The notes under the pieces are model-generated. The model was not told where the DNA came from. It made no database searches and was given only the letters and a program-made list of their open reading frames with translations. DNA of 61,761 bases, the filler included, from Globobulimina sp. (Eukaryota): assembly GCA_003354225.1 (NCBI GenBank). It is 23 parts of 23 records of this genome, joined end to end, with 100 filler letters (N's around TTAATTAATTAA, not from the genome) between each part and the next. Parts side by side here need not be neighbours in the genome. Positions count along the whole stretch, not along the records: positions 59,176 to 61,761 come from PIVH01005852.1; 22 more parts are not named here. One strand, given 5' to 3'. Positions 1 to 61,761 of the stretch are shown one piece after another (position 1 is the stretch's first letter; every line of letters begins with the position of its first letter). Both the position numbers and the translations under genes were made by a program.

Positions 1-553
1 CTTCCAAGATAGGCGCTGCGGCAAAAATCTGCTGCTCCACGACACTGCTTTGCATCTACGCAGACAGCGCTGTCATGGCCAAGTAGCGGATTAACAGTTT
101 CGTAGTCTCTGTTTGTTAAATGTTTGGTATTTTAAAGTGTTTGCTATTTGGAATTAAGTGCGAATTTGCGTACTATACCTTGCCAGCACCCGATTCGCCG
201 CAGACCACTACGGATTGGTTGCATTTGCGTTGAATCATTCGCATATAGGACCGGGCAGAGACGCCGTATGGATGCGGCCGGCCGTGTGGCAAACTGTTCT
301 TTTTCATCGCTTCGTGAAATTCGTTGATCACATCCTGTCCGTAAATGGGGAGCCGTTCGTACGGGTTGATGGCCACTAAGATGGTGGACACCGATGGTGG
401 ACACTCGAATTTAATATAAAGCACATTTTTCATCTCTAAGTAGACCAACATGGACAGATCGGGCACTCCGTCCAATGTCTTAGGGTTTGAGATGAATGCT
501 TGCGCCTTTTTTTCCTCCTTCTCGTCTCCTCGGTTCTTTCTTTTTTTTGGCAT
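1..553 (-). pseudogene. Myosin motor-domain 5' fragment, probably a pseudogene
   Basis: Motifs DLSML, ILVAINPY, PHPY, NQSVVVCGESGAGK, then an intron from 179, then KLLIRYLAM...EQQIFAAAPILE. There is an in-frame TAG at 56-58, an apparent deletion before ILVAINPY, and the acceptor does not restore the conserved TE. Confidence 0.75.
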
Positions 554-694
554 GCTTGCTCACGATCACTTAAACTTCTTTCAACAGCCAAAAGTGCTAA
601 AAGTGCTACAAAAAAAAGCCAAGGATGTTCGCCGAAGTTTTGCGGTTTTTGTGTAAATAGTTTAGAATTAGTGCGAAAACGGTACATTTGGAGC

Positions 695-2593
695 ATGGGC
701 ACTGTTTGGACAGCACCACCAAAACAAAAACGAAAAACCTACTCAGACGATATGAAGGAAATTGAGTTCAAATTACATATCGCAATTGATTTCGGGACAG
801 ATGGATGTGGTATGATTGTATTTTCATAAAACATATACAATTGCAATCTCTTCTCCTTATTTATTGCATACAAAGGATTAGCATTTGCATATAAAGGAGA
901 AGTGAAGACATACAGCAAATTTAGAGGTCAAAAGACCAACACAAAGGTGCGACCAAGTCTCAGACGGAAAACAAAAACTCAGTTAATATTGAATTCCGAA
1001 AATAACGTTGTATCATTTGGTAACGGTGCTAAATTCTCGTTAAGTGTACTTATTTTCAATTGTGTGCTTTCTGTCACATAACACCTGAAAACAATCAACA
1101 TCGTCAGTTACTGTCATTATACGAAAACAATGCAACGTGAAATGAAATTCTTTAGCAGGTTTAAAATGGCTTTATATGGTATTCTCTTTTATTTGTTATA
1201 ATATGCCAAACATCATACACTGCATTGTACGTAACTGTTTCTACAGAAAAACATTTAAGTCAACCTTTGATTGTCCGAGCAAATGATAAATTGCAAAAAC
1301 CAGATAAAGAGAAAATTGATACAGCAAATTGTCTTTCTTCATCCAATGGGCACAATGTGAAATCAGATGTTGTATTTGTTGCAGCATTGAAAGAATTAGG
1401 TGACATTGCCAAGGAATACATTCCTCAGATTGTAGGTGATGAAAAGATCAGCGATGAGCAGATCCAATGGGTTCTTACTGTGCCAGCCATTTGGAGCCAG
1501 AAAGCCAAACATAAAATGAAAAGCTGGATAATTAAAGCTGGTTTGGTGAATCCTAAAATATTAAATCAATGTATGATCGTTTATGAACCAGATTGTGCCT
1601 CATTATCCATCAAAAAACAATATCAGAAGGGATTCAAACATATTTCCAAAAAATCACAAATTCTTAATTTTAATCAAAATGATTTAGAGGATGAGAAAGA
1701 TGAACATAAAGGGGGGGAACCACAGAGTCAACATCAAGGATTCGTAGAGGATGATTTGTATTTGCTACTTGATGCTGGAGGTATTTTTCTTTTTTTTTTT
1801 GTTGCTACACCAGTCCATGTTGCTAGCGTTTGTATTTTTGAGGTGCTCTACTTTTTATTTTTTATTTGTTGTAGGTGGCACTGTGGATGTCGCTTGTCAT
1901 AAAATAAGAGCTGATGGGAATGTGGAAGAGATGGTATATCCAACTGGTGATCAATGGGGATCCTGTTATATTGATGATTTATTTATTGTTTTGTTAGAAG
2001 ATATATTTAGTAAAGAATGGATGGATGATTTTAAACAGAAAGCGCCTGCTGAATTTGTGGAGTTGTTGGATAATTTTCAAGCTGCAAAGGAAACATTTTA
2101 TAAAAAGAGTGATGAGATTACACATAGTATATTATTGCCATCTGAATTTATGAATTTTTTGGATGCCAAATGCGGCAAAATTAACTCTGCATCGCCTGCT
2201 AAAATCATTGCGGATTATGCTCAAAAAAGCACATTGTTGTTTAGTATAAATATATTATATATGACATTTAGTTCTGTGATGTTATATATACAGACATTTC
2301 CAGATGTTATTTGCTGAAAATTCAAATATTGACCTTGGTGATGAGGGTCATACGCCTGGCATTTGTACATTATGCTACAAAAAGGTTGGAGAAGACATAA
2401 AAAATGATGATGAAGCTGACTCTGACTTTGATGATGAAGCTGAGTATAAAGAATATTTATGTATGGATACTAAAATATGGAAAGCATTGTTTGACTCAAA
2501 ACTTGATCCAATAATATCTCATGTTAATGCATTATTTGATACTGAATCAATGCGACAGTGTAAATATTTAGGATTAGTCGGTGGCTTCTCGTG
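695..2593 (+). CDS. HSPA12-like divergent Hsp70, 3' truncated, 5 introns
   Basis: Motifs IAIDFGTDG, RFKMALY, WVLTVPAIW, YEPDCA, LDAGGGTVD, WGSCYID, LVGGFS. GT-AG introns 810-875, 1039-1107, 1179-1246, 1781-1874 and 2239-2293 give one frame. Confidence 0.9.
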
Positions 2594-2693
2594 NNNNNNN
2601 NNNNNNNNNNNNNNNNNNNNNNNNNNNNNNNNNNNNNTTAATTAATTAANNNNNNNNNNNNNNNNNNNNNNNNNNNNNNNNNNNNNNNNNNNN
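2594..2693. other. Artificial contig spacer, first of 22 (N44-TTAATTAATTAA-N44, stops in all six frames)
   Basis: The identical linker recurs about every 2.69 kb. Contigs shrink steadily from 2593 to 2586 bp, as expected for size-sorted concatenation. Confidence 0.98.
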
Positions 2694-2806
2694 GCAGTTT
2701 TTCACGAATATTAAATAATTAACATTATTCATCTAGGTCTAGGTTTAAAATATTTAACAACATAAACTACTACAATGTTATCTAAAAATATACAATGTTA
2801 TGTCTC

Positions 2807-3963
2807 TTAATCATATCTTATTTCATATAATTTTCTAAATGCATTTCTTGTACCAATTGGTTTGATCAAATGTGCCCAGTCTTCCTCTCTCAAATCCTTT
2901 AATCTATCATCAGTGACTAGATTGTCTTTAAATATCTTTATGAGTGTTTGTCCATTATTTCTATCAATTTTCTTTAATGTTTTAACAATCCAATGATATT
3001 CATCAAAACCATCGCTATTATCAGCACTGTCATGATCTTGAATTTGTTTATTTGTTTCGTCATATTCATAGCGTTCATCATCTTTTATAACTTCCAAAAC
3101 TTGAGACAACTGTTTTAGTTCATGTCTGTTTGTATTTTGTAATTTGGCATCAAACTCTTTCCTTAAATGTTCAGTGACACTCTCATCGTCAATATCTTCC
3201 AAATCGGACATATTATTCTTTTTCAATAATACACTTTTCCCAAAATTGTCCACCGTAAACGTGGGATCATACCATTCATTCTCATATTCACGCTCACTAA
3301 AACTCATAAAGTGATTCTGCATTTCCAATGTGTTCACATTTTGCAATTCCAATGTTTCCGGCACATTCAATGTATTGTCATATGCATAGTCATTATGGAC
3401 AACAGTTTTATTTGTTTCCTCTTGTTCTTCCTCTTCTGAACATGTTTCATGTTCTTCTGTACTTATTTCTTCCTCTTCTGGTTGGTCTTCGTGGCTGTTA
3501 TTTGGGGCTAAGGCTGGTAATATTTTCAAATTGATCGAATGTTTCTTACTTTTACCCAATGAACTTTTGTCATTTCATATTTATTTATATACTTATTTCT
3601 ATATTGAAACAAAACAAATACACATAACTGTCCAGTCACCGCAAATTCAAATTCAATTGGCTTTGGTGGCTCTGATACTCTTCGTTTTATGTTTCTATTT
3701 TTATATAGCACGATACAACAAACTATACAACCAATTACAATGAGTGATAACACTGATATGAATATGTACAGGTATGGCGGTTTTATGGTGTATGCAGCTA
3801 TTTTATCATTCAGCGATTTTGGTCGACTATTATAATAAGCGGTAGAATTTAGCGTAGAAACCATTAATATATTTGTTGTACTCATATTAGTTACTGTTTG
3901 ATTTGCACTTGATACATTCCACAAAGCATCTGATGATGATATCAATGCAATCATTGTAATCAT
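2807..3963 (-). CDS. Single-pass membrane protein with acidic cytoplasmic region and C-terminal SAM-like domain
   Basis: Hydrophobic N-terminus, Ser/Thr/Asn-rich ectodomain, TM helix LYIFISVLSLIVIGCIVCCIVLY. Intron 3564-3628 joins the two ORFs. The C-terminus FKDNLVTDDRLKDLREEDWAHLIKPIGTRNAF resembles SAM. Confidence 0.7.
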
Positions 3964-4070
3964 ATAAAGCGCAATCTTACTAATAATCTTAGTAGTGCTG
4001 TAGTAGAAAACTCAACAACATATTACTTCATGCCATCCTCAGAAGCGCTTCGTTGTTGACAATTTTTATC

Positions 4071-4965
4071 ATGAAATACTCATTTATTGGATATGCAGTC
4101 ACATTGGGCTTTGTTACTTCGAGCACTGTAATTGCAGAATTCGCACAGGTACACGTTATTATATTCGCACTGTAATTTCAGAAACAAATTTGTTTCCACA
4201 TGTACAATATTTCAGATAGTATCAAATAGATATAACAAACCATTTATTATTCGATATGTCAATGATTCTTGCAATATATTTGGATTAATTGTTCCTTTTA
4301 TTTGGCTGTGTACAACATCACTATTTGTCAACAAAGTTAACAAAGACAGGGAAAAATTAAAAAAACGGCACCGCTTTAAAGTGGAAGCAAATAACTCATC
4401 GTCGCCATCACCAAACGTTACAAATGACTCATTATCGTATATTTATCATGGTTCACCACTTGGAATGGGCGGGCATCCCATAAATGAAGCAGATGTATCG
4501 GATGGTAATGGCTCTCTATTTGATGACCAAACTGCCGAATCATTACTGGGCACTTCATTGTGTCCCTCCGTGGAGTCAAACAGCAGTATCACTAAAGTCA
4601 AATTAAACGGTGAATATTCACATGAACCAATTGCGAACAAATTATTGCCATATTTAGGTTTGAAAAACGAAATCATTTTGGCGCCTATAGACATTGTTAA
4701 ATTATATTTATTTCATCCCAATCCAGCACAATACAAACGATATAAAAAACAATTGCGACATATTAACTCTGTGGTACACATTGCTTTGGTCAAATCGAGC
4801 ATTTATTATTTTGCACCATTTTGCATTTTATTATCATGGCTGTATTCTGGGGGTGGTATGTTATGGTTTTTATCATTAACCGGCACCACAGTGCCTACAA
4901 ATGCATGTCTAGCACGGTTTAGAGTGCTATTTGTGTTCGTATTGTCAGCTATATTCTTCAAAGAT
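4071..4965 (+). CDS. SLC35F/EamA-type transporter, N-terminal half, cut by a chimeric junction
   Basis: MKYSF...AEFAQ, intron 4149-4215, YNKPFIIRYVN, WFLSLTGTTVPTN, FVFVLSAIFFKD. Confidence 0.7.
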
Positions 4966-5286
4966 TTATCCAAATTCTGCATAGATTTTTTAAAAGATTT
5001 ATTTTTCTTTTCACCACCATAATTATTTGAGAGTTCAGAAAATGCTTGATAACCAAATATTGGAGGAACATGATTGAGAATTGTTCGCAAAATCATGGCA
5101 ACTGCTAAGTAACTTTCATTTGAATAGCTAACATTTACTTCTCGACAAAGTTCTGTTAACCGTAAGAGATCAAATTCTTCTTTGTTTATTTGTTTTAACT
5201 CGTTTAATCTACTAAAATCAACAAAAGTATTTTTTATTCCCTTTTCATTAATCAAACTTGTTTTTTCCATACTATTAGCAAACATT
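4944..5286 (-). CDS. Fragment of a bacterial-type conserved hypothetical protein (possibly HEPN-like)
   Basis: FVDFSRLNEL...FDLLRLTELCRE...AVAMILRTILNHVPPIFG...NNYGG...SFKKSMQNL...LKNIAD matches a bacterial family as I recall it. Similarity ends abruptly at NIAD. Confidence 0.65.
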
Positions 5287-5500
5287 NNNNNNNNNNNNNN
5301 NNNNNNNNNNNNNNNNNNNNNNNNNNNNNNTTAATTAATTAANNNNNNNNNNNNNNNNNNNNNNNNNNNNNNNNNNNNNNNNNNNNGACAGCAACTTTTG
5401 GACAGGAACTTTCGGACGACGACAGCAGCGCAGGTATGTGTGTGTTGTGCACTTCATTGTGCAACTTAACTTGGACCATGACGAAGACATGGTCACTAAC

Positions 5501-6913
5501 TCACTCCACTGTTACATCCATATCAACGGTAGCTGTTACATCCAAAATTACAATGTTCTGTAAAATGTGTAAATGCACAATCATTGCAGATATAGTGTCT
5601 GCGCTGGCTCTCACTAATACACTGTAAAATTTTGCGGATATTATTTTCAATGCAGTCGACATATCGATAGCGTCAAATCCTTGTTTTAGTCTAGCAACAA
5701 TTGCTAATAATCCATGGTGTGCACAGGTACAGACAATGTCAAATATATCTTCAAACTGCATAATGATTGCCACTGTTATATCAACGACCATTTTATATTT
5801 ATGATTATCAATCATTTGTGTCAACAATTTATCCAATCTCGTCCCCATCGCTTTGTTGTTTGCAGTACAACCAACGACCTCTACCAATCGAGCAACAACA
5901 CTTTGTATTCTGTCTGAATATGTATGGCATGCAATGAGTTGATACAACTTATCAATGTCTTCATTTCTGAAATATAATCCAATCAATTTCATACGCGCAA
6001 TATCAGCACCTTGGCAATCAACCTCAACAAACGACAAATATAATGGCATTAAAACTGATTCTTCTGTTTTCATTGTCAGAGTAACATTGAAAAATTGATA
6101 CATTCTCTTCATCGCTGTGTGGAATCTCTGCGGATATTTCGTGACTTTTACCAAAGGTTCTAAGAATGCCACCAAATAGGACTCAGTGACCATGATAGGT
6201 TCAAATTCGATCAATGCGGACATACGCAGCATTGTGACTGCATCACATGTTTCCATGTCAGGTAATGAGGCGAATATTTGTGATGCGCGAATGTAGAAAT
6301 CCATACTAATATCAATGGAATGTGCTGCTGTAACACAATCCAAAATAGCTTGTCTGGTTTGTGATGTTTCCAATAATTGATTTAAAATTATTTGTGCAGT
6401 TTCATGATGAGCGGAGTTTTCAGTATCACATAAATTAAACAATGCGTACAGAATTTGCCTACATTTTCCCGTTTGGCCCATACGTGGAAGTGACATAAAT
6501 GGTGCGCGCGGACTGTAAATCTCTTTCATTTCTTGGTAAAATAGTTTCGGATTTGTGTCTCGTGCAATAAGTGGATGCAAGAATGCAGTGATTTGATGTT
6601 CTGTGGAGTTCCAAATTTTGTCATTCCCAAATTTTTTCAACATTTGCATGATAAATATTCCATTGCATTTTTTGCATTTTTGTCGCAAAGTTCGGCATCT
6701 TTCCAATGCAGTAATGTATGCATCCATAGTCAGTATTTGATGCTGCTGTTGGATGATGCTGCCAATACTGCTGTCATCTGATGATGTGGTAATACCATAA
6801 ATGGTTTCTTTCAACAACTGCATTGACTGGTAATCGGTATCTGCACTCATAACGCGTTGAGTGCAAATATTTACTAGAATTACAATCTGCATTAAAATAG
6901 AAATAATAGCCAT
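5501..6913 (-). CDS. Hypothetical helical protein with a signal-peptide-like N-terminus and an internal duplication
   Basis: Long intronless ORF. Likely start MAIISILMQIVILVNIC. Repeated segment AFLHPLI..NPKLFYQEMKEIY / AFLEPLV..YPQRFHTAMKRMY. Confidence 0.6.
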   Translation of the reverse strand: MAIISILMQIVILVNICTQRVMSADTDYQSMQLLKETIYGITTSSDDSSIGSIIQQQHQILTMDAYITALERCRTLRQKCKKCNGIFIMQMLKKFGNDKIWNSTEHQITAFLHPLIARDTNPKLFYQEMKEIYSPRAPFMSLPRMGQTGKCRQILYALFNLCDTENSAHHETAQIILNQLLETSQTRQAILDCVTAAHSIDISMDFYIRASQIFASLPDMETCDAVTMLRMSALIEFEPIMVTESYLVAFLEPLVKVTKYPQRFHTAMKRMYQFFNVTLTMKTEESVLMPLYLSFVEVDCQGADIARMKLIGLYFRNEDIDKLYQLIACHTYSDRIQSVVARLVEVVGCTANNKAMGTRLDKLLTQMIDNHKYKMVVDITVAIIMQFEDIFDIVCTCAHHGLLAIVARLKQGFDAIDMSTALKIISAKFYSVLVRASADTISAMIVHLHILQNIVILDVTATVDMDVTVE

Positions 6914-7084
6914 ATTTGGGTGGGAAAATGTGATTAAATACTTGCGATTCGCCGCCAAATATTTATTCTTTAATACTTGCGATTCACCGCGGCACATACA
7001 TCACTGCGCAGCAGCTGCAAATTAAATTGCAATCATCACCTTTGAGTTTTTACTTTAAAAAAGTAAAAGAAACATATAGCAACG

Positions 7085-7900
7085 ATGCTGACACGGTCAT
7101 ATTGCAATATATTTCACAAATGCGTTGGCGAATTTTGTTCATTTGACTTGCGACATGGTCATCTACTCACAAATATTGGTGATCAATTTAGTATAGATAT
7201 GTATGGCTGGAATGAAAATATATTCACTAGCTCTGATTATGAAATAAGTGACAAATCGACTTCATTTGGATATGTACAAAATGGTATCTGCAAATTATAC
7301 AATGAAGAAACGAAGTGTTCATTTGAATTATGCGAAGGAATGTATTTCTCCATTCCAATGTGGAAAAGCAGCAAATATGTAATTGAACCAATGGATAGCT
7401 CGAATAATGGAATCATTATAAACCAAAACAATTACAATGGCATATTTAATATTGGCGGTCCTATTGAACATATTGGCAGATTAAGGTACATCGATGGATG
7501 CACTGACAGTTTATTATTACCTCCAATAATGCACGGCGACCCATGCTTGAATGTATTGTATTTCATTAAAAATTTGCGTCAGACGCCACACACACATCCT
7601 TCATTCAGATGTGGTATTGTCACGCAAGGATATGGTTATTGTAAGTTGAAAAATGATACTACCGTCGAATTAAGCAAAGGTTCGGTGTTTTACATTCCTC
7701 AAAATGCATTACATTCTTTTGATACAGATGAAGATGCCACATTAACCATTTTAAGTTATAATCCAGACTCAGATTTTGGTACAAAACATCAGGAACATCC
7801 AATGATTAATAGAACCATTGTCAATGATGTTTCTGCTGTGTTTCTAAACGAATTACATACCACAGCTGCAGATATCGATAAAACTGATAGGTTATCCTGA
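7085..7900 (+). CDS. Cupin-domain protein, bacterial-like family
   Basis: GGPIE..GRLRYIDGCTDSLL.PP...GDPCLN.LYF, QTPHTHPSFRCGIV, LHSF, PDSDFG...HPMINRT. His-rich cupin metal motifs; no introns. Confidence 0.85.
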   Translation: MLTRSYCNIFHKCVGEFCSFDLRHGHLLTNIGDQFSIDMYGWNENIFTSSDYEISDKSTSFGYVQNGICKLYNEETKCSFELCEGMYFSIPMWKSSKYVIEPMDSSNNGIIINQNNYNGIFNIGGPIEHIGRLRYIDGCTDSLLLPPIMHGDPCLNVLYFIKNLRQTPHTHPSFRCGIVTQGYGYCKLKNDTTVELSKGSVFYIPQNALHSFDTDEDATLTILSYNPDSDFGTKHQEHPMINRTIVNDVSAVFLNELHTTAADIDKTDRLS

Positions 7901-8100
7901 CAATATCTTTTTTTTTTGTATGTGCTCTATTTTTTTATCAGTCTTCTTTTTTCTTATGTATTTTTTTTTTGGTTTTTTTNNNNNNNNNNNNNNNNNNNNN
8001 NNNNNNNNNNNNNNNNNNNNNNNTTAATTAATTAANNNNNNNNNNNNNNNNNNNNNNNNNNNNNNNNNNNNNNNNNNNNATTTGAATATTAAACGAAAAT

Positions 8101-8441
8101 ATTTAGATATTATTCGCCCCATCGTACGCCATCTTTATTTGCCTCCAATTTCAATTTTCTCTTTCTTTTCTTTTCTTATTCATCGCATCCATCGCATCCA
8201 TATCAATGTCATTCATCTTAGTCTCATTCATCTCAATTTTTCATCTCAATCTTTCATCTCAATCTTCCAATTATTGTCATTTTCAAAATTATTTTCTGGC
8301 AATGCTATCGATCCAAATCCTTCAAATTCAGCAAATTCCATACGAACCATATAATATTTTCAAATTTGGCCGTTTAGAAAGAGAAAATTGAAATTGGAGG
8401 CAAATAAAGATGGCGTACGATGGGGCGAATAATATCCAAAT
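8101..8441. repeat. 66-bp inverted repeat (8101-8166 / 8376-8441, 1 mismatch)
   Basis: Direct reverse-complement match of the two arms. Confidence 0.9.
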
Positions 8442-8665
8442 GAACTGATAAATTGGCTTACATTGTTTAAATGCAATCCTTTGGTCGATATTAATGGGAT
8501 TCTTTTCTTGTAATTTGCCAATAGACGCGGCTCGACATTACGATGAGAGTCATGAGACACAGACACATGCATAGCGATTTAAGACCTGCTTGTCAGGATT
8601 GTGACTATTGTTGAAAAGCTTTTTTGAACAGTAAAAAAAACAGTACTTATCGGAAAGCCTTAATA

Positions 8666-9775
8666 ATGTCAACTAAACATGAACCTAAAATGTTAAGCAA
8701 GACGAGCACAATTGGTGATAGTAAAGTAAATATTGACATACATGAATTACGTAAACGAATAGAACCAATAATACGCGATCCGCATTCAATAATACATTTC
8801 CCCAATTATATGGATTATGATCGAGACATAAAATATTCGTTAGCTTCAATTGGAATGTGGTTATCACGAACACCAACACCACAACGCATTTACACCAAAA
8901 ACGATCGATCTTTTATATTTTGCAAACATACCACCTTTGATAATATAAATGACATAACACCGATGTCCCAACGATTACGCATTGCGACAAGTTATCGCTT
9001 ATCACGCATTGCACGCAGATTCCCGCCATTCTATTCTTTGTCATATCACACAGAATATGGCAAGACTTCATTTTGGTCAGTTTCTCATTTAAAGGATATT
9101 CTAACAAACAAGTTATTCGCCCATGGCATAGCAATGAGTGTCATGATAAATAGCAAAACGCGTCGACCACAAACTGTTATTCCAGCAATTCAAGCAATTT
9201 GCGATAATAACTGGATCAATGAATATCCGAAGCAGTTCAAATATGGCAAATACCCGCAATTAAAGCAAAATTGTTCAAATCATATCGCCACTTTAAATCG
9301 ATTGAGGTATTAAAACATTATATTTTATTGTATATTGCATATTTTTTGTTTGTTTGTCAGACAGAATAAGAATAAGAAATTAATTTATTCGTATCCGATA
9401 CAAATGCGATACGGCGATGAAGATCAGAATAAACATTTGAATACGCACACATACTCTCGATATAGCTATGAATGCCTAATGATGTATGACGAGCAAGTTA
9501 AAGATAATAAATCTATAATATTCTGGATGACAAACTTGTTTTGGAAGGAAATAAGAATGCAAAATTATAGTCATTGTTATGTGAATATTTGGCAGATTGC
9601 AATGAATGGGAATATAAAAGAATATGTTGGAACAATTGATATCGACGAAACCTTTTGCAAACGGGATAGTGATAAACTTATGATTGGTAATAGTAGGAAT
9701 TTGGACAATGTTGAATGGACACATTATCATGGATTTATGGCCGGGGTTGTCAATATTGAACAAAGTAAACTTTGA
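8666..9775 (+). CDS. Hypothetical protein, two exons
   Basis: ORFs 8624-9313 and 9335-9775 are separated by a GT..AG intron at about 9307-9360. Confidence 0.55.
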
Positions 9776-10003
9776 TATTAATTTATATATTTATGCGAAC
9801 AGAGCCGTCGTTGCGGTTAAATAGATTAGCACTTTCCTCTCAAATCAGGGATCTAGCAACTCAATTAACTATTTCTCTTCCCTCATTTTCTGACCTTTTC
9901 TGACATAAAAAAAATGAAATCTAAGTTAGAAAAAGTACGATTTAACATTTTGAGACCATAAACATGTACAAATGTGGCTGGGCTTTCATCGATGCAGCCT
10001 TAT

Positions 10004-10165
10004 AAAGGCGTTGTCGCCTATACTATCCTATACAACATTTCATGTACAAGAAAAAACATTAGTGCCTTCCGCATGACTTGTAGAACGCGTTAGTATTTGT
10101 AGAACGCGTTAGTGTGTATGCGCAACTAGTTCTTTCCTCTACGTACAAGTTGGGACAACGCCTTT
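10004..10165. mobile_element. Small MITE-like element with 12-bp terminal inverted repeats
   Basis: AAAGGCGTTGTC (10004-10015) and GACAACGCCTTT (10154-10165). Flanking direct repeat ATCGATGCAGCCTTA at 9988-10002 and 10176-10190. Internal TTGTAGAACGCGTTAGT twice. Confidence 0.6.
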
Positions 10166-10272
10166 GAAACGATATATCGATGCAGCCTTAATTTGCTATG
10201 TCACATTTAGTCTCAAGAAGACTTTTTATTTAATATATATATACACACAAGCACACATGTACATTTTTTATA

Positions 10273-10672
10273 TTATACATCGCCAATCCCACCATCATTC
10301 GTACCACATGTTGTTTTATTTGCTGTCTCATTATTACCCTCTGTTTCTGATTCATCTTTGATGGGTGATTTATAATTTGGTGTAATTATTTCACCATTTG
10401 TTCCATGCATATTTGAATACAAATCTTCACCAGAATCGTCACTAATTTCTGGTTCATTGTCGCCATCCAATGCTCCCAATTCTATTTCACGCTCTTTTTC
10501 TACACTACCAAGCATGTGCGGTTGCAGGTCATTGTTGTCACCTTCTATGCTTTCAATATTCGTATCCTCCATAGTTTCACTACCAATGGTTATACTCCTT
10601 GACATCTGCAAACTTTTCCGTTTTTTGTTAAAATATACAGCCGCAAAAACAATATTAATACATGCAATTACC
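10273..10672 (-). CDS. C-terminal acidic cytoplasmic tail of a single-pass membrane protein (5' truncated)
   Basis: End of a TM helix plus basic stop-transfer residues at the contig edge, followed by a D/E-rich tail. Confidence 0.55.
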
Positions 10673-11122
10673 NNNNNNNNNNNNNNNNNNNNNNNNNNNN
10701 NNNNNNNNNNNNNNNNTTAATTAATTAANNNNNNNNNNNNNNNNNNNNNNNNNNNNNNNNNNNNNNNNNNNNTGCCATGGATAAAATTGTTAAACAATAT
10801 AAGAATGAACAAATGAGCGAATTGAAAAGCGACAGCATTGCGAACAGCCCTGATGGTTTGGGCACAATTTATGATTCAATCACAATGACCTCTGAGTAAT
10901 TAAATAGATCGAAATACAACGATAAAAACTTGCATTGTTTATTTGTACATAATCTCCGTATTATTTAATCCGCTGTATTCCGTATTCGTTATTGATTTTC
11001 TCTCCTGGCTCTCCACCTGCCACTGCGTATTTATATGTATCAACTCAAAGTTGTGTTGGATGGACCCTGTACTTATTATGCTTGAACTGTTTTTTTTTTT
11101 TGCACTAAGTAAAGTAAGTTAG

Positions 11123-12833
11123 ATGTCTTCGCTCCGCACCAAACCTATGGGGATAGCCACAGATTTCAATGGAAAGGCAACAAAATTCTCATTATGTGCA
11201 TGTCGTTCAGATCATATTCAAGCATTTTGGACAACGACTATCTCAATGTTTCTATGCTATGTCGTATGGTTTACAAACTTAAATCTGCTCACATGGATCC
11301 AACAAGATATTCAGTTGACCTCTACACATATAGCAATCACCAAATCTGTCCTAACCATATCCAACATTGTCTCTCGTGTAATCATCGGCGATTTATGCGA
11401 TAAAATAGGACCCCGCTATGCCTACCTTTTGATATTAATCGTGAGTTTCATCCCTGTTTGTTTTTTATCATTTATTTCAAGTTCATTTGGGTTTATTTTA
11501 TGTAACTTATTCATTGGAATCATTGGCTCATCCTTTGCTATCACAGAATATCATACCACCGCATTCTTTGTCGATCGTCTCATTGGTTTGGCTCAGGGCA
11601 CTGCTGCCGGCTGGGGCAATTTTGGAGGTATTTTTACCTGTTTTCGCATGCGACGTTAATGTGTTTCTCCACTCATAATTATTAATAACATATACAGCTG
11701 GCTGTGCTGCATTGGTCATGCCGCTGTTGGCGAGCTATGGCGTGAGTTGGAGGCATTTGACACTGAGTTCTGGCCTGATGCTGCTACTCCCGATGTTGCT
11801 CTATTACCGCGTGCAAGATTCACCCAAAGGACGTCTGCAAACTAAGCAGATCACAGTAGCCAAACTACTCAATTTCACCAATCTGTATTCGGTTATTCAA
11901 GACTATCGGACCTGGATTTTATTCATAGTCTATGCGCATTGCTTTGGCGTGGAACTGACAATCAACATTCACGCAGCACAGTATTATGTGCATCAGTTTG
12001 ATTCATCGCCGTTGTCAGCGGGAATACGCGTTTTCAGCTTCTCGTCTTTGAATTTGTTCGCGCGCTCTGTGGGCGGCTACGGCACGGATATGTTATACCG
12101 GAAATATGGCATTCAAGGCAGAGTGTACACGTTGTTTTTGGTGTTGCTCTCCGAGTCTATATTTTTGATGATTTTTGCCTTCGCTTCGTTCAATTTCGAT
12201 TTTTCAATGCTGATTATGATGTTGTTCAGTTTTTTTGTGCAATGCGCGGAGGGCATAACCTATGCGATTGTGCCCTTTGTGGCTCCCGACAAAATTGGTG
12301 CGATGTATGGCGTGGTGGCTGCCGGCGGCACATTTGGCTCATTTTTGTATAGTATGACCGTGTTTTGGTTTGCTGGCAACAGATTGAAATATCATTTTTC
12401 TTTCGTTATATTGTCAGTTTGCGTGGCAGCCACTTCATTTTTGACATTGTACATTAAGTTTACTGCCAAAGAGGTGCGTGCCGCTGATGAATTATTGAAG
12501 AATTTCTTGAAGCAACACAATATAAATGCGGCTGCACAAACTATTGAGAGCAATGATGGAATTGTCATGGTTTTGAATGGCGAGTTCGAGTTTGCGTCAG
12601 ATATCCAATTGGAAGCTACTGCAGCAACGGCACCATCGCATCCGCAACAAAACGTAGTTGGAACAGAGAAATTATTATTGGAAAAGAGTACGAGTTTACC
12701 AGCATTTAGCTCTGCTAATCGCAAATTAAAATTACTGCAATCAATGTCATTACCATCGAGATCGTCAAACAAATTCACTTTGAACAATATCAATGAACTT
12801 AGTGTGCCATTGCGTACAAGTCAAGAATTGTAA
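11123..12833 (+). CDS. NRT2: High-affinity nitrate/nitrite transporter (MFS, NNP family)
   Basis: GKATKF, AFW, GDLCDKIGPR, NNP signature G.A.G.AAGWGNFG, CFGVELT, NLFARSVGG, FVQCAEG.TYAIVPFV, G.V.AGG.FG. Intron 11628-11697. Confidence 0.93.
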
Positions 12834-13077
12834 TATTCAAAGTCATCCACCATAGCCCTTAAATTGTTGTTGAATTTATTTTTATTTTTGTGTCCTACTT
12901 TTTCGTGTGTTTCTTTTCGTGTACATTATTGTGATTAATTTTATTTGAAAAGTTGCGTTTTGGAATCTTTTGTCAATAATGTTACGCACTTATGTTGTAT
13001 GTCAGAATGTTGCGAGGTCGAAAGCTGATTTACGATGCATATGTCTGTTAGGTTGAATATAAAATTTTAATAAACAA

Positions 13078-13365
13078 TCACACGCACTCAAAAAGTAATA
13101 AATCTTGTTTATATCCATCAATATCACTTGTTTGTTGTATTGATATTTTTATTTTTGGATATTTAATATTTAATGATGATGCAATTGATGAATATACATA
13201 AAATAACCAACTTCGTCTATCTCCATAAGTTCTATCCTTCCAAATCCCATATAATGAACACTTGATTTTATTTGTTTTTCTTGTTTCACTTAAAATATCC
13301 AATAAACCACATAATGAAAATTGATATGAATAATATCCAGCACCACTTGTACATTGAATAATAAT
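13078..13365 (-). CDS. 3' fragment of a hypothetical protein
   Basis: The frame stays open to the contig end; no recognisable motif. Confidence 0.35.
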   Translation of the reverse strand: MIIQCTSGAGYYSYQFSLCGLLDILSETRKTNKIKCSLYGIWKDRTYGDRRSWLFYVYSSIASSLNIKYPKIKISIQQTSDIDGYKQDLLLFECV

Positions 13366-13752
13366 NNNNNNNNNNNNNNNNNNNNNNNNNNNNNNNNNNN
13401 NNNNNNNNNTTAATTAATTAANNNNNNNNNNNNNNNNNNNNNNNNNNNNNNNNNNNNNNNNNNNNATCTTGCGCGAAGAGGTTTTATTTGGCAAAAACGC
13501 GCCGTGCCCCAACTGCGGCATTGCTGGTCATTGGGCGATAAATGTACATAGACATAATCAACATTATGCTTATGCTTTAATGATAAATTGATTAATCCCT
13601 TTAAGCCATGGCCACCATTCAACTGTTCATCATTCATTGCATTCAACTAAAATATTAAAAAGAATTATTTCATAGATTATGAAATTTATCGTTGCTATTA
13701 ATGTCATGCAATCAACTGAGACATTCAAAAATAGATTTGATAAACAATACAA

Positions 13753-16057
13753 ATGTCTGAGACGTCGACTGTCGATATGAAGGATCAAATGTTAATTAAG
13801 TTTATTGAACAACAGCGAAGCAGTGACAGTGATCAAGCAGAGATCCAATCGCTTCAAAATGATTTAACTCTCTCAATCGCAGCATTTCGAAGCGCAGATC
13901 TACAAAAAAATAAATCATTACAAGAGAAAGCTGCAGAAAACCATCTATTACAAAAACAAATTGCTGAATTACAATTGAATCAAAATAATAGAGATACCGT
14001 TTGTGTGTTAAATGAATTATTGGATGCGGTTGAATTGAAAACAAAAACATTAAACGAAGATAAATGCACTGGAAATAGTACTGTAGATATTGTGAATCAA
14101 CGAATAAAACAACGAATACAGAACATGATTGAAAGGGAAATTGTATTAACTGATATTGATACAAATGGAATATTGGACATGCTTCAACAACAAATTAACG
14201 ACAAAAATGCATCAGTCAGTTGTGTAAAATTCAGAATAAAAGGAATTGTTTCGAGGGGAATTGGTGATAAGTTAGATATGGATAATATTAATGACATAAA
14301 CCAAATGATAGATATTATTGAAAATCAATTGCAAATAAATGATAATCTGAAATCTAAATCAAATCTGACAATTTCTGAATTTTTCGATTTTGAATCGATT
14401 GAAAACATACAAAAAATTGTTGAACAGAGTCAGAAAGAAAGTGATAAATTAAAGATTAATAAATATGAAGATTTAAAAAAAGAAATGAAAATATTAAAAA
14501 AGGAATTTGATAAATATATAAATGAGATACAGATGAAACACAAATTACACAATACAGAAATAACAGAATATGACGTTATGGATTTTAAACAAGCATTAAA
14601 TTATTTGATTGAAACAACAAAACAAGTGCTTGATATCTATGAAAATGATTTAAGACAAAAACGAGCGGAAATACGCACATTATCCAATGCGTTGAATGCA
14701 ACTAAACAGGACATAACAAGCTATGATGAAAGAATAAAGATAATTATTCAACATAAAGCCGATGAGATTGGATCAAATGAATTGAATTCGATTGAATTAT
14801 TGAATAGATTGGAAGAACAAATCACAAATAAACAGAAAAACATTCATATTTTGTCCATGTCAGATACAACAGCCACACACATTAAATCAAGCAGACAGCA
14901 ACAGATAAAACAACAAATTAATAATAAACCTAAAAGTATAAAACTTTCTATTTCAGAGCTCACAGATATTAAAATTAAATCAGTTGTTCAACCGAAATGC
15001 ATTGGCGGTGAGTTATTGGATGAATTATTGAATAATATTTCTCCAGAAACCAGCACTAGTATTACGCCACAAACAATTGCGGTTAGTAACGAATATAACA
15101 TAGATTTGAGGGACCAACTCACAAACATACAAACTGTGTATGATGACAAAAGAATTAGTTTGCAGAAAGTTATTGTTGTTGAGATGCATAAATATGAGAA
15201 GAGAATAGAAACATTAACACATCAAATCAAATTATCTCAAACGACTCTGTCACAGCAAAGCGTAAATAATTCTGCCAATGCACAAAAAGTAGAAAAATTA
15301 ATGGAAAGAATTGGCGATCTGGAGATTGAACATGACGACAAAATGCATGAATATGATAACAAAATGGGAACATTATTGCAGCAAATTGAAAAATATGAAA
15401 CAGAAATAATATCTTCAAAACATACGACATATAATAATAATGTTGGAGATGAACTATATAAAGAATTGCAACAACAATATAATGAATTAAGGGCTAAGTA
15501 TAAGGAAATACAAAATGAATTACTGCGTGTTCCTGTTTCTAAATCTACAAAAAACAAAAATATATCAACTGAGATGGATCCGACAAAGCTTGAAATGGAA
15601 AATAAAGAATTGCGACAAAGATTAAGTGATATTGATACAGAACTAGTGAAACATGCATATGAGCTCGATTTAGAAGAAAAATACAGAAATCTTCAGAAAG
15701 AATATTTAAGATTACAAACAGACAAACAGTCAACAGATACAATTGTTACATTACATAAGCAATTGCAGGAAAAGGAAAATGATGCAAAAATTATAGCGAT
15801 TAAGCAGTGTTTAATCGGAATATTAGAGGGTGAGATTGATAACGATTCAAAAGTATATGGAGGAATTGATGATTATTCCATTTCCTGTTTGGAATTATTG
15901 GCAAAATTGAAGGAAATTATAGATGTTAAACAAAAAGAAATTGATAAATATATAATTATAAATAAAGAATTGAAATGGGATAATTATAAACATAGAAATG
16001 AAATTGTTGAGCAAAATCATGATGATAAGGAAATAAATATGTTATATGGTCAAATTG
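13753..16057 (+). CDS. Long coiled-coil protein (3' truncated)
   Basis: More than 760 aa of Q/E/K/L-rich heptad-like sequence. Confidence 0.8.
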
Positions 16058-16157
16058 NNNNNNNNNNNNNNNNNNNNNNNNNNNNNNNNNNNNNNNNNNN
16101 NTTAATTAATTAANNNNNNNNNNNNNNNNNNNNNNNNNNNNNNNNNNNNNNNNNNNN

Positions 16158-16531
16158 CTTTCGGGTCAACACGCAATTCATTATAAAATGTATGGTGCCA
16201 TATCTTTTCCTTTTTGGTTGTATGTAGTTTGGTGTTTTGCTCGAAAGGAGAAATTGAAATTAAATATATAAAAATATACCATATCATCCCAACTGGTAAC
16301 GATTCCATGTTCGATTGGATATTTTAATGATAAAATGCCCCGTTTTGCTTGAGCTTCGTCGCCAACATAAATGTCTTTGTTGCCCATACCAACCATTCCT
16401 AATTTATGGCGTGGCCGACCCACAATGGCTGGGAATACTGTTCGCGGAGCATCGTCGCCAGCAAAGCCAGCCTTGATCATTCCCGAACCATTATCCAATA
16501 CTACTGCTACTCCGTCGTTGCCGTAACTCAT
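16158..16531 (-). CDS. ACT: Actin, 5' part
   Basis: [20 protein letters not shown]...[22 protein letters not shown]...[18 protein letters not shown]. Intron 16210-16279. Confidence 0.97.
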
Positions 16532-16632
16532 GCTTTAATTTCAAGCTGTTGTTTGTGTGAGAATTGAGAAAAAGAAGTGAGTGGAGTTTAATGTGTTTAG
16601 ATGTGAGTTTTTTTTTTGATTTTTCTGTCACT

Positions 16633-17751
16633 TTACTTTACGGGCCATATACTAATGGACTTATTCCATAATTGATGCTTATATTTATTTATCAAACCTT
16701 TTGTTTTCTCACTTAATTCCAGATATAAACCATTTGTATGATATCCACCGTTTACTAAATATTTCTCATTATCAATATCACAATGAACCGCATGCAATAC
16801 CTGAATGGCGCCTTGTTTTGCAGACAATAATGCAAATAAATACCATTGCACATAAAAGAATTTTATTTTCCAATCAGTCCACAAAAAATCAGTATTCACG
16901 AATCCAGGATGAACGCAAGTAACACATAAATAATTTACTGTATTTTCATAATTATCGCTGATGTATTCATGCAATTTACTTATAAACATAATTGCGGCCA
17001 ATTTAGTGCTCGCATATAACCCAACGCCATTTGTATGAACTTTGGCATTCACATATGAAGCATCCATAAAATATTCGATATCTGCCGCTGTCCCATCGCA
17101 ATGAGCGAAGCTATTCACGTTTACAATGCGTCCATATTTATATTTTTTGCTTATTTCAACAATATGATCCAACAAAGATAAGGTCAGATAAAAAGGTGAT
17201 AAATAATTTATTTGCCACATAAGATTCATATTATCCGCACCCGCACAAAATGAATTATTTGCATCAATATTAATATCAGAGACAGCAGCATTATGTATCA
17301 ATACATTACATTCTATATTCAAAGAAAAAAACGTTTCTAAAAAAGCATCGACAGATTGCTTTGATCCTAAGTCTAATTTTACAAACAGTAATTTGCCATT
17401 ATTCTTTCCGTATTTATTGCCAATATCCGATAACGTATTAATTGCTTTGTTCGCTTTTTTCTCATTTCTGCACGCAATTATTACATTACATCCACTCAGC
17501 ATTAAATCTTTGGCAATCTCAAACCCAATTCCTCGATTCGCACCGGTCACGATTGCATATGTATTGCCATTCCATTCTTTTTTATGTGCTAATTTTGGAC
17601 GGCAATATATCGAGTTATTAATGATAGAGCCAACAGACCAGGCCATCAACGATGTAATTCCAAAATAAATGCCACTGCCTATAATGAGTGTTTTAGAGAG
17701 TTGCGATAAATTCACCCAATACTTTTTCAGATACTCTTGGAACACAAACAT
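16633..17751 (-). CDS. Short-chain dehydrogenase/reductase (retinol dehydrogenase/WWOX-like)
   Basis: TGANRGIG, IIACRN, LIHNAA, catalytic YASTK, VHPGFVNT, N-terminal TM helix. Confidence 0.92.
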   Translation of the reverse strand: MFVFQEYLKKYWVNLSQLSKTLIIGSGIYFGITSLMAWSVGSIINNSIYCRPKLAHKKEWNGNTYAIVTGANRGIGFEIAKDLMLSGCNVIIACRNEKKANKAINTLSDIGNKYGKNNGKLLFVKLDLGSKQSVDAFLETFFSLNIECNVLIHNAAVSDINIDANNSFCAGADNMNLMWQINYLSPFYLTLSLLDHIVEISKKYKYGRIVNVNSFAHCDGTAADIEYFMDASYVNAKVHTNGVGLYASTKLAAIMFISKLHEYISDNYENTVNYLCVTCVHPGFVNTDFLWTDWKIKFFYVQWYLFALLSAKQGAIQVLHAVHCDIDNEKYLVNGGYHTNGLYLELSEKTKGLINKYKHQLWNKSISIWPVK

Positions 17752-18104
17752 AGCAACAAAAGAGTTTTGTGATGGACGGGTGGATTGGAACTAAAATCAA
17801 TAATATTTTCACAAGTTGTCAAAAACGTTCGAGTCATCACAACTAATAGGCCGTAGCAAACCTTCCGGCTTTCAGAACGTTACTGTATTTACAAACTTAT
17901 TTTGCATTAGGTCCTAGGTTCATTTCATTCGTAAGAACTTGTTAGTAGAAAATGGAATTAATATTTGTTTTCCATGCATAATATTACAAAGTCCATTTCT
18001 ACTACGCTGAAAACTGTCGACCCTGAAAACTCCTTTATATCATTGGTTCGTGTAGCAACCCCCAACCAATCGGATAGACGTCAACAGAAACAGAGATCAG
18101 TCAA

Positions 18105-18749
18105 ATGACTCATCAATTCTCCGATGATAAGGTGCTAGAATTTAAAGAAGCATTTGATGAATGGAACACAGACGGCAATGCACATTTAGATCAAAAGGAA
18201 ATGGTCGATGCAATGGGTAACTTAGGGGTTGATGTAAATCAATTGGGAGATATGTTACAACAAGTTACGTTTGCCCAAAACCAAAAAACATTCTTTTTTT
18301 ATCTTATTTTATTGCTTTAATTTCCAATGCCCCGCAGGTTGACGCCAATAACGACGGAAACATTGATTTTGGAGAGTTTCTGGGCGCAATGTGGATGGTA
18401 CAAAGTTCAGGAGATAGCTCTGGCTTTGCCAACATGGTGAAAAAACAAGTCGAATTAATAGCGATCCAGACGGCGTCCGGCGGCGTTAAAAGCTATTCTC
18501 AGGACGAGGTCACTGCCTTTGCCAACCATTTAAATTACTGCTTAGGCGATGACCCCAAATTAAAGTATTTGATGCCAATCAATCCCAACAATTTAGATTT
18601 AATGAAGAAATGTGCCGACGGCGTCTTAATTGCGCGCTTTATCAACATGATCGAGCCCGACACCATCGATTGGCGCGCTGTCAATTATAAAAGAAAAGGC
18701 GGCTTAAATCAATATCATGTCATCGAAAACCAAAATTTAAACATCGCCG
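18105..18749 (+). CDS. Fimbrin/plastin (EF-hands plus first CH domain), 3' truncated
   Basis: EF-hands (FKEAFDEWNTDGNAHL; DANNDGNIDFGEF), SYSQDEVTAFANHLN, DGVLIARFINMIEPDTID, ENQNL. Intron 18264-18337. Confidence 0.92.
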
Positions 18750-19024
18750 NNNNNNNNNNNNNNNNNNNNNNNNNNNNNNNNNNNNNNNNNNNNTTAATTA
18801 ATTAANNNNNNNNNNNNNNNNNNNNNNNNNNNNNNNNNNNNNNNNNNNNGGTGACATGGTGCCTGGTCTCTGTTTTTGTATTTGACGATATATATTTATA
18901 CGTATACAGAACTAATTGAAAGGAAAAAATGTATTAATGAATTCATCCAATCCCATTAATTCATTATACAATTAAACAAGAAAAATTGACAATAGTTCAA
19001 TAGAAAGTGTTATTGTTTCAATAA

Positions 19025-20617
19025 CTAATATAATTTTGTCGCTTCGCGTATCCTTGAAAATTCCAAACGAAAAGCTTCAATCTCCACTTTGGTATCTTTA
19101 ATAGTTATAATTTTATTATTTATCAATTCCTCCACAAAAATACAAATATATCTCACCAATCTGGTCTGATGGAAAGGTTCCTTCGTATCCTCACACGTTT
19201 TAATGCAATGCGATATAAATTGCACAACATATATTTTCGGTATTTTTATCTTCATCGAAATTTGTTTGATCACATTTAACGTAACTAATGCATTTAAATA
19301 TTGATCCAACAAAGTTTTATTTTGCTTTTGTTTCAAAACAATAAAGATTTGAAGGGCAATCTTTGGATTATAAATACATAAAATATTTAATTGATTGCAT
19401 GCTATTTTTATATGTTGATTTAGTTTCATATCATTGATAATAATTAATTGTTGCTGTGGATTTAATTCTTTTTTCAAAGCAAATTCAACCAACTCATTAA
19501 TATTACTTTTTATGTCCATTCCTTTGCATTCATCCGCGGCCAATGCATTGTCACTCAATTTCCTGTCCATTGAGCTTTGCGTAGAGCCATCCCAAATTAA
19601 TTGCGGCTCCACGCCCAACAATGACCATTTTATCTCCTCTTTTTTGAAAGGAATAATAAACGGCGGCGGTGGCCGTACAATCTCTGGGTCAAAAGTAGCA
19701 TAATTATTAAACTCCAAATTGAGCGACAAATCACTGATCACATTGTCGTCCACAGCAAAAGGCGCCAATTTCAAATCTAAATTCAAATCATAATCTCGGA
19801 GTATCGGGTTTAAGCCAAGTGTTTTTAGCGGCGAGTAACCAAAATTCTTATTATGTCGCGAGGAGATTAATTGTTCGACGCCTCCGAAATCAGGCCATTT
19901 CTCCAGTTTTTTATTGATCAATTTGTCACAATAAACCTTTGTAAACTTAACTGCCGACATTTTACTAATTACATCGATGTCGCGATTAAATAGTAATTTC
20001 ACAATGAACTCAGCCTCGATTTTGTCACATAACGGACCGAAGCGTTTGCTTAATCTGCTATTGATATTATCAATGTTGTCATCATCGAAGTCGTCATCAT
20101 CCATCTCATTGGCATCGATATCGATGTCTGCCGCTTTGGTGTCAGCCTCATTGTTATTGTCATTGTCTTTGTTTTCGTCCTCCTCAGTGTCGGTATCATC
20201 CGTTGCGTTGTCATTGTCAGGACAATGATCGATTATTTCCATAAAATGAGGTAAAAATGGATGATGTCCAATGGCTTTGTGACAATATAAATTGTACACT
20301 AAATACAATGCAATTAAACGTTGCAATGGTTTAAAAAAACCGTGATTTATTACTTTGTTGGCAGGGATTTGTAGTCTGCGCTGTGAGTTAAATCTATCAT
20401 TTAATAAAGTGATTAATGTGGAGGCTAATAAAAATCGAAAATGTTCATTTGATTTTGATTCATCATCATCTCCATTATTAATATTCAAATCCAATTCGCG
20501 ACTAAATGACGATGTAAATTCTTCTGAAATAGATAGAAATGACTTTTTGTAATAAGATTCAGCAAATACTAACATCATTCGACGAAGTTCATCCACTGTT
20601 AAAGAATTGCCTGACAT
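19025..20617 (-). CDS. CNOT11: CCR4-NOT complex subunit 11
   Basis: QRLIALYL, HPF, PEIVRPPPP, C-terminal QTRLVRYICIFV..LI.NKII...EIEAF.LEFSRIREA.KLY. Confidence 0.9.
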   Translation of the reverse strand: MSGNSLTVDELRRMMLVFAESYYKKSFLSISEEFTSSFSRELDLNINNGDDDESKSNEHFRFLLASTLITLLNDRFNSQRRLQIPANKVINHGFFKPLQRLIALYLVYNLYCHKAIGHHPFLPHFMEIIDHCPDNDNATDDTDTEEDENKDNDNNNEADTKAADIDIDANEMDDDDFDDDNIDNINSRLSKRFGPLCDKIEAEFIVKLLFNRDIDVISKMSAVKFTKVYCDKLINKKLEKWPDFGGVEQLISSRHNKNFGYSPLKTLGLNPILRDYDLNLDLKLAPFAVDDNVISDLSLNLEFNNYATFDPEIVRPPPPFIIPFKKEEIKWSLLGVEPQLIWDGSTQSSMDRKLSDNALAADECKGMDIKSNINELVEFALKKELNPQQQLIIINDMKLNQHIKIACNQLNILCIYNPKIALQIFIVLKQKQNKTLLDQYLNALVTLNVIKQISMKIKIPKIYVVQFISHCIKTCEDTKEPFHQTRLVRYICIFVEELINNKIITIKDTKVEIEAFRLEFSRIREATKLY

Positions 20618-20675
20618 GACCTGTATAAAAGATCTTTTCTGAGTTTTTGCAGCTAGGAAAGCCAATATATATCAA

Positions 20676-21440
20676 ATGAGACACAGAAAACAAGCACTAT
20701 ATTTGCAAAGAAATATACACGGAACATTGTATAACCACGACCAGAATGGTTCGTGTTCAGCTAAACTAAAGAAAGTGTTATTTCTAGTCTCCATATCATT
20801 ATTCATAATTATTTGTATTTGGAGATCAATTGAGTTCATTGAACCAGGATCATATGCTGTTACATACATACTCAATGATCATGAAACAAGGAATACTCAT
20901 TACATAGCACAGAGAGCGAACAAACTCTTACAAAGTCACGCCAGAGGATATGGCTTGAATCATTTAAAGGATTTTTTCATATATCCACGCTTAAACACGT
21001 CTGTCAATATAACTGATCTTCCATCGACATTACAAACACACAAATTCTGCGGCTATAACGATGACTGTAGCGATGACGCATTGTGTCATTGTCCTGTGAA
21101 TGCCTCCGCATTTGGAGCAAAAAAGCGTTATCATTCAGTGGAATTTCCTGCAAATATGTATGAAAATGGATGGCAAACCCATTACAACATAGGATATCCA
21201 CCAGAGGTAAACACATCATTCATTTCAAATAATTCCGAGAATAAAATGCAAAAAGCATGGAAAGTATTTAATGAAAGGGCAAGTTTGGGTTTGTGTAATA
21301 ATTCGGCGGGAATGTGGGCTTTGTGGACCAAGCCCGGTTATCATAAATGTATGGCCGATTGTTGGGGAAAAATTGGAGTTTAAGCCAGGTACTTTGGTGT
21401 TGGATATGGGCAGTGGCTGCGGACATACTTTGATTGAATG
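20676..21440 (+). CDS. Type II membrane class I SAM methyltransferase-like protein, frameshifted near 21360 and 3' truncated
   Basis: N-terminal TM helix. SAM motif I (KPGTLVLDMGSGCG) lies in a different frame just after ORF 20676-21383. Confidence 0.6.
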
Positions 21441-21540
21441 NNNNNNNNNNNNNNNNNNNNNNNNNNNNNNNNNNNNNNNNNNNNTTAATTAATTAANNNN
21501 NNNNNNNNNNNNNNNNNNNNNNNNNNNNNNNNNNNNNNNN

Positions 21541-21800
21541 TGCCACCTAACGTAAACACACACAATCCATGATGCTACTTAACACATAAAATGCAGTCAT
21601 TCGCTGGTGCCAACGTAACAGGCTAACACACAAAATGCAGCAACTCCGTGCTTGGCAACTAACATAAACGCACCGAACCTGTGATGCTACTTAACACATA
21701 AAATGCAGCCGTTGACTGGCGCTCATTGAAGACACAAAAAGCTGCATCCCGATGCTTGCCACCTAACGTAAGTGGACATAATCACAAAATGCACTGAATC
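21541..21800. repeat. Degenerate tandem repeat of about 110 bp
   Basis: TGATGCTACTTAACACATAAAATGCAG occurs twice (about 21570 and 21682). TGCCACCTAACGTAA-like motif occurs three times. Confidence 0.75.
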
Positions 21801-23260
21801 CCAATGGTGTCATCATAATGAAATGATACATTGCCAACAATTATGTGCGAATGCAATAAAACTCATGGAATTACAGTGGTGACATGCATGAGCTGAATAA
21901 AACGTTTTATGTTGTTCCACATAATCACAGCGCTGGTACCTTGAATATCATAACAAAACATGTTTTAAAAAGCATACAAAGTTGAAAAAACAAAGTCATT
22001 TTGTGCAGTCCTTACAGAAGCAGGTACGCTAGTGCGAGTCCTGATAGTAATAACACTACATTCCACAACTGAGTTTTTTTAATGTAATAAAATAAGAGAG
22101 ATTATTTTTGGGGAAACATACCAACCATTGATTTGGTTGAGCAGTGAGAACTGGTTGTGATATGGCTGGTTGTAGCGGAGGAGATATAACTACCTGTAAT
22201 CCAATAATCTTTGTTCTGTTTATATAAAGCTGTTTCACAGACAGGCAGACAGAAAGATAGATAGAAATTTAACACATATCTGAATAAATGCAAGCAATCA
22301 GCAGGTAATACTCTGCTCTGTGTTTCTTACCAAGAAAGCATGATTAAAATGTTAAAAAGCTCATGTTTTTTACCACTAGTAAGTATTTGATTTTTTTAAT
22401 GGCAACTTGGTGCCAAAGATCAGAATGCTATTCATTTGGAAAACAAGGATAATAATGAGAGAGATAAGATAATTAAAAGATATAAATAGCAGGAATCATA
22501 TTTGGTTCTAAATACAGCTGAACCACGCGGATCAAGTGCGTTTTATGTGTTGCGTTTGCACAAACAACGAAATTCTAGCAGTGGGCTTTTGTGCATGTAT
22601 ATTATAAACAATAATTTTTTGTTTATGTTATTTTTGTTTTTGTGATCTGAAAGTGTGTGTATGTTTTTAAACTTTGAACATTCCAATAATTAATGTTAAA
22701 GATTGTATTATATTTTTCATCTGGTTTTGTGTTTTTAACATTCATATTAGAATGTTGTCTTTTAACATTTTATTTTTAACCCATTTTCCTTCCATAGATA
22801 CGAGATTCACTTATCAATGAAATGAATGAAACAATTAATTAAATAATTAAGTGACTAGTTTCGTCCACAATAGGACTGATTCACACTTTATAAACTTGAG
22901 TGAAAGAAAAAAACTGAAAGTTTCTTGATAAAAATTCAAAAAAACTTTGAGCTGTATCACAATCTGTGAAACATTATAAAAACACACACGAATACATCAA
23001 AAACACTATAATAAAAAGTAAAGAATAAAAACAAATGTAAAACGAATGTGCATATCAAAAAATAATCGAAATTTCAGATCTCAACAAATCAAAAACACAA
23101 AACTTAAATAATTAAATAAAAAAGAGACTAAAAAATCAAAATACTTTTTGTTTTTCATTGCAATTTTAAGAAAACATTAAGTAAAATAAAATTGTATCTA
23201 AAAACATAGAAAAAATGAAAAAATAAATAGGGAAAAAGCATAACTATAAACACATGATAA

Positions 23261-23640
23261 TTAATTCAAATATCTCATGAGTTTGTCATCGGTCTTATTG
23301 CAGATTGATAATTTTATCTTTTCCGCAAAATCTGGAGGCAAAATGCTTTTAAATTGTTTTAATATTTCTCTAAATCGATTATCGTCGTCAAATAACTGTT
23401 GATATATTTTCTTGAAATAAATCGTTTTAATCTCATCTTCAATATCGTCAATTTCTGAATATTTCTCTCTTAATAAATTTAATTTTTCGTCGTTTATAAA
23501 TTTATACTCTTCGCCCCATATATTTTCATCATAAACTTTTAAAACTTTTTGATAATATTTACGTAACCGATTTTCTTCCAATTTATCCAAATATTTGTCG
23601 ATTTTCTTCCAAATGCAAATTCCATTATTATATGAACATG
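23261..23640 (-). pseudogene. 5'-truncated coding remnant, hypothetical
   Basis: About 125 aa of K/E/D-rich open frame with no in-frame ATG; it abuts the minisatellite. Confidence 0.4.
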
Positions 23641-23672
23641 TAATAGGGGGCAACAGAGTTGCATTGCGGGGC

Positions 23673-23774
23673 GATAGACCCAGAGGCAAGATAGGCACAT
23701 AGGCAAGATAGACAGAGAGGCAAGATGGTTCCAGATGCAAGATTGATCCCGAAGCAAGATAGATCCAGAGGCAA
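23673..23774 (+). repeat. 17-bp minisatellite, 6 units (consensus GATAGAYCCAGAGGCAA)
   Basis: Invariant GCAA-GAT junction every 17 bp with a variable core. Confidence 0.9.
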
Positions 23775-24277
23775 GATGCAAGGGTTCAGGAAGACCGGTT
23801 CAAACACGCATAGTACAAGACAAAATTTAGGTTCTGTATGTTACGGTTTGCTGGAAGTTCAAAGCAAAGTACAAGTCTGTGGAAAAATTAAAATTTTAAA
23901 TTTTATCAAAGCAGAAAAAAAACACATGTCATTCAAAACAAATGTCTTGTATATTTTTAATTTTTCTTTGATTCAATATTTTATGCATCAACATCCATAT
24001 CCTCAACCCCATCGAACACTCTACTTAATAGATTTTCTTCAATCATTTCTTCAATAACTTCTTGATCACTTGAATGTTCACTCTCATCAATTATTGGTGG
24101 ATCACTATCATCTTCACTCGAATCATCAATTNNNNNNNNNNNNNNNNNNNNNNNNNNNNNNNNNNNNNNNNNNNNTTAATTAATTAANNNNNNNNNNNNN
24201 NNNNNNNNNNNNNNNNNNNNNNNNNNNNNNNCACGCGAATTCAACATAAAATATCTCAATGCATATTTAATGGTGTT

Positions 24278-25927
24278 GTGAATCCAAAATATATCCAAAT
24301 AACAAATTTGAAGCAGGGTCGAGTTTTAAATAATAATTGTATTGAATATAAAATAAATTTATATGATGCCACAACAATAAAAAATGATGAACATTGTATT
24401 GAATATATTTTACGGATATTTGCTCCATCACAGTGTCCATATCCATATTATATTGGTGTTGATCAAGGAATTTTATTTAATATAAAATATAAAAACGTTT
24501 TTGTAATAAAAGATTTTATAAATTATATATTTGAAACAATCAAAAATGGTAAAAATAATAAATTTCTATATCATCAATTTATCGATTTAATTCCTTTGCT
24601 CGATGATGAAAATAACTGTATATTAACACCAAATTGCAGTAGCACATATATTACGCCCTACCATTTCAATGAAAGATATGTTTATTGTTCAGAATTAGAG
24701 ACCAACTTTGATTTATTTTTGTTTAATCACAAAGCAAATAATACTAGTAATGAGCATGCAGATAAAATAAGTTTGCAAATTAAATTTATATCTAATTCAT
24801 GTATTTCTGATCCTGATGTTCCACCACTTCCTTTACCACCATATAAACCAAAACAGTATATATCAGAAATTGAATTATACGCATTACAACTCGATGACCA
24901 AATATTCCATCGTGATTACCAGGGACGTTGGTTTGCCGCAGAAATAATTGATGCAACAGTAATTGCCGTACAAATTCATTACATTGGATTCACAGCGAGA
25001 TATGATGTGTGGTGTGATATCAGTGATTCTCATCGATTCGGTACATATGATACGCATCCATATTCAACACATTCTTTTGAAAACGTGAATGGATACAAAG
25101 TTGGTGATAATGTATTTTATAAGCAAACATGCGATCCGATTCATGATTATTGGATACCAGCTGAGATTTCTAATATTGAGGAAAATGGCACTGTACGGTT
25201 TGATAATCCTCGATATTATACGCACATTGATAATACAAATGAAATTCGGAAATATAACCCAAACGGACCACAATTTGCTTTATCAAAATATCATCGAAAT
25301 GAAATGATGAAACATAAAAATAATCCAAATGGTATTACAGTAAATAATAAATTTAAAAGGTTTATTGGTTTACCATTGAACATTTTCATTGGGAAAGAGG
25401 ATAAGTTGCAAGATATTGTCAATAAATATTTGATTCATTCCAAAGATTTTATTATGACAATTTACAGAGTTAAACATGGCGCAACAAATAAATTAATATC
25501 AATCTCTAAAAATAAAAGGAATTTATATAAACCATATTATGAATTTATTAAAAAATGTGCCAATGATTTCATATTGATTAAGTTAAAAAAATGTAATCAA
25601 AAAACGTTTGATATTCCAATATATCCCAAAAGTATTATTGGTGGGAAAGAATTAATATGTTCAAATAAAAAAGAAATGGAAATTATTATAAAATTGCTGT
25701 TTGATGATAAATATTCAGAGAATAATTTATCGGGAAAAATATCAAAACGGTTAATGGAAATATATGGCGAAGAAGGTTTTGTATGGATTGATATTGTGAG
25801 TGATTTGAAGGATGATGAAGATAATTGTTTTACTGTAAACTATTTGGTGGAAATATTTGCTGAGTATGATGTTGAAATGGACAAAGAATATATTTGGAAT
25901 TTATTAAAAAGGTGTAAACCAATTTAA
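24278..25927 (+). CDS. Protein with tandem Tudor/chromo-barrel-like domains (5' end uncertain)
   Basis: HRDYQGRWFAAEII...IHYIGFTARYDVW and YKVGDNV...WIPAEI. Confidence 0.7.
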   Translation: MNPKYIQITNLKQGRVLNNNCIEYKINLYDATTIKNDEHCIEYILRIFAPSQCPYPYYIGVDQGILFNIKYKNVFVIKDFINYIFETIKNGKNNKFLYHQFIDLIPLLDDENNCILTPNCSSTYITPYHFNERYVYCSELETNFDLFLFNHKANNTSNEHADKISLQIKFISNSCISDPDVPPLPLPPYKPKQYISEIELYALQLDDQIFHRDYQGRWFAAEIIDATVIAVQIHYIGFTARYDVWCDISDSHRFGTYDTHPYSTHSFENVNGYKVGDNVFYKQTCDPIHDYWIPAEISNIEENGTVRFDNPRYYTHIDNTNEIRKYNPNGPQFALSKYHRNEMMKHKNNPNGITVNNKFKRFIGLPLNIFIGKEDKLQDIVNKYLIHSKDFIMTIYRVKHGATNKLISISKNKRNLYKPYYEFIKKCANDFILIKLKKCNQKTFDIPIYPKSIIGGKELICSNKKEMEIIIKLLFDDKYSENNLSGKISKRLMEIYGEEGFVWIDIVSDLKDDEDNCFTVNYLVEIFAEYDVEMDKEYIWNLLKRCKPI

Positions 25928-26135
25928 AGAAATTAATTAATGATTTATATAAATACTTTATTCCTATCCATTAACCATTGCATATACTTTACTATATGCG
26001 TCCAAATAAACACACTGTTCCAAACATTTTTCATTATAAATACTTAACAGCATGATCATGATATGCTGCTAGTTTGGGCATTAACCTGCATTATGCTGAC
26101 CAGTGAACTGGAAAAAATATTTGTTTAAGCTCACC

Positions 26136-26822
26136 ATGTCTTGGTTGCGATGTGAATCATTTCCATTTAATAATCCATTTAATAATCCATTTATTCTTAG
26201 CTATTGTTCTGAAATATTAACAATAAACAAGAATGAGTTTGCGATGGTTTGTTCAACAGACGCTCATATTAATGACGATGCGATATATAAATACAATGTA
26301 AATGATAATGAATGGATTAAAATAATGGATTATGATAAAGATTTTAAATCATTTCGTTCCATCGCTGTTGATGAATCCAATCAATTAATATATGCTTGCG
26401 GTGATACTGGTGATCAACATCAATTATTAGAATTTAACTTAAATTCAAAATCTATGAAAATATTCTCAGAAAATGCTATCATTAATGGTTTTTCAAAAAT
26501 AATTTGTATTCATGGTGTTATTCATTTAATTTCCGGCTATTACAATAAACATTATACATTTGATAAAAATACAAAATCATTCAATGAAATACACCAATTA
26601 AATGTTAATCATTCAGGCTTTCTTAGTAATATTATATACAGTATTTAAAATCAAAGAAAACAATGATATTATTTGATAGTGACAATTCAGAAATGCATGA
26701 ATTTCAAACTTGGAATAATAAATGGAATAAATATGAATGTAAATCAATGCCTCTTTTAAGACATTCATCAATTGTTTGTACTAAAAATGAAAAATATTTG
26801 GTTGTTTTAGGAGGATATCTGG
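26136..26822 (+). pseudogene. Kelch-like beta-propeller fragment with a frameshift near 26640
   Basis: IYKYN..DNEW, IHLISG, YLVVLGGY. The continuation YLKSKKTMILF is in a different frame with no room for an intron. Confidence 0.6.
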
Positions 26823-26922
26823 NNNNNNNNNNNNNNNNNNNNNNNNNNNNNNNNNNNNNNNNNNNNTTAATTAATTAANNNNNNNNNNNNNNNNNNNNNN
26901 NNNNNNNNNNNNNNNNNNNNNN

Positions 26923-27846
26923 TTCTTTTGATCATCACTTTACAGCCAACATTGCGATAATCGCAATGGATTTTGGTTTCTGGACATTCTGTTTTATGCC
27001 GTTCCATCTCTTTCCGTACCAATACTCGCTTACATTTACTACATTGTATACGGCCTAATTCACACTCTCCATTCAAATGATTACTCATTTTATTCCGTGG
27101 AATATTACATTTAGTACATTGTTCGCATTGTATTGGGTATAATTTGCATTCCTTATTATGATGCATTGTGTCTTTACGTACGATTAAATTATGGCAATAT
27201 GTACATTTAATTGCATGTAATGCGCATTGCGATTTGTGTTTTTTTAATTCGCTCCAAGCTCCGGTCCAATCACATAATTCAAATCCATCTCTGTCTCGGT
27301 CTCGGTCTCTGCTGTCATTATCTTCCCGTTTCGAGTGTGTTTCCGATCGTTTTCTGAGTTTGGTATTGTTTATTTATTGTATTATAATTTATAAATGGAA
27401 TTTGAAGTATACCTATCACGAGATCTCGATCTCGAAGATGTTGAATTTGAAGCTGATCGGTTGTAGTTCCGTGCGGATGATCTATGTCTGTGGTTGTCTG
27501 AATTATTATGGTTGTGGTTGTGATGATTTATTTTGCTGTTCCGGTCACGAATCATTTGTGCTTTTTTTGGTGTAATCTCCCAATTTGGACATCGAACTTG
27601 TAATTGATCCATTCTCCGGTCAATCCATTCCATTCGGTTTATGTGTTTGGTGTGACATAGTTTACGACAACTTGGACATGGGAACTTATTGCCAGGTGTA
27701 TGGGATAATAAATCCGTAATGCATTCGTGACAAAAAATGTGGGAACCACAACCGATATAAACTGGTTTACACAGTTTTTCTAAACATATTACACAATCAT
27801 ATTCCACTGCAGCTTGTTTATCTAAAAAGGTGACTTTCGAAGACAT
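26923..27846 (-). CDS. TRAF-like protein (RING, RS-rich linker, TRAF zinc fingers), 3' truncated
   Basis: C3HC4 RING CVIC...CGSHIFCHECI...CPSCR, then V.CPN and repeated CxxC..H..EC fingers. Intron about 27354-27412. Confidence 0.9.
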
Positions 27847-28263
27847 GTAGAGGTTAAGTTGGAACAATTTACACTAAACGATGCTATTAAAAAGATGCCC
27901 CCTGTATTCCGTTATAGTCAGTGAGCCGGCTCGAAAGATTCAGTGTATTATCTGAAGGCAAAAAAATGCGTAAAAATATAGCTTCATCTTTGCAACTACT
28001 TTAGAATAGGTGTTAGAAAACACTTTGATCAAAGTATTTAGAACTCTCAACTTATTTTAATGTTACCAGTATTTGTTAATATTTCGAAATTGACAAAATA
28101 AACATCTCAAAATTAAGAAAATAAAATAAAACTGTATAAATCAAACAAGCCGTATGAAACGCATTAATCATGAAAATAATGCCACAAAGTGTTTTAAACA
28201 CATTGAAGCACCAAAAGATCGCTTTTATGCATTAGCCGGCATTGCATTGACTGATTGTTTGTA

Positions 28264-29379
28264 TCACTGATATTTCGGCACAATTGTATCTTTTCTTCCT
28301 TTCATCCTTTCAATTTCCTTATCCTTTTCACATACCAATCGCTGTAAATATTCGATTTTTTCGTCTTTTTCACACATTAACCTCACAATATCATCACTCG
28401 TTGCTTTAATTTCGCTGATATTATTCGAAAACCATAAATATTCGTTCCCATCAGTTAGCGGTTCAAATAATGCCAATTTACGATGAATATCAACATAATC
28501 CACACAGATGGTGACCGGCATCAGTTGTCCTTTCCCATTATAATCAAATACAATGCCAATCCAGTTATTACTCCTTAATTGCACCGGTAATAACATCTGA
28601 TATCTATACACTGCATTTTGCTCTTTTTTATCAAACCATATAATTGGAATCAACTCATATTTCCCAATACAATCTGTAATACATTCGAATAACTCCGCAA
28701 ATGACAGATGCAATGGTTGAGTGGATGGTTTTTTTCGAATCTGTTCTAATTTAGTTATCTTATGCACATTTGCAGTCACATTATAATTTCGGACATCATT
28801 CATATATTTCGCTTTTCCAATTGCTACTTTTTTATATAAATCCGGTCGGCAGCCCCGGCCTAAATCATTTGCATTTATCTGATATTGCAAATATATCTCA
28901 TCTGCGGTCATAAACTGTGTCATTTTCCATTTTGCAGCGTGTTGTTTTCGAGCATCATTCTGTGTGCCAACAATGTATAAAGTTGCTCCAGTAACAGATG
29001 AATGTAAGTCAGAATTGAATAGAACTAATTGTCGATCATGAGTATTTGGAGTGGATTGAAATAGTTTATATTTGGCATCAATTACTTGCATCCGGCAGGT
29101 CCAGCGGAGGTAGTAAAACAAACATGATTCTGTAGCGAAAAACTCTTTTATTGCGTTTTTGCGAACAGCATCCCGAGTGATATTGGCTGAGACAAATATG
29201 GTTTGTCGTAATTTCAATACATTTTGCGATGAATGTAAAGGCATAGATGTCCATTCGTAATAATTTGCAGCAGGAAATTCAAATTTTTTTTCTTCGATAA
29301 TTGGTGACAGCACAGCAGGTGTTTGATGTGGTGTAAATGGTGCGGCGTCTGGGTTTAATGCTTGATCGTTTGGTAGCAT
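28264..29379 (-). CDS. Divergent DUF3825-like protein with N-terminal PAM2-like motif and C-terminal coiled coil
   Basis: LNPDAAPFTP; LFYYL..T, LFNSDL, LIPIIW...YQMLLPVQL. Confidence 0.6.
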   Translation of the reverse strand: MLPNDQALNPDAAPFTPHQTPAVLSPIIEEKKFEFPAANYYEWTSMPLHSSQNVLKLRQTIFVSANITRDAVRKNAIKEFFATESCLFYYLRWTCRMQVIDAKYKLFQSTPNTHDRQLVLFNSDLHSSVTGATLYIVGTQNDARKQHAAKWKMTQFMTADEIYLQYQINANDLGRGCRPDLYKKVAIGKAKYMNDVRNYNVTANVHKITKLEQIRKKPSTQPLHLSFAELFECITDCIGKYELIPIIWFDKKEQNAVYRYQMLLPVQLRSNNWIGIVFDYNGKGQLMPVTICVDYVDIHRKLALFEPLTDGNEYLWFSNNISEIKATSDDIVRLMCEKDEKIEYLQRLVCEKDKEIERMKGRKDTIVPKYQ

Positions 29380-29689
29380 CCTAGATTCGTTTAATATACT
29401 ATATATTATATGGAAAGTTTTTTTATTCAGTTCAATTTAGCTTCTGTCCAGTTGATTTTCTAAACTTTCTTTTTACAAATAAACATCCGCCATGGTTGAA
29501 ACTCTGTGGCATNNNNNNNNNNNNNNNNNNNNNNNNNNNNNNNNNNNNNNNNNNNNTTAATTAATTAANNNNNNNNNNNNNNNNNNNNNNNNNNNNNNNN
29601 NNNNNNNNNNNNTCAGAGCCTGATATTAAGATTTTCTTGAAGTGAGCTAGTCTTCAGAAGAATTGTAAACTTAAACAGCTAATCAAAGA

Positions 29690-30829
29690 ATGGAGTCTTC
29701 AGAAGTTGACATGGTATATCATCTGCAATCATTTGATACAGACAATTGCAATTCTGCTCTAATATTAAATTCTGCATTTAAATGGCTGGATAAATTAATT
29801 CTATATACACCAATGCTGTGTCCAATTGCACCAAATCAACAAAAACGATCAAAAGTTCTTACTACATTGGTATTATTGCTTACAATGTGTGGTATTGCAT
29901 ATTATGCATCATATATTAGCTTGGCAGCAATAAATGATTTTGATTTTATTGAAATGATTGCTGAGGAATGTTTTCTTGCTGCATTTATTGCATCTAAATC
30001 ATTTGCAACATATTATTATTTATTTAAATTTAATTATCCATGGAATACGACACCATCACTAATAAGAGACATCAACAAAACTAATATAAATTATTATAAT
30101 GATACAATTACATATTATAAACGGATAATTATTGTATTTGTAATAATAATAATTACAACCGATGTTATTCAAATAATACCACAGTTGACACTACTTGATC
30201 CATTAGTAATTATTGCTGCTATTTGTGAACGAATACTCGTTTTTTATCCGTTAGTGATCACAGTGTGTGTTGGAGATGGAATATTTGTAAAATATGCAAT
30301 TTATATTCGTGAATTAAGCCACAATCTTGATAATATGAAACATAATGCAGTCAATAATATATTCAATGATTATAAGACATTATATGAATCATTTGACAAT
30401 GAATATCATTTCGCATTAAAATGGTGTATACACATTTTCTTATTGGCCATATTTAATGATCTTTGGATAACATCATATAATATATTAATGGCAAACGACG
30501 ATATATGGGTAAATATATTAAATTGTTTTAGTGATTGTGTTATATTTTTATTGTATATTATTCCAGCATCTTTATTGAGTGAATCGTTTGAAAAATTTGA
30601 AGATTTATTATGGAAACAGGGACAAAAATGTATGGATAATGATGATAAACAGTCAGAGGATAGAAAATGGCAACAATTTAATTATTTTATTCAATTTTCG
30701 TTGTTCCGTTTTCCCGTTAATGTCAGGATTGGAGGTTTTGTTATATCAAAGAAAAATGGTTTGAAAGTATTGGCAGGTTTTATTGCTGCAAAAATGATTT
30801 CATATTCAATACGGTATTTTGTTTATTGA
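29690..30829 (+). CDS. 7-TM protein resembling gustatory-receptor-like ion channels
   Basis: About 7 hydrophobic segments, a long loop before TM5, and C-terminal PVNVRIGGFVISK...LAGFIAAKMISY. Confidence 0.65.
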   Translation: MESSEVDMVYHLQSFDTDNCNSALILNSAFKWLDKLILYTPMLCPIAPNQQKRSKVLTTLVLLLTMCGIAYYASYISLAAINDFDFIEMIAEECFLAAFIASKSFATYYYLFKFNYPWNTTPSLIRDINKTNINYYNDTITYYKRIIIVFVIIIITTDVIQIIPQLTLLDPLVIIAAICERILVFYPLVITVCVGDGIFVKYAIYIRELSHNLDNMKHNAVNNIFNDYKTLYESFDNEYHFALKWCIHIFLLAIFNDLWITSYNILMANDDIWVNILNCFSDCVIFLLYIIPASLLSESFEKFEDLLWKQGQKCMDNDDKQSEDRKWQQFNYFIQFSLFRFPVNVRIGGFVISKKNGLKVLAGFIAAKMISYSIRYFVY

Positions 30830-31465
30830 CATTGTTTCAAATTTTGACATTGTTTCACAATATGTTTTATAATAAGTGACATCAAAGGTTTGCAGCTGTA
30901 TATATTAATTTCAATGTACCATTCTCTTCAAAACTTCAAAAGCCAAACTCATCGTTCAAGTCTATTTCGCGAGATCTTAGATATTGAAGTTTTTTTGAAG
31001 TGAGGCAGCTAGTCATCACAGAAATTTCTGGAAACTATCGCTTGACGCAAATATTTTTCGAGTTCGAATAAATCGTAAGGAACATCCCAAAGCTAAAAAC
31101 GAGCGAGTATGTGGGAACATTTTCGAAGGAAGTAAATTAAAAATATATAATCTGTAAGAAAATACATAGAAAAAAAGTACATGAAGACAGAGAAGAAAAA
31201 ACATATAAGACAGAGAAAAAAAACATATAAGTACACAAAAAAAAAGTGACTATCACTTAAAATATAATACAATAATTTTTTAATGCATATCAATGATATT
31301 GTTGGTGGTACTGTACATGGCTTAAAATATCATGATGCAGAACGTACAAATAAACAGACAGAGGGAGCGAGAGAATAAAGAAAATCTTAAAAATCTTAAA
31401 AAAAAAACAAAAAAAAAAAAGAAAACGAACAGCATTATTTATATATAGATTACATACAATTCATT

Positions 31466-32202
31466 TTACAAATTAAGGGTAAAATCATTAATATTTTTAT
31501 TATCATTTCTTTTATGATTCGATATCGTAGAATGTAGCCACAAACTGTCGACGTAACCGACTAACCGCGCATTGGCGTACGCCATCTCGAGGGTTAATAT
31601 GGACTTTACACAATATATCTTATTATGTTCTTGAGATTTGTCGATTGCTAAGACAAATTTATAATTATTGCCATTGTATTTTGGAAATTTGATGATTAAC
31701 GGCAATAATAATTCCATTCTATATTTACCATGTTTTGTATCGACAAATCCTTTGAAAATAGCGTTTTTAGCACGAATATCTGTTACAAAAATACAACAAC
31801 ACAAACCTTGCGGCACAGCTAATCTTGGATTTAATTGCGCGATCCGTTGCGTTTTAGGTAAGGCGGTCACAAATGCACCAATCAACTCTGATAATTTTAA
31901 ATATTTATTGTTATCATCAAAAAATGCGGCACTTCCCATCACTTTAAATATTCGGTCTTGGTTTGTGGTCAAACGTTCCTCCCAATTTGCCTGTACATAT
32001 GACAAAATTGCCCAAAACACGCGTTTAGAACCAGAAAACACAGAAATTTATGTGTTCACACCTGAATTAAATATGTATCATCATACAATAAATCGGATAA
32101 ATGGTCCGAGAATTTAGTTCTTTTTGGTAAATATTTATTATTAAAAACAATTTTTGCTTCTTTGAATTTTTGTAACACCTCATGTTTGGATAAAAATGAA
32201 TT
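31466..32202 (-). CDS. DUF3825-domain protein, 3' part with introns
   Basis: AQLNPRLAVPQ...MELLLPL...SILTLEMAYANARLVGYVDSLWL. In-frame intron at about 31751-31807. Confidence 0.85.
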
Positions 32203-32494
32203 NNNNNNNNNNNNNNNNNNNNNNNNNNNNNNNNNNNNNNNNNNNNTTAATTAATTAANNNNNNNNNNNNNNNNNNNNNNNNNNNNNNNNNNNNNNNNNN
32301 NNGTATCTTGACTGGCCCGCCCCCTCGACGTGAAAAACTTTGTTTCTGGAAACACGTTACCCAGTCTCGATATTACTGAATATGGGTAAAATACTATGAC
32401 ATTATTTTGTGTTATTTTGTGTAATGAACTTTTAATTAGTTTTTGAAAAACAAAACATACAAAACGTTACTAGTTCTAAATTGACTTGACTTGA

Positions 32495-34891
32495 ATGGCA
32501 AATCCGTTAACTGTTGTTTATGTGCCAGCAGAGGATGAAGAGGATGTATACGAGGAAGCACAATTACTCGATAGTGACGGTCCAAATCATTACCATGTAC
32601 GTCTAGAATCAGGGCGTGAAATGCGCGTAGAATGTAAAAGCTGTCTACCTGCACCGGTATTAGGGCCAGAAGGGGAACAAGATATGATATTTTTGGAACA
32701 TCTAAACGAAGCTTCATTATTACACAATTTACGTAAACGCTTTTTTACAGAATTAATCTACACCTATACAGGATCCATATTAATGTCAGTCAATCCATAC
32801 AGAATGTTGCCAATCTACACACCATCGATCCGCAGAGCGTATGCCGGCAAAGGTTTGATGGCCTGCCCGCCGCATATATTTGCCATTGCCGACGTCTGTT
32901 ACAGAGCCATGTTATCAGAATCTGTGGATCAATCTGTGCTCATCTCCGGTGAATCTGGTGCCGGCAAAACCGAATGCTGCAAATTGATTATGTCGTACTT
33001 GGCCTTCATCTCAGAACAAGAAACCTATGATGAAAGCATAGCTATCGACACTCAGAACAGCGATGGCATCCCGCCCAATGAGAAAGTATTAGCCACCAAT
33101 CCGGTATTAGAAGCATTTGGAAATGCAAAAACAGTGAGGAATGATAACTCCTCGCGCTTTGGCAAGATGTTGGACGTTCAATTTGATGGCACCGGCTTAT
33201 TGATTGGCGCCTCGATTCGACAGTATTTATTGGAACAGATCCGCGTCATCGCCCAAATGGACGAGGAACGTAACTTCCATTGCTTTTATTATATCTGTGC
33301 CGGTGCAGATAAAACGGAGCGGGAACGTTTCAGTGTGACGCAAGCCAAAGATTATTATTATACCAACCAATCGGGCATCTACGAGCTGCCAAATATCAAC
33401 AGCAAGTACGAATATATTGAGCTAAAACGCGCGATGGGCACTGCCGGGATAACGCCGCCGACCATCTTCAATGTGATGAAGTTGATGGCTGCTATCTTGT
33501 GGTTAGGCAACATCCAGTTTGAGGAGTATGGCGACAGCAAATGCCGTGTGTTGGACACCTCTGTGGTGAAATGGGCGGCGTTGTTGTTGGAGGTGAAGCC
33601 GGCCATTTTGACCAAGGCGCTTATTACACGCGAGAATAGCATCAGAGGCGAGATTTTTATCGTGCCATTGTCGAAAGAAAAGTCGTTGACTCGACGCGAC
33701 AGTTTGGCCAAGATGTTATATCAGAAAAACTTTGAACGGATTGTCGAGCGATTGAATGAAAACATTGATGCAACGCATACCTTTGCTGGCTTAACCAAGC
33801 ATCATTGTGTGTTGCTGGATATTTTCGGCTTTGAAGTGTTTGAGAATAATTATTTCGAGCAATTTTGCATCAATTTCGCCAATGAAAGGTTGCAATTTGA
33901 GTTCAATGAACATATCTTTCGTTTGGAACAACAAGTGTATAAATCTGAGAATATCGACATTTCTTCGTTTCGCTACAATGATAACAAGCCGACCATCCAT
34001 TTAATCGAGAAAAAGCCGCAAGGCATCCTGTGGCTGCTCGACGAACAGGCCAAATTTCCGCAATCTACCGACAAATCCTTCTATGAGAAAATATGCGCAG
34101 TGCACAAGAAGCGGAAAAGGGTGTTCGTGCAACCGCGATTCAGCACAAATCTGATAATTATTAAGCACTACGCCGGCGACGTCGAGTATGATACGATTGG
34201 ATTCCTCGAGAAGACCAAGAAATCGTTTGGTATTCAAATGTTGCGAATGATGCGCCATTCGGCACAAAAAGAGTACGTCCAATTGTTTCAAAAAGAGAAT
34301 GAAGAAAAAGAGAAAGGCGGCAGATCCAAATCGGGCAAACACAGCAAACGCAGCGTAGGCATCGAATTTCGCAATGCTTTGAGCAAACTGATGGCGGATT
34401 TAAAGCAAACGGAGCCGCACTACGTCCGCTGTATTAAGCCGAATGAGTTGAAATCGCATCAACATTTCAACGGCGTCTCTGTGCTGCGGCAACTGCGCTG
34501 TTCCGGCGTATTGGAGACGATTCGAATACGGAGTGGCGGCTATCCCAATCGGCGCGCCTTCAAAGAGTTTATTCAACGCTATTTGGTGTTGGCTCCCTCT
34601 ACGCAGAGAAAGGGCGGACCGCGCAATGTCATCGATAATATGTGCTCGTTGCTGCAGATCGAAAAAGAAGAATATCGGCTGGGAATCACAAAGATCTTTT
34701 TAAAGGACAAAGTATTCCATCGATTGGAAGGGAAACGCAACGCATTGTTCACAGAGTCTGCCAGTATGATCCAAAAGTTTTGTCGCGGCTACAACGCGAG
34801 AATGGAATTTTGGATCGTTAAGGCTTCGGCGGAATTGTTGCAGTACCGATTGAGGCAATATTTGAGAGCAGCAGATCCGTCGCAAACAGTG
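32495..34891 (+). CDS. Myosin heavy chain (motor domain plus IQ), 3' truncated
   Basis: GESGAGKTE, LEAFGNAKTVRNDNSSRFGK, DIFGFE, FCINFANE.LQ, PHYVRCIKPN, IQKFCRGY. Confidence 0.98.
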
Positions 34892-35464
34892 NNNNNNNNN
34901 NNNNNNNNNNNNNNNNNNNNNNNNNNNNNNNNNNNTTAATTAATTAANNNNNNNNNNNNNNNNNNNNNNNNNNNNNNNNNNNNNNNNNNNNTTTTTTTAT
35001 CAACTTTTTCAAAACAAACGGCAATTTCGTATCTGATAAATTGTTCACTCTCTTTAGGCCTCTCCGATAAGTACTGATTGTTTTACTGTTCGAAAACGCT
35101 TTTCTTTCATAGTCATCTATGTACCATCTTGAGGCATTTATATTAATTTAATTCTTGAGGCATTTATGGTGTATAAATCGCACGTAGCTGAATTGAGAGA
35201 GAGATGCTTTATACAATGGATCACTCAGTAAACAATTATCTGCGTGACATGCAGTCTCCAAAAACTGTGCTCGAGTGCTTCAAAGCCGTGTCATTTTAAT
35301 AGCAGCCCTAACTGAACCTGCACGAGACCTTATTGTATGATCAATTTATTAGAGGAATCAGTACGTACAGCAGTAAAACAGATATTGTATGTAAAACTAT
35401 CCTCGCACTCAACACATACACTCCCTCATACAACACAACACAAAACAGAGAGGAGCAAACTATA

Positions 35465-37580
35465 ATGAATTGGTCCGATACTGTCTTTCGTGAACATCCC
35501 AAATATTATGGCGATGTGGACTTCTCCAATGAATCCGTCATCATTGGCGACAACGGCCTCGTATCCAGCAAAAAATACTTATTCTTCCGCACTTCGCCCA
35601 CCGACATCGGTATATTATCCACGGATTTTGCCACCAACATTTCAGAGCGATTAGCCTCTGGCAGGAAAGCAGAATATGGCTCCAAAGTATATAGCACCAC
35701 CTCCTTCAACTCAATCAACATCGAAAACACTGTCAACGTCTTACACGCCTCGCCATACAACGACAACTTTTTATTTTGCGGCGATAGCAGTGGTACACTC
35801 TCACTCTTTGACATCAACGACAATCAAAAATGCCTCCTAACTATGAATGATTTCTCCCCTTCCATCAACAGCATGGCGTCGCATCCCTCCACAGGCGACA
35901 TATTAGCCATTGGCGGCCATGGCAATATATCCCTCATTGACTTGCAGCAAAACAAAGCATTGAGCACTGCACAAATCATGGACGGCGAGGCTGACATCGT
36001 CAATATGGGCTATTCCTTAACTGGCAATTACTTGCAATGCATCACCGCCAACCAATACTTATTCATCTATGACCCCCGCAGTGCTGCAGACATTGACAAC
36101 CTCATCAAATTACGCTATGCGGCCACCGATGTTGTGTCTGTCACCGATGCGCAAATTGCTGTGTGTGGCTTGACCAGTTATTTGGAGCCGGTCTTGTATG
36201 CTTATGATGTGCGCAATGCTTTGACTGCCGACTCGATCGAAGCTAATTATATATTTAAACAAAATTATCAGCACAAACAGTGTAAACCGATGATGAAATA
36301 TGATATCATAACGAAATTATTATATGTGTCGTTCGCGAGTTGTGCGGATGTGTTGGTATTGAATTCGAGCCGCAATTTCCGCAAAGAAGCCCTGTATCAC
36401 TCGGTGGCGGACACCTTTATGGCCTTTGACATTTTGCCCAAACACGCGTGTAAGAAGAGGGAGGTCAACAAAATCATCAAATTCGGCAAAGACCGCATTC
36501 AGTTGATTGTGCATACCCGTGGCGGCAAATTGATATACGACAAATTGGCCAATACTGCCAAGAGCTCCATGTTGAGCGCGGAGCAGTACTTCACAGGGAA
36601 TGCTAATGTCGGTTATGAGTATAAAAGTAAATGCGTAGCGCATGATTTTGAAGAAGAAAAGAAAAGATCGGTATCGTTGTACTTACACATCACAGCAAAG
36701 GAAGCGTTGTCTAATTTTGACAAATATTTTGATTTGAAACTCTCCAAAACTATAAATTGCAATTTAAGCCTAAATATTAAAGTGAATGCGAAATATGCCT
36801 TATTCCCTTCGCCTACGTACGGTGGTGGCGCATTAGGTATTTTTTGTTTGTTTTTGTCTGGCAAACACTAAAAAAATACACCATTTTAGGCATCATATCG
36901 TTGGCCAAAGCTGGCAGGAAAAAGCAAGGTCAGTTAAGTGCGCATGCTGAGAAAATCACGACCTTTGACCTTGGCCGCAATGCGTACAATGAACATTTAG
37001 TCATAACGGGAGCTGGTGACTGCAAAGCGATTATACATGAAATATCCGCGGAGAATCTGAACGTGACACAGAAACTGCACACTTTGCAGTGCTTTGGCAA
37101 GGTGACATTTGTAGGTTTTCATCCCCGTATACGCGACGTCTGTGTGATTGCGGCGAATAAAGAACATGGAAACGACGAAGCCAACGTACATTTCTATAAT
37201 TATAACACAGGGAAAGTGATCCTGGATATTAAATTGGCAAACACTAAGAATGTCTGCGACATTCAGTTTGAGCGCGTCATTGGTTTACTTGCCGCCGTAT
37301 CTTCGTCGGGCGGCAATATTAAATTAATGAATATCCAAAGTGGTGAGATATTGCAACAATTTAAATGTAACACATTCATGCGGGATACCAAATTGTTTTG
37401 GGCCTCGGATCAGGGCGGAAATGACGCAAAATGGTATAATAAGTTGATTTGTTTGGGCTTTGGTAAGGCGTCGGTGCGTAAGTTTAGTTTGTACGACGTG
37501 TCGCCGGTTGTGGACGCATTTTATAATAATTATAATGTCGTTGTCAATGAGGCGAAGGAGGATGATTTTGATGGTGGCGG
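35465..37580 (+). CDS. Tandem coronin (coronin-7-like WD40 protein), 3' truncated
   Basis: Two WD40 propellers with HPS/HPR repeats, DILPK..C...EV, GGGALG, H..KITTFD. Intron 36837-36889. Confidence 0.75.
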
Positions 37581-38302
37581 NNNNNNNNNNNNNNNNNNNN
37601 NNNNNNNNNNNNNNNNNNNNNNNNTTAATTAATTAANNNNNNNNNNNNNNNNNNNNNNNNNNNNNNNNNNNNNNNNNNNNAATATCTGCTATTATTAACC
37701 CAGAATGAACAAATGTTGTGTATTTTGGATCAACTCGCATCAATGGTACTTTTACTGACATGACAGAAATAATAATCATGAAACCAATCAATAATGTTGG
37801 TTCTATCATTATTGTGATCTTTTACGAATGATGAACAAATGGTACGTGCGTGTGATTTACCGTAATAATTCGGAAAATTGATATTCGAATTCTGCGAATT
37901 GCCGCTAATTCTAAAGTAAAATCAGCAGCTGCATTTTTAAAAAATCTCTCAGCAAAAACTTCTGTTAGACAAGGTATGTTAGTAAATCATTTACAAGTTT
38001 ACAATATCAATCATTTTCTTCTTTTTGTTGAAGAATAAATTAATAAATGATGCATCATCAATTTGTTTTTTAAATGGCAATTGATTGAACTTTTATCTGT
38101 TGCATTATAATTATTCTACATGTGGCAAGCTCCATAAACTCAATACACCAATCTTGATTTTTTGTTGTATACCGAGCATGAAGAAAGAGCTGCAAAATAT
38201 GGATCTCTTCTGGAAGCAAATAACATACCTGCAAACAATGTTATTTATACATATTATTACGACATGACTGATGGCCACACAATCGAACATGTATAAATAA
38301 GT

Positions 38303-38448
38303 AAAATGTGCGACACCACCTAAAATGAAAAAGTGCGACCCACAAAAATTGAAAAAGTGCGACAATGCATAAGTGAAAAAGTGCGACGACGCAATATAAA
38401 TTGAAAACACTCTGAAAAACACTCTGCAAACACTCTGAAAAACACTGT
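38303..38448 (+). repeat. Two adjacent short arrays: TGAAAAAGTGCGAC at 24-bp period, then AAACACTCTG
   Basis: Perfect units at 38326, 38350 and 38374 plus a degenerate one ending at 38314, followed by about 4 AAACACTCTG units. Confidence 0.88.
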
Positions 38449-38525
38449 CTTCTAAATATGTGTATATCATAATATCATCTGTATTTCTACAGTGTACACA
38501 AACATGTTTTAGTCAGTTTGACACT

Positions 38526-40079
38526 TTACACTGAATTACCTTTCAGACTATCCATTATTTGATTTGTATCACAATGCGTCAAATGAACTCTTGCAATATT
38601 TATATTTTTATCCGTTTCTACAAATCTATCGCATGCTGCCATTAATAAATAGTACATTTCATCAATCATACAATCAAAATATTCAAACAAATCAATTGCT
38701 TCCATACTATCTATTTTATTTTCAATGAATGTATTAATATCACATTCCATTTCCTTTATAAAAATACCTCTAATCTCCCCAGATACATTTACTTCTAATT
38801 CTGCTCCAACTTTAATGTATTTATTGTATAACTTATGCGCAATTCGAAAATAAGGAATTAAATCGGCACCTTCCATTTTTAATTCTTTTCCTTGCTCAGA
38901 TCTGTACACAATTGCTGATTTGGGACATATTGCACATATCTGACATTTATTAAAGTCATAATATAATTTAGTTGTGCTATATTCTCCATATTCGTATTCT
39001 TCCTTCACCATAGCTGTCATGCCATAATTTAATTGAAATTTGGAGTTTATCACATTTTTAAACTGTACCATTTCAATAAAAGATAAGATAATTTCTAGCG
39101 AAAAGACGCGCGCTAAATATTGTATAAAGAATTCAAAATCATCCTCATCCAGCAATATGCGTTCAAGTTCGACACATTTTGTTGATGTTTCCGGTTGCTG
39201 CGTCATAGTGTATTCTTGATTATATTTCTTGTCTAATTTGCGCAAAATGAACCATGTTGAATTGAGTCCCATCATCGCATACACAATGAAACCGAAATTG
39301 AGTGTAATAATGACTGCAACTAAGGACATATCGCAATTTTTGGAATTCCTCACTGGAGTGATCCCTGCAAATAATACCACTGCAGATAACAAAATAACAA
39401 CTAATGATTTCAATTCATATCGGAAATAAAATATATCCAAAATATAAGGTGATTTACAGAATAAAATGCAAGATATAATGACAAATATAAGATGTAAAAA
39501 TGAAGTAATATAATATGTCACTGTTTGTGTTTGTGGATAATTGAAATATATTTGTGTATAAATAATAGGAATCATTGAAAATATTACAGCACAAATAAGT
39601 GACGTTTTCATTGCATATGACGACGAACCAAATTTTGTTCGATATTTTAACCAAAAATCTTTTTGAATTAATGTTGGATCTAAATACGATTTCCATTGTT
39701 TATTCACATTTGAATTTGAATAATTTAAATCATAGACCATTAGAAAAAATCTGCAAATAAATATCCATTGAATTGAATAGGCGAAGATATTGGCCAATAT
39801 GTTGGAAGTTCGCCCGATAAAGTTATGCATGCTTGGATGGGTGCGTTTTAATGGGGATATTTGTGCAATACATTGTAAACTTGGTATAATAATCAATAAA
39901 ATAATGATCAATACATTGCTGATATATATCAGGTTTGGATATCGTTTCCGAACCCAAAATTCATCTCTTCGTTGATTGAATTGTCGTAACTGATAGGACA
40001 GTAACGGAGGAAATAGTAACAGCAAGCAAATAATGTTTGTGATCGTTATTGTCCATAAAAACCGATTGGAAAATGTCAT
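38526..40079 (-). CDS. 7TM-RGS protein
   Basis: 7 TM helices, KRYP, then RGS motifs FIQYLARVFSLEIILSFIEMVQFK and LYNKYI...ELEVNVS. Confidence 0.9.
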   Translation of the reverse strand: MTFSNRFLWTITITNIICLLLLFPPLLSYQLRQFNQRRDEFWVRKRYPNLIYISNVLIIILLIIIPSLQCIAQISPLKRTHPSMHNFIGRTSNILANIFAYSIQWIFICRFFLMVYDLNYSNSNVNKQWKSYLDPTLIQKDFWLKYRTKFGSSSYAMKTSLICAVIFSMIPIIYTQIYFNYPQTQTVTYYITSFLHLIFVIISCILFCKSPYILDIFYFRYELKSLVVILLSAVVLFAGITPVRNSKNCDMSLVAVIITLNFGFIVYAMMGLNSTWFILRKLDKKYNQEYTMTQQPETSTKCVELERILLDEDDFEFFIQYLARVFSLEIILSFIEMVQFKNVINSKFQLNYGMTAMVKEEYEYGEYSTTKLYYDFNKCQICAICPKSAIVYRSEQGKELKMEGADLIPYFRIAHKLYNKYIKVGAELEVNVSGEIRGIFIKEMECDINTFIENKIDSMEAIDLFEYFDCMIDEMYYLLMAACDRFVETDKNINIARVHLTHCDTNQIMDSLKGNSV

Positions 40080-40452
40080 TATTGAACACTTCCTAAGGGG
40101 TCCCAAACTCGAGTTAGTAGCTTGAGGACTGGAAGAATTCCAGATACACATAAAAACAGAAACACTCGTTTTGATGACAAAATCCAATCAGCACACAAGT
40201 CCGATTGCTGGTTGACAGTCAATGACAGATTGCTGAAACATCCCTGTGAGATTATTGTATACATTTTCCNNNNNNNNNNNNNNNNNNNNNNNNNNNNNNN
40301 NNNNNNNNNNNNNTTAATTAATTAANNNNNNNNNNNNNNNNNNNNNNNNNNNNNNNNNNNNNNNNNNNNATTCAAAGAGTTTACAGTAAAAACAGTAATT
40401 TCAAACTGAAAAGCAAAAAGTTAAATGTTACCTTTAACATTTTATTATTAAC

Positions 40453-41859
40453 CTATTTTCCTTCCAGTGGTTTTAATTTTCCTTCCAAAATTCCGATCGG
40501 CAATGATAAAACACATGGAATGAAAAAACAAACTGCAGCGACGTAAAACATCGAATTGGAACTTGCCCCAGTCCAAAATAAACCCACCATCCAAGTACTC
40601 AATGCATTCAATAAACATTGCACAAACCCTTTTACTGCAAATATCTTTCCAGAATGCTCTTTTGGCATTACCTCCAATTGTACCATCTCTGTCAACATTG
40701 TGTCAAATCCACCAAACAATCCGGCGAAAGGCATTGCTATCCAAAAAAAAATGAGATGATTCGTGGGAATAAAAATCCCTGTGCACAATAGAGAAATCAC
40801 TGCAGATATAAATGTGCTGATGGTAACAGCCCAAATATGTTTAGGTAACACTGTTGGTATTAATTTAGGTGTGAGAATATTGCCCACAGCAAATGAAATC
40901 ACTGCTGCTGTCATAATGAATGACGTATACAAGACTGAAACATCGTTAAAATGTGTGGTCAGAAATACCGCAAAAAATTGTCCCAAAATTGCTTCGAAAC
41001 AGAAGCAAAGGCAGTTTGAAATGATGGCTGATACTAATATAACCAATGTACTCTTTTTTGTATTTGCGATGAATGAATGCCAACCTTTGTCATCAGCATT
41101 GTTTGAAATTTTCTCCATTTGTATACCGACAGGAAATCTTTCCGATTCATTACGTTCCACTGACAATGCAAGTGATGAATATCTTCGTTGTCTGCGCTCT
41201 AATTTTGTTTGCGATCCACGAAAGAATATAATCATTACTGAAACAATTACAAATTGAATGATTGCGCCCATATAAAATACTGATTTGTAATTGAAATATT
41301 CCACCAATACACCCGCCACTATTGGACCAAACAAATAAATAATCCCAGTGACTGTCATTAATCTCGAGATATAAGTGACTGTATATTTATGAGGCAATGC
41401 ACACGCTATATAAGATTTCAATGACAGAGCTGTATCTCCCATTCCCAAAATGTACCATCCAACGGAAAACAGTAACAAATTGTTTGACATTGGTAAATCA
41501 ATGATTATGTATCCAATTAAATTTATTAACCAAACTATAATCATAATTGTATCGTGCTTGAGCCTGTCACCCATTTGAGCAAGAAATAATTGTGTGAAAG
41601 CATGAAATATAGTGGCGCCAAATAATATCGAGCCAATTTGTGCAATGCTTGTGGTTGGAGATAACTCTTGCATGTATTTGACGACAATGTACTTATTTGA
41701 AGAGCTTAAAAATGCACCTAAAGCTACCATGCAAGAGAGAATCGAGATTGGCTGAATAGATTCTTTCAGTGTTTGTTGGTATTGTTTCTCTTCTTCTGAC
41801 TCACGTTCCTCTTCATTGAGTAACGCAGTGTTACTATTCGATTCTTGTAATAAACTCAT
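40453..41859 (-). CDS. MFS transporter
   Basis: About 12 TM helices, motif A-like AQMGDRLKH, GPIVAG, P.EHSGK. Confidence 0.9.
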   Translation of the reverse strand: MSLLQESNSNTALLNEEERESEEEKQYQQTLKESIQPISILSCMVALGAFLSSSNKYIVVKYMQELSPTTSIAQIGSILFGATIFHAFTQLFLAQMGDRLKHDTIMIIVWLINLIGYIIIDLPMSNNLLLFSVGWYILGMGDTALSLKSYIACALPHKYTVTYISRLMTVTGIIYLFGPIVAGVLVEYFNYKSVFYMGAIIQFVIVSVMIIFFRGSQTKLERRQRRYSSLALSVERNESERFPVGIQMEKISNNADDKGWHSFIANTKKSTLVILVSAIISNCLCFCFEAILGQFFAVFLTTHFNDVSVLYTSFIMTAAVISFAVGNILTPKLIPTVLPKHIWAVTISTFISAVISLLCTGIFIPTNHLIFFWIAMPFAGLFGGFDTMLTEMVQLEVMPKEHSGKIFAVKGFVQCLLNALSTWMVGLFWTGASSNSMFYVAAVCFFIPCVLSLPIGILEGKLKPLEGK

Positions 41860-43124
41860 CAGTGATGATTCGTAGAATACTCTGATATTTTTGTGGTGAT
41901 TATTTCATAATTTATCCAAAAATAGGAGACGATGCGACAATTCACATCCAGCTGTAATAAAGTAGAAGATTTGAATATATTTAACAGACTCCTCCTTTGA
42001 ACATTACAGTAAAGATATCTAGTATCTACAGCAAGAATGGTTATTTGTTGCGTAGCTCATAGGCTGGAAACATAAGTTTAGATGGAATCTGGTACTTCGG
42101 AGAACATGACTAAGTATGAGTTGACTCGACTTCACATCGACTTGAAAGTTGACGAACCTGTATCGGAGTTTTCGACTGAGCTTTTACTAGAAACAACAAA
42201 TATTCATCGATCTACCAATAAATCAGGTGCAAACGATGTATAGACAAATAGGTGGTGTTATATTCTTCTACAATGCAGATATATGCAATCATATCTAATC
42301 TTGGTGACGTCCTTCGAAAGTCAGATACCAAGATAATCTAAAATTATAAATCATATAACAAAAAAAGAAAAATACTGATGTCTGCATTAAACATTTCTAT
42401 GGATAAAAAACACAAACAAAACAAAACAAAACAAAACCAAAACATATTTAAAAATATTTAAAATATTTAAATCGACAGAATTCCGCAAAATAAACCTATG
42501 AATACAGCTTGATAATTTTCCTACAATTGAGAATAATCATAACTCGACGGAATTAGGAAGATGAACATATGATCGATGCTTGATAATTTTTCTAAAATGG
42601 ATAAACTCCATAAATTATACAATGTATTATATATAAATAATATTTACACACGCTGCAAAATATAACAATAATAATTCAGTACAAAATTCAATATAAATTT
42701 GCTATTTGTAATGCTTTCTGTTGAATGTAATCGAATAAATGATGACAATGTCGACCGATGGGGAGAACCCATGACCAGACACGAATTCTAAAAAATAAAC
42801 TGGTACAGATCGCACGAGATATCCAAATCGGTTGGTCCTAATTCTACACGTTCTATCCATAAAGGACTAAGATTATTAATAAGATAAAATAAATTATTTA
42901 CTAACGAGATTATACTGTGAATTAGTTGAATCTCTAAAGGATTTAAAATCACGGAGNNNNNNNNNNNNNNNNNNNNNNNNNNNNNNNNNNNNNNNNNNNN
43001 TTAATTAATTAANNNNNNNNNNNNNNNNNNNNNNNNNNNNNNNNNNNNNNNNNNNNTTGCCTGCTTATTTTTTGCAAAAGATAACAGCCATTCAATTTTG
43101 AAGTTTTTGAGTTAGTACTTACTT

Positions 43125-43757
43125 TCAGTTTTTTATTTTTATCTTTGCACTCGCATTTGCAGAACGTTTTCCCCAAGGGTTACAGGGTCTTGACCCCACT
43201 AGGTTTAAATGTTTCTTTTTAATATTGTTTACATTTTGTTGAAGTTCTTCTTTTAATTCTAAAGCATTTTCTATGTCTTCTTCTTTTATTGCTTGGATGA
43301 TTTGGTTATCATTATTTTCAACAATATTCGTATTTTCATCATTTTGTGGAGGTTCTATTGATTCTTGTCCTATTATTTGACAATAATTATCATTCATATT
43401 ATGTTCATTTGCAATTTTATGCATTTCTTGATAAAATACATGACTTTTTTGATTTTTCTCATCAAATAATTGTTTAACAACAGCAATATATGTTTCTTGT
43501 AAATCTTTAATTAATATTGTTTGTGCTCTAAGCAAGGAATTAAAATCATTCTCATATTCTTTTTTTATAATTTGATTATTATTTGTTTCAATCTTTATTT
43601 TCGAGTTAATTTGATTATGAAAATCTCGTTGCGTTCGTTGACAATTTGATACCATTTCTTTCAACTTATTTTCAATTAATACCAAACATTCTGAATCTAA
43701 ATGATCATTCACTGTCTGGATTTCTTTAATAGTGTGATTAATACAAGTCGTCAACAT
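43125..43757 (-). CDS. Hypothetical coiled-coil protein; 3' end possibly interrupted
   Basis: 210-aa ORF whose composition changes abruptly after KKH at about 43205. Confidence 0.5.
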   Translation of the reverse strand: MLTTCINHTIKEIQTVNDHLDSECLVLIENKLKEMVSNCQRTQRDFHNQINSKIKIETNNNQIIKKEYENDFNSLLRAQTILIKDLQETYIAVVKQLFDEKNQKSHVFYQEMHKIANEHNMNDNYCQIIGQESIEPPQNDENTNIVENNDNQIIQAIKEEDIENALELKEELQQNVNNIKKKHLNLVGSRPCNPWGKRSANASAKIKIKN

Positions 43758-43805
43758 TATGACTGTTGACAGTTTTTTGTTGTAAAAGTTTTTAAGATAT
43801 TTGAC

Positions 43806-45384
43806 ATGTATCGTTTAGAGAAAGTGTTAAAACAATTGCGACCTGCTCGCGCTGACATAGGTGGATCAAACGCAATTTTCACAGATTGGTCGGGCACATA
43901 TCATTGTACAGCGCCATCTGCGAATAATTATTGGAAACCAACAACACTCGACGAAATTAAAAAAATAATCTTAAAATATTCAAAATCTGGATCTGAACTA
44001 CGTATATCTGGCAGTGGATTATCATACAATGGTCTTGGATTATCGACTAATGCTATGATTACTTTATCGCATTATAACAAAATTATAGGGTTAGATGTGG
44101 CAAATAATACAGTTCGCGTGCAATCTGGTTGTAGATTGCATAAATTATTGAAATATTTAAATAAAAATAATTTAACATTGCAAAACTACCCCGTAATCTC
44201 ATCCGCATCGATTGGCGGCATAATGCAAACGGGATCGCATGGAACAGACATAAATATCGGACCATTTGACACAACAATCAAACAATTTAAAGTAATTACT
44301 TATAATGGAACAGAATTAATATTAAACCGAGAGGAAAATAATAAATTATTCAATTATATACGTGTTGGTTTGGGCTGTTTTGGCATTGTGACTGAAATCG
44401 ACATACAATGTATTCCTCGATATGCCTTATGTCAATATATTGATTTTATTGATTATCAAAAAAAGAATTCGAAAAATGAAATAAAAAAAATGATAGTTGA
44501 CGCAAATTATATTCATCCGAGAATATTATGGTTCCCTCATACAAATTGTAGTCAATGTGCGATAATTCGATATAAAAAAATAGAAATTAACGAGTATAAC
44601 AAATGTGTATTAATCGAAAGGAATAAAATTGAAGAAAAATGTCAAGAAACATTGAGAAAACTGTACTGTGCTTTAATGAGTATGGAATTAAATGTTTTCA
44701 ATGAAATGTATAGAAAAAGAAATTTGTCATTGATGCAATTGAAAGAATTAATATTAGGCTTTGATAATGCACAGTATATGTTTGATATGGATCATATTCG
44801 AAAATTAAATGTGGCAAATTTGAAATATTGGAAAAGAATGAAGAAATATTATGATAAGAAAGTATACGATTTAAGTGAGGATTGCTTGTTATATAAAGGT
44901 ATGACAAAGCACGTGCATTATGAATGTGTCTTTGATATGGAATATATTGTAAAACTCCCAATTGATTTGATGCATAATATTGAAAATCAGGAGGTGCCAT
45001 GTCCTGGAAGTTTGGAACAGAGATTTTGCAGAAATAGTGATGCCAAATTATCTCCGGTTTATTGTGGAAAGAATGAGAAATTATTTTCTTTTTTAGGAAC
45101 AAAATATTATATTCCTTCGTCCATTCAAATGAATGAAAGTCGCAAAAAATATGTTTATATCGGTTTATTTTAATTTGTTGAATAAAATAATAATAAAATA
45201 TGCTATTCCATGCACTATACATTGGGCAAAATTGCATGTCAATCGGGAGAATAAAAAATTAATTCGACAATTATTACTCAAAAAATATGCAAAAAATATG
45301 GATGAATTTTTACATTTGCGAAAGAAAATGGATCCACAAAATATTTTTATGAATAATGTAATCCGAAATATTTTTGACTTCTAA
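43806..45384 (+). CDS. GLDH: L-galactono-1,4-lactone dehydrogenase-like FAD oxidoreductase, frameshifted near 45145
   Basis: DWSGT, GSGLSYNG, VQSG, SIGG..QTG.HGT, GLG.FGIV, LEQRF. HWAKL and DP.NIF.N lie in the next frame. Confidence 0.82.
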
Positions 45385-45743
45385 AAACGATATCTTTTTT
45401 TTTTAATTTTCATAATTTGTGTGAGGAAACTCAATTGCAACACATTTGACTTTTTAGGCTTAAACTTCTAAACACTTCTTTTGTGATTGGCAAGGTTTTT
45501 GGGTTAGCTAGAGTGGTTTTCAACCGCCATACTGCCATTGATAGTTTTGTTTTTGTTTTCAGCAAATGCGTTATTTTTAAGTTTCATACTGATGCTGAAA
45601 TAGCTGAATGTGCGTTATATTTATGCAGCAGTCGCAAAAAAATNNNNNNNNNNNNNNNNNNNNNNNNNNNNNNNNNNNNNNNNNNNNTTAATTAATTAAN
45701 NNNNNNNNNNNNNNNNNNNNNNNNNNNNNNNNNNNNNNNNNNN

Positions 45744-47028
45744 GGAAGAAAATACCACCTGTTTACGATATATTATTTTACAGTTTTGTGTTCTTAACAT
45801 GACCGAACTTGTTTGCAGCAACATTGTTTCCCAATATTTAGGACAAGAAATGAAAAAATTGGGTTTTACAGCTTTAGCGTGTTTGGTAAACTATTTTGGT
45901 GTAATTGCTGTTGGTTTACTGCTTCGAGATGATGTAATTACCTCTTTTTATGGTGGAATGAGTCAATTGTTTTATACCTATTCATTCATACTATATCAAA
46001 CAACGTGGGTTTTATATAAAATAAAGAGAAGTAATATGCATATGGGCAGGACCTATAATCGAGAAAACAGTCATACTGTATACAGCAGTTCCAGGTCAGA
46101 ACCTGAATATACACAACAACAACATTCTCTGTTTAGAATGCGATCACATTCAACGCGGAGAGAGCGGGATAAAGCAGCAATGTTACCGGTCATATTAAGT
46201 AATAAACAGTCCTTCAACCTGTTTATGCAACATCTATCGGCTGAGCTTAGTATTTATAATTGCTATCACAGTGATTCTTGTATATATGACATTTATTTTT
46301 CATTTCAAATATGCAGATTTTCCATGGAATGTTTATTGGCATTCACTGAGTTTACGCAGTACAGAATGATGTTGGAAAAGGATGTTACTTTTATGAGACC
46401 GATCGATAAAACGGATATTAATATTAAAATAAAACAGGATTTAAAAACAGATCAACATAAAAACGAGTTGCATGTGCAGTTAAACGATGAAAAAACGGAG
46501 TGTGATGAGGATAAAAACGAAATAGAACTTGGGAAAGTATGGGATGACTCGGATCCATCGACACCAAAGACGGGAAGTGCAGCTAATCAGAGTTTCAACC
46601 CAATTGGTTTTGCGGCTGCCATTCCTGATAAAACTATTTTGCAATCGAAAAGTTTAAGGAGTAAACGGCATCCATATAAAACAGTGAAACTACCAAACAA
46701 GATTCCACAGTCATTTATTGTTTATCAGGACAGAGCAAAGCTTGATGGGAATGAAAAATATTTGCAAATAGCAACTGATTTGTTTCGTAAATACGTCAAA
46801 ATTGGATCAGAGTTTGAAATCAATGTAAGTTATGGAATGAGATATGGCGTGCAACATATAATTGAGAAAAGCGGTCCAAATGGAAATATAGAGAGTAATT
46901 TATATGAGTTGTTTGAAAGCAGCAGGAAGGAGTTGTATATATTGATGAGTCATGCTTGCCAACGATTTGTTGATACAGCTAAATATAAGTCAATTGAACA
47001 TGAGCTAATTACAAACAAATTTAATTAG
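45744..47028 (+). CDS. 7TM-RGS protein, C-terminal part
   Basis: Last TM helices, then FMQHLSAE|FSMECLLAFTEF and FRKYV...EFEINVS. Probable GC-AG intron 46245-46316. Confidence 0.88.
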
Positions 47029-47314
47029 GTTTCATGTTATCTGTACATAATAACGTTTTTGGTATTTATTTTATTTCATCTTGCTGTCGTCGCTAACATT
47101 CAGCCGGTCATAGTCCGACTCCATGCTCACCGATTGCTTAAACATCCCGGTGACGTATATGAATTTTCATATTATAGACAATATCTTTTAAATTATATAT
47201 ATTTAAACGCAATTTTAAATTATATTAACGAAACAATATCAAACAATATCGAAACACGTAATTATTAAACAAAAGAAGCAAGCAATCGATCAGAACATCA
47301 TTTTGTTCATTTTG

Positions 47315-48175
47315 TCAACTTTGTAGATGGCTGTTACTATTCTCATCAATCAATGGCGGCGGCAGTAGATTGACGTCATTTGAACTTTGTTGAATATTAA
47401 AACTTGAATTTATTGTCGGCATTAAACCTTCACAGTTATCATTACTATCCATCATATTATTTTCATTTTGTTGTTGTTTTGTGGATAAAATTGGATTTGG
47501 ATTTATATTTGGCATATTCATAAAATTAAAATGATGATTGGGCGTAATTGGTATTGGTGTGAGAGGCGGTAAATGTTGCAAATGGTGCACATTCAATGGC
47601 GATATTCCAGATAAATGATGTGGATGCGGATGATAAACAGGATGCGGATGGGGATGGCCATAATATTCTGGATGATATACAGGCGATCTATTATTTACAT
47701 CTTTTGGTTTCTGATTGGGATTATTTTTATTATGCTGACTGTTGAGTATATCCTCATCGTTGTCAGATAACTCTGGCGGTGGTTTCCTTGTTCTTACGTT
47801 ACAAAACCACCTCGAAACCTGGTACTTGGTCAAGCCGGTTAGCTGACACATTAAATGTTTCTCTGACGATGACGGATACGGATTATTTGTATGTGTTTCG
47901 TACCAATCACGTAACACTCTGACATTATATTCACTGAATTTTGGTTTCTTTACTCTTTTCGCCGATGTTGTTGCGGTTTTGTTTTCTTTCTTGTCGTCTG
48001 ATTTATTATTTTCTTCTGATTGGCTCTTACTTGAATTGGTGTCCTCATTTTGTGTACTTTGCTGTGAATGCGACAAAGGAGTCTGCTGTCGTTGATGACT
48101 GATGTTCCGCGCAAATGGATTCATTGCAAGTGCGGTATTTGAAATCATCCACGAATTTTGTTGCGGTCTCGACAT
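47315..48175 (-). CDS. TALE-class homeodomain transcription factor
   Basis: LRDWYETHTNNPYPS..EK..M...TGLT..QVSRWFCNVRTRK, with His/Pro- and Asn-rich tails. Confidence 0.92.
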   Translation of the reverse strand: MSRPQQNSWMISNTALAMNPFARNISHQRQQTPLSHSQQSTQNEDTNSSKSQSEENNKSDDKKENKTATTSAKRVKKPKFSEYNVRVLRDWYETHTNNPYPSSSEKHLMCQLTGLTKYQVSRWFCNVRTRKPPPELSDNDEDILNSQHNKNNPNQKPKDVNNRSPVYHPEYYGHPHPHPVYHPHPHHLSGISPLNVHHLQHLPPLTPIPITPNHHFNFMNMPNINPNPILSTKQQQNENNMMDSNDNCEGLMPTINSSFNIQQSSNDVNLLPPPLIDENSNSHLQS

Positions 48176-48430
48176 TTCTAAATACGTTAAAAATAATTTC
48201 TTCTCTTGAACCTTTGCCTCAATCGCTGCAATTTTAACAGTCAATTTTCTTTTTTGTTGAGTGAGTAAATTCGAGTGACGCGTTTGTTCAATTTTTTGTT
48301 TATATTGTTGATAAATGGCCTGTCGAGCAANNNNNNNNNNNNNNNNNNNNNNNNNNNNNNNNNNNNNNNNNNNNTTAATTAATTAANNNNNNNNNNNNNN
48401 NNNNNNNNNNNNNNNNNNNNNNNNNNNNNN

Positions 48431-48537
48431 GGTATTATTATATGTATATTATGGTATTTATTATGGGTATTATTATTATTTATTATGGGTATTTATTATG
48501 GTATTTATTATGGTATTTATTGGGTATTTATTGGGGA
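48431..48537 (+). repeat. Degenerate tandem repeat (GGTATTTATTAT)n at the contig end
   Basis: About 7 imperfect units. Confidence 0.8.
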
Positions 48538-48911
48538 TAAATATGACATTACAAACATCGAACCATGTGCCCTCTGAGATATATTTTAATAATCATGTCA
48601 GTCGGGTTTGCACTGTTTGTGGTCATTGGTGGAGCAAAAGAGGTATTAATATGAATTAATTGTGCATCGCAAACGTGCAATATTTACATAACAGAAAAAC
48701 AGGAAATGGTACGAGACATTGTGGGATTTTGCACGGCACAAAACGACTACAGCCAATACTGCGTAGACACTCGGCAGAGACCCAGCAATTTTATACGCGA
48801 ATTGAAGCACGTTGACCGCCTGAAAGAATACCCCAAACTGCGGAATCTCAAGTTGATGCAGTCCAAAAACGAGGCTTTGCGCAAAATCAGTTGGTTGACG
48901 CCGCCCTTTTA

Positions 48912-50719
48912 CGTCAATTCGCACAGTACATCTAAAGCGCAACATCAGTATCAAGATTGCAGATTACTTCTCCTTTCCGACATGGACACAACACATAAAT
49001 ATAATATATGCCATCGGCAACTCCGACTCATTCACGTCCAGCACAACTAATATGGGGCCGGGCGGAACTACGCAATTATTGCTCGCAAACCGATTAAGCA
49101 ACAATTTAACTGTCAGCACCACTCGATTGGGCGCAGAAATTACATTGAACAGCATTGCTATCTATGCGGATCAAGATGTCATTCAATTAAATATCACTGG
49201 TCCCAGCGATGTGTATTTTGGAATCGGATTTAATTCGACAGCAATGGGTCCGAGCACATATACCATCATTTGTGATATATCCAACTGTCACGAAAACCAG
49301 CTGACAGGACACAGCTATGGCAACTCGTTAACTTCCACCACCAAAGTTGTACATAACAGCACTGTCAATGGTCAAAAAACTATACTTCTAAATCGAAAGC
49401 GGCAGATTACCCCAGTTGACACGGCCGACTTTGCCAAATATTTTGAGTTCCCAACAGTGGCCAGCAGCATACCGGTGATCTATGCGATTGGTGGAAGTGG
49501 GACATGGTCGGAATACAATGCAATGAGTTTGGATATTGCTACGTATGGCAGTGCCACTATTGATATTATGAAACCACATAATTCTTCGAGTGGCTCCCTG
49601 TGTAAATCAGGTGTTGTTTATTATGGAACGCACGGCGATGTTGGCAATGGATTCCACATTGGATTGTATATCTATTGTCATCTAAAAACGATTCAGTTAT
49701 CTGTTGATTATAGCAAATATGCACCAAATTGGTTTGGCATCGTATTCAATACAATGATGGCACCGAGCTCCAACGCGACGGTGTTTACTACCGGCAAACC
49801 ATCGGAAAACCAACGAGTTGCTGGCTTATATTCGTATGATTTGGGCGGAGAAGAGGCGTCAAAGGTGACCTATCGCCGAGAAAGAGACTGGAAACGCTTA
49901 AAACAGACAGAAAATGGCAATCAAATATCAATATTGTATGAACAAAATTTGAGTAATACCAAATGGAGCACTGATACGACTGTAATAACTTTTCGATATG
50001 CATTTGGTACTTCAGCTCAAGGCACAAAGTTACAGCGACACACCACATCGTCGTACAGTGACGTATGGGAATTCAATTTAGAAACAGGAAGGATATCTTC
50101 CTCCGCATCAAATATTATGCAGATTGCTCACGGCATTATTATGGTGATAGCCTGGTCATTGTTGACAAGCATTGCCATATTTTCAAGTAGATATCGAACG
50201 GTGCTGTATCGAAAAGCAAATAGCAGAGCAATGTGGTTTTTTGTGCATCGTGGCATCCAAAGCAGTGTAGTTGTTTTCGTATTGGTTGCTTTTGGCGTTG
50301 CTATCTATTTTACACAGGACAATGGAGAGCTACATTTTTCCAATGTACATGAACGCATTGGATTAGTTGTGGTGATTTTGGCAATATTACAACCGGTAAA
50401 TGCATGGTTTAGACCTCATGCAGCAAAGCAAGGACGCAACAGATCGGTTGGCAGATTGTTATGGGAGATTATACATAAATGTTCTGGTTATGCCACATGG
50501 ATATTAGCACAAATTGCAATCTATTTCGGTATTGGACAATTAACAGAGAAAACTATTTACAAAAATATATTTATTATCTGGCTCGCAGTTGTTTTTGCTC
50601 TATTTGTTTTTTTATATGTTTACGATTCATTATACAGCCAAAAAAGTCAAGAAATTGAAAAAAGTCAAAAAAGGAATGCAGGTCAGAATTATATTGCTGC
50701 TGATCAGACATTCCGATAA
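48912..50719 (+). CDS. Multi-DOMON plus cytochrome b561 protein (FRRS1/SDR2-like), 5' truncated
   Basis: DOMON motifs YFGIGFN..AM and WFGIVFN..M. b561 histidines in AHGIIM, WFFVHR, HERIG, LQP, W..IHK. The frame extends upstream (SIRTVHLKR..YFSFPTW..IIYAIG) to a stop near 48896. Confidence 0.88.
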
Positions 50720-50801
50720 CTTTTGAGTGTTTGATATATTTATTTCTTGCAAAAAAAAAAAGAGTTAAAAACCTTGAGCTCCTCATCACGGATTGACACG
50801 A

Positions 50802-51017
50802 ATGAACTTGTACGGCGTTTTGTGTGTAGATGAGAATGCGTCTATAGATAATCTGAAACAAGCGTATCATCGGCTTGCGTTGAAGCATCATCCAGATCGG
50901 AATAAAAAACATAAAAGCAATGAGAATGAATTATTCCTTCAAATCCAAGAAGCGTGGGAGCTATTAAGAGATCAAAATAAACGCAAACTGTATGATCAAC
51001 AATTAAAGAAACAGAAA
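50802..51017 (+). CDS. J-domain (DnaJ) protein, 3' truncated
   Basis: LYGVL...LKQAYHRLALKHHPDR...FLQIQEAWELL...RKLYD. Confidence 0.93.
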
Positions 51018-51117
51018 NNNNNNNNNNNNNNNNNNNNNNNNNNNNNNNNNNNNNNNNNNNNTTAATTAATTAANNNNNNNNNNNNNNNNNNNNNNNNNNN
51101 NNNNNNNNNNNNNNNNN

Positions 51118-53703
51118 TCGTTACAGCTGAATAGTGAGAATATGAATGCTGAGATGCCAACCAGTCCCATCCCACACTATAAACATATACAACTACTGAC
51201 AGATCACAATAAGATATATAAAAATGAGGAGACTCATGACCATGGCCATGGTGCGGGAACCATTAAAGCCCTTAATGTGTTGGAGGAAATTAAGAAATTA
51301 TCCATATTAGCGAATCAATTGGATTTTACCAAATTAGTAAGTGACACTGGCATATCCTGCACAGAGCATTTTTTATTAATCATTGGAGTATTGATTACAT
51401 GGATATTTATAATATCTTATATCACGTTGGAAGTGAGTGAGGTGAAGAGACCACGCGAGATGCAGTTATTCATAGTTTCATCTGCGTTGGCGATCATATT
51501 TAATTTAGTATTAAATCCATTTTATTTTAAATCGTTTAGTTATAAATATGTACCAAATACTATACAACAATTATTTGCGAAAACACAACCAATGTTAATG
51601 GATAAAGGAAATATAAATATTGGTTTACGCATAAATCATAACATTGATAATGATCGATTAATAGACAATGAATCCAGCGATGGGTCGGATGATACCATTG
51701 TTGGTGCGACGGATGCAAAAAGCTCCAAAAAAATTTTATTTATCTGTTTAGTATGGTTGTTACGGATATTTGCATTAATTGCGGCATTGGCGCTTTCTTA
51801 TTTTATTTATTTGGATTTAGCAATAGAACAATATACAGAGTTTACGCGATATTGTATTGTATTATTGACCTTAGCCTTATTTGTCGGCAATTTACCATTA
51901 ATGGGACATTTTATGTTATATTTTCGCAACGTTTTTATCATTTATTATTTACTCGGTTGGATTATTGTATTTGGCGCAGAGTTTGTCTATTTCCATTTTG
52001 TGCGCCATGTTAAAGAACAAGATTTTGCCACATTTTTTATCATCAATATAATATTTCTGCTATTCCATATAATCGCCACCTTCTGGTGTTCCTATATGGT
52101 GAAACATCAGACCTTGTATGAGATTGATCCCATTTCCTTTCCAGGCAGTAACCATTATCGCATCTATTTTGCCAGAACAAGTATAACCAATATAATAACC
52201 TCTGATGGCTATGTGGCGAATGCCGTGGGTGTATCCAATACAACGCCCGTACCCTCTACGCATATGGCACATCCATTAAGACAACGACCGTACAGAACGG
52301 TAACATGTTGTTGCAGCAAATTAATCTGTGACAGTCATACTTTATTACGCTTTCAATCGTATGCATCGGCCATATCATTTTGGTCTTTCTTGGGCATTAT
52401 TTATACGATTGGCTTTGAATATGTCGTCTACGCATCGTGTGTATTCTTGTTAATTAATACGATATGGAATCCCTTATATTACAGTAAAGAAGTGATTGAT
52501 ATTCGCAATAAATTCGCACTGTGCTGTTCATTGAAGAGATGGTTTTATGAGTTGATGTTAACCTTTTCCTATGGCATCGGTTTGGTGTTAAATGCGGCCT
52601 GGTTTGCTTTTAGTATCAGTGCATTCATATTGTACGATGGCAAACAAATACAACATGCCACCATTATAAATATTATTATCTTTCTAGTGGCCACTTTAAT
52701 ATTTTTCTTACCGGCCATTGGTTATTCATTTTATCGCATACCGGTTTCCTATGCAATAGCAAACATATTTGGCGCCTTATTCTGCTTTTTCATACCGATT
52801 TGTATCTCCTTTAAACCACCAAATAATAATCAAATATTGCAAGACTGGTTCTTTATTTACAATGACCAGTATGATAACTTGCCAATGTATTTGGGCATCA
52901 TTGTGTGTGCGGTCGTGTTTTCATTATATTTGGTGTTTACAGGTGCGTCCTGTGTGGTGTATCGGTTACGGAAAGCTCTTGTGGAAAGAAAGAAATCCTA
53001 TTTCAAGAAAGAGTTCCCAATGAATATGATGATGTTTTGGTCCTTTTTACTATCCTTTGTTGTATTGACATTTAATTCTTTATGGGTCTTTGGTGATAAT
53101 TTCGGTGGTAATACGGACAGCGACAGATATGATTCGATATATATTATATCTAAATTAGTTTACGTTGTTACACTTGCTGTACAATGTTCGTCTTTGATGT
53201 ATGCCATATTTACATTGAAACACAAATTCGATGATAACCCACAATTAAAACCATATTTGCCATATATCAGCGATAAAATAAGGAATTCGTGCGGCTTCTG
53301 TTGTTACTTATTATTATTCCCTGTCATTTACTGCTGCTATCTAATATTTATTTTATTAATCTCTTTGTGTTTGGGTGTTACCAAATTGTTAACAATCCGA
53401 CAAGTTCGCGAATTTTGGTTATCATTTTTAATCGCAAACAATGGCCAACAAGAAAGCAAACCAAATGGTGGTTTACAAAGCGTAGCTACAAATTCTGAGT
53501 TAGTAACAACAAATTCAAATGCAAATGTGATTGAGGTTGAGGTAATGTCGTTGAATAAGCAGATAGATTTAGGTGAAATGCAACAGAATCCGACATCACC
53601 AAATACGGATTTCTTGCAACAAGAGAGTGATAGCTCAAATAATACGTATCGGCGCAATACAAATGGTAGCTATAGTTTGCATCATCGCGTTAGTTCATCC
53701 GTA
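51118..53703 (+). CDS. Large polytopic membrane protein of unknown function (partial)
   Basis: More than 850 aa with about 15 hydrophobic segments. Confidence 0.75.
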
Positions 53704-54018
53704 NNNNNNNNNNNNNNNNNNNNNNNNNNNNNNNNNNNNNNNNNNNNTTAATTAATTAANNNNNNNNNNNNNNNNNNNNNNNNNNNNNNNNNNNNNNNNN
53801 NNNGATTGCATGTTCGTATTGTCGTTTCGCAAAACTGGGTGTACCCAAATTTTTTAATTATGCATGTATTTTGATTAATATATTTGTAGCATTTAATATA
53901 TATATCGAGTGATTTCCAAAATGGTAGAGCTCAAATGTAAAATTATTAAGCCTTGCTTTTTTCAAAACCTTCAAATTAACACATCTTTCAGAGACTTTGA
54001 AATTGAGTAATTAACAAT

Positions 54019-54085
54019 GGTCGCATAGCTCAAGCAGAGCACTGAATTAATCCAGAAGATTCAGGTTCAAATCCTGAGGCGACAG
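54019..54085 (+). pseudogene. Degenerate tRNA gene or tRNA-derived element
   Basis: Acceptor GTCGC/GCGAC, D-arm GCTC/GAGC lacking GG, T-arm TCAGG-TTCAAAT-CCTGA. Anticodon arm is only 14 nt. Confidence 0.7.
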
Positions 54086-54938
54086 CGATATTGATATGAA
54101 ATATTTGGGAATTGAAATTAAAAATAGAATTATGCTGACTTATCAAATGGTTTTGGTGAATTATAATATAAATTTTATACGGATAGGTGTTTTGGTCAAA
54201 TATCAATCGTCGTTGACCAAAATACACGTTGTCGCCTTTAACTGACAGTAATTAGACTCGATATTTGGGTAATTCCTAATCGTGTTCTTTACAACTTTGT
54301 GTCTGACCGGTTCCTAATTCGACTTAGGCTGTCTCGACAATGTTATTTATGGATTGATATTTTTTATTAAAAATTGCAATGTGAATTGGTTTTTTTAGGT
54401 ATTCTGTATAATTTTTATCATTCAATTTATATTTAAATATAAAATAACAAACAGAACACGCGGATCGAGCTGCTTTTCGTCCAAAAAAAAAAGTTGTTAA
54501 ATTGGTATATTTTTTATTTTTTATGTAGTATTTTAGTAAATAAACAAAATAAAACAGAAAAATACGCAATAGAACATGGCGCTAAATATATAATTATTGT
54601 TAAGAAGTCTTTTTTTTTCTTTTTTTTTCTTCAAAACTTACTTTATTCTTAAATAGTTGCAGTACAATATCGAAATAATAAAGAAGCTGCTGATTTGGTT
54701 CTTGCTCATTGTTGCATAAATAATTAAATATCAAAACAGATCCAATTGTTTTAGCATGTTTTTATGTTGGATCGCGCTAGATTTCTTTCTAGATGTTACA
54801 TTTAAAAAAAACTGTAGTAAGTAAGCTGTAAATTAAATCATGTCTGACAGCTGGAGAAGAAACAAACAGACAGAAATAAATGAGATAAGTTTTGATTATT
54901 ATGTTTTTGTTTTGTTTGGTGTGTTTTGAATGTAAAAA

Positions 54939-56389
54939 ATGGCCAAATCACAGGAAAAGCCGCGTGAACAAGAAAGAAACAAAGAGCCCGAAAAATGCAG
55001 ATTTAATTTTCAAACTAAACTGCGATCGCTATCGCATATAACCAAATCTATCCCATCCAAATTGAAACACCAATTGAATGATATCAAAAGTGGTAAATCG
55101 TTGTCGTTGTATTCAAAGAGCGAAAGCTTCCACGCGAATGAGGCTGAGATTGAAAAAAGTGGTAAAAATATTGAAAGCAAAAGCAAAAATGAGAGCAAAC
55201 TGCAAAATATCGATCAAGAGTTGCAACCATTGCGGCGTTCATGGACAATGGACGAGTTATTGCCGAGCGCACATTCCCATTCACAGAGTCATCGCCACAT
55301 TTTGTCATTGTCGCAGCGGCCCTGTTTCGGCTTTGATATCGGCGGCTCGCTGACCAAAATCTCCTTTTTCGAGCCGCACAAAACGCAGTCTCGCTGGAAC
55401 ATGCACGATAGGGTCAAGACGGAGTTCGTGACTTCGTCGACCAAGTACGGCAGCTCCGGCATCCGCGACATGGACCTGTCCTTTCCGTGGAGGAACGGCA
55501 CCTTTCACTTCATCCATTTTCAGACGCACCGCATGGCGGAAGCCGTCAACTTGTGGCGGACTGAGAATTTGCTGCAGAAAAACGAAACCTTTTATGCGAC
55601 GGGAGGCGGCGCGCACAAATATTCGCAGTATTTCCACGAGAAATTGTCGGTGCGCGTCAAGAAAGGCGACGAGTTAAAATGTTTGATCTCGGGCTTGAAC
55701 TTCCTATTAAACCATGTGTCGGATGAATGCTATTATTTATCTGAGCCGGCCTCGAAACAGCCTTCGCCCAAAATATCATTGGATATAAAGAAAGAAGGCT
55801 CGGTGTTCCCCTATGTTTTGGTGAATATCGGCTCGGGAGTCAGCATATTGAGAGTCGACTCTCCGACGCAGTTCGAGCGAGTCAGCGGTTCGCAGATTGG
55901 CGGCGGCACTTATTGGGGTTTATGCCGTTTGTGCTCCTATTCGTGCAACAAGAACGAGCAAGAACTGACATTCCAAAAAGCATTCGAGTTGGCGATGAAA
56001 GGCGACGCCACAAAAGTCAACATGCTGGTTTCTGATATTTATGGCGGCGACTATCCGCAGTTCAATCTGCCCGGAGATTTGGTGGCGTCCGCCTTTGGGA
56101 AATGTATCTCGATTAAGAACCCCTCGCAGGAGTTGGCGATGGGGGACATTGCGCGAGGTTTATTGGATGTGATTGCGATGAATTGCGCGCAATTGGCGTA
56201 TTTGAACGCGATGCGGTTTAAGATTACGCGCATTCTGTTTGCGGGCAATTTTTTGCGGCAAAATGATTTGTCGATGGCGATGATCTCGTACGCCATTCAT
56301 TATTGGTCGCAAGGCGTCATCAAAGCGTGTTTCCTCAAACATGAGGGATATTTTGGCTCCATCGGCGTGATGCTGCTGCCTGACAATGA
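54939..56389 (+). CDS. PANK: Type II (eukaryotic) pantothenate kinase, 3' truncated
   Basis: FDIGGSLTK, ATGGGAHK, DEL.CLI.GL, VNIGSGVSIL, GGGTYWGL, DIYGGDY, ASAFGK, F.GNF.R, HEGYFG. Confidence 0.97.
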
Positions 56390-56842
56390 NNNNNNNNNNN
56401 NNNNNNNNNNNNNNNNNNNNNNNNNNNNNNNNNTTAATTAATTAANNNNNNNNNNNNNNNNNNNNNNNNNNNNNNNNNNNNNNNNNNNNCTTCGAAATAG
56501 CCTTCAAGATACCCTTAAAGCACTTCCCTATATACTCGGTTACAACCTTATGCAAGCCGGAGGGAAACCTGATGATGTTATTGGTGCTTATTCTCATATT
56601 TTCTATATATGACATTGAAGAAACGTATAATAGAGTTTTTCTGCTAAGCTTTTTCTCGTCCATTGTTTCCATGTTCTATTTGCCACTTGTCTATTTGTTT
56701 GTCTTTGTAACACTTTGAGAGAACGGAAAGATGCCATGCTCAGTTCACGTGAAAACTAGTAAACAAAATATCATCAATCATCAATCATCACTATCAAGAG
56801 TCACTAGTAAACGAAATAAATATCAAGATTCAAAATTAGAAT

Positions 56843-58021
56843 TTACTCATACATTTTACATTCACGATCACCTTCATGTCCAACACATTGATTTGACGGC
56901 AAATCGTGCTCAATGTCACCATCCGCAGCAACACAGCAACGAATTGTTTCAGGATCTACGCTAACTTTAAACGGATTGACAGCTTTCCAAAAACGCGACG
57001 TATCTCTGCGCATATTTGTATCCATATACTCCGACACCCTTTGCTTCATATCACATAAAATGTGATGATGTGTGAATTTTGTTTTTGTAATAAACGATGT
57101 TCCCAATGTACGACCCACATAAAACAATTGTTTTGGTTCAACATCTTCATTTTTCCAATTGGTTGTCCATCCTTTCATGCTTGAATGCGCAAACTTTATT
57201 CCTCCGACAATGACACCTCTGCTTAACTTATTGACAAACATCTGCGCAGTGCAAACAATGGGATATTCAAAGCTATGCGTTGCCTGCCAGACGCTCATGT
57301 TCTCATCAATAGTTTGCAAATTTGCTTGTAAGTTGCCTACGAATTCTGCATTGTAATCATATTCCACTTTGTTGCCAACTTTCTTTTCAGTAATCATTGA
57401 TGATACTAATTTATCCATTGCTGCAGCTGACGATATATTTGCTGTTAATGATGCTTTGGTATGATGCTGCGAATGATGTCCAATCAGTGGGTCAAGTTTC
57501 GTGTATTTAATATCAAACATATCTTTTGGTTGACCTCCTGCGTCCATAGAGGTTGCTGAAATGAATGCGTTAACAATGTTATCTGATAATTGTGGACCAG
57601 TTTGATCTACAAAATCCAGGTAACTCCATTTGGTAACAAGTGTCATGTTTATTTGTGCTTTTGCGTGCTGCAAATCAATTGGTTTTACATTGATGGAGCC
57701 CAATACCATGAATGTTACAATGGATGTAATAACAGTTAAAAACAATCCGATACAAATTATACAACAAACAAGTGTATAAATGTGGCTTTGACTTTCATCA
57801 TCCTGCGAATAATTAGAACGCTTAATATCAATACTCATTGATGATGATGCTGATTCATGTGTTATTTCTTTCATTTTTATCTCTGACGTTTTCTTTGAAC
57901 CGTCACTCAATTCCTTCATTGCTTGATCCAATTGATTATAACGATGCGGCTGCGCAACTGACGCCGTTTGTTTCTTTAATAAGGTTTTTCGTTCAGAATC
58001 CATTTTGACGATATCATTCAT
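56843..58021 (-). CDS. Type II single-pass membrane protein, hypothetical
   Basis: 392 aa with one TM helix near residues 82-108 and a Cys-containing C-terminus. Confidence 0.7.
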   Translation of the reverse strand: MNDIVKMDSERKTLLKKQTASVAQPHRYNQLDQAMKELSDGSKKTSEIKMKEITHESASSSMSIDIKRSNYSQDDESQSHIYTLVCCIICIGLFLTVITSIVTFMVLGSINVKPIDLQHAKAQINMTLVTKWSYLDFVDQTGPQLSDNIVNAFISATSMDAGGQPKDMFDIKYTKLDPLIGHHSQHHTKASLTANISSAAAMDKLVSSMITEKKVGNKVEYDYNAEFVGNLQANLQTIDENMSVWQATHSFEYPIVCTAQMFVNKLSRGVIVGGIKFAHSSMKGWTTNWKNEDVEPKQLFYVGRTLGTSFITKTKFTHHHILCDMKQRVSEYMDTNMRRDTSRFWKAVNPFKVSVDPETIRCCVAADGDIEHDLPSNQCVGHEGDRECKMYE

Positions 58022-58349
58022 AGCAAACGCTGAAATTCTATAAATAATTTCCTATTTTTAGTAATCATAATTCATAATTCTTTTTTGGTGCTACGAATCA
58101 ATATGTATTCTGTAACTACAGTGTTGGTATCTGTTTCATCTTATTATTTATTGATTGCACAGAGTAAGAACTGAACAATGAAGACACAAACTCCATTTAG
58201 CAAATGCACCCAGCTGTTATAGCACTAGAAAAGTTTTCTTACATTTTCATCACCAAAACTTCATCCTTGACCTTTATTCTTCACTTTTTTACTATTCGTC
58301 CCGTTTTTAAATTAATATTCGCATTTATTACAAATATTTATTAATAACT

Positions 58350-58898
58350 ATGTCATTAGAATTTGAGTCAGAATTAGATGAATATTTATCTTCTTTGACA
58401 CGCATTAAACAAACCGTTGAATACGAACGAAAATCAGAACAACAAATTAAAGATCAAGCTATGATGAGTTCATTAGTGCGTAAAGCTCATTGCAGTGAAG
58501 TTATGCGAATAGAGATGGCGGTGTTGTTTGATAATGAAATGAGTGGTTTTGAGTCTTGCGATGAATCTTGTGGTTCAGAGAGTGGTTCGTCATTAGCAGA
58601 TCCATTGCATGACGATGATTTCTCATGTTTTGATGATACCGATATTGATGCATCCACAACTACCGCAACTACCGCAACTATATATTTCTGTGGCAATGAT
58701 GATGATTCATATTGGTTAGAAACCCAAATTCAGCAGAAACCAAGGATTGATATGATATTTAATGGCTTGCTAATTGGTAAAATATGCACACCAAAATATA
58801 AAAAAACCTGTGTTAAGAAATCTCGTGATCCTAATGTTTCTTTTGCAAATATTGGAGCAGATTATGTATGTGGCCATGGCGTTGGATATTATTTTTAA
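58350..58898 (+). CDS. Small acidic hypothetical protein
   Basis: 182-aa ATG-initiated ORF with AT-rich flanks. Confidence 0.55.
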   Translation: MSLEFESELDEYLSSLTRIKQTVEYERKSEQQIKDQAMMSSLVRKAHCSEVMRIEMAVLFDNEMSGFESCDESCGSESGSSLADPLHDDDFSCFDDTDIDASTTTATTATIYFCGNDDDSYWLETQIQQKPRIDMIFNGLLIGKICTPKYKKTCVKKSRDPNVSFANIGADYVCGHGVGYYF

Positions 58899-59185
58899 TT
58901 TGTTTCCTTTCTTTCATTTCTTTCATTTCAGTGTATATTTTCAATTTTTATTTACGAATTTTACCATACTTTTTTTTATGTTGTGTTTGTTGTGTTTTGT
59001 GACATTTTTGTTGTTGTATAATGTATTTAAATCATTTTCGTTTAATATTAAATATTGAATGTCGTTATTAAAATTNNNNNNNNNNNNNNNNNNNNNNNNN
59101 NNNNNNNNNNNNNNNNNNNTTAATTAATTAANNNNNNNNNNNNNNNNNNNNNNNNNNNNNNNNNNNNNNNNNNNNAATCATATCT

Positions 59186-61253
59186 TCAGAATCTATCGAA
59201 TGTACCATTACCTGCCACGATATCTGTCCATTGCATATAATGATCAGAGATCCTCCATTTTTGTTGATTGCTTCGTAAATCAAATAATTCAATAAAATTA
59301 TCAGTTTTTCGTTTTTTAGTACCTTTGTCAATATACAAAATATCATTTGATTGATCATTTAAACTCCATAACGTACATCCTTTGCGATGAATATATTCCG
59401 TTTCTGGTAAAAATATCCATTTATTTTTAATTGTATCATATCCTTCAATACATTGCGTATCATCACCGCCAATAAATACTTTTTTATGTGTTTTATTGTA
59501 ATGTAAACTTGGTTGAATCCATTGATGTCCGTTATGTTTTGTAATTGGTGCTTTTCCGTGAGAATAAGATGTATAATAATCTATTTGTGTGGCTTTACGA
59601 TTTACTTCAAATCTACATAATTGTCGGTATGCATTTAAAGTAATATCAAAATAACCAACTTCCATTTCCATACTTTTCACAGCAACATAGGCATCGTTGC
59701 GTCGATAATTATGTTCAGTTATTTTGCTTATTATTTAGAAATTATTATAGTATCATTCCCTAACAATATCAGCTTTGAAACGAGTTGCTGACATGATGCT
59801 GAATTTAAGTCAAAAAACTTTAAGAAAACATCATCAAACTCTGCACCATTCAGCTTAACTTTCAGTTGGATCTGATACTGTTAAGTGATAACTATATACC
59901 TTAACATAAATAATTTCTCGGATTCACCATATTCCAATGATGGACTATCAATGACACACATTCCATGAACACTCTGTATAGCTCGCATTTTTACATTTGA
60001 ACCTGTTTCTAATTTCACCCATTTCCAACCTGAATCTTTTTCATCATCGCATTTTTCATCAATCTCACTGAATTTTAATCTATGAATAGTAAACTTATTA
60101 TGATTATAACCCAAATTATCCATCGCTAATAGTCCATAATGAGAGGAATACACAAACATTCGCAGTTGCGATCGTCGATTATTATTCGTAATCACTGGTA
60201 ATTGCATCTCAAACGCATCGATCTGTTTTGTATTTGATAGTTTATACTTATCATCATTGTCAGCAGTAAATGTACAATTTTGTAATAACCGATTATCAAA
60301 TATGATCATTGACGGTTTATGTTCAATTCTCCAGGCATTTAACTTACATTTTAATATAATGCTTGGCTCTTTGATTGGGGATAAAATGTCGGCATAGGAT
60401 GTATAGGCTTGGCGAGGGATTGTAATGTCTGACAAATAATATGTATGCACTGTCTTATCAAACCAATGTTGATCTAACGTCACAATGTTCTGTGTATCGT
60501 CCATTGATACAGTCTTAAATTTTATTATTTTTTTACAATTTAAGTTTATACATTCGATGCCATTTAATAGTTACTGATTGAACGAGGATTGGATGATAAA
60601 CATAATCATATTTGCTTCATAGTATTCTTCACAGAGTTTGACGATATCAAAAGGGATTATATTCATAATGGATTGACTGTTATCATTATCATTGCCTAAC
60701 AATACAAAAATAACATGTCGTATATAGCCAGTGACTAATATTGCTTTCATATTAGATTCAAATTTATTACTACTTTTGTGATAATTTGCTGCTTCATATG
60801 GTTCATAGGTGGTTGTTGGTGGCGGTGTATTATTATCGTCGACGTCTGCTGCTGTCAATTTATGTTTGGTTTGGCCGCCACACTGATACGGTACCGGTTG
60901 TTGTATTGATTTTAGGTAATTACTGCATTCAGTGATGTTGTTACCATATTTAGCAATTGCGTCCAGACACTCATCCAATGTATATCCCATTTTACGAAGA
61001 TTGTCAAATACGTTCCCTGTATATTGGTTCGGAAGGATTAGTTTTTAGACGTTTTATCACCATCTCCCTGGTGTGCGGGGATAATCTAAAAACTAATCCC
61101 TCCGAACCAATCTACAGGGAAAGTATGATGATTCTGGGCAATTTAATGTCCGTCATATGCGTTGAGCAACAACAAACAGTAAAACATACCATGATTTGTT
61201 TTTGTATTTGTGCTTGTTTTGCTGCGTTTGTTTTTTGAGTTCTTTGCGCCCAT
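59186..61253 (-). CDS. Possibly myristoylated UBA-like and Kelch-like protein, multi-exon, carrying a MITE insertion
   Basis: MGAKNS start, intron 61134-61189, FDNLRKMGYTLDECLDAI (UBA-like), LVTGYIR...IP.DIVKLC..YY, Kelch-like VFIGG...YD...NKW. The joining of 59690-59900 is unclear. Confidence 0.65.
61010..61124. mobile_element. Hairpin MITE of about 115 bp with about 39-bp terminal inverted repeats
   Basis: ACGTTCCCTGTATATTGGTTCGGAAGGATTAGTTTTTAGA ... TCTAAAAACTAATCCCTCCGAACCAATCTACAGGGAAAGT (3 mismatches), flanked by an AT (or TA) duplication. Confidence 0.9.
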
Positions 61254-61394
61254 GTTTTGAAAGTTTTTTTTAACTGAAGTAGGAACATTTATTTTTTCTC
61301 TCTTTCGTCCGGAAAATGTCCTCCCATGAATGTTACCTTGATAACATGTTGGACTTTTTATATACAATGTGTAGGTATAAGAATGCATACAAGA

Positions 61395-61482
61395 GGCGGT
61401 ATGGCTGAGTGGTTAAAGCGCATATCCTTCAGGTTATGTGGGTTACATACGACCCTCGGGGGTTCGAATCCTCCTGCCGTCG
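61395..61482 (+). tRNA. Type II (Ser-like) tRNA gene with an atypical 8-nt anticodon loop CCTTCAGG
   Basis: 7-bp acceptor GGCGGTA/TGCCGTC, G73, D-arm GCT-GAGTGGTTAA-AGC, variable stem GGGTT/GACCC, T-arm GGGGG-TTCGAAT-CCTCC, T7 run at 61488-61494. Confidence 0.85.
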
Positions 61483-61761
61483 CTACATTTTTTTATGAAA
61501 AAGTAGAAATGAATTGTTATGGTAGAGGCTGAGAATTCAGCAATTAAAAGGTCTTCGTTGTTGCATAAGTTGAAGAGAAAGAGGTGTTTTTTTGCTTTGG
61601 AATGAAACACCAATCTTTAACGGAGCCGTAACATTTTCAAAAGCCACTGATTCTTTGTTGCAAAGCAATGATTTATAATATATATTAGAGTTTGTGCATT
61701 TAAGTGAATTGAAAGTAAAATCACTAATCGAATTAGTTTTCACTCGTCAACTTAACAATGG

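What the first reader, a model, noticed from the sequence alone, without database searches (positions are those of the whole stretch)
61395..61494. Intact Ser-scaffold tRNA with an expanded anticodon loop centred on TCA (candidate UGA, quadruplet or CUG reader)
Seen: acceptor, D, variable and T stems all pair, A and B boxes are canonical and a Pol III T-run follows. The anticodon arm reads CATAT-CCTTCAGG-TTATG: 4 bp, a T.T mismatch and an 8-nt loop. Established: G73, a long variable arm and a GAGTGGTTAA D-loop are tRNA-Ser features; Leu uses A73; eukaryotic tRNA-Sec has a 9/4 fold with a long D-stem, absent here. Inference: the loop could present UCA (opal suppressor inserting Ser), UUCA (quadruplet, +1 shift at UGAA) or, less parsimoniously, CAG (TTCAGGT is also a Leu-CAG loop, which on a Ser body would mean CUG=Ser). 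TGA still ends genes here (7900, 9775, 30829), so full reassignment is unlikely.
Basis: partly seen in the sequence, partly recalled or inferred. Interest (0 to 1): 0.72.

Follow-up and report, generated by a model that had tools for sequence, protein, structure and literature searches.

The report
Odd-looped tRNA gene in a foraminifer-like protist
A real, otherwise well-formed long-arm tRNA gene carries one extra base in its anticodon loop; it is probably a drifting, poorly decoding or non-decoding copy and not evidence of a changed genetic code, though a special decoding role is not excluded.

Summary
At 61395-61482(+) lies a class II tRNA gene (Rfam 40.1 bits) whose lowest-energy fold is a cloverleaf. 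It has internal promoter boxes, a 7-T terminator, G73 and an anticodon arm CATAT/CCTTCAGG/TTATG.

- **Ser scaffold:** overstated. The same D-loop sits in at least 33 A73, Leu-type CAG tRNAs among 52 metagenome loci. Only G73 points to Ser, and TTCAGGT is a Leu-type loop.
- **Host:** a foraminifer-like rhizarian, not a yeast. CUG is Leu at conserved sites of two proteins, and TGA ends 5 of 19 ORFs.
- **Second form:** public contigs hold the window's form and another that shares both flanks. It lacks the C of TTCAGG (7-nt loop; ARAGORN calls it Leu-TAG), has two broken stem pairs and has lost a TATA-like motif.
- **Copy number:** no close paralogue was seen.
- **Predicted arm:** the loop can close into two C-G pairs around a UUCA tetraloop.

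Best reading (0.5): a singleton, Leu-like class II tRNA gene under relaxed constraint, polymorphic for a one-base anticodon insertion.

Not excluded (about 0.35 together): a Ser-inserting UGA, UGAA or CUG reader, or a non-translational or mitochondrial job. One unrelated metagenome tRNA (L048, A73) also has an 8-nt CTTTCAGG loop.

The parts
61395..61482 (+). class II tRNA-like gene, 88 nt including discriminator G73 (61482)
   Evidence: Rfam RF00005 40.1 bits; ARAGORN; cloverleaf is the minimum-energy fold
61421..61438 (+). anticodon arm CATAT / CCTTCAGG / TTATG: 4 bp, a U.U mismatch and a nominal 8-nt loop. An alternative fold has G26.U, four bp, U.U, then two C-G pairs around UUCA
   Evidence: sequence; Rfam alignment; minimum-energy fold
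61430..61430 (+). the polymorphic C. It is absent from the second version in run X1, which then reads CCTTAGG
   Evidence: read laying tables 4 and 8, records 6 and 7; second version rebuilt from those tables and called Leu(tag) by ARAGORN
61440..61455 (+). long variable arm GGGTT-ACATAC-GACCC
   Evidence: sequence; minimum-energy fold
61402..61412 (+). A-box-like internal promoter motif TGGCTGAGTGG
   Evidence: sequence; consensus recalled
61461..61471 (+). B-box-like internal promoter motif GGTTCGAATCC
   Evidence: sequence; consensus recalled
61488..61494 (+). run of 7 T starting 6 nt after the discriminator; Pol III terminator-like
   Evidence: sequence
61359..61380 (+). two TATA-like motifs upstream: TATATA at 61359-61364 and TATAA at 61376-61380. 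The second is lost in the other version (T>A at 61376, T>C at 61378)
   Evidence: sequence; read-laying table 3. A promoter role is inferred

Best explanation
This is a single-copy, Leu-like class II tRNA gene of a foraminifer-like rhizarian. It keeps everything needed to be transcribed by Pol III and to fold as a tRNA. Its anticodon arm is damaged by a one-base insertion polymorphism, T-C-AG here against TAG in the other version. The locus is evolving under relaxed constraint.

The RNA is probably still made. With G73 and a long variable arm it may be charged with serine. It probably decodes poorly or not at all, because the loop has 8 bases, is closed by a U.U mismatch, and can collapse into a CC/GG-closed UUCA tetraloop.

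Shown:
- the structure
- the polymorphism
- the host's standard meaning of CUG
- TGA closing ORFs

Inferred:
- transcription
- charging
- poor decoding
- relaxed constraint
For: 1. **Non-canonical arm.** The loop is 8 nt and position 31.39 is a U.U mismatch. The minimum-energy fold pairs CC with GG around UUCA. ARAGORN cannot assign an anticodon.

2. **A second version in the same run.** In X1, two contigs cover 61340-61460. One is identical to the window (depth 5.8). The other (depth 8.3) has 6 substitutions, a 2-nt deletion and the 1-nt deletion at 61430. Both contigs start 30 nt before the first difference and end 30 nt after the last. That is the shape of a k=31 graph bubble with shared flanks, so they are alleles or a very recent duplicate (inference).

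3. **The versions differ at sites a working tRNA should conserve.** These are the anticodon length, D-stem pair 12-23 (U-A here, C.A there) and anticodon-stem pair 30-40 (A-U here, U.U there). The other version does not fold as a cloverleaf.

4. **The host needs no such reader.** CTG is Leu:
   - Myosin head: 4 of 10 CTG codons lie in columns with Leu in at least 114 of 120 homologues, and 9 of 10 in aliphatic columns.
   - Columns at least 80% conserved among 119 homologues: CTG is Leu in 5 of 5.
   - Pantothenate kinase: 4 of 11 CTG codons lie in columns with at least 101 of 120 Leu. The nearest homologue has L at 8 and I at 2 of the 10 aligned sites.
   - TGA ends 5 of 19 ORFs.

5. **The loop letters are Leu-type.** TTCAGGT here and TTAGGT in the other version resemble Leu(CAG/UAG) loops. 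All 33 A73 tRNAs in the metagenome set carry a TTCAGGT core. This fits descent from a CUN-reading Leu-like tRNA.

6. **Other tRNA debris nearby.** A second tRNA-like relic with a 4-nt anticodon loop lies at 54019-54085, so tRNA-derived debris exists in this genome.

7. **Such loops are rare.** An extended-loop form was 1 of 40 closable class II CAG-type tRNAs found by the same pattern.
Against: 1. Apart from the anticodon arm, the window's copy is flawless. All other stems pair, both promoter boxes, a TATA-like motif and the terminator are present, and its Rfam score is close to those of working CUG-Ser-type tRNAs (43-46 bits).

2. No contig of X1 that is at least 85% alike, other than the two versions and their shared 3' piece, lies on the tRNA. 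Summed depth of 13.8-16.1 is fully explained by records 6-8. So this is not a fresh copy of an abundant family. An old neutral pseudogene would not be expected to keep a perfect cloverleaf.

3. The window's version is the better one at all three structural differences and at the TATA-like motif. That fits one maintained allele and one decaying allele.

4. The 58 nt from 61431 to 61488 show no difference between the versions.

5. An unrelated, very well-formed A73 tRNA (L048; 57.1 bits; clean 5-bp stem) also has an 8-nt loop, CTTTCAGG.

6. An 8-nt loop can decode triplets: yeast mitochondrial tRNAThr1, loop UUUUAGGU (PMC3113583, passages).
Confidence: 0.5

Rival explanations
1. A working opal suppressor. 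The 8-nt loop presents UCA as a triplet, with the extra base 5' of U33 (C-C-U|UCA|G-G). SerRS charges the tRNA through G73 and the long arm, giving low-level Ser insertion or readthrough at UGA.
For: - The loop can be read as 3+3+2, the same layout as the triplet-reading 8-nt loop UUUUAGGU of yeast mitochondrial tRNAThr1 (PMC3113583 passage).
- L048 reads CUU|UCA|GG in the same layout.
- The rest of the gene is intact.
- It is a singleton without close paralogues.
Against: - TGA closes 5 of 19 ORFs. Reading TGA as sense gives no convincing ORF gain.
- G37 after A36 is unusual (recalled knowledge).
- The other version deletes the middle of this anticodon.
- L048 has A73, so the shared loop does not go with one amino acid.
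Confidence: 0.12
2. A CAG reader. In the alternative stem register (A-U, U.G, A-U, U-A, C.U) the loop is CUU|CAG|GU. The tRNA would read CUG and insert Ser (G73), an early ambiguous-decoding state like the origin of the yeast CUG-Ser tRNA. If LeuRS still accepts it, it would simply insert Leu.
For: - TTCAGGT is the loop of all 33 A73 Leu(CAG) tRNAs in the metagenome set.
- In this register the layout equals that of tRNAThr1.
- CTG is the commonest CTN codon here: 76, against 42-53 for the others.
Against: - CTG sits at invariant Leu sites.
- This register is 3 kcal/mol worse than the Rfam register (-19.0 against -22.0 in the constrained evaluation) and needs two bases between the D and anticodon stems.
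- The G73 tRNAs of known CUG-Ser type in the set have TGCAGGT, i.e. G33, which this gene does not have.
Confidence: 0.07
3. A quadruplet (+1) reader. UUCA pairs with UGAA, as in classical frameshift-suppressor tRNAs with 8-nt loops.
For: - ARAGORN reads L048's loop as a 4-base anticodon, ttca.
- Engineered and mutant 8-nt-loop tRNAs do read four bases (abstracts listed, e.g. SufB2).
Against: - In this register position 33 would be C, not U.
- None of the 5 TGA stops is followed by A. The sample is too small to count either way.
- No gene in the window is seen to need a +1 shift.
Confidence: 0.04
4. A tRNA-shaped RNA kept for a job other than ordinary cytosolic decoding. Either a non-translational role that needs only transcription, folding and perhaps charging, or import into the mitochondrion, which in foraminifera encodes no tRNAs.
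For: - Everything except the anticodon arm is conserved in shape.
- Precedent: Saccharomycopsis keeps an aberrant tRNA-Leu(CAG) that is not used in translation (PMC11342251, abstract and passages).
- Retarian mitochondrial genomes lack tRNA genes, and miliolid cox1 has a conserved frameshift (PMC10127745 passages).
- The host is foraminifer-like.
Against: - There is no direct evidence.
- The other version also breaks the D stem and loses the TATA-like motif.
- The miliolid frameshift needs an inserted base, which a 4-base anticodon would not supply (reasoning from the passage).
Confidence: 0.15
5. An assembly or sequencing error created the extra C.
For: Single-base indels are common assembly errors.
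Against: - The C lies between T and A, not in a homopolymer run.
- A Logan contig carries it at depth 5.8.
Confidence: 0.02

Closest known systems
Yeast mitochondrial tRNAThr1 (UAG anticodon, 8-nt loop UUUUAGGU; reads CUN as Thr). PMC3113583: abstract and passages seen
   Same: A natural tRNA with an 8-nt anticodon loop whose extra base lies 5' of the anticodon. It has a Leu-box anticodon followed by G, and it arose by a one-base insertion in the anticodon region.
   Different: tRNAThr1 is a mitochondrial class I tRNA derived from tRNA-His, conserved in 10 species and shown to decode. The gene here is a nuclear class II singleton, polymorphic, with no evidence of decoding.
tRNA(CAG) of CUG-Ser yeasts. 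PMC4428446: passage seen. PMC5951914: search listing and start of abstract only
   Same: A G73 long-arm tRNA carrying a Leu-box anticodon followed by G37, with a proposed origin by insertion of one base in the anticodon loop.
   Different: The host here reads CUG as Leu. The loop has 8 bases rather than 7, and U rather than G precedes CAG. The host is a rhizarian.
Aberrant, retained tRNA-Leu(CAG) of Saccharomycopsis. PMC11342251: abstract and passages seen
   Same: A Leu-box class II tRNA gene with structural irregularities that persists although it is not needed for translation.
   Different: Those genes keep A73, A35 and G37 and are conserved across species. Here the discriminator is G, and conservation across species is unknown.
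Frameshift-suppressor tRNAs with an extra anticodon-loop base, e.g. SufB2. Abstracts in the listing only
   Same: An 8-nt anticodon loop produced by a one-base insertion.
   Different: Those are laboratory-selected mutants of Pro or Gly tRNAs with repeated bases in the anticodon. Nothing here shows four-base reading.
L048: metagenome class II tRNA with loop CTTTCAGG and A73
   Same: An 8-nt loop ending in TTCAGG, the same D arm, a very long variable arm, and eukaryote-like flanks.
   Different: It has a clean 5-bp anticodon stem, a Leu-type discriminator and scores 57.1 bits. It is only 69% identical to this gene, no closer than the other 39 tRNAs compared. Its organism is unknown.

Membership tests
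cytosolic tRNA-Ser (class II) | long variable arm with a paired stem | tested here: met
   5-bp stem and 6-nt loop. Shared with tRNA-Leu, so not specific.
cytosolic tRNA-Ser (class II) | discriminator G73 | tested here: met
   G at 61482 after a 7-bp acceptor stem. The identity rule is recalled knowledge.
cytosolic tRNA-Ser (class II) | 7-nt anticodon loop with a Ser anticodon (NGA or GCU) | tested here: not met
   The loop is CCTTCAGG, 8 nt, with no Ser anticodon in any register.
   The D-loop is present but not specific. 33 of the 40 closable tRNAs carrying it have A73 and a TTCAGGT loop core.
cytosolic tRNA-Leu (CAG/UAG) | discriminator A73 | tested here: not met
   G73.
cytosolic tRNA-Leu (CAG/UAG) | loop UU-CAG-GU or YU-UAG-GN framed by a 5-bp stem | tested here: inconclusive
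   The letters TTCAGGT are present but not in register with the best stem. The other version reads CTTAGGT.
tRNA-Sec (eukaryotic) | 9/4 acceptor/T fold, 6-bp D stem and UCA in a 7-nt loop | tested here: not met
   7/5 fold, 3-bp D stem with a 10-nt loop, and bases 8-9 cannot extend the acceptor stem.
CUG-Ser tRNA(CAG) of yeasts | the host translates CUG as Ser | tested here: not met
   CTG lies at invariant Leu columns. The host is rhizarian.
quadruplet-reading (frameshift-suppressor-type) tRNA | 8-nt anticodon loop | tested here: met
   True in the Rfam register, although the minimum-energy fold closes it to 4 nt.
quadruplet-reading (frameshift-suppressor-type) tRNA | four-base decoding in vivo | not testable with these tools
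   No RNA, ribosome or proteome data. None of the 5 TGA stops is followed by A, which is uninformative.
tRNA pseudogene | loss of constraint: non-compensated changes between copies or alleles | tested here: inconclusive
   The two versions differ by an anticodon indel and two stem pairs. However, all the damage except the extra base lies in the other version, and the 3' 58 nt are identical.
tRNA pseudogene | not expressed or not charged | not testable with these tools
   No RNA holder was listed.

The most novel reading that the evidence does not exclude
A foraminifer keeps a dedicated nuclear class II tRNA with an 8-nt anticodon loop. The tRNA is charged with serine and reads UGA as a triplet, with the extra base 5' of U33, or reads UGAA. 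It would act either in the cytosol as a natural low-level opal suppressor or after import into the tRNA-less mitochondrion. The well-formed L048 tRNA would be a second, Leu-type example of the same loop design.
Probability: 0.12. Interest if true: 0.8.

Novelty: new member of a known kind. Interest (0 to 1): 0.4.

Why it matters
If it is only a drifting gene, it is an ordinary oddity. It is also a useful warning: an intact-looking 'suppressor' tRNA in a poorly sampled protist need not mean a changed code.

There is still some interest. The two versions catch a one-base insertion inside a Leu-box anticodon on a G73 long-arm tRNA. That is the very type of mutation proposed for the origin of the yeast CUG-Ser tRNA and seen in yeast mitochondrial tRNAThr1.

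If the RNA proved to be expressed and charged, it would be a rare natural nuclear tRNA with an 8-nt loop. It would also bear on how foraminiferal mitochondria, which encode no tRNAs, are supplied.

Tried and rejected
**Searches that gave nothing**
- Whole genome of the window: not held. No tRNA census or paralogue search in the assembly was possible.
- Earlier findings of this scan: nothing relevant.
- Metagenome scan with the gene's own 5' half: 0 hits. Same pattern in viral contigs: 0 hits.
- Viral scan for long-arm tRNAs with an NNTTCAGG loop: 0 hits.
- Prokaryote genomes scanned for L048's arm: 0 hits.
- The record behind L048 is not held, so its organism and wider context stay unknown.
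- Sequencing runs: no RNA holder listed. Runs X2, X4 and X6 have no cover on the tRNA.
- Protein atlas: gave the family only, no lineage.
- Literature: searches on expanded or 8-nt anticodon loops, on foraminifera with tRNA, anticodon and genetic code, and on Reticulomyxa with tRNA genes found no report of such a tRNA in Rhizaria.

**Readings rejected**
- CUG=Ser.
- tRNA-Sec: the fold does not fit.
- ARAGORN's 3-nt 'intron' tcc between positions 31 and 32. The position is not the canonical 37/38 one, and the solution exists only to restore a 7-nt loop.
- A link between L048 and this gene as one family: 69% identity, no better than to the other tRNAs.

**Uninformative tests**
- TGA as a sense codon: total ORF length rises less than when TAA is read as sense, so the rise is noise.
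- Fourth base after TGA stops.

Full report
**1. The observation**

The stretch 61395-61494 was read. Rfam's tRNA model matches 61395-61482(+) at 40.1 bits (gathering score 29; E=5.1e-5 over the window). It aligns the anticodon stem as CAUAU/UUAUG around eight loop bases.

ARAGORN sees the gene but cannot name it. In default mode it reports a two-base anticodon 'tc'. In intron mode it reports 'Leu(cag)' after cutting out three bases, tcc, at a non-canonical site.

Features read from the sequence:
- a 7-bp acceptor stem (two G.U pairs)
- a 3-bp D stem with loop GAGTGGTTAA
- the arm CATAT-CCTTCAGG-TTATG (four pairs and a T.T mismatch)
- a variable arm GGGTT-ACATAC-GACCC
- a 5-bp T stem with loop TTCGAAT
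- G73 at 61482
- seven T at 61488-61494
- A- and B-box-like motifs (consensus recalled) and two TATA-like motifs upstream

The minimum-energy fold is a cloverleaf (-31.1 kcal/mol; z=-1.59; 14 of 200 shuffles fold as well). In that fold CC and GG of the '8-nt loop' pair around a UUCA tetraloop, and G26 pairs with the U after the stem.

**2. Is the extra base real?**

No whole genome is held. Six public runs hold part of 61000-61761, and none is on record as RNA. Four were laid. Only run X1 covers the tRNA, with three contigs.

| Record | Span | Length | Depth | Relation to the window |
|---|---|---|---|---|
| 6 | 61340-61460 | 121 nt | 5.8 | identical |
| 7 | 61340-61460 | 118 nt | 8.3 | 6 substitutions, 2-nt and 1-nt deletions |
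| 8 | 61431-61488 | 58 nt aligned | 5.35 | identical, then runs on unlike the window |

Record 7 differs as follows:
- substitutions at 61370 T>C, 61376 T>A, 61378 T>C, 61381 G>A, 61406 T>C and 61424 A>T
- two bases missing at 61389
- one base missing at 61430, the C of ccttCagg

The summed depth over the tRNA (13.8-16.1) is fully explained by these three records. No other contig at least 85% alike lies on it.

Records 6 and 7 begin exactly 30 nt before the first difference and end 30 nt after the last. I read this as a k=31 graph bubble between two versions that share both flanks, meaning alleles or a very recent duplicate. This is inference.

The extra C is therefore real, though X1 may be the source sample. 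A 7-nt-loop version coexists with it.

**3. The other version**

I rebuilt it in a script from the read laying tables.
- ARAGORN calls it tRNA-Leu(tag), with loop CTTAGGT.
- Relative to it, the window's gene has a C inserted inside the anticodon (T-C-AG).
- The other version has C12.A23 instead of U12-A23 in the D stem, and U.U instead of A-U in the anticodon stem.
- Its minimum-energy fold is not a cloverleaf.
- It has lost the TATAA at 61376-61380.

All the damage except the extra base sits in the other version, and the 58 nt from 61431 to 61488 are identical. This cuts both ways. The locus tolerates disruptive changes, which points to relaxed constraint. The window's copy, however, is the better-kept one.

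**4. Host and genetic code**

The host is not a yeast. A pantothenate kinase ORF has these best named relatives:
- Reticulomyxa filosa, 70%
- Plasmodiophora and Spongospora, 52%
- a Cercozoa MAG, 49%

A myosin head has nothing closer than 66% (an unnamed Logan protein), then about 40% to plants. The window has 33.3% G+C and long uninterrupted ORFs. This fits a foraminifer-like rhizarian. R. filosa is listed with two introns per gene in a table of PMC13746701.

CUG is leucine:
- **Myosin head.** Of 10 CTG codons, 4 lie in columns with Leu in at least 114 of 120 homologues, 9 in aliphatic columns and 1 in an Asp column.
- **Conserved columns.** In columns at least 80% conserved among 119 homologues (P0002 left out), CTG is Leu in 5 of 5, CTC in 3 of 3 and CTT in 1 of 1. 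CTA gives 1 Leu and 1 Thr. The rest of the code looks standard.
- **Pantothenate kinase.** Of 11 CTG codons, 4 lie in columns with at least 101 of 120 Leu. The nearest homologue has L at 8 and I at 2 of the 10 aligned sites.

TGA closes 5 of 19 ORFs of 250 aa or more. Reading TGA as sense gives no convincing gain. None of the five TGA stops is followed by A, which is too few to matter.

**5. Is it a Ser scaffold?**

A metagenome scan for the D-loop followed by 7 to 9 bases and CAGGT gave 52 loci. An acceptor closure could be found in 40 of them:

| Discriminator | Loci | Notes |
|---|---|---|
| A73 | 33 | all with a TTCAGGT core: ordinary eukaryotic Leu(CAG) tRNAs, plus L048 |
| G73 | 5 | four read TGCAGGT, the CUG-Ser yeast type |
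| C | 2 | probably mis-registered by my script |
| no closure found | 12 | not tRNAs, or truncated |

The spacing around the variable arm is the same in both kinds. The D-loop and the long arm therefore do not separate Ser from Leu. Only G73 argues for Ser (identity rule recalled), while the loop letters are Leu-type.

On Rfam score, 14 intact pattern-bearing tRNAs gave 43.1-60.8 bits, and the G73 ones 43.1-46.1 (17 of 52 loci were given).

**6. A second 8-nt loop**

One locus, L048 (428 nt of a 3942-nt contig), holds a very well-formed A73 tRNA:
- 57.1 bits
- a clean 5-bp anticodon stem
- loop CTTTCAGG
- a 25-nt variable region
- ARAGORN reports a four-base anticodon, ttca

It is 69% identical to this gene, no closer than the other tRNAs, so it is an independent case. 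Such loops are thus rare (1 of 40 closable tRNAs) but recur.

**7. How could the loop be read?**

The yeast mitochondrial tRNAThr1 has the 8-nt loop UUUUAGGU and reads CUN as triplets (PMC3113583 passage), a 3+3+2 layout.
- In the Rfam register this gene reads CCU|UCA|GG, which would read UGA.
- In a register shifted by one, which is 3 kcal/mol worse, it reads CUU|CAG|GU, which would read CUG.
- A four-base reading, UUCA, puts C at position 33.

None of these can be tested here.

Context from the literature:
- Retarian mitochondria encode no tRNAs, and miliolid cox1 has a conserved frameshift that needs an inserted base (PMC10127745 passages). This leaves room for special imported tRNAs, but it does not point to this one.
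- Saccharomycopsis shows that an aberrant Leu-box tRNA can persist without a role in translation (PMC11342251).
- The Candida tRNA(CAG) is said to have begun with a one-base insertion in a Ser tRNA anticodon loop (PMC4428446 passage).

**8. Verdict**

The most likely reading (0.5) is a singleton Leu-like class II tRNA gene under relaxed constraint. It is probably still transcribed, perhaps Ser-charged, and decodes poorly or not at all.

| Other reading | Probability |
|---|---|
| opal suppressor inserting Ser | 0.12 |
| CUG reader | 0.07 |
| quadruplet (UGAA) reader | 0.04 |
| non-translational or mitochondrial role | 0.15 |
| assembly or sequencing error | 0.02 |

It is a real oddity of moderate interest. 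It is not evidence for a changed code.

Noticed in passing
window 54019-54085 (+): A second tRNA-like sequence (Rfam 32.6 bits) that ARAGORN does not call. It has a good T arm and a 4-bp D stem. It also has a 5-nt D-loop without GG, an anticodon arm with a 4-nt loop (TTAA), mismatches at both ends of the acceptor stem, and no T run downstream. It looks like a tRNA relic.
   Followed up: partly
window 61008-61049 and 61085-61126: A 42-nt inverted repeat, 93% complementary, with a 35-nt spacer, about 270 nt upstream of the tRNA. Its right arm has very high summed contig depth (hundreds to about 2000) in runs of three differently coded organisms, so it is a widespread repeat, possibly a hairpin or MITE-like element.
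   Followed up: partly
window 61676-61753: A second high-depth stretch (up to about 5700 in X1), about 190 nt downstream of the tRNA. It is present in all four runs laid and is a repeat of unknown kind.
   Followed up: no
window, every ~2690 bases (e.g. 2594-2637 and 2650-2693): Pairs of 44-N runs 12 bases apart recur at regular spacing through the whole window (22 pairs). They look like masks rather than biology. They cut several ORFs, for example the ends of the myosin and pantothenate kinase ORFs.
   Followed up: partly
L048 281-378 (-): Forty bases upstream of the 8-nt-loop tRNA lies another long tRNA-like gene (48.7 bits; G73). It has about 20 extra bases in the anticodon region and a stretch that itself looks like a T arm. 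ARAGORN does not call it.
   Followed up: no
window 23656-23791: A tandem array of 17-nt units (about 8 units; GATAG.C..AGAGGCAA-like) in a stretch without a long ORF.
   Followed up: no
window, ORFs: The DNA is only 33% G+C, yet the ORFs use many G/C-ending codons. TCG is used 136 times among the 724 Ser codons counted, and conserved Arg, Ala and Gly sites of the myosin are mostly CGC, GCC and GGC.
   Followed up: no
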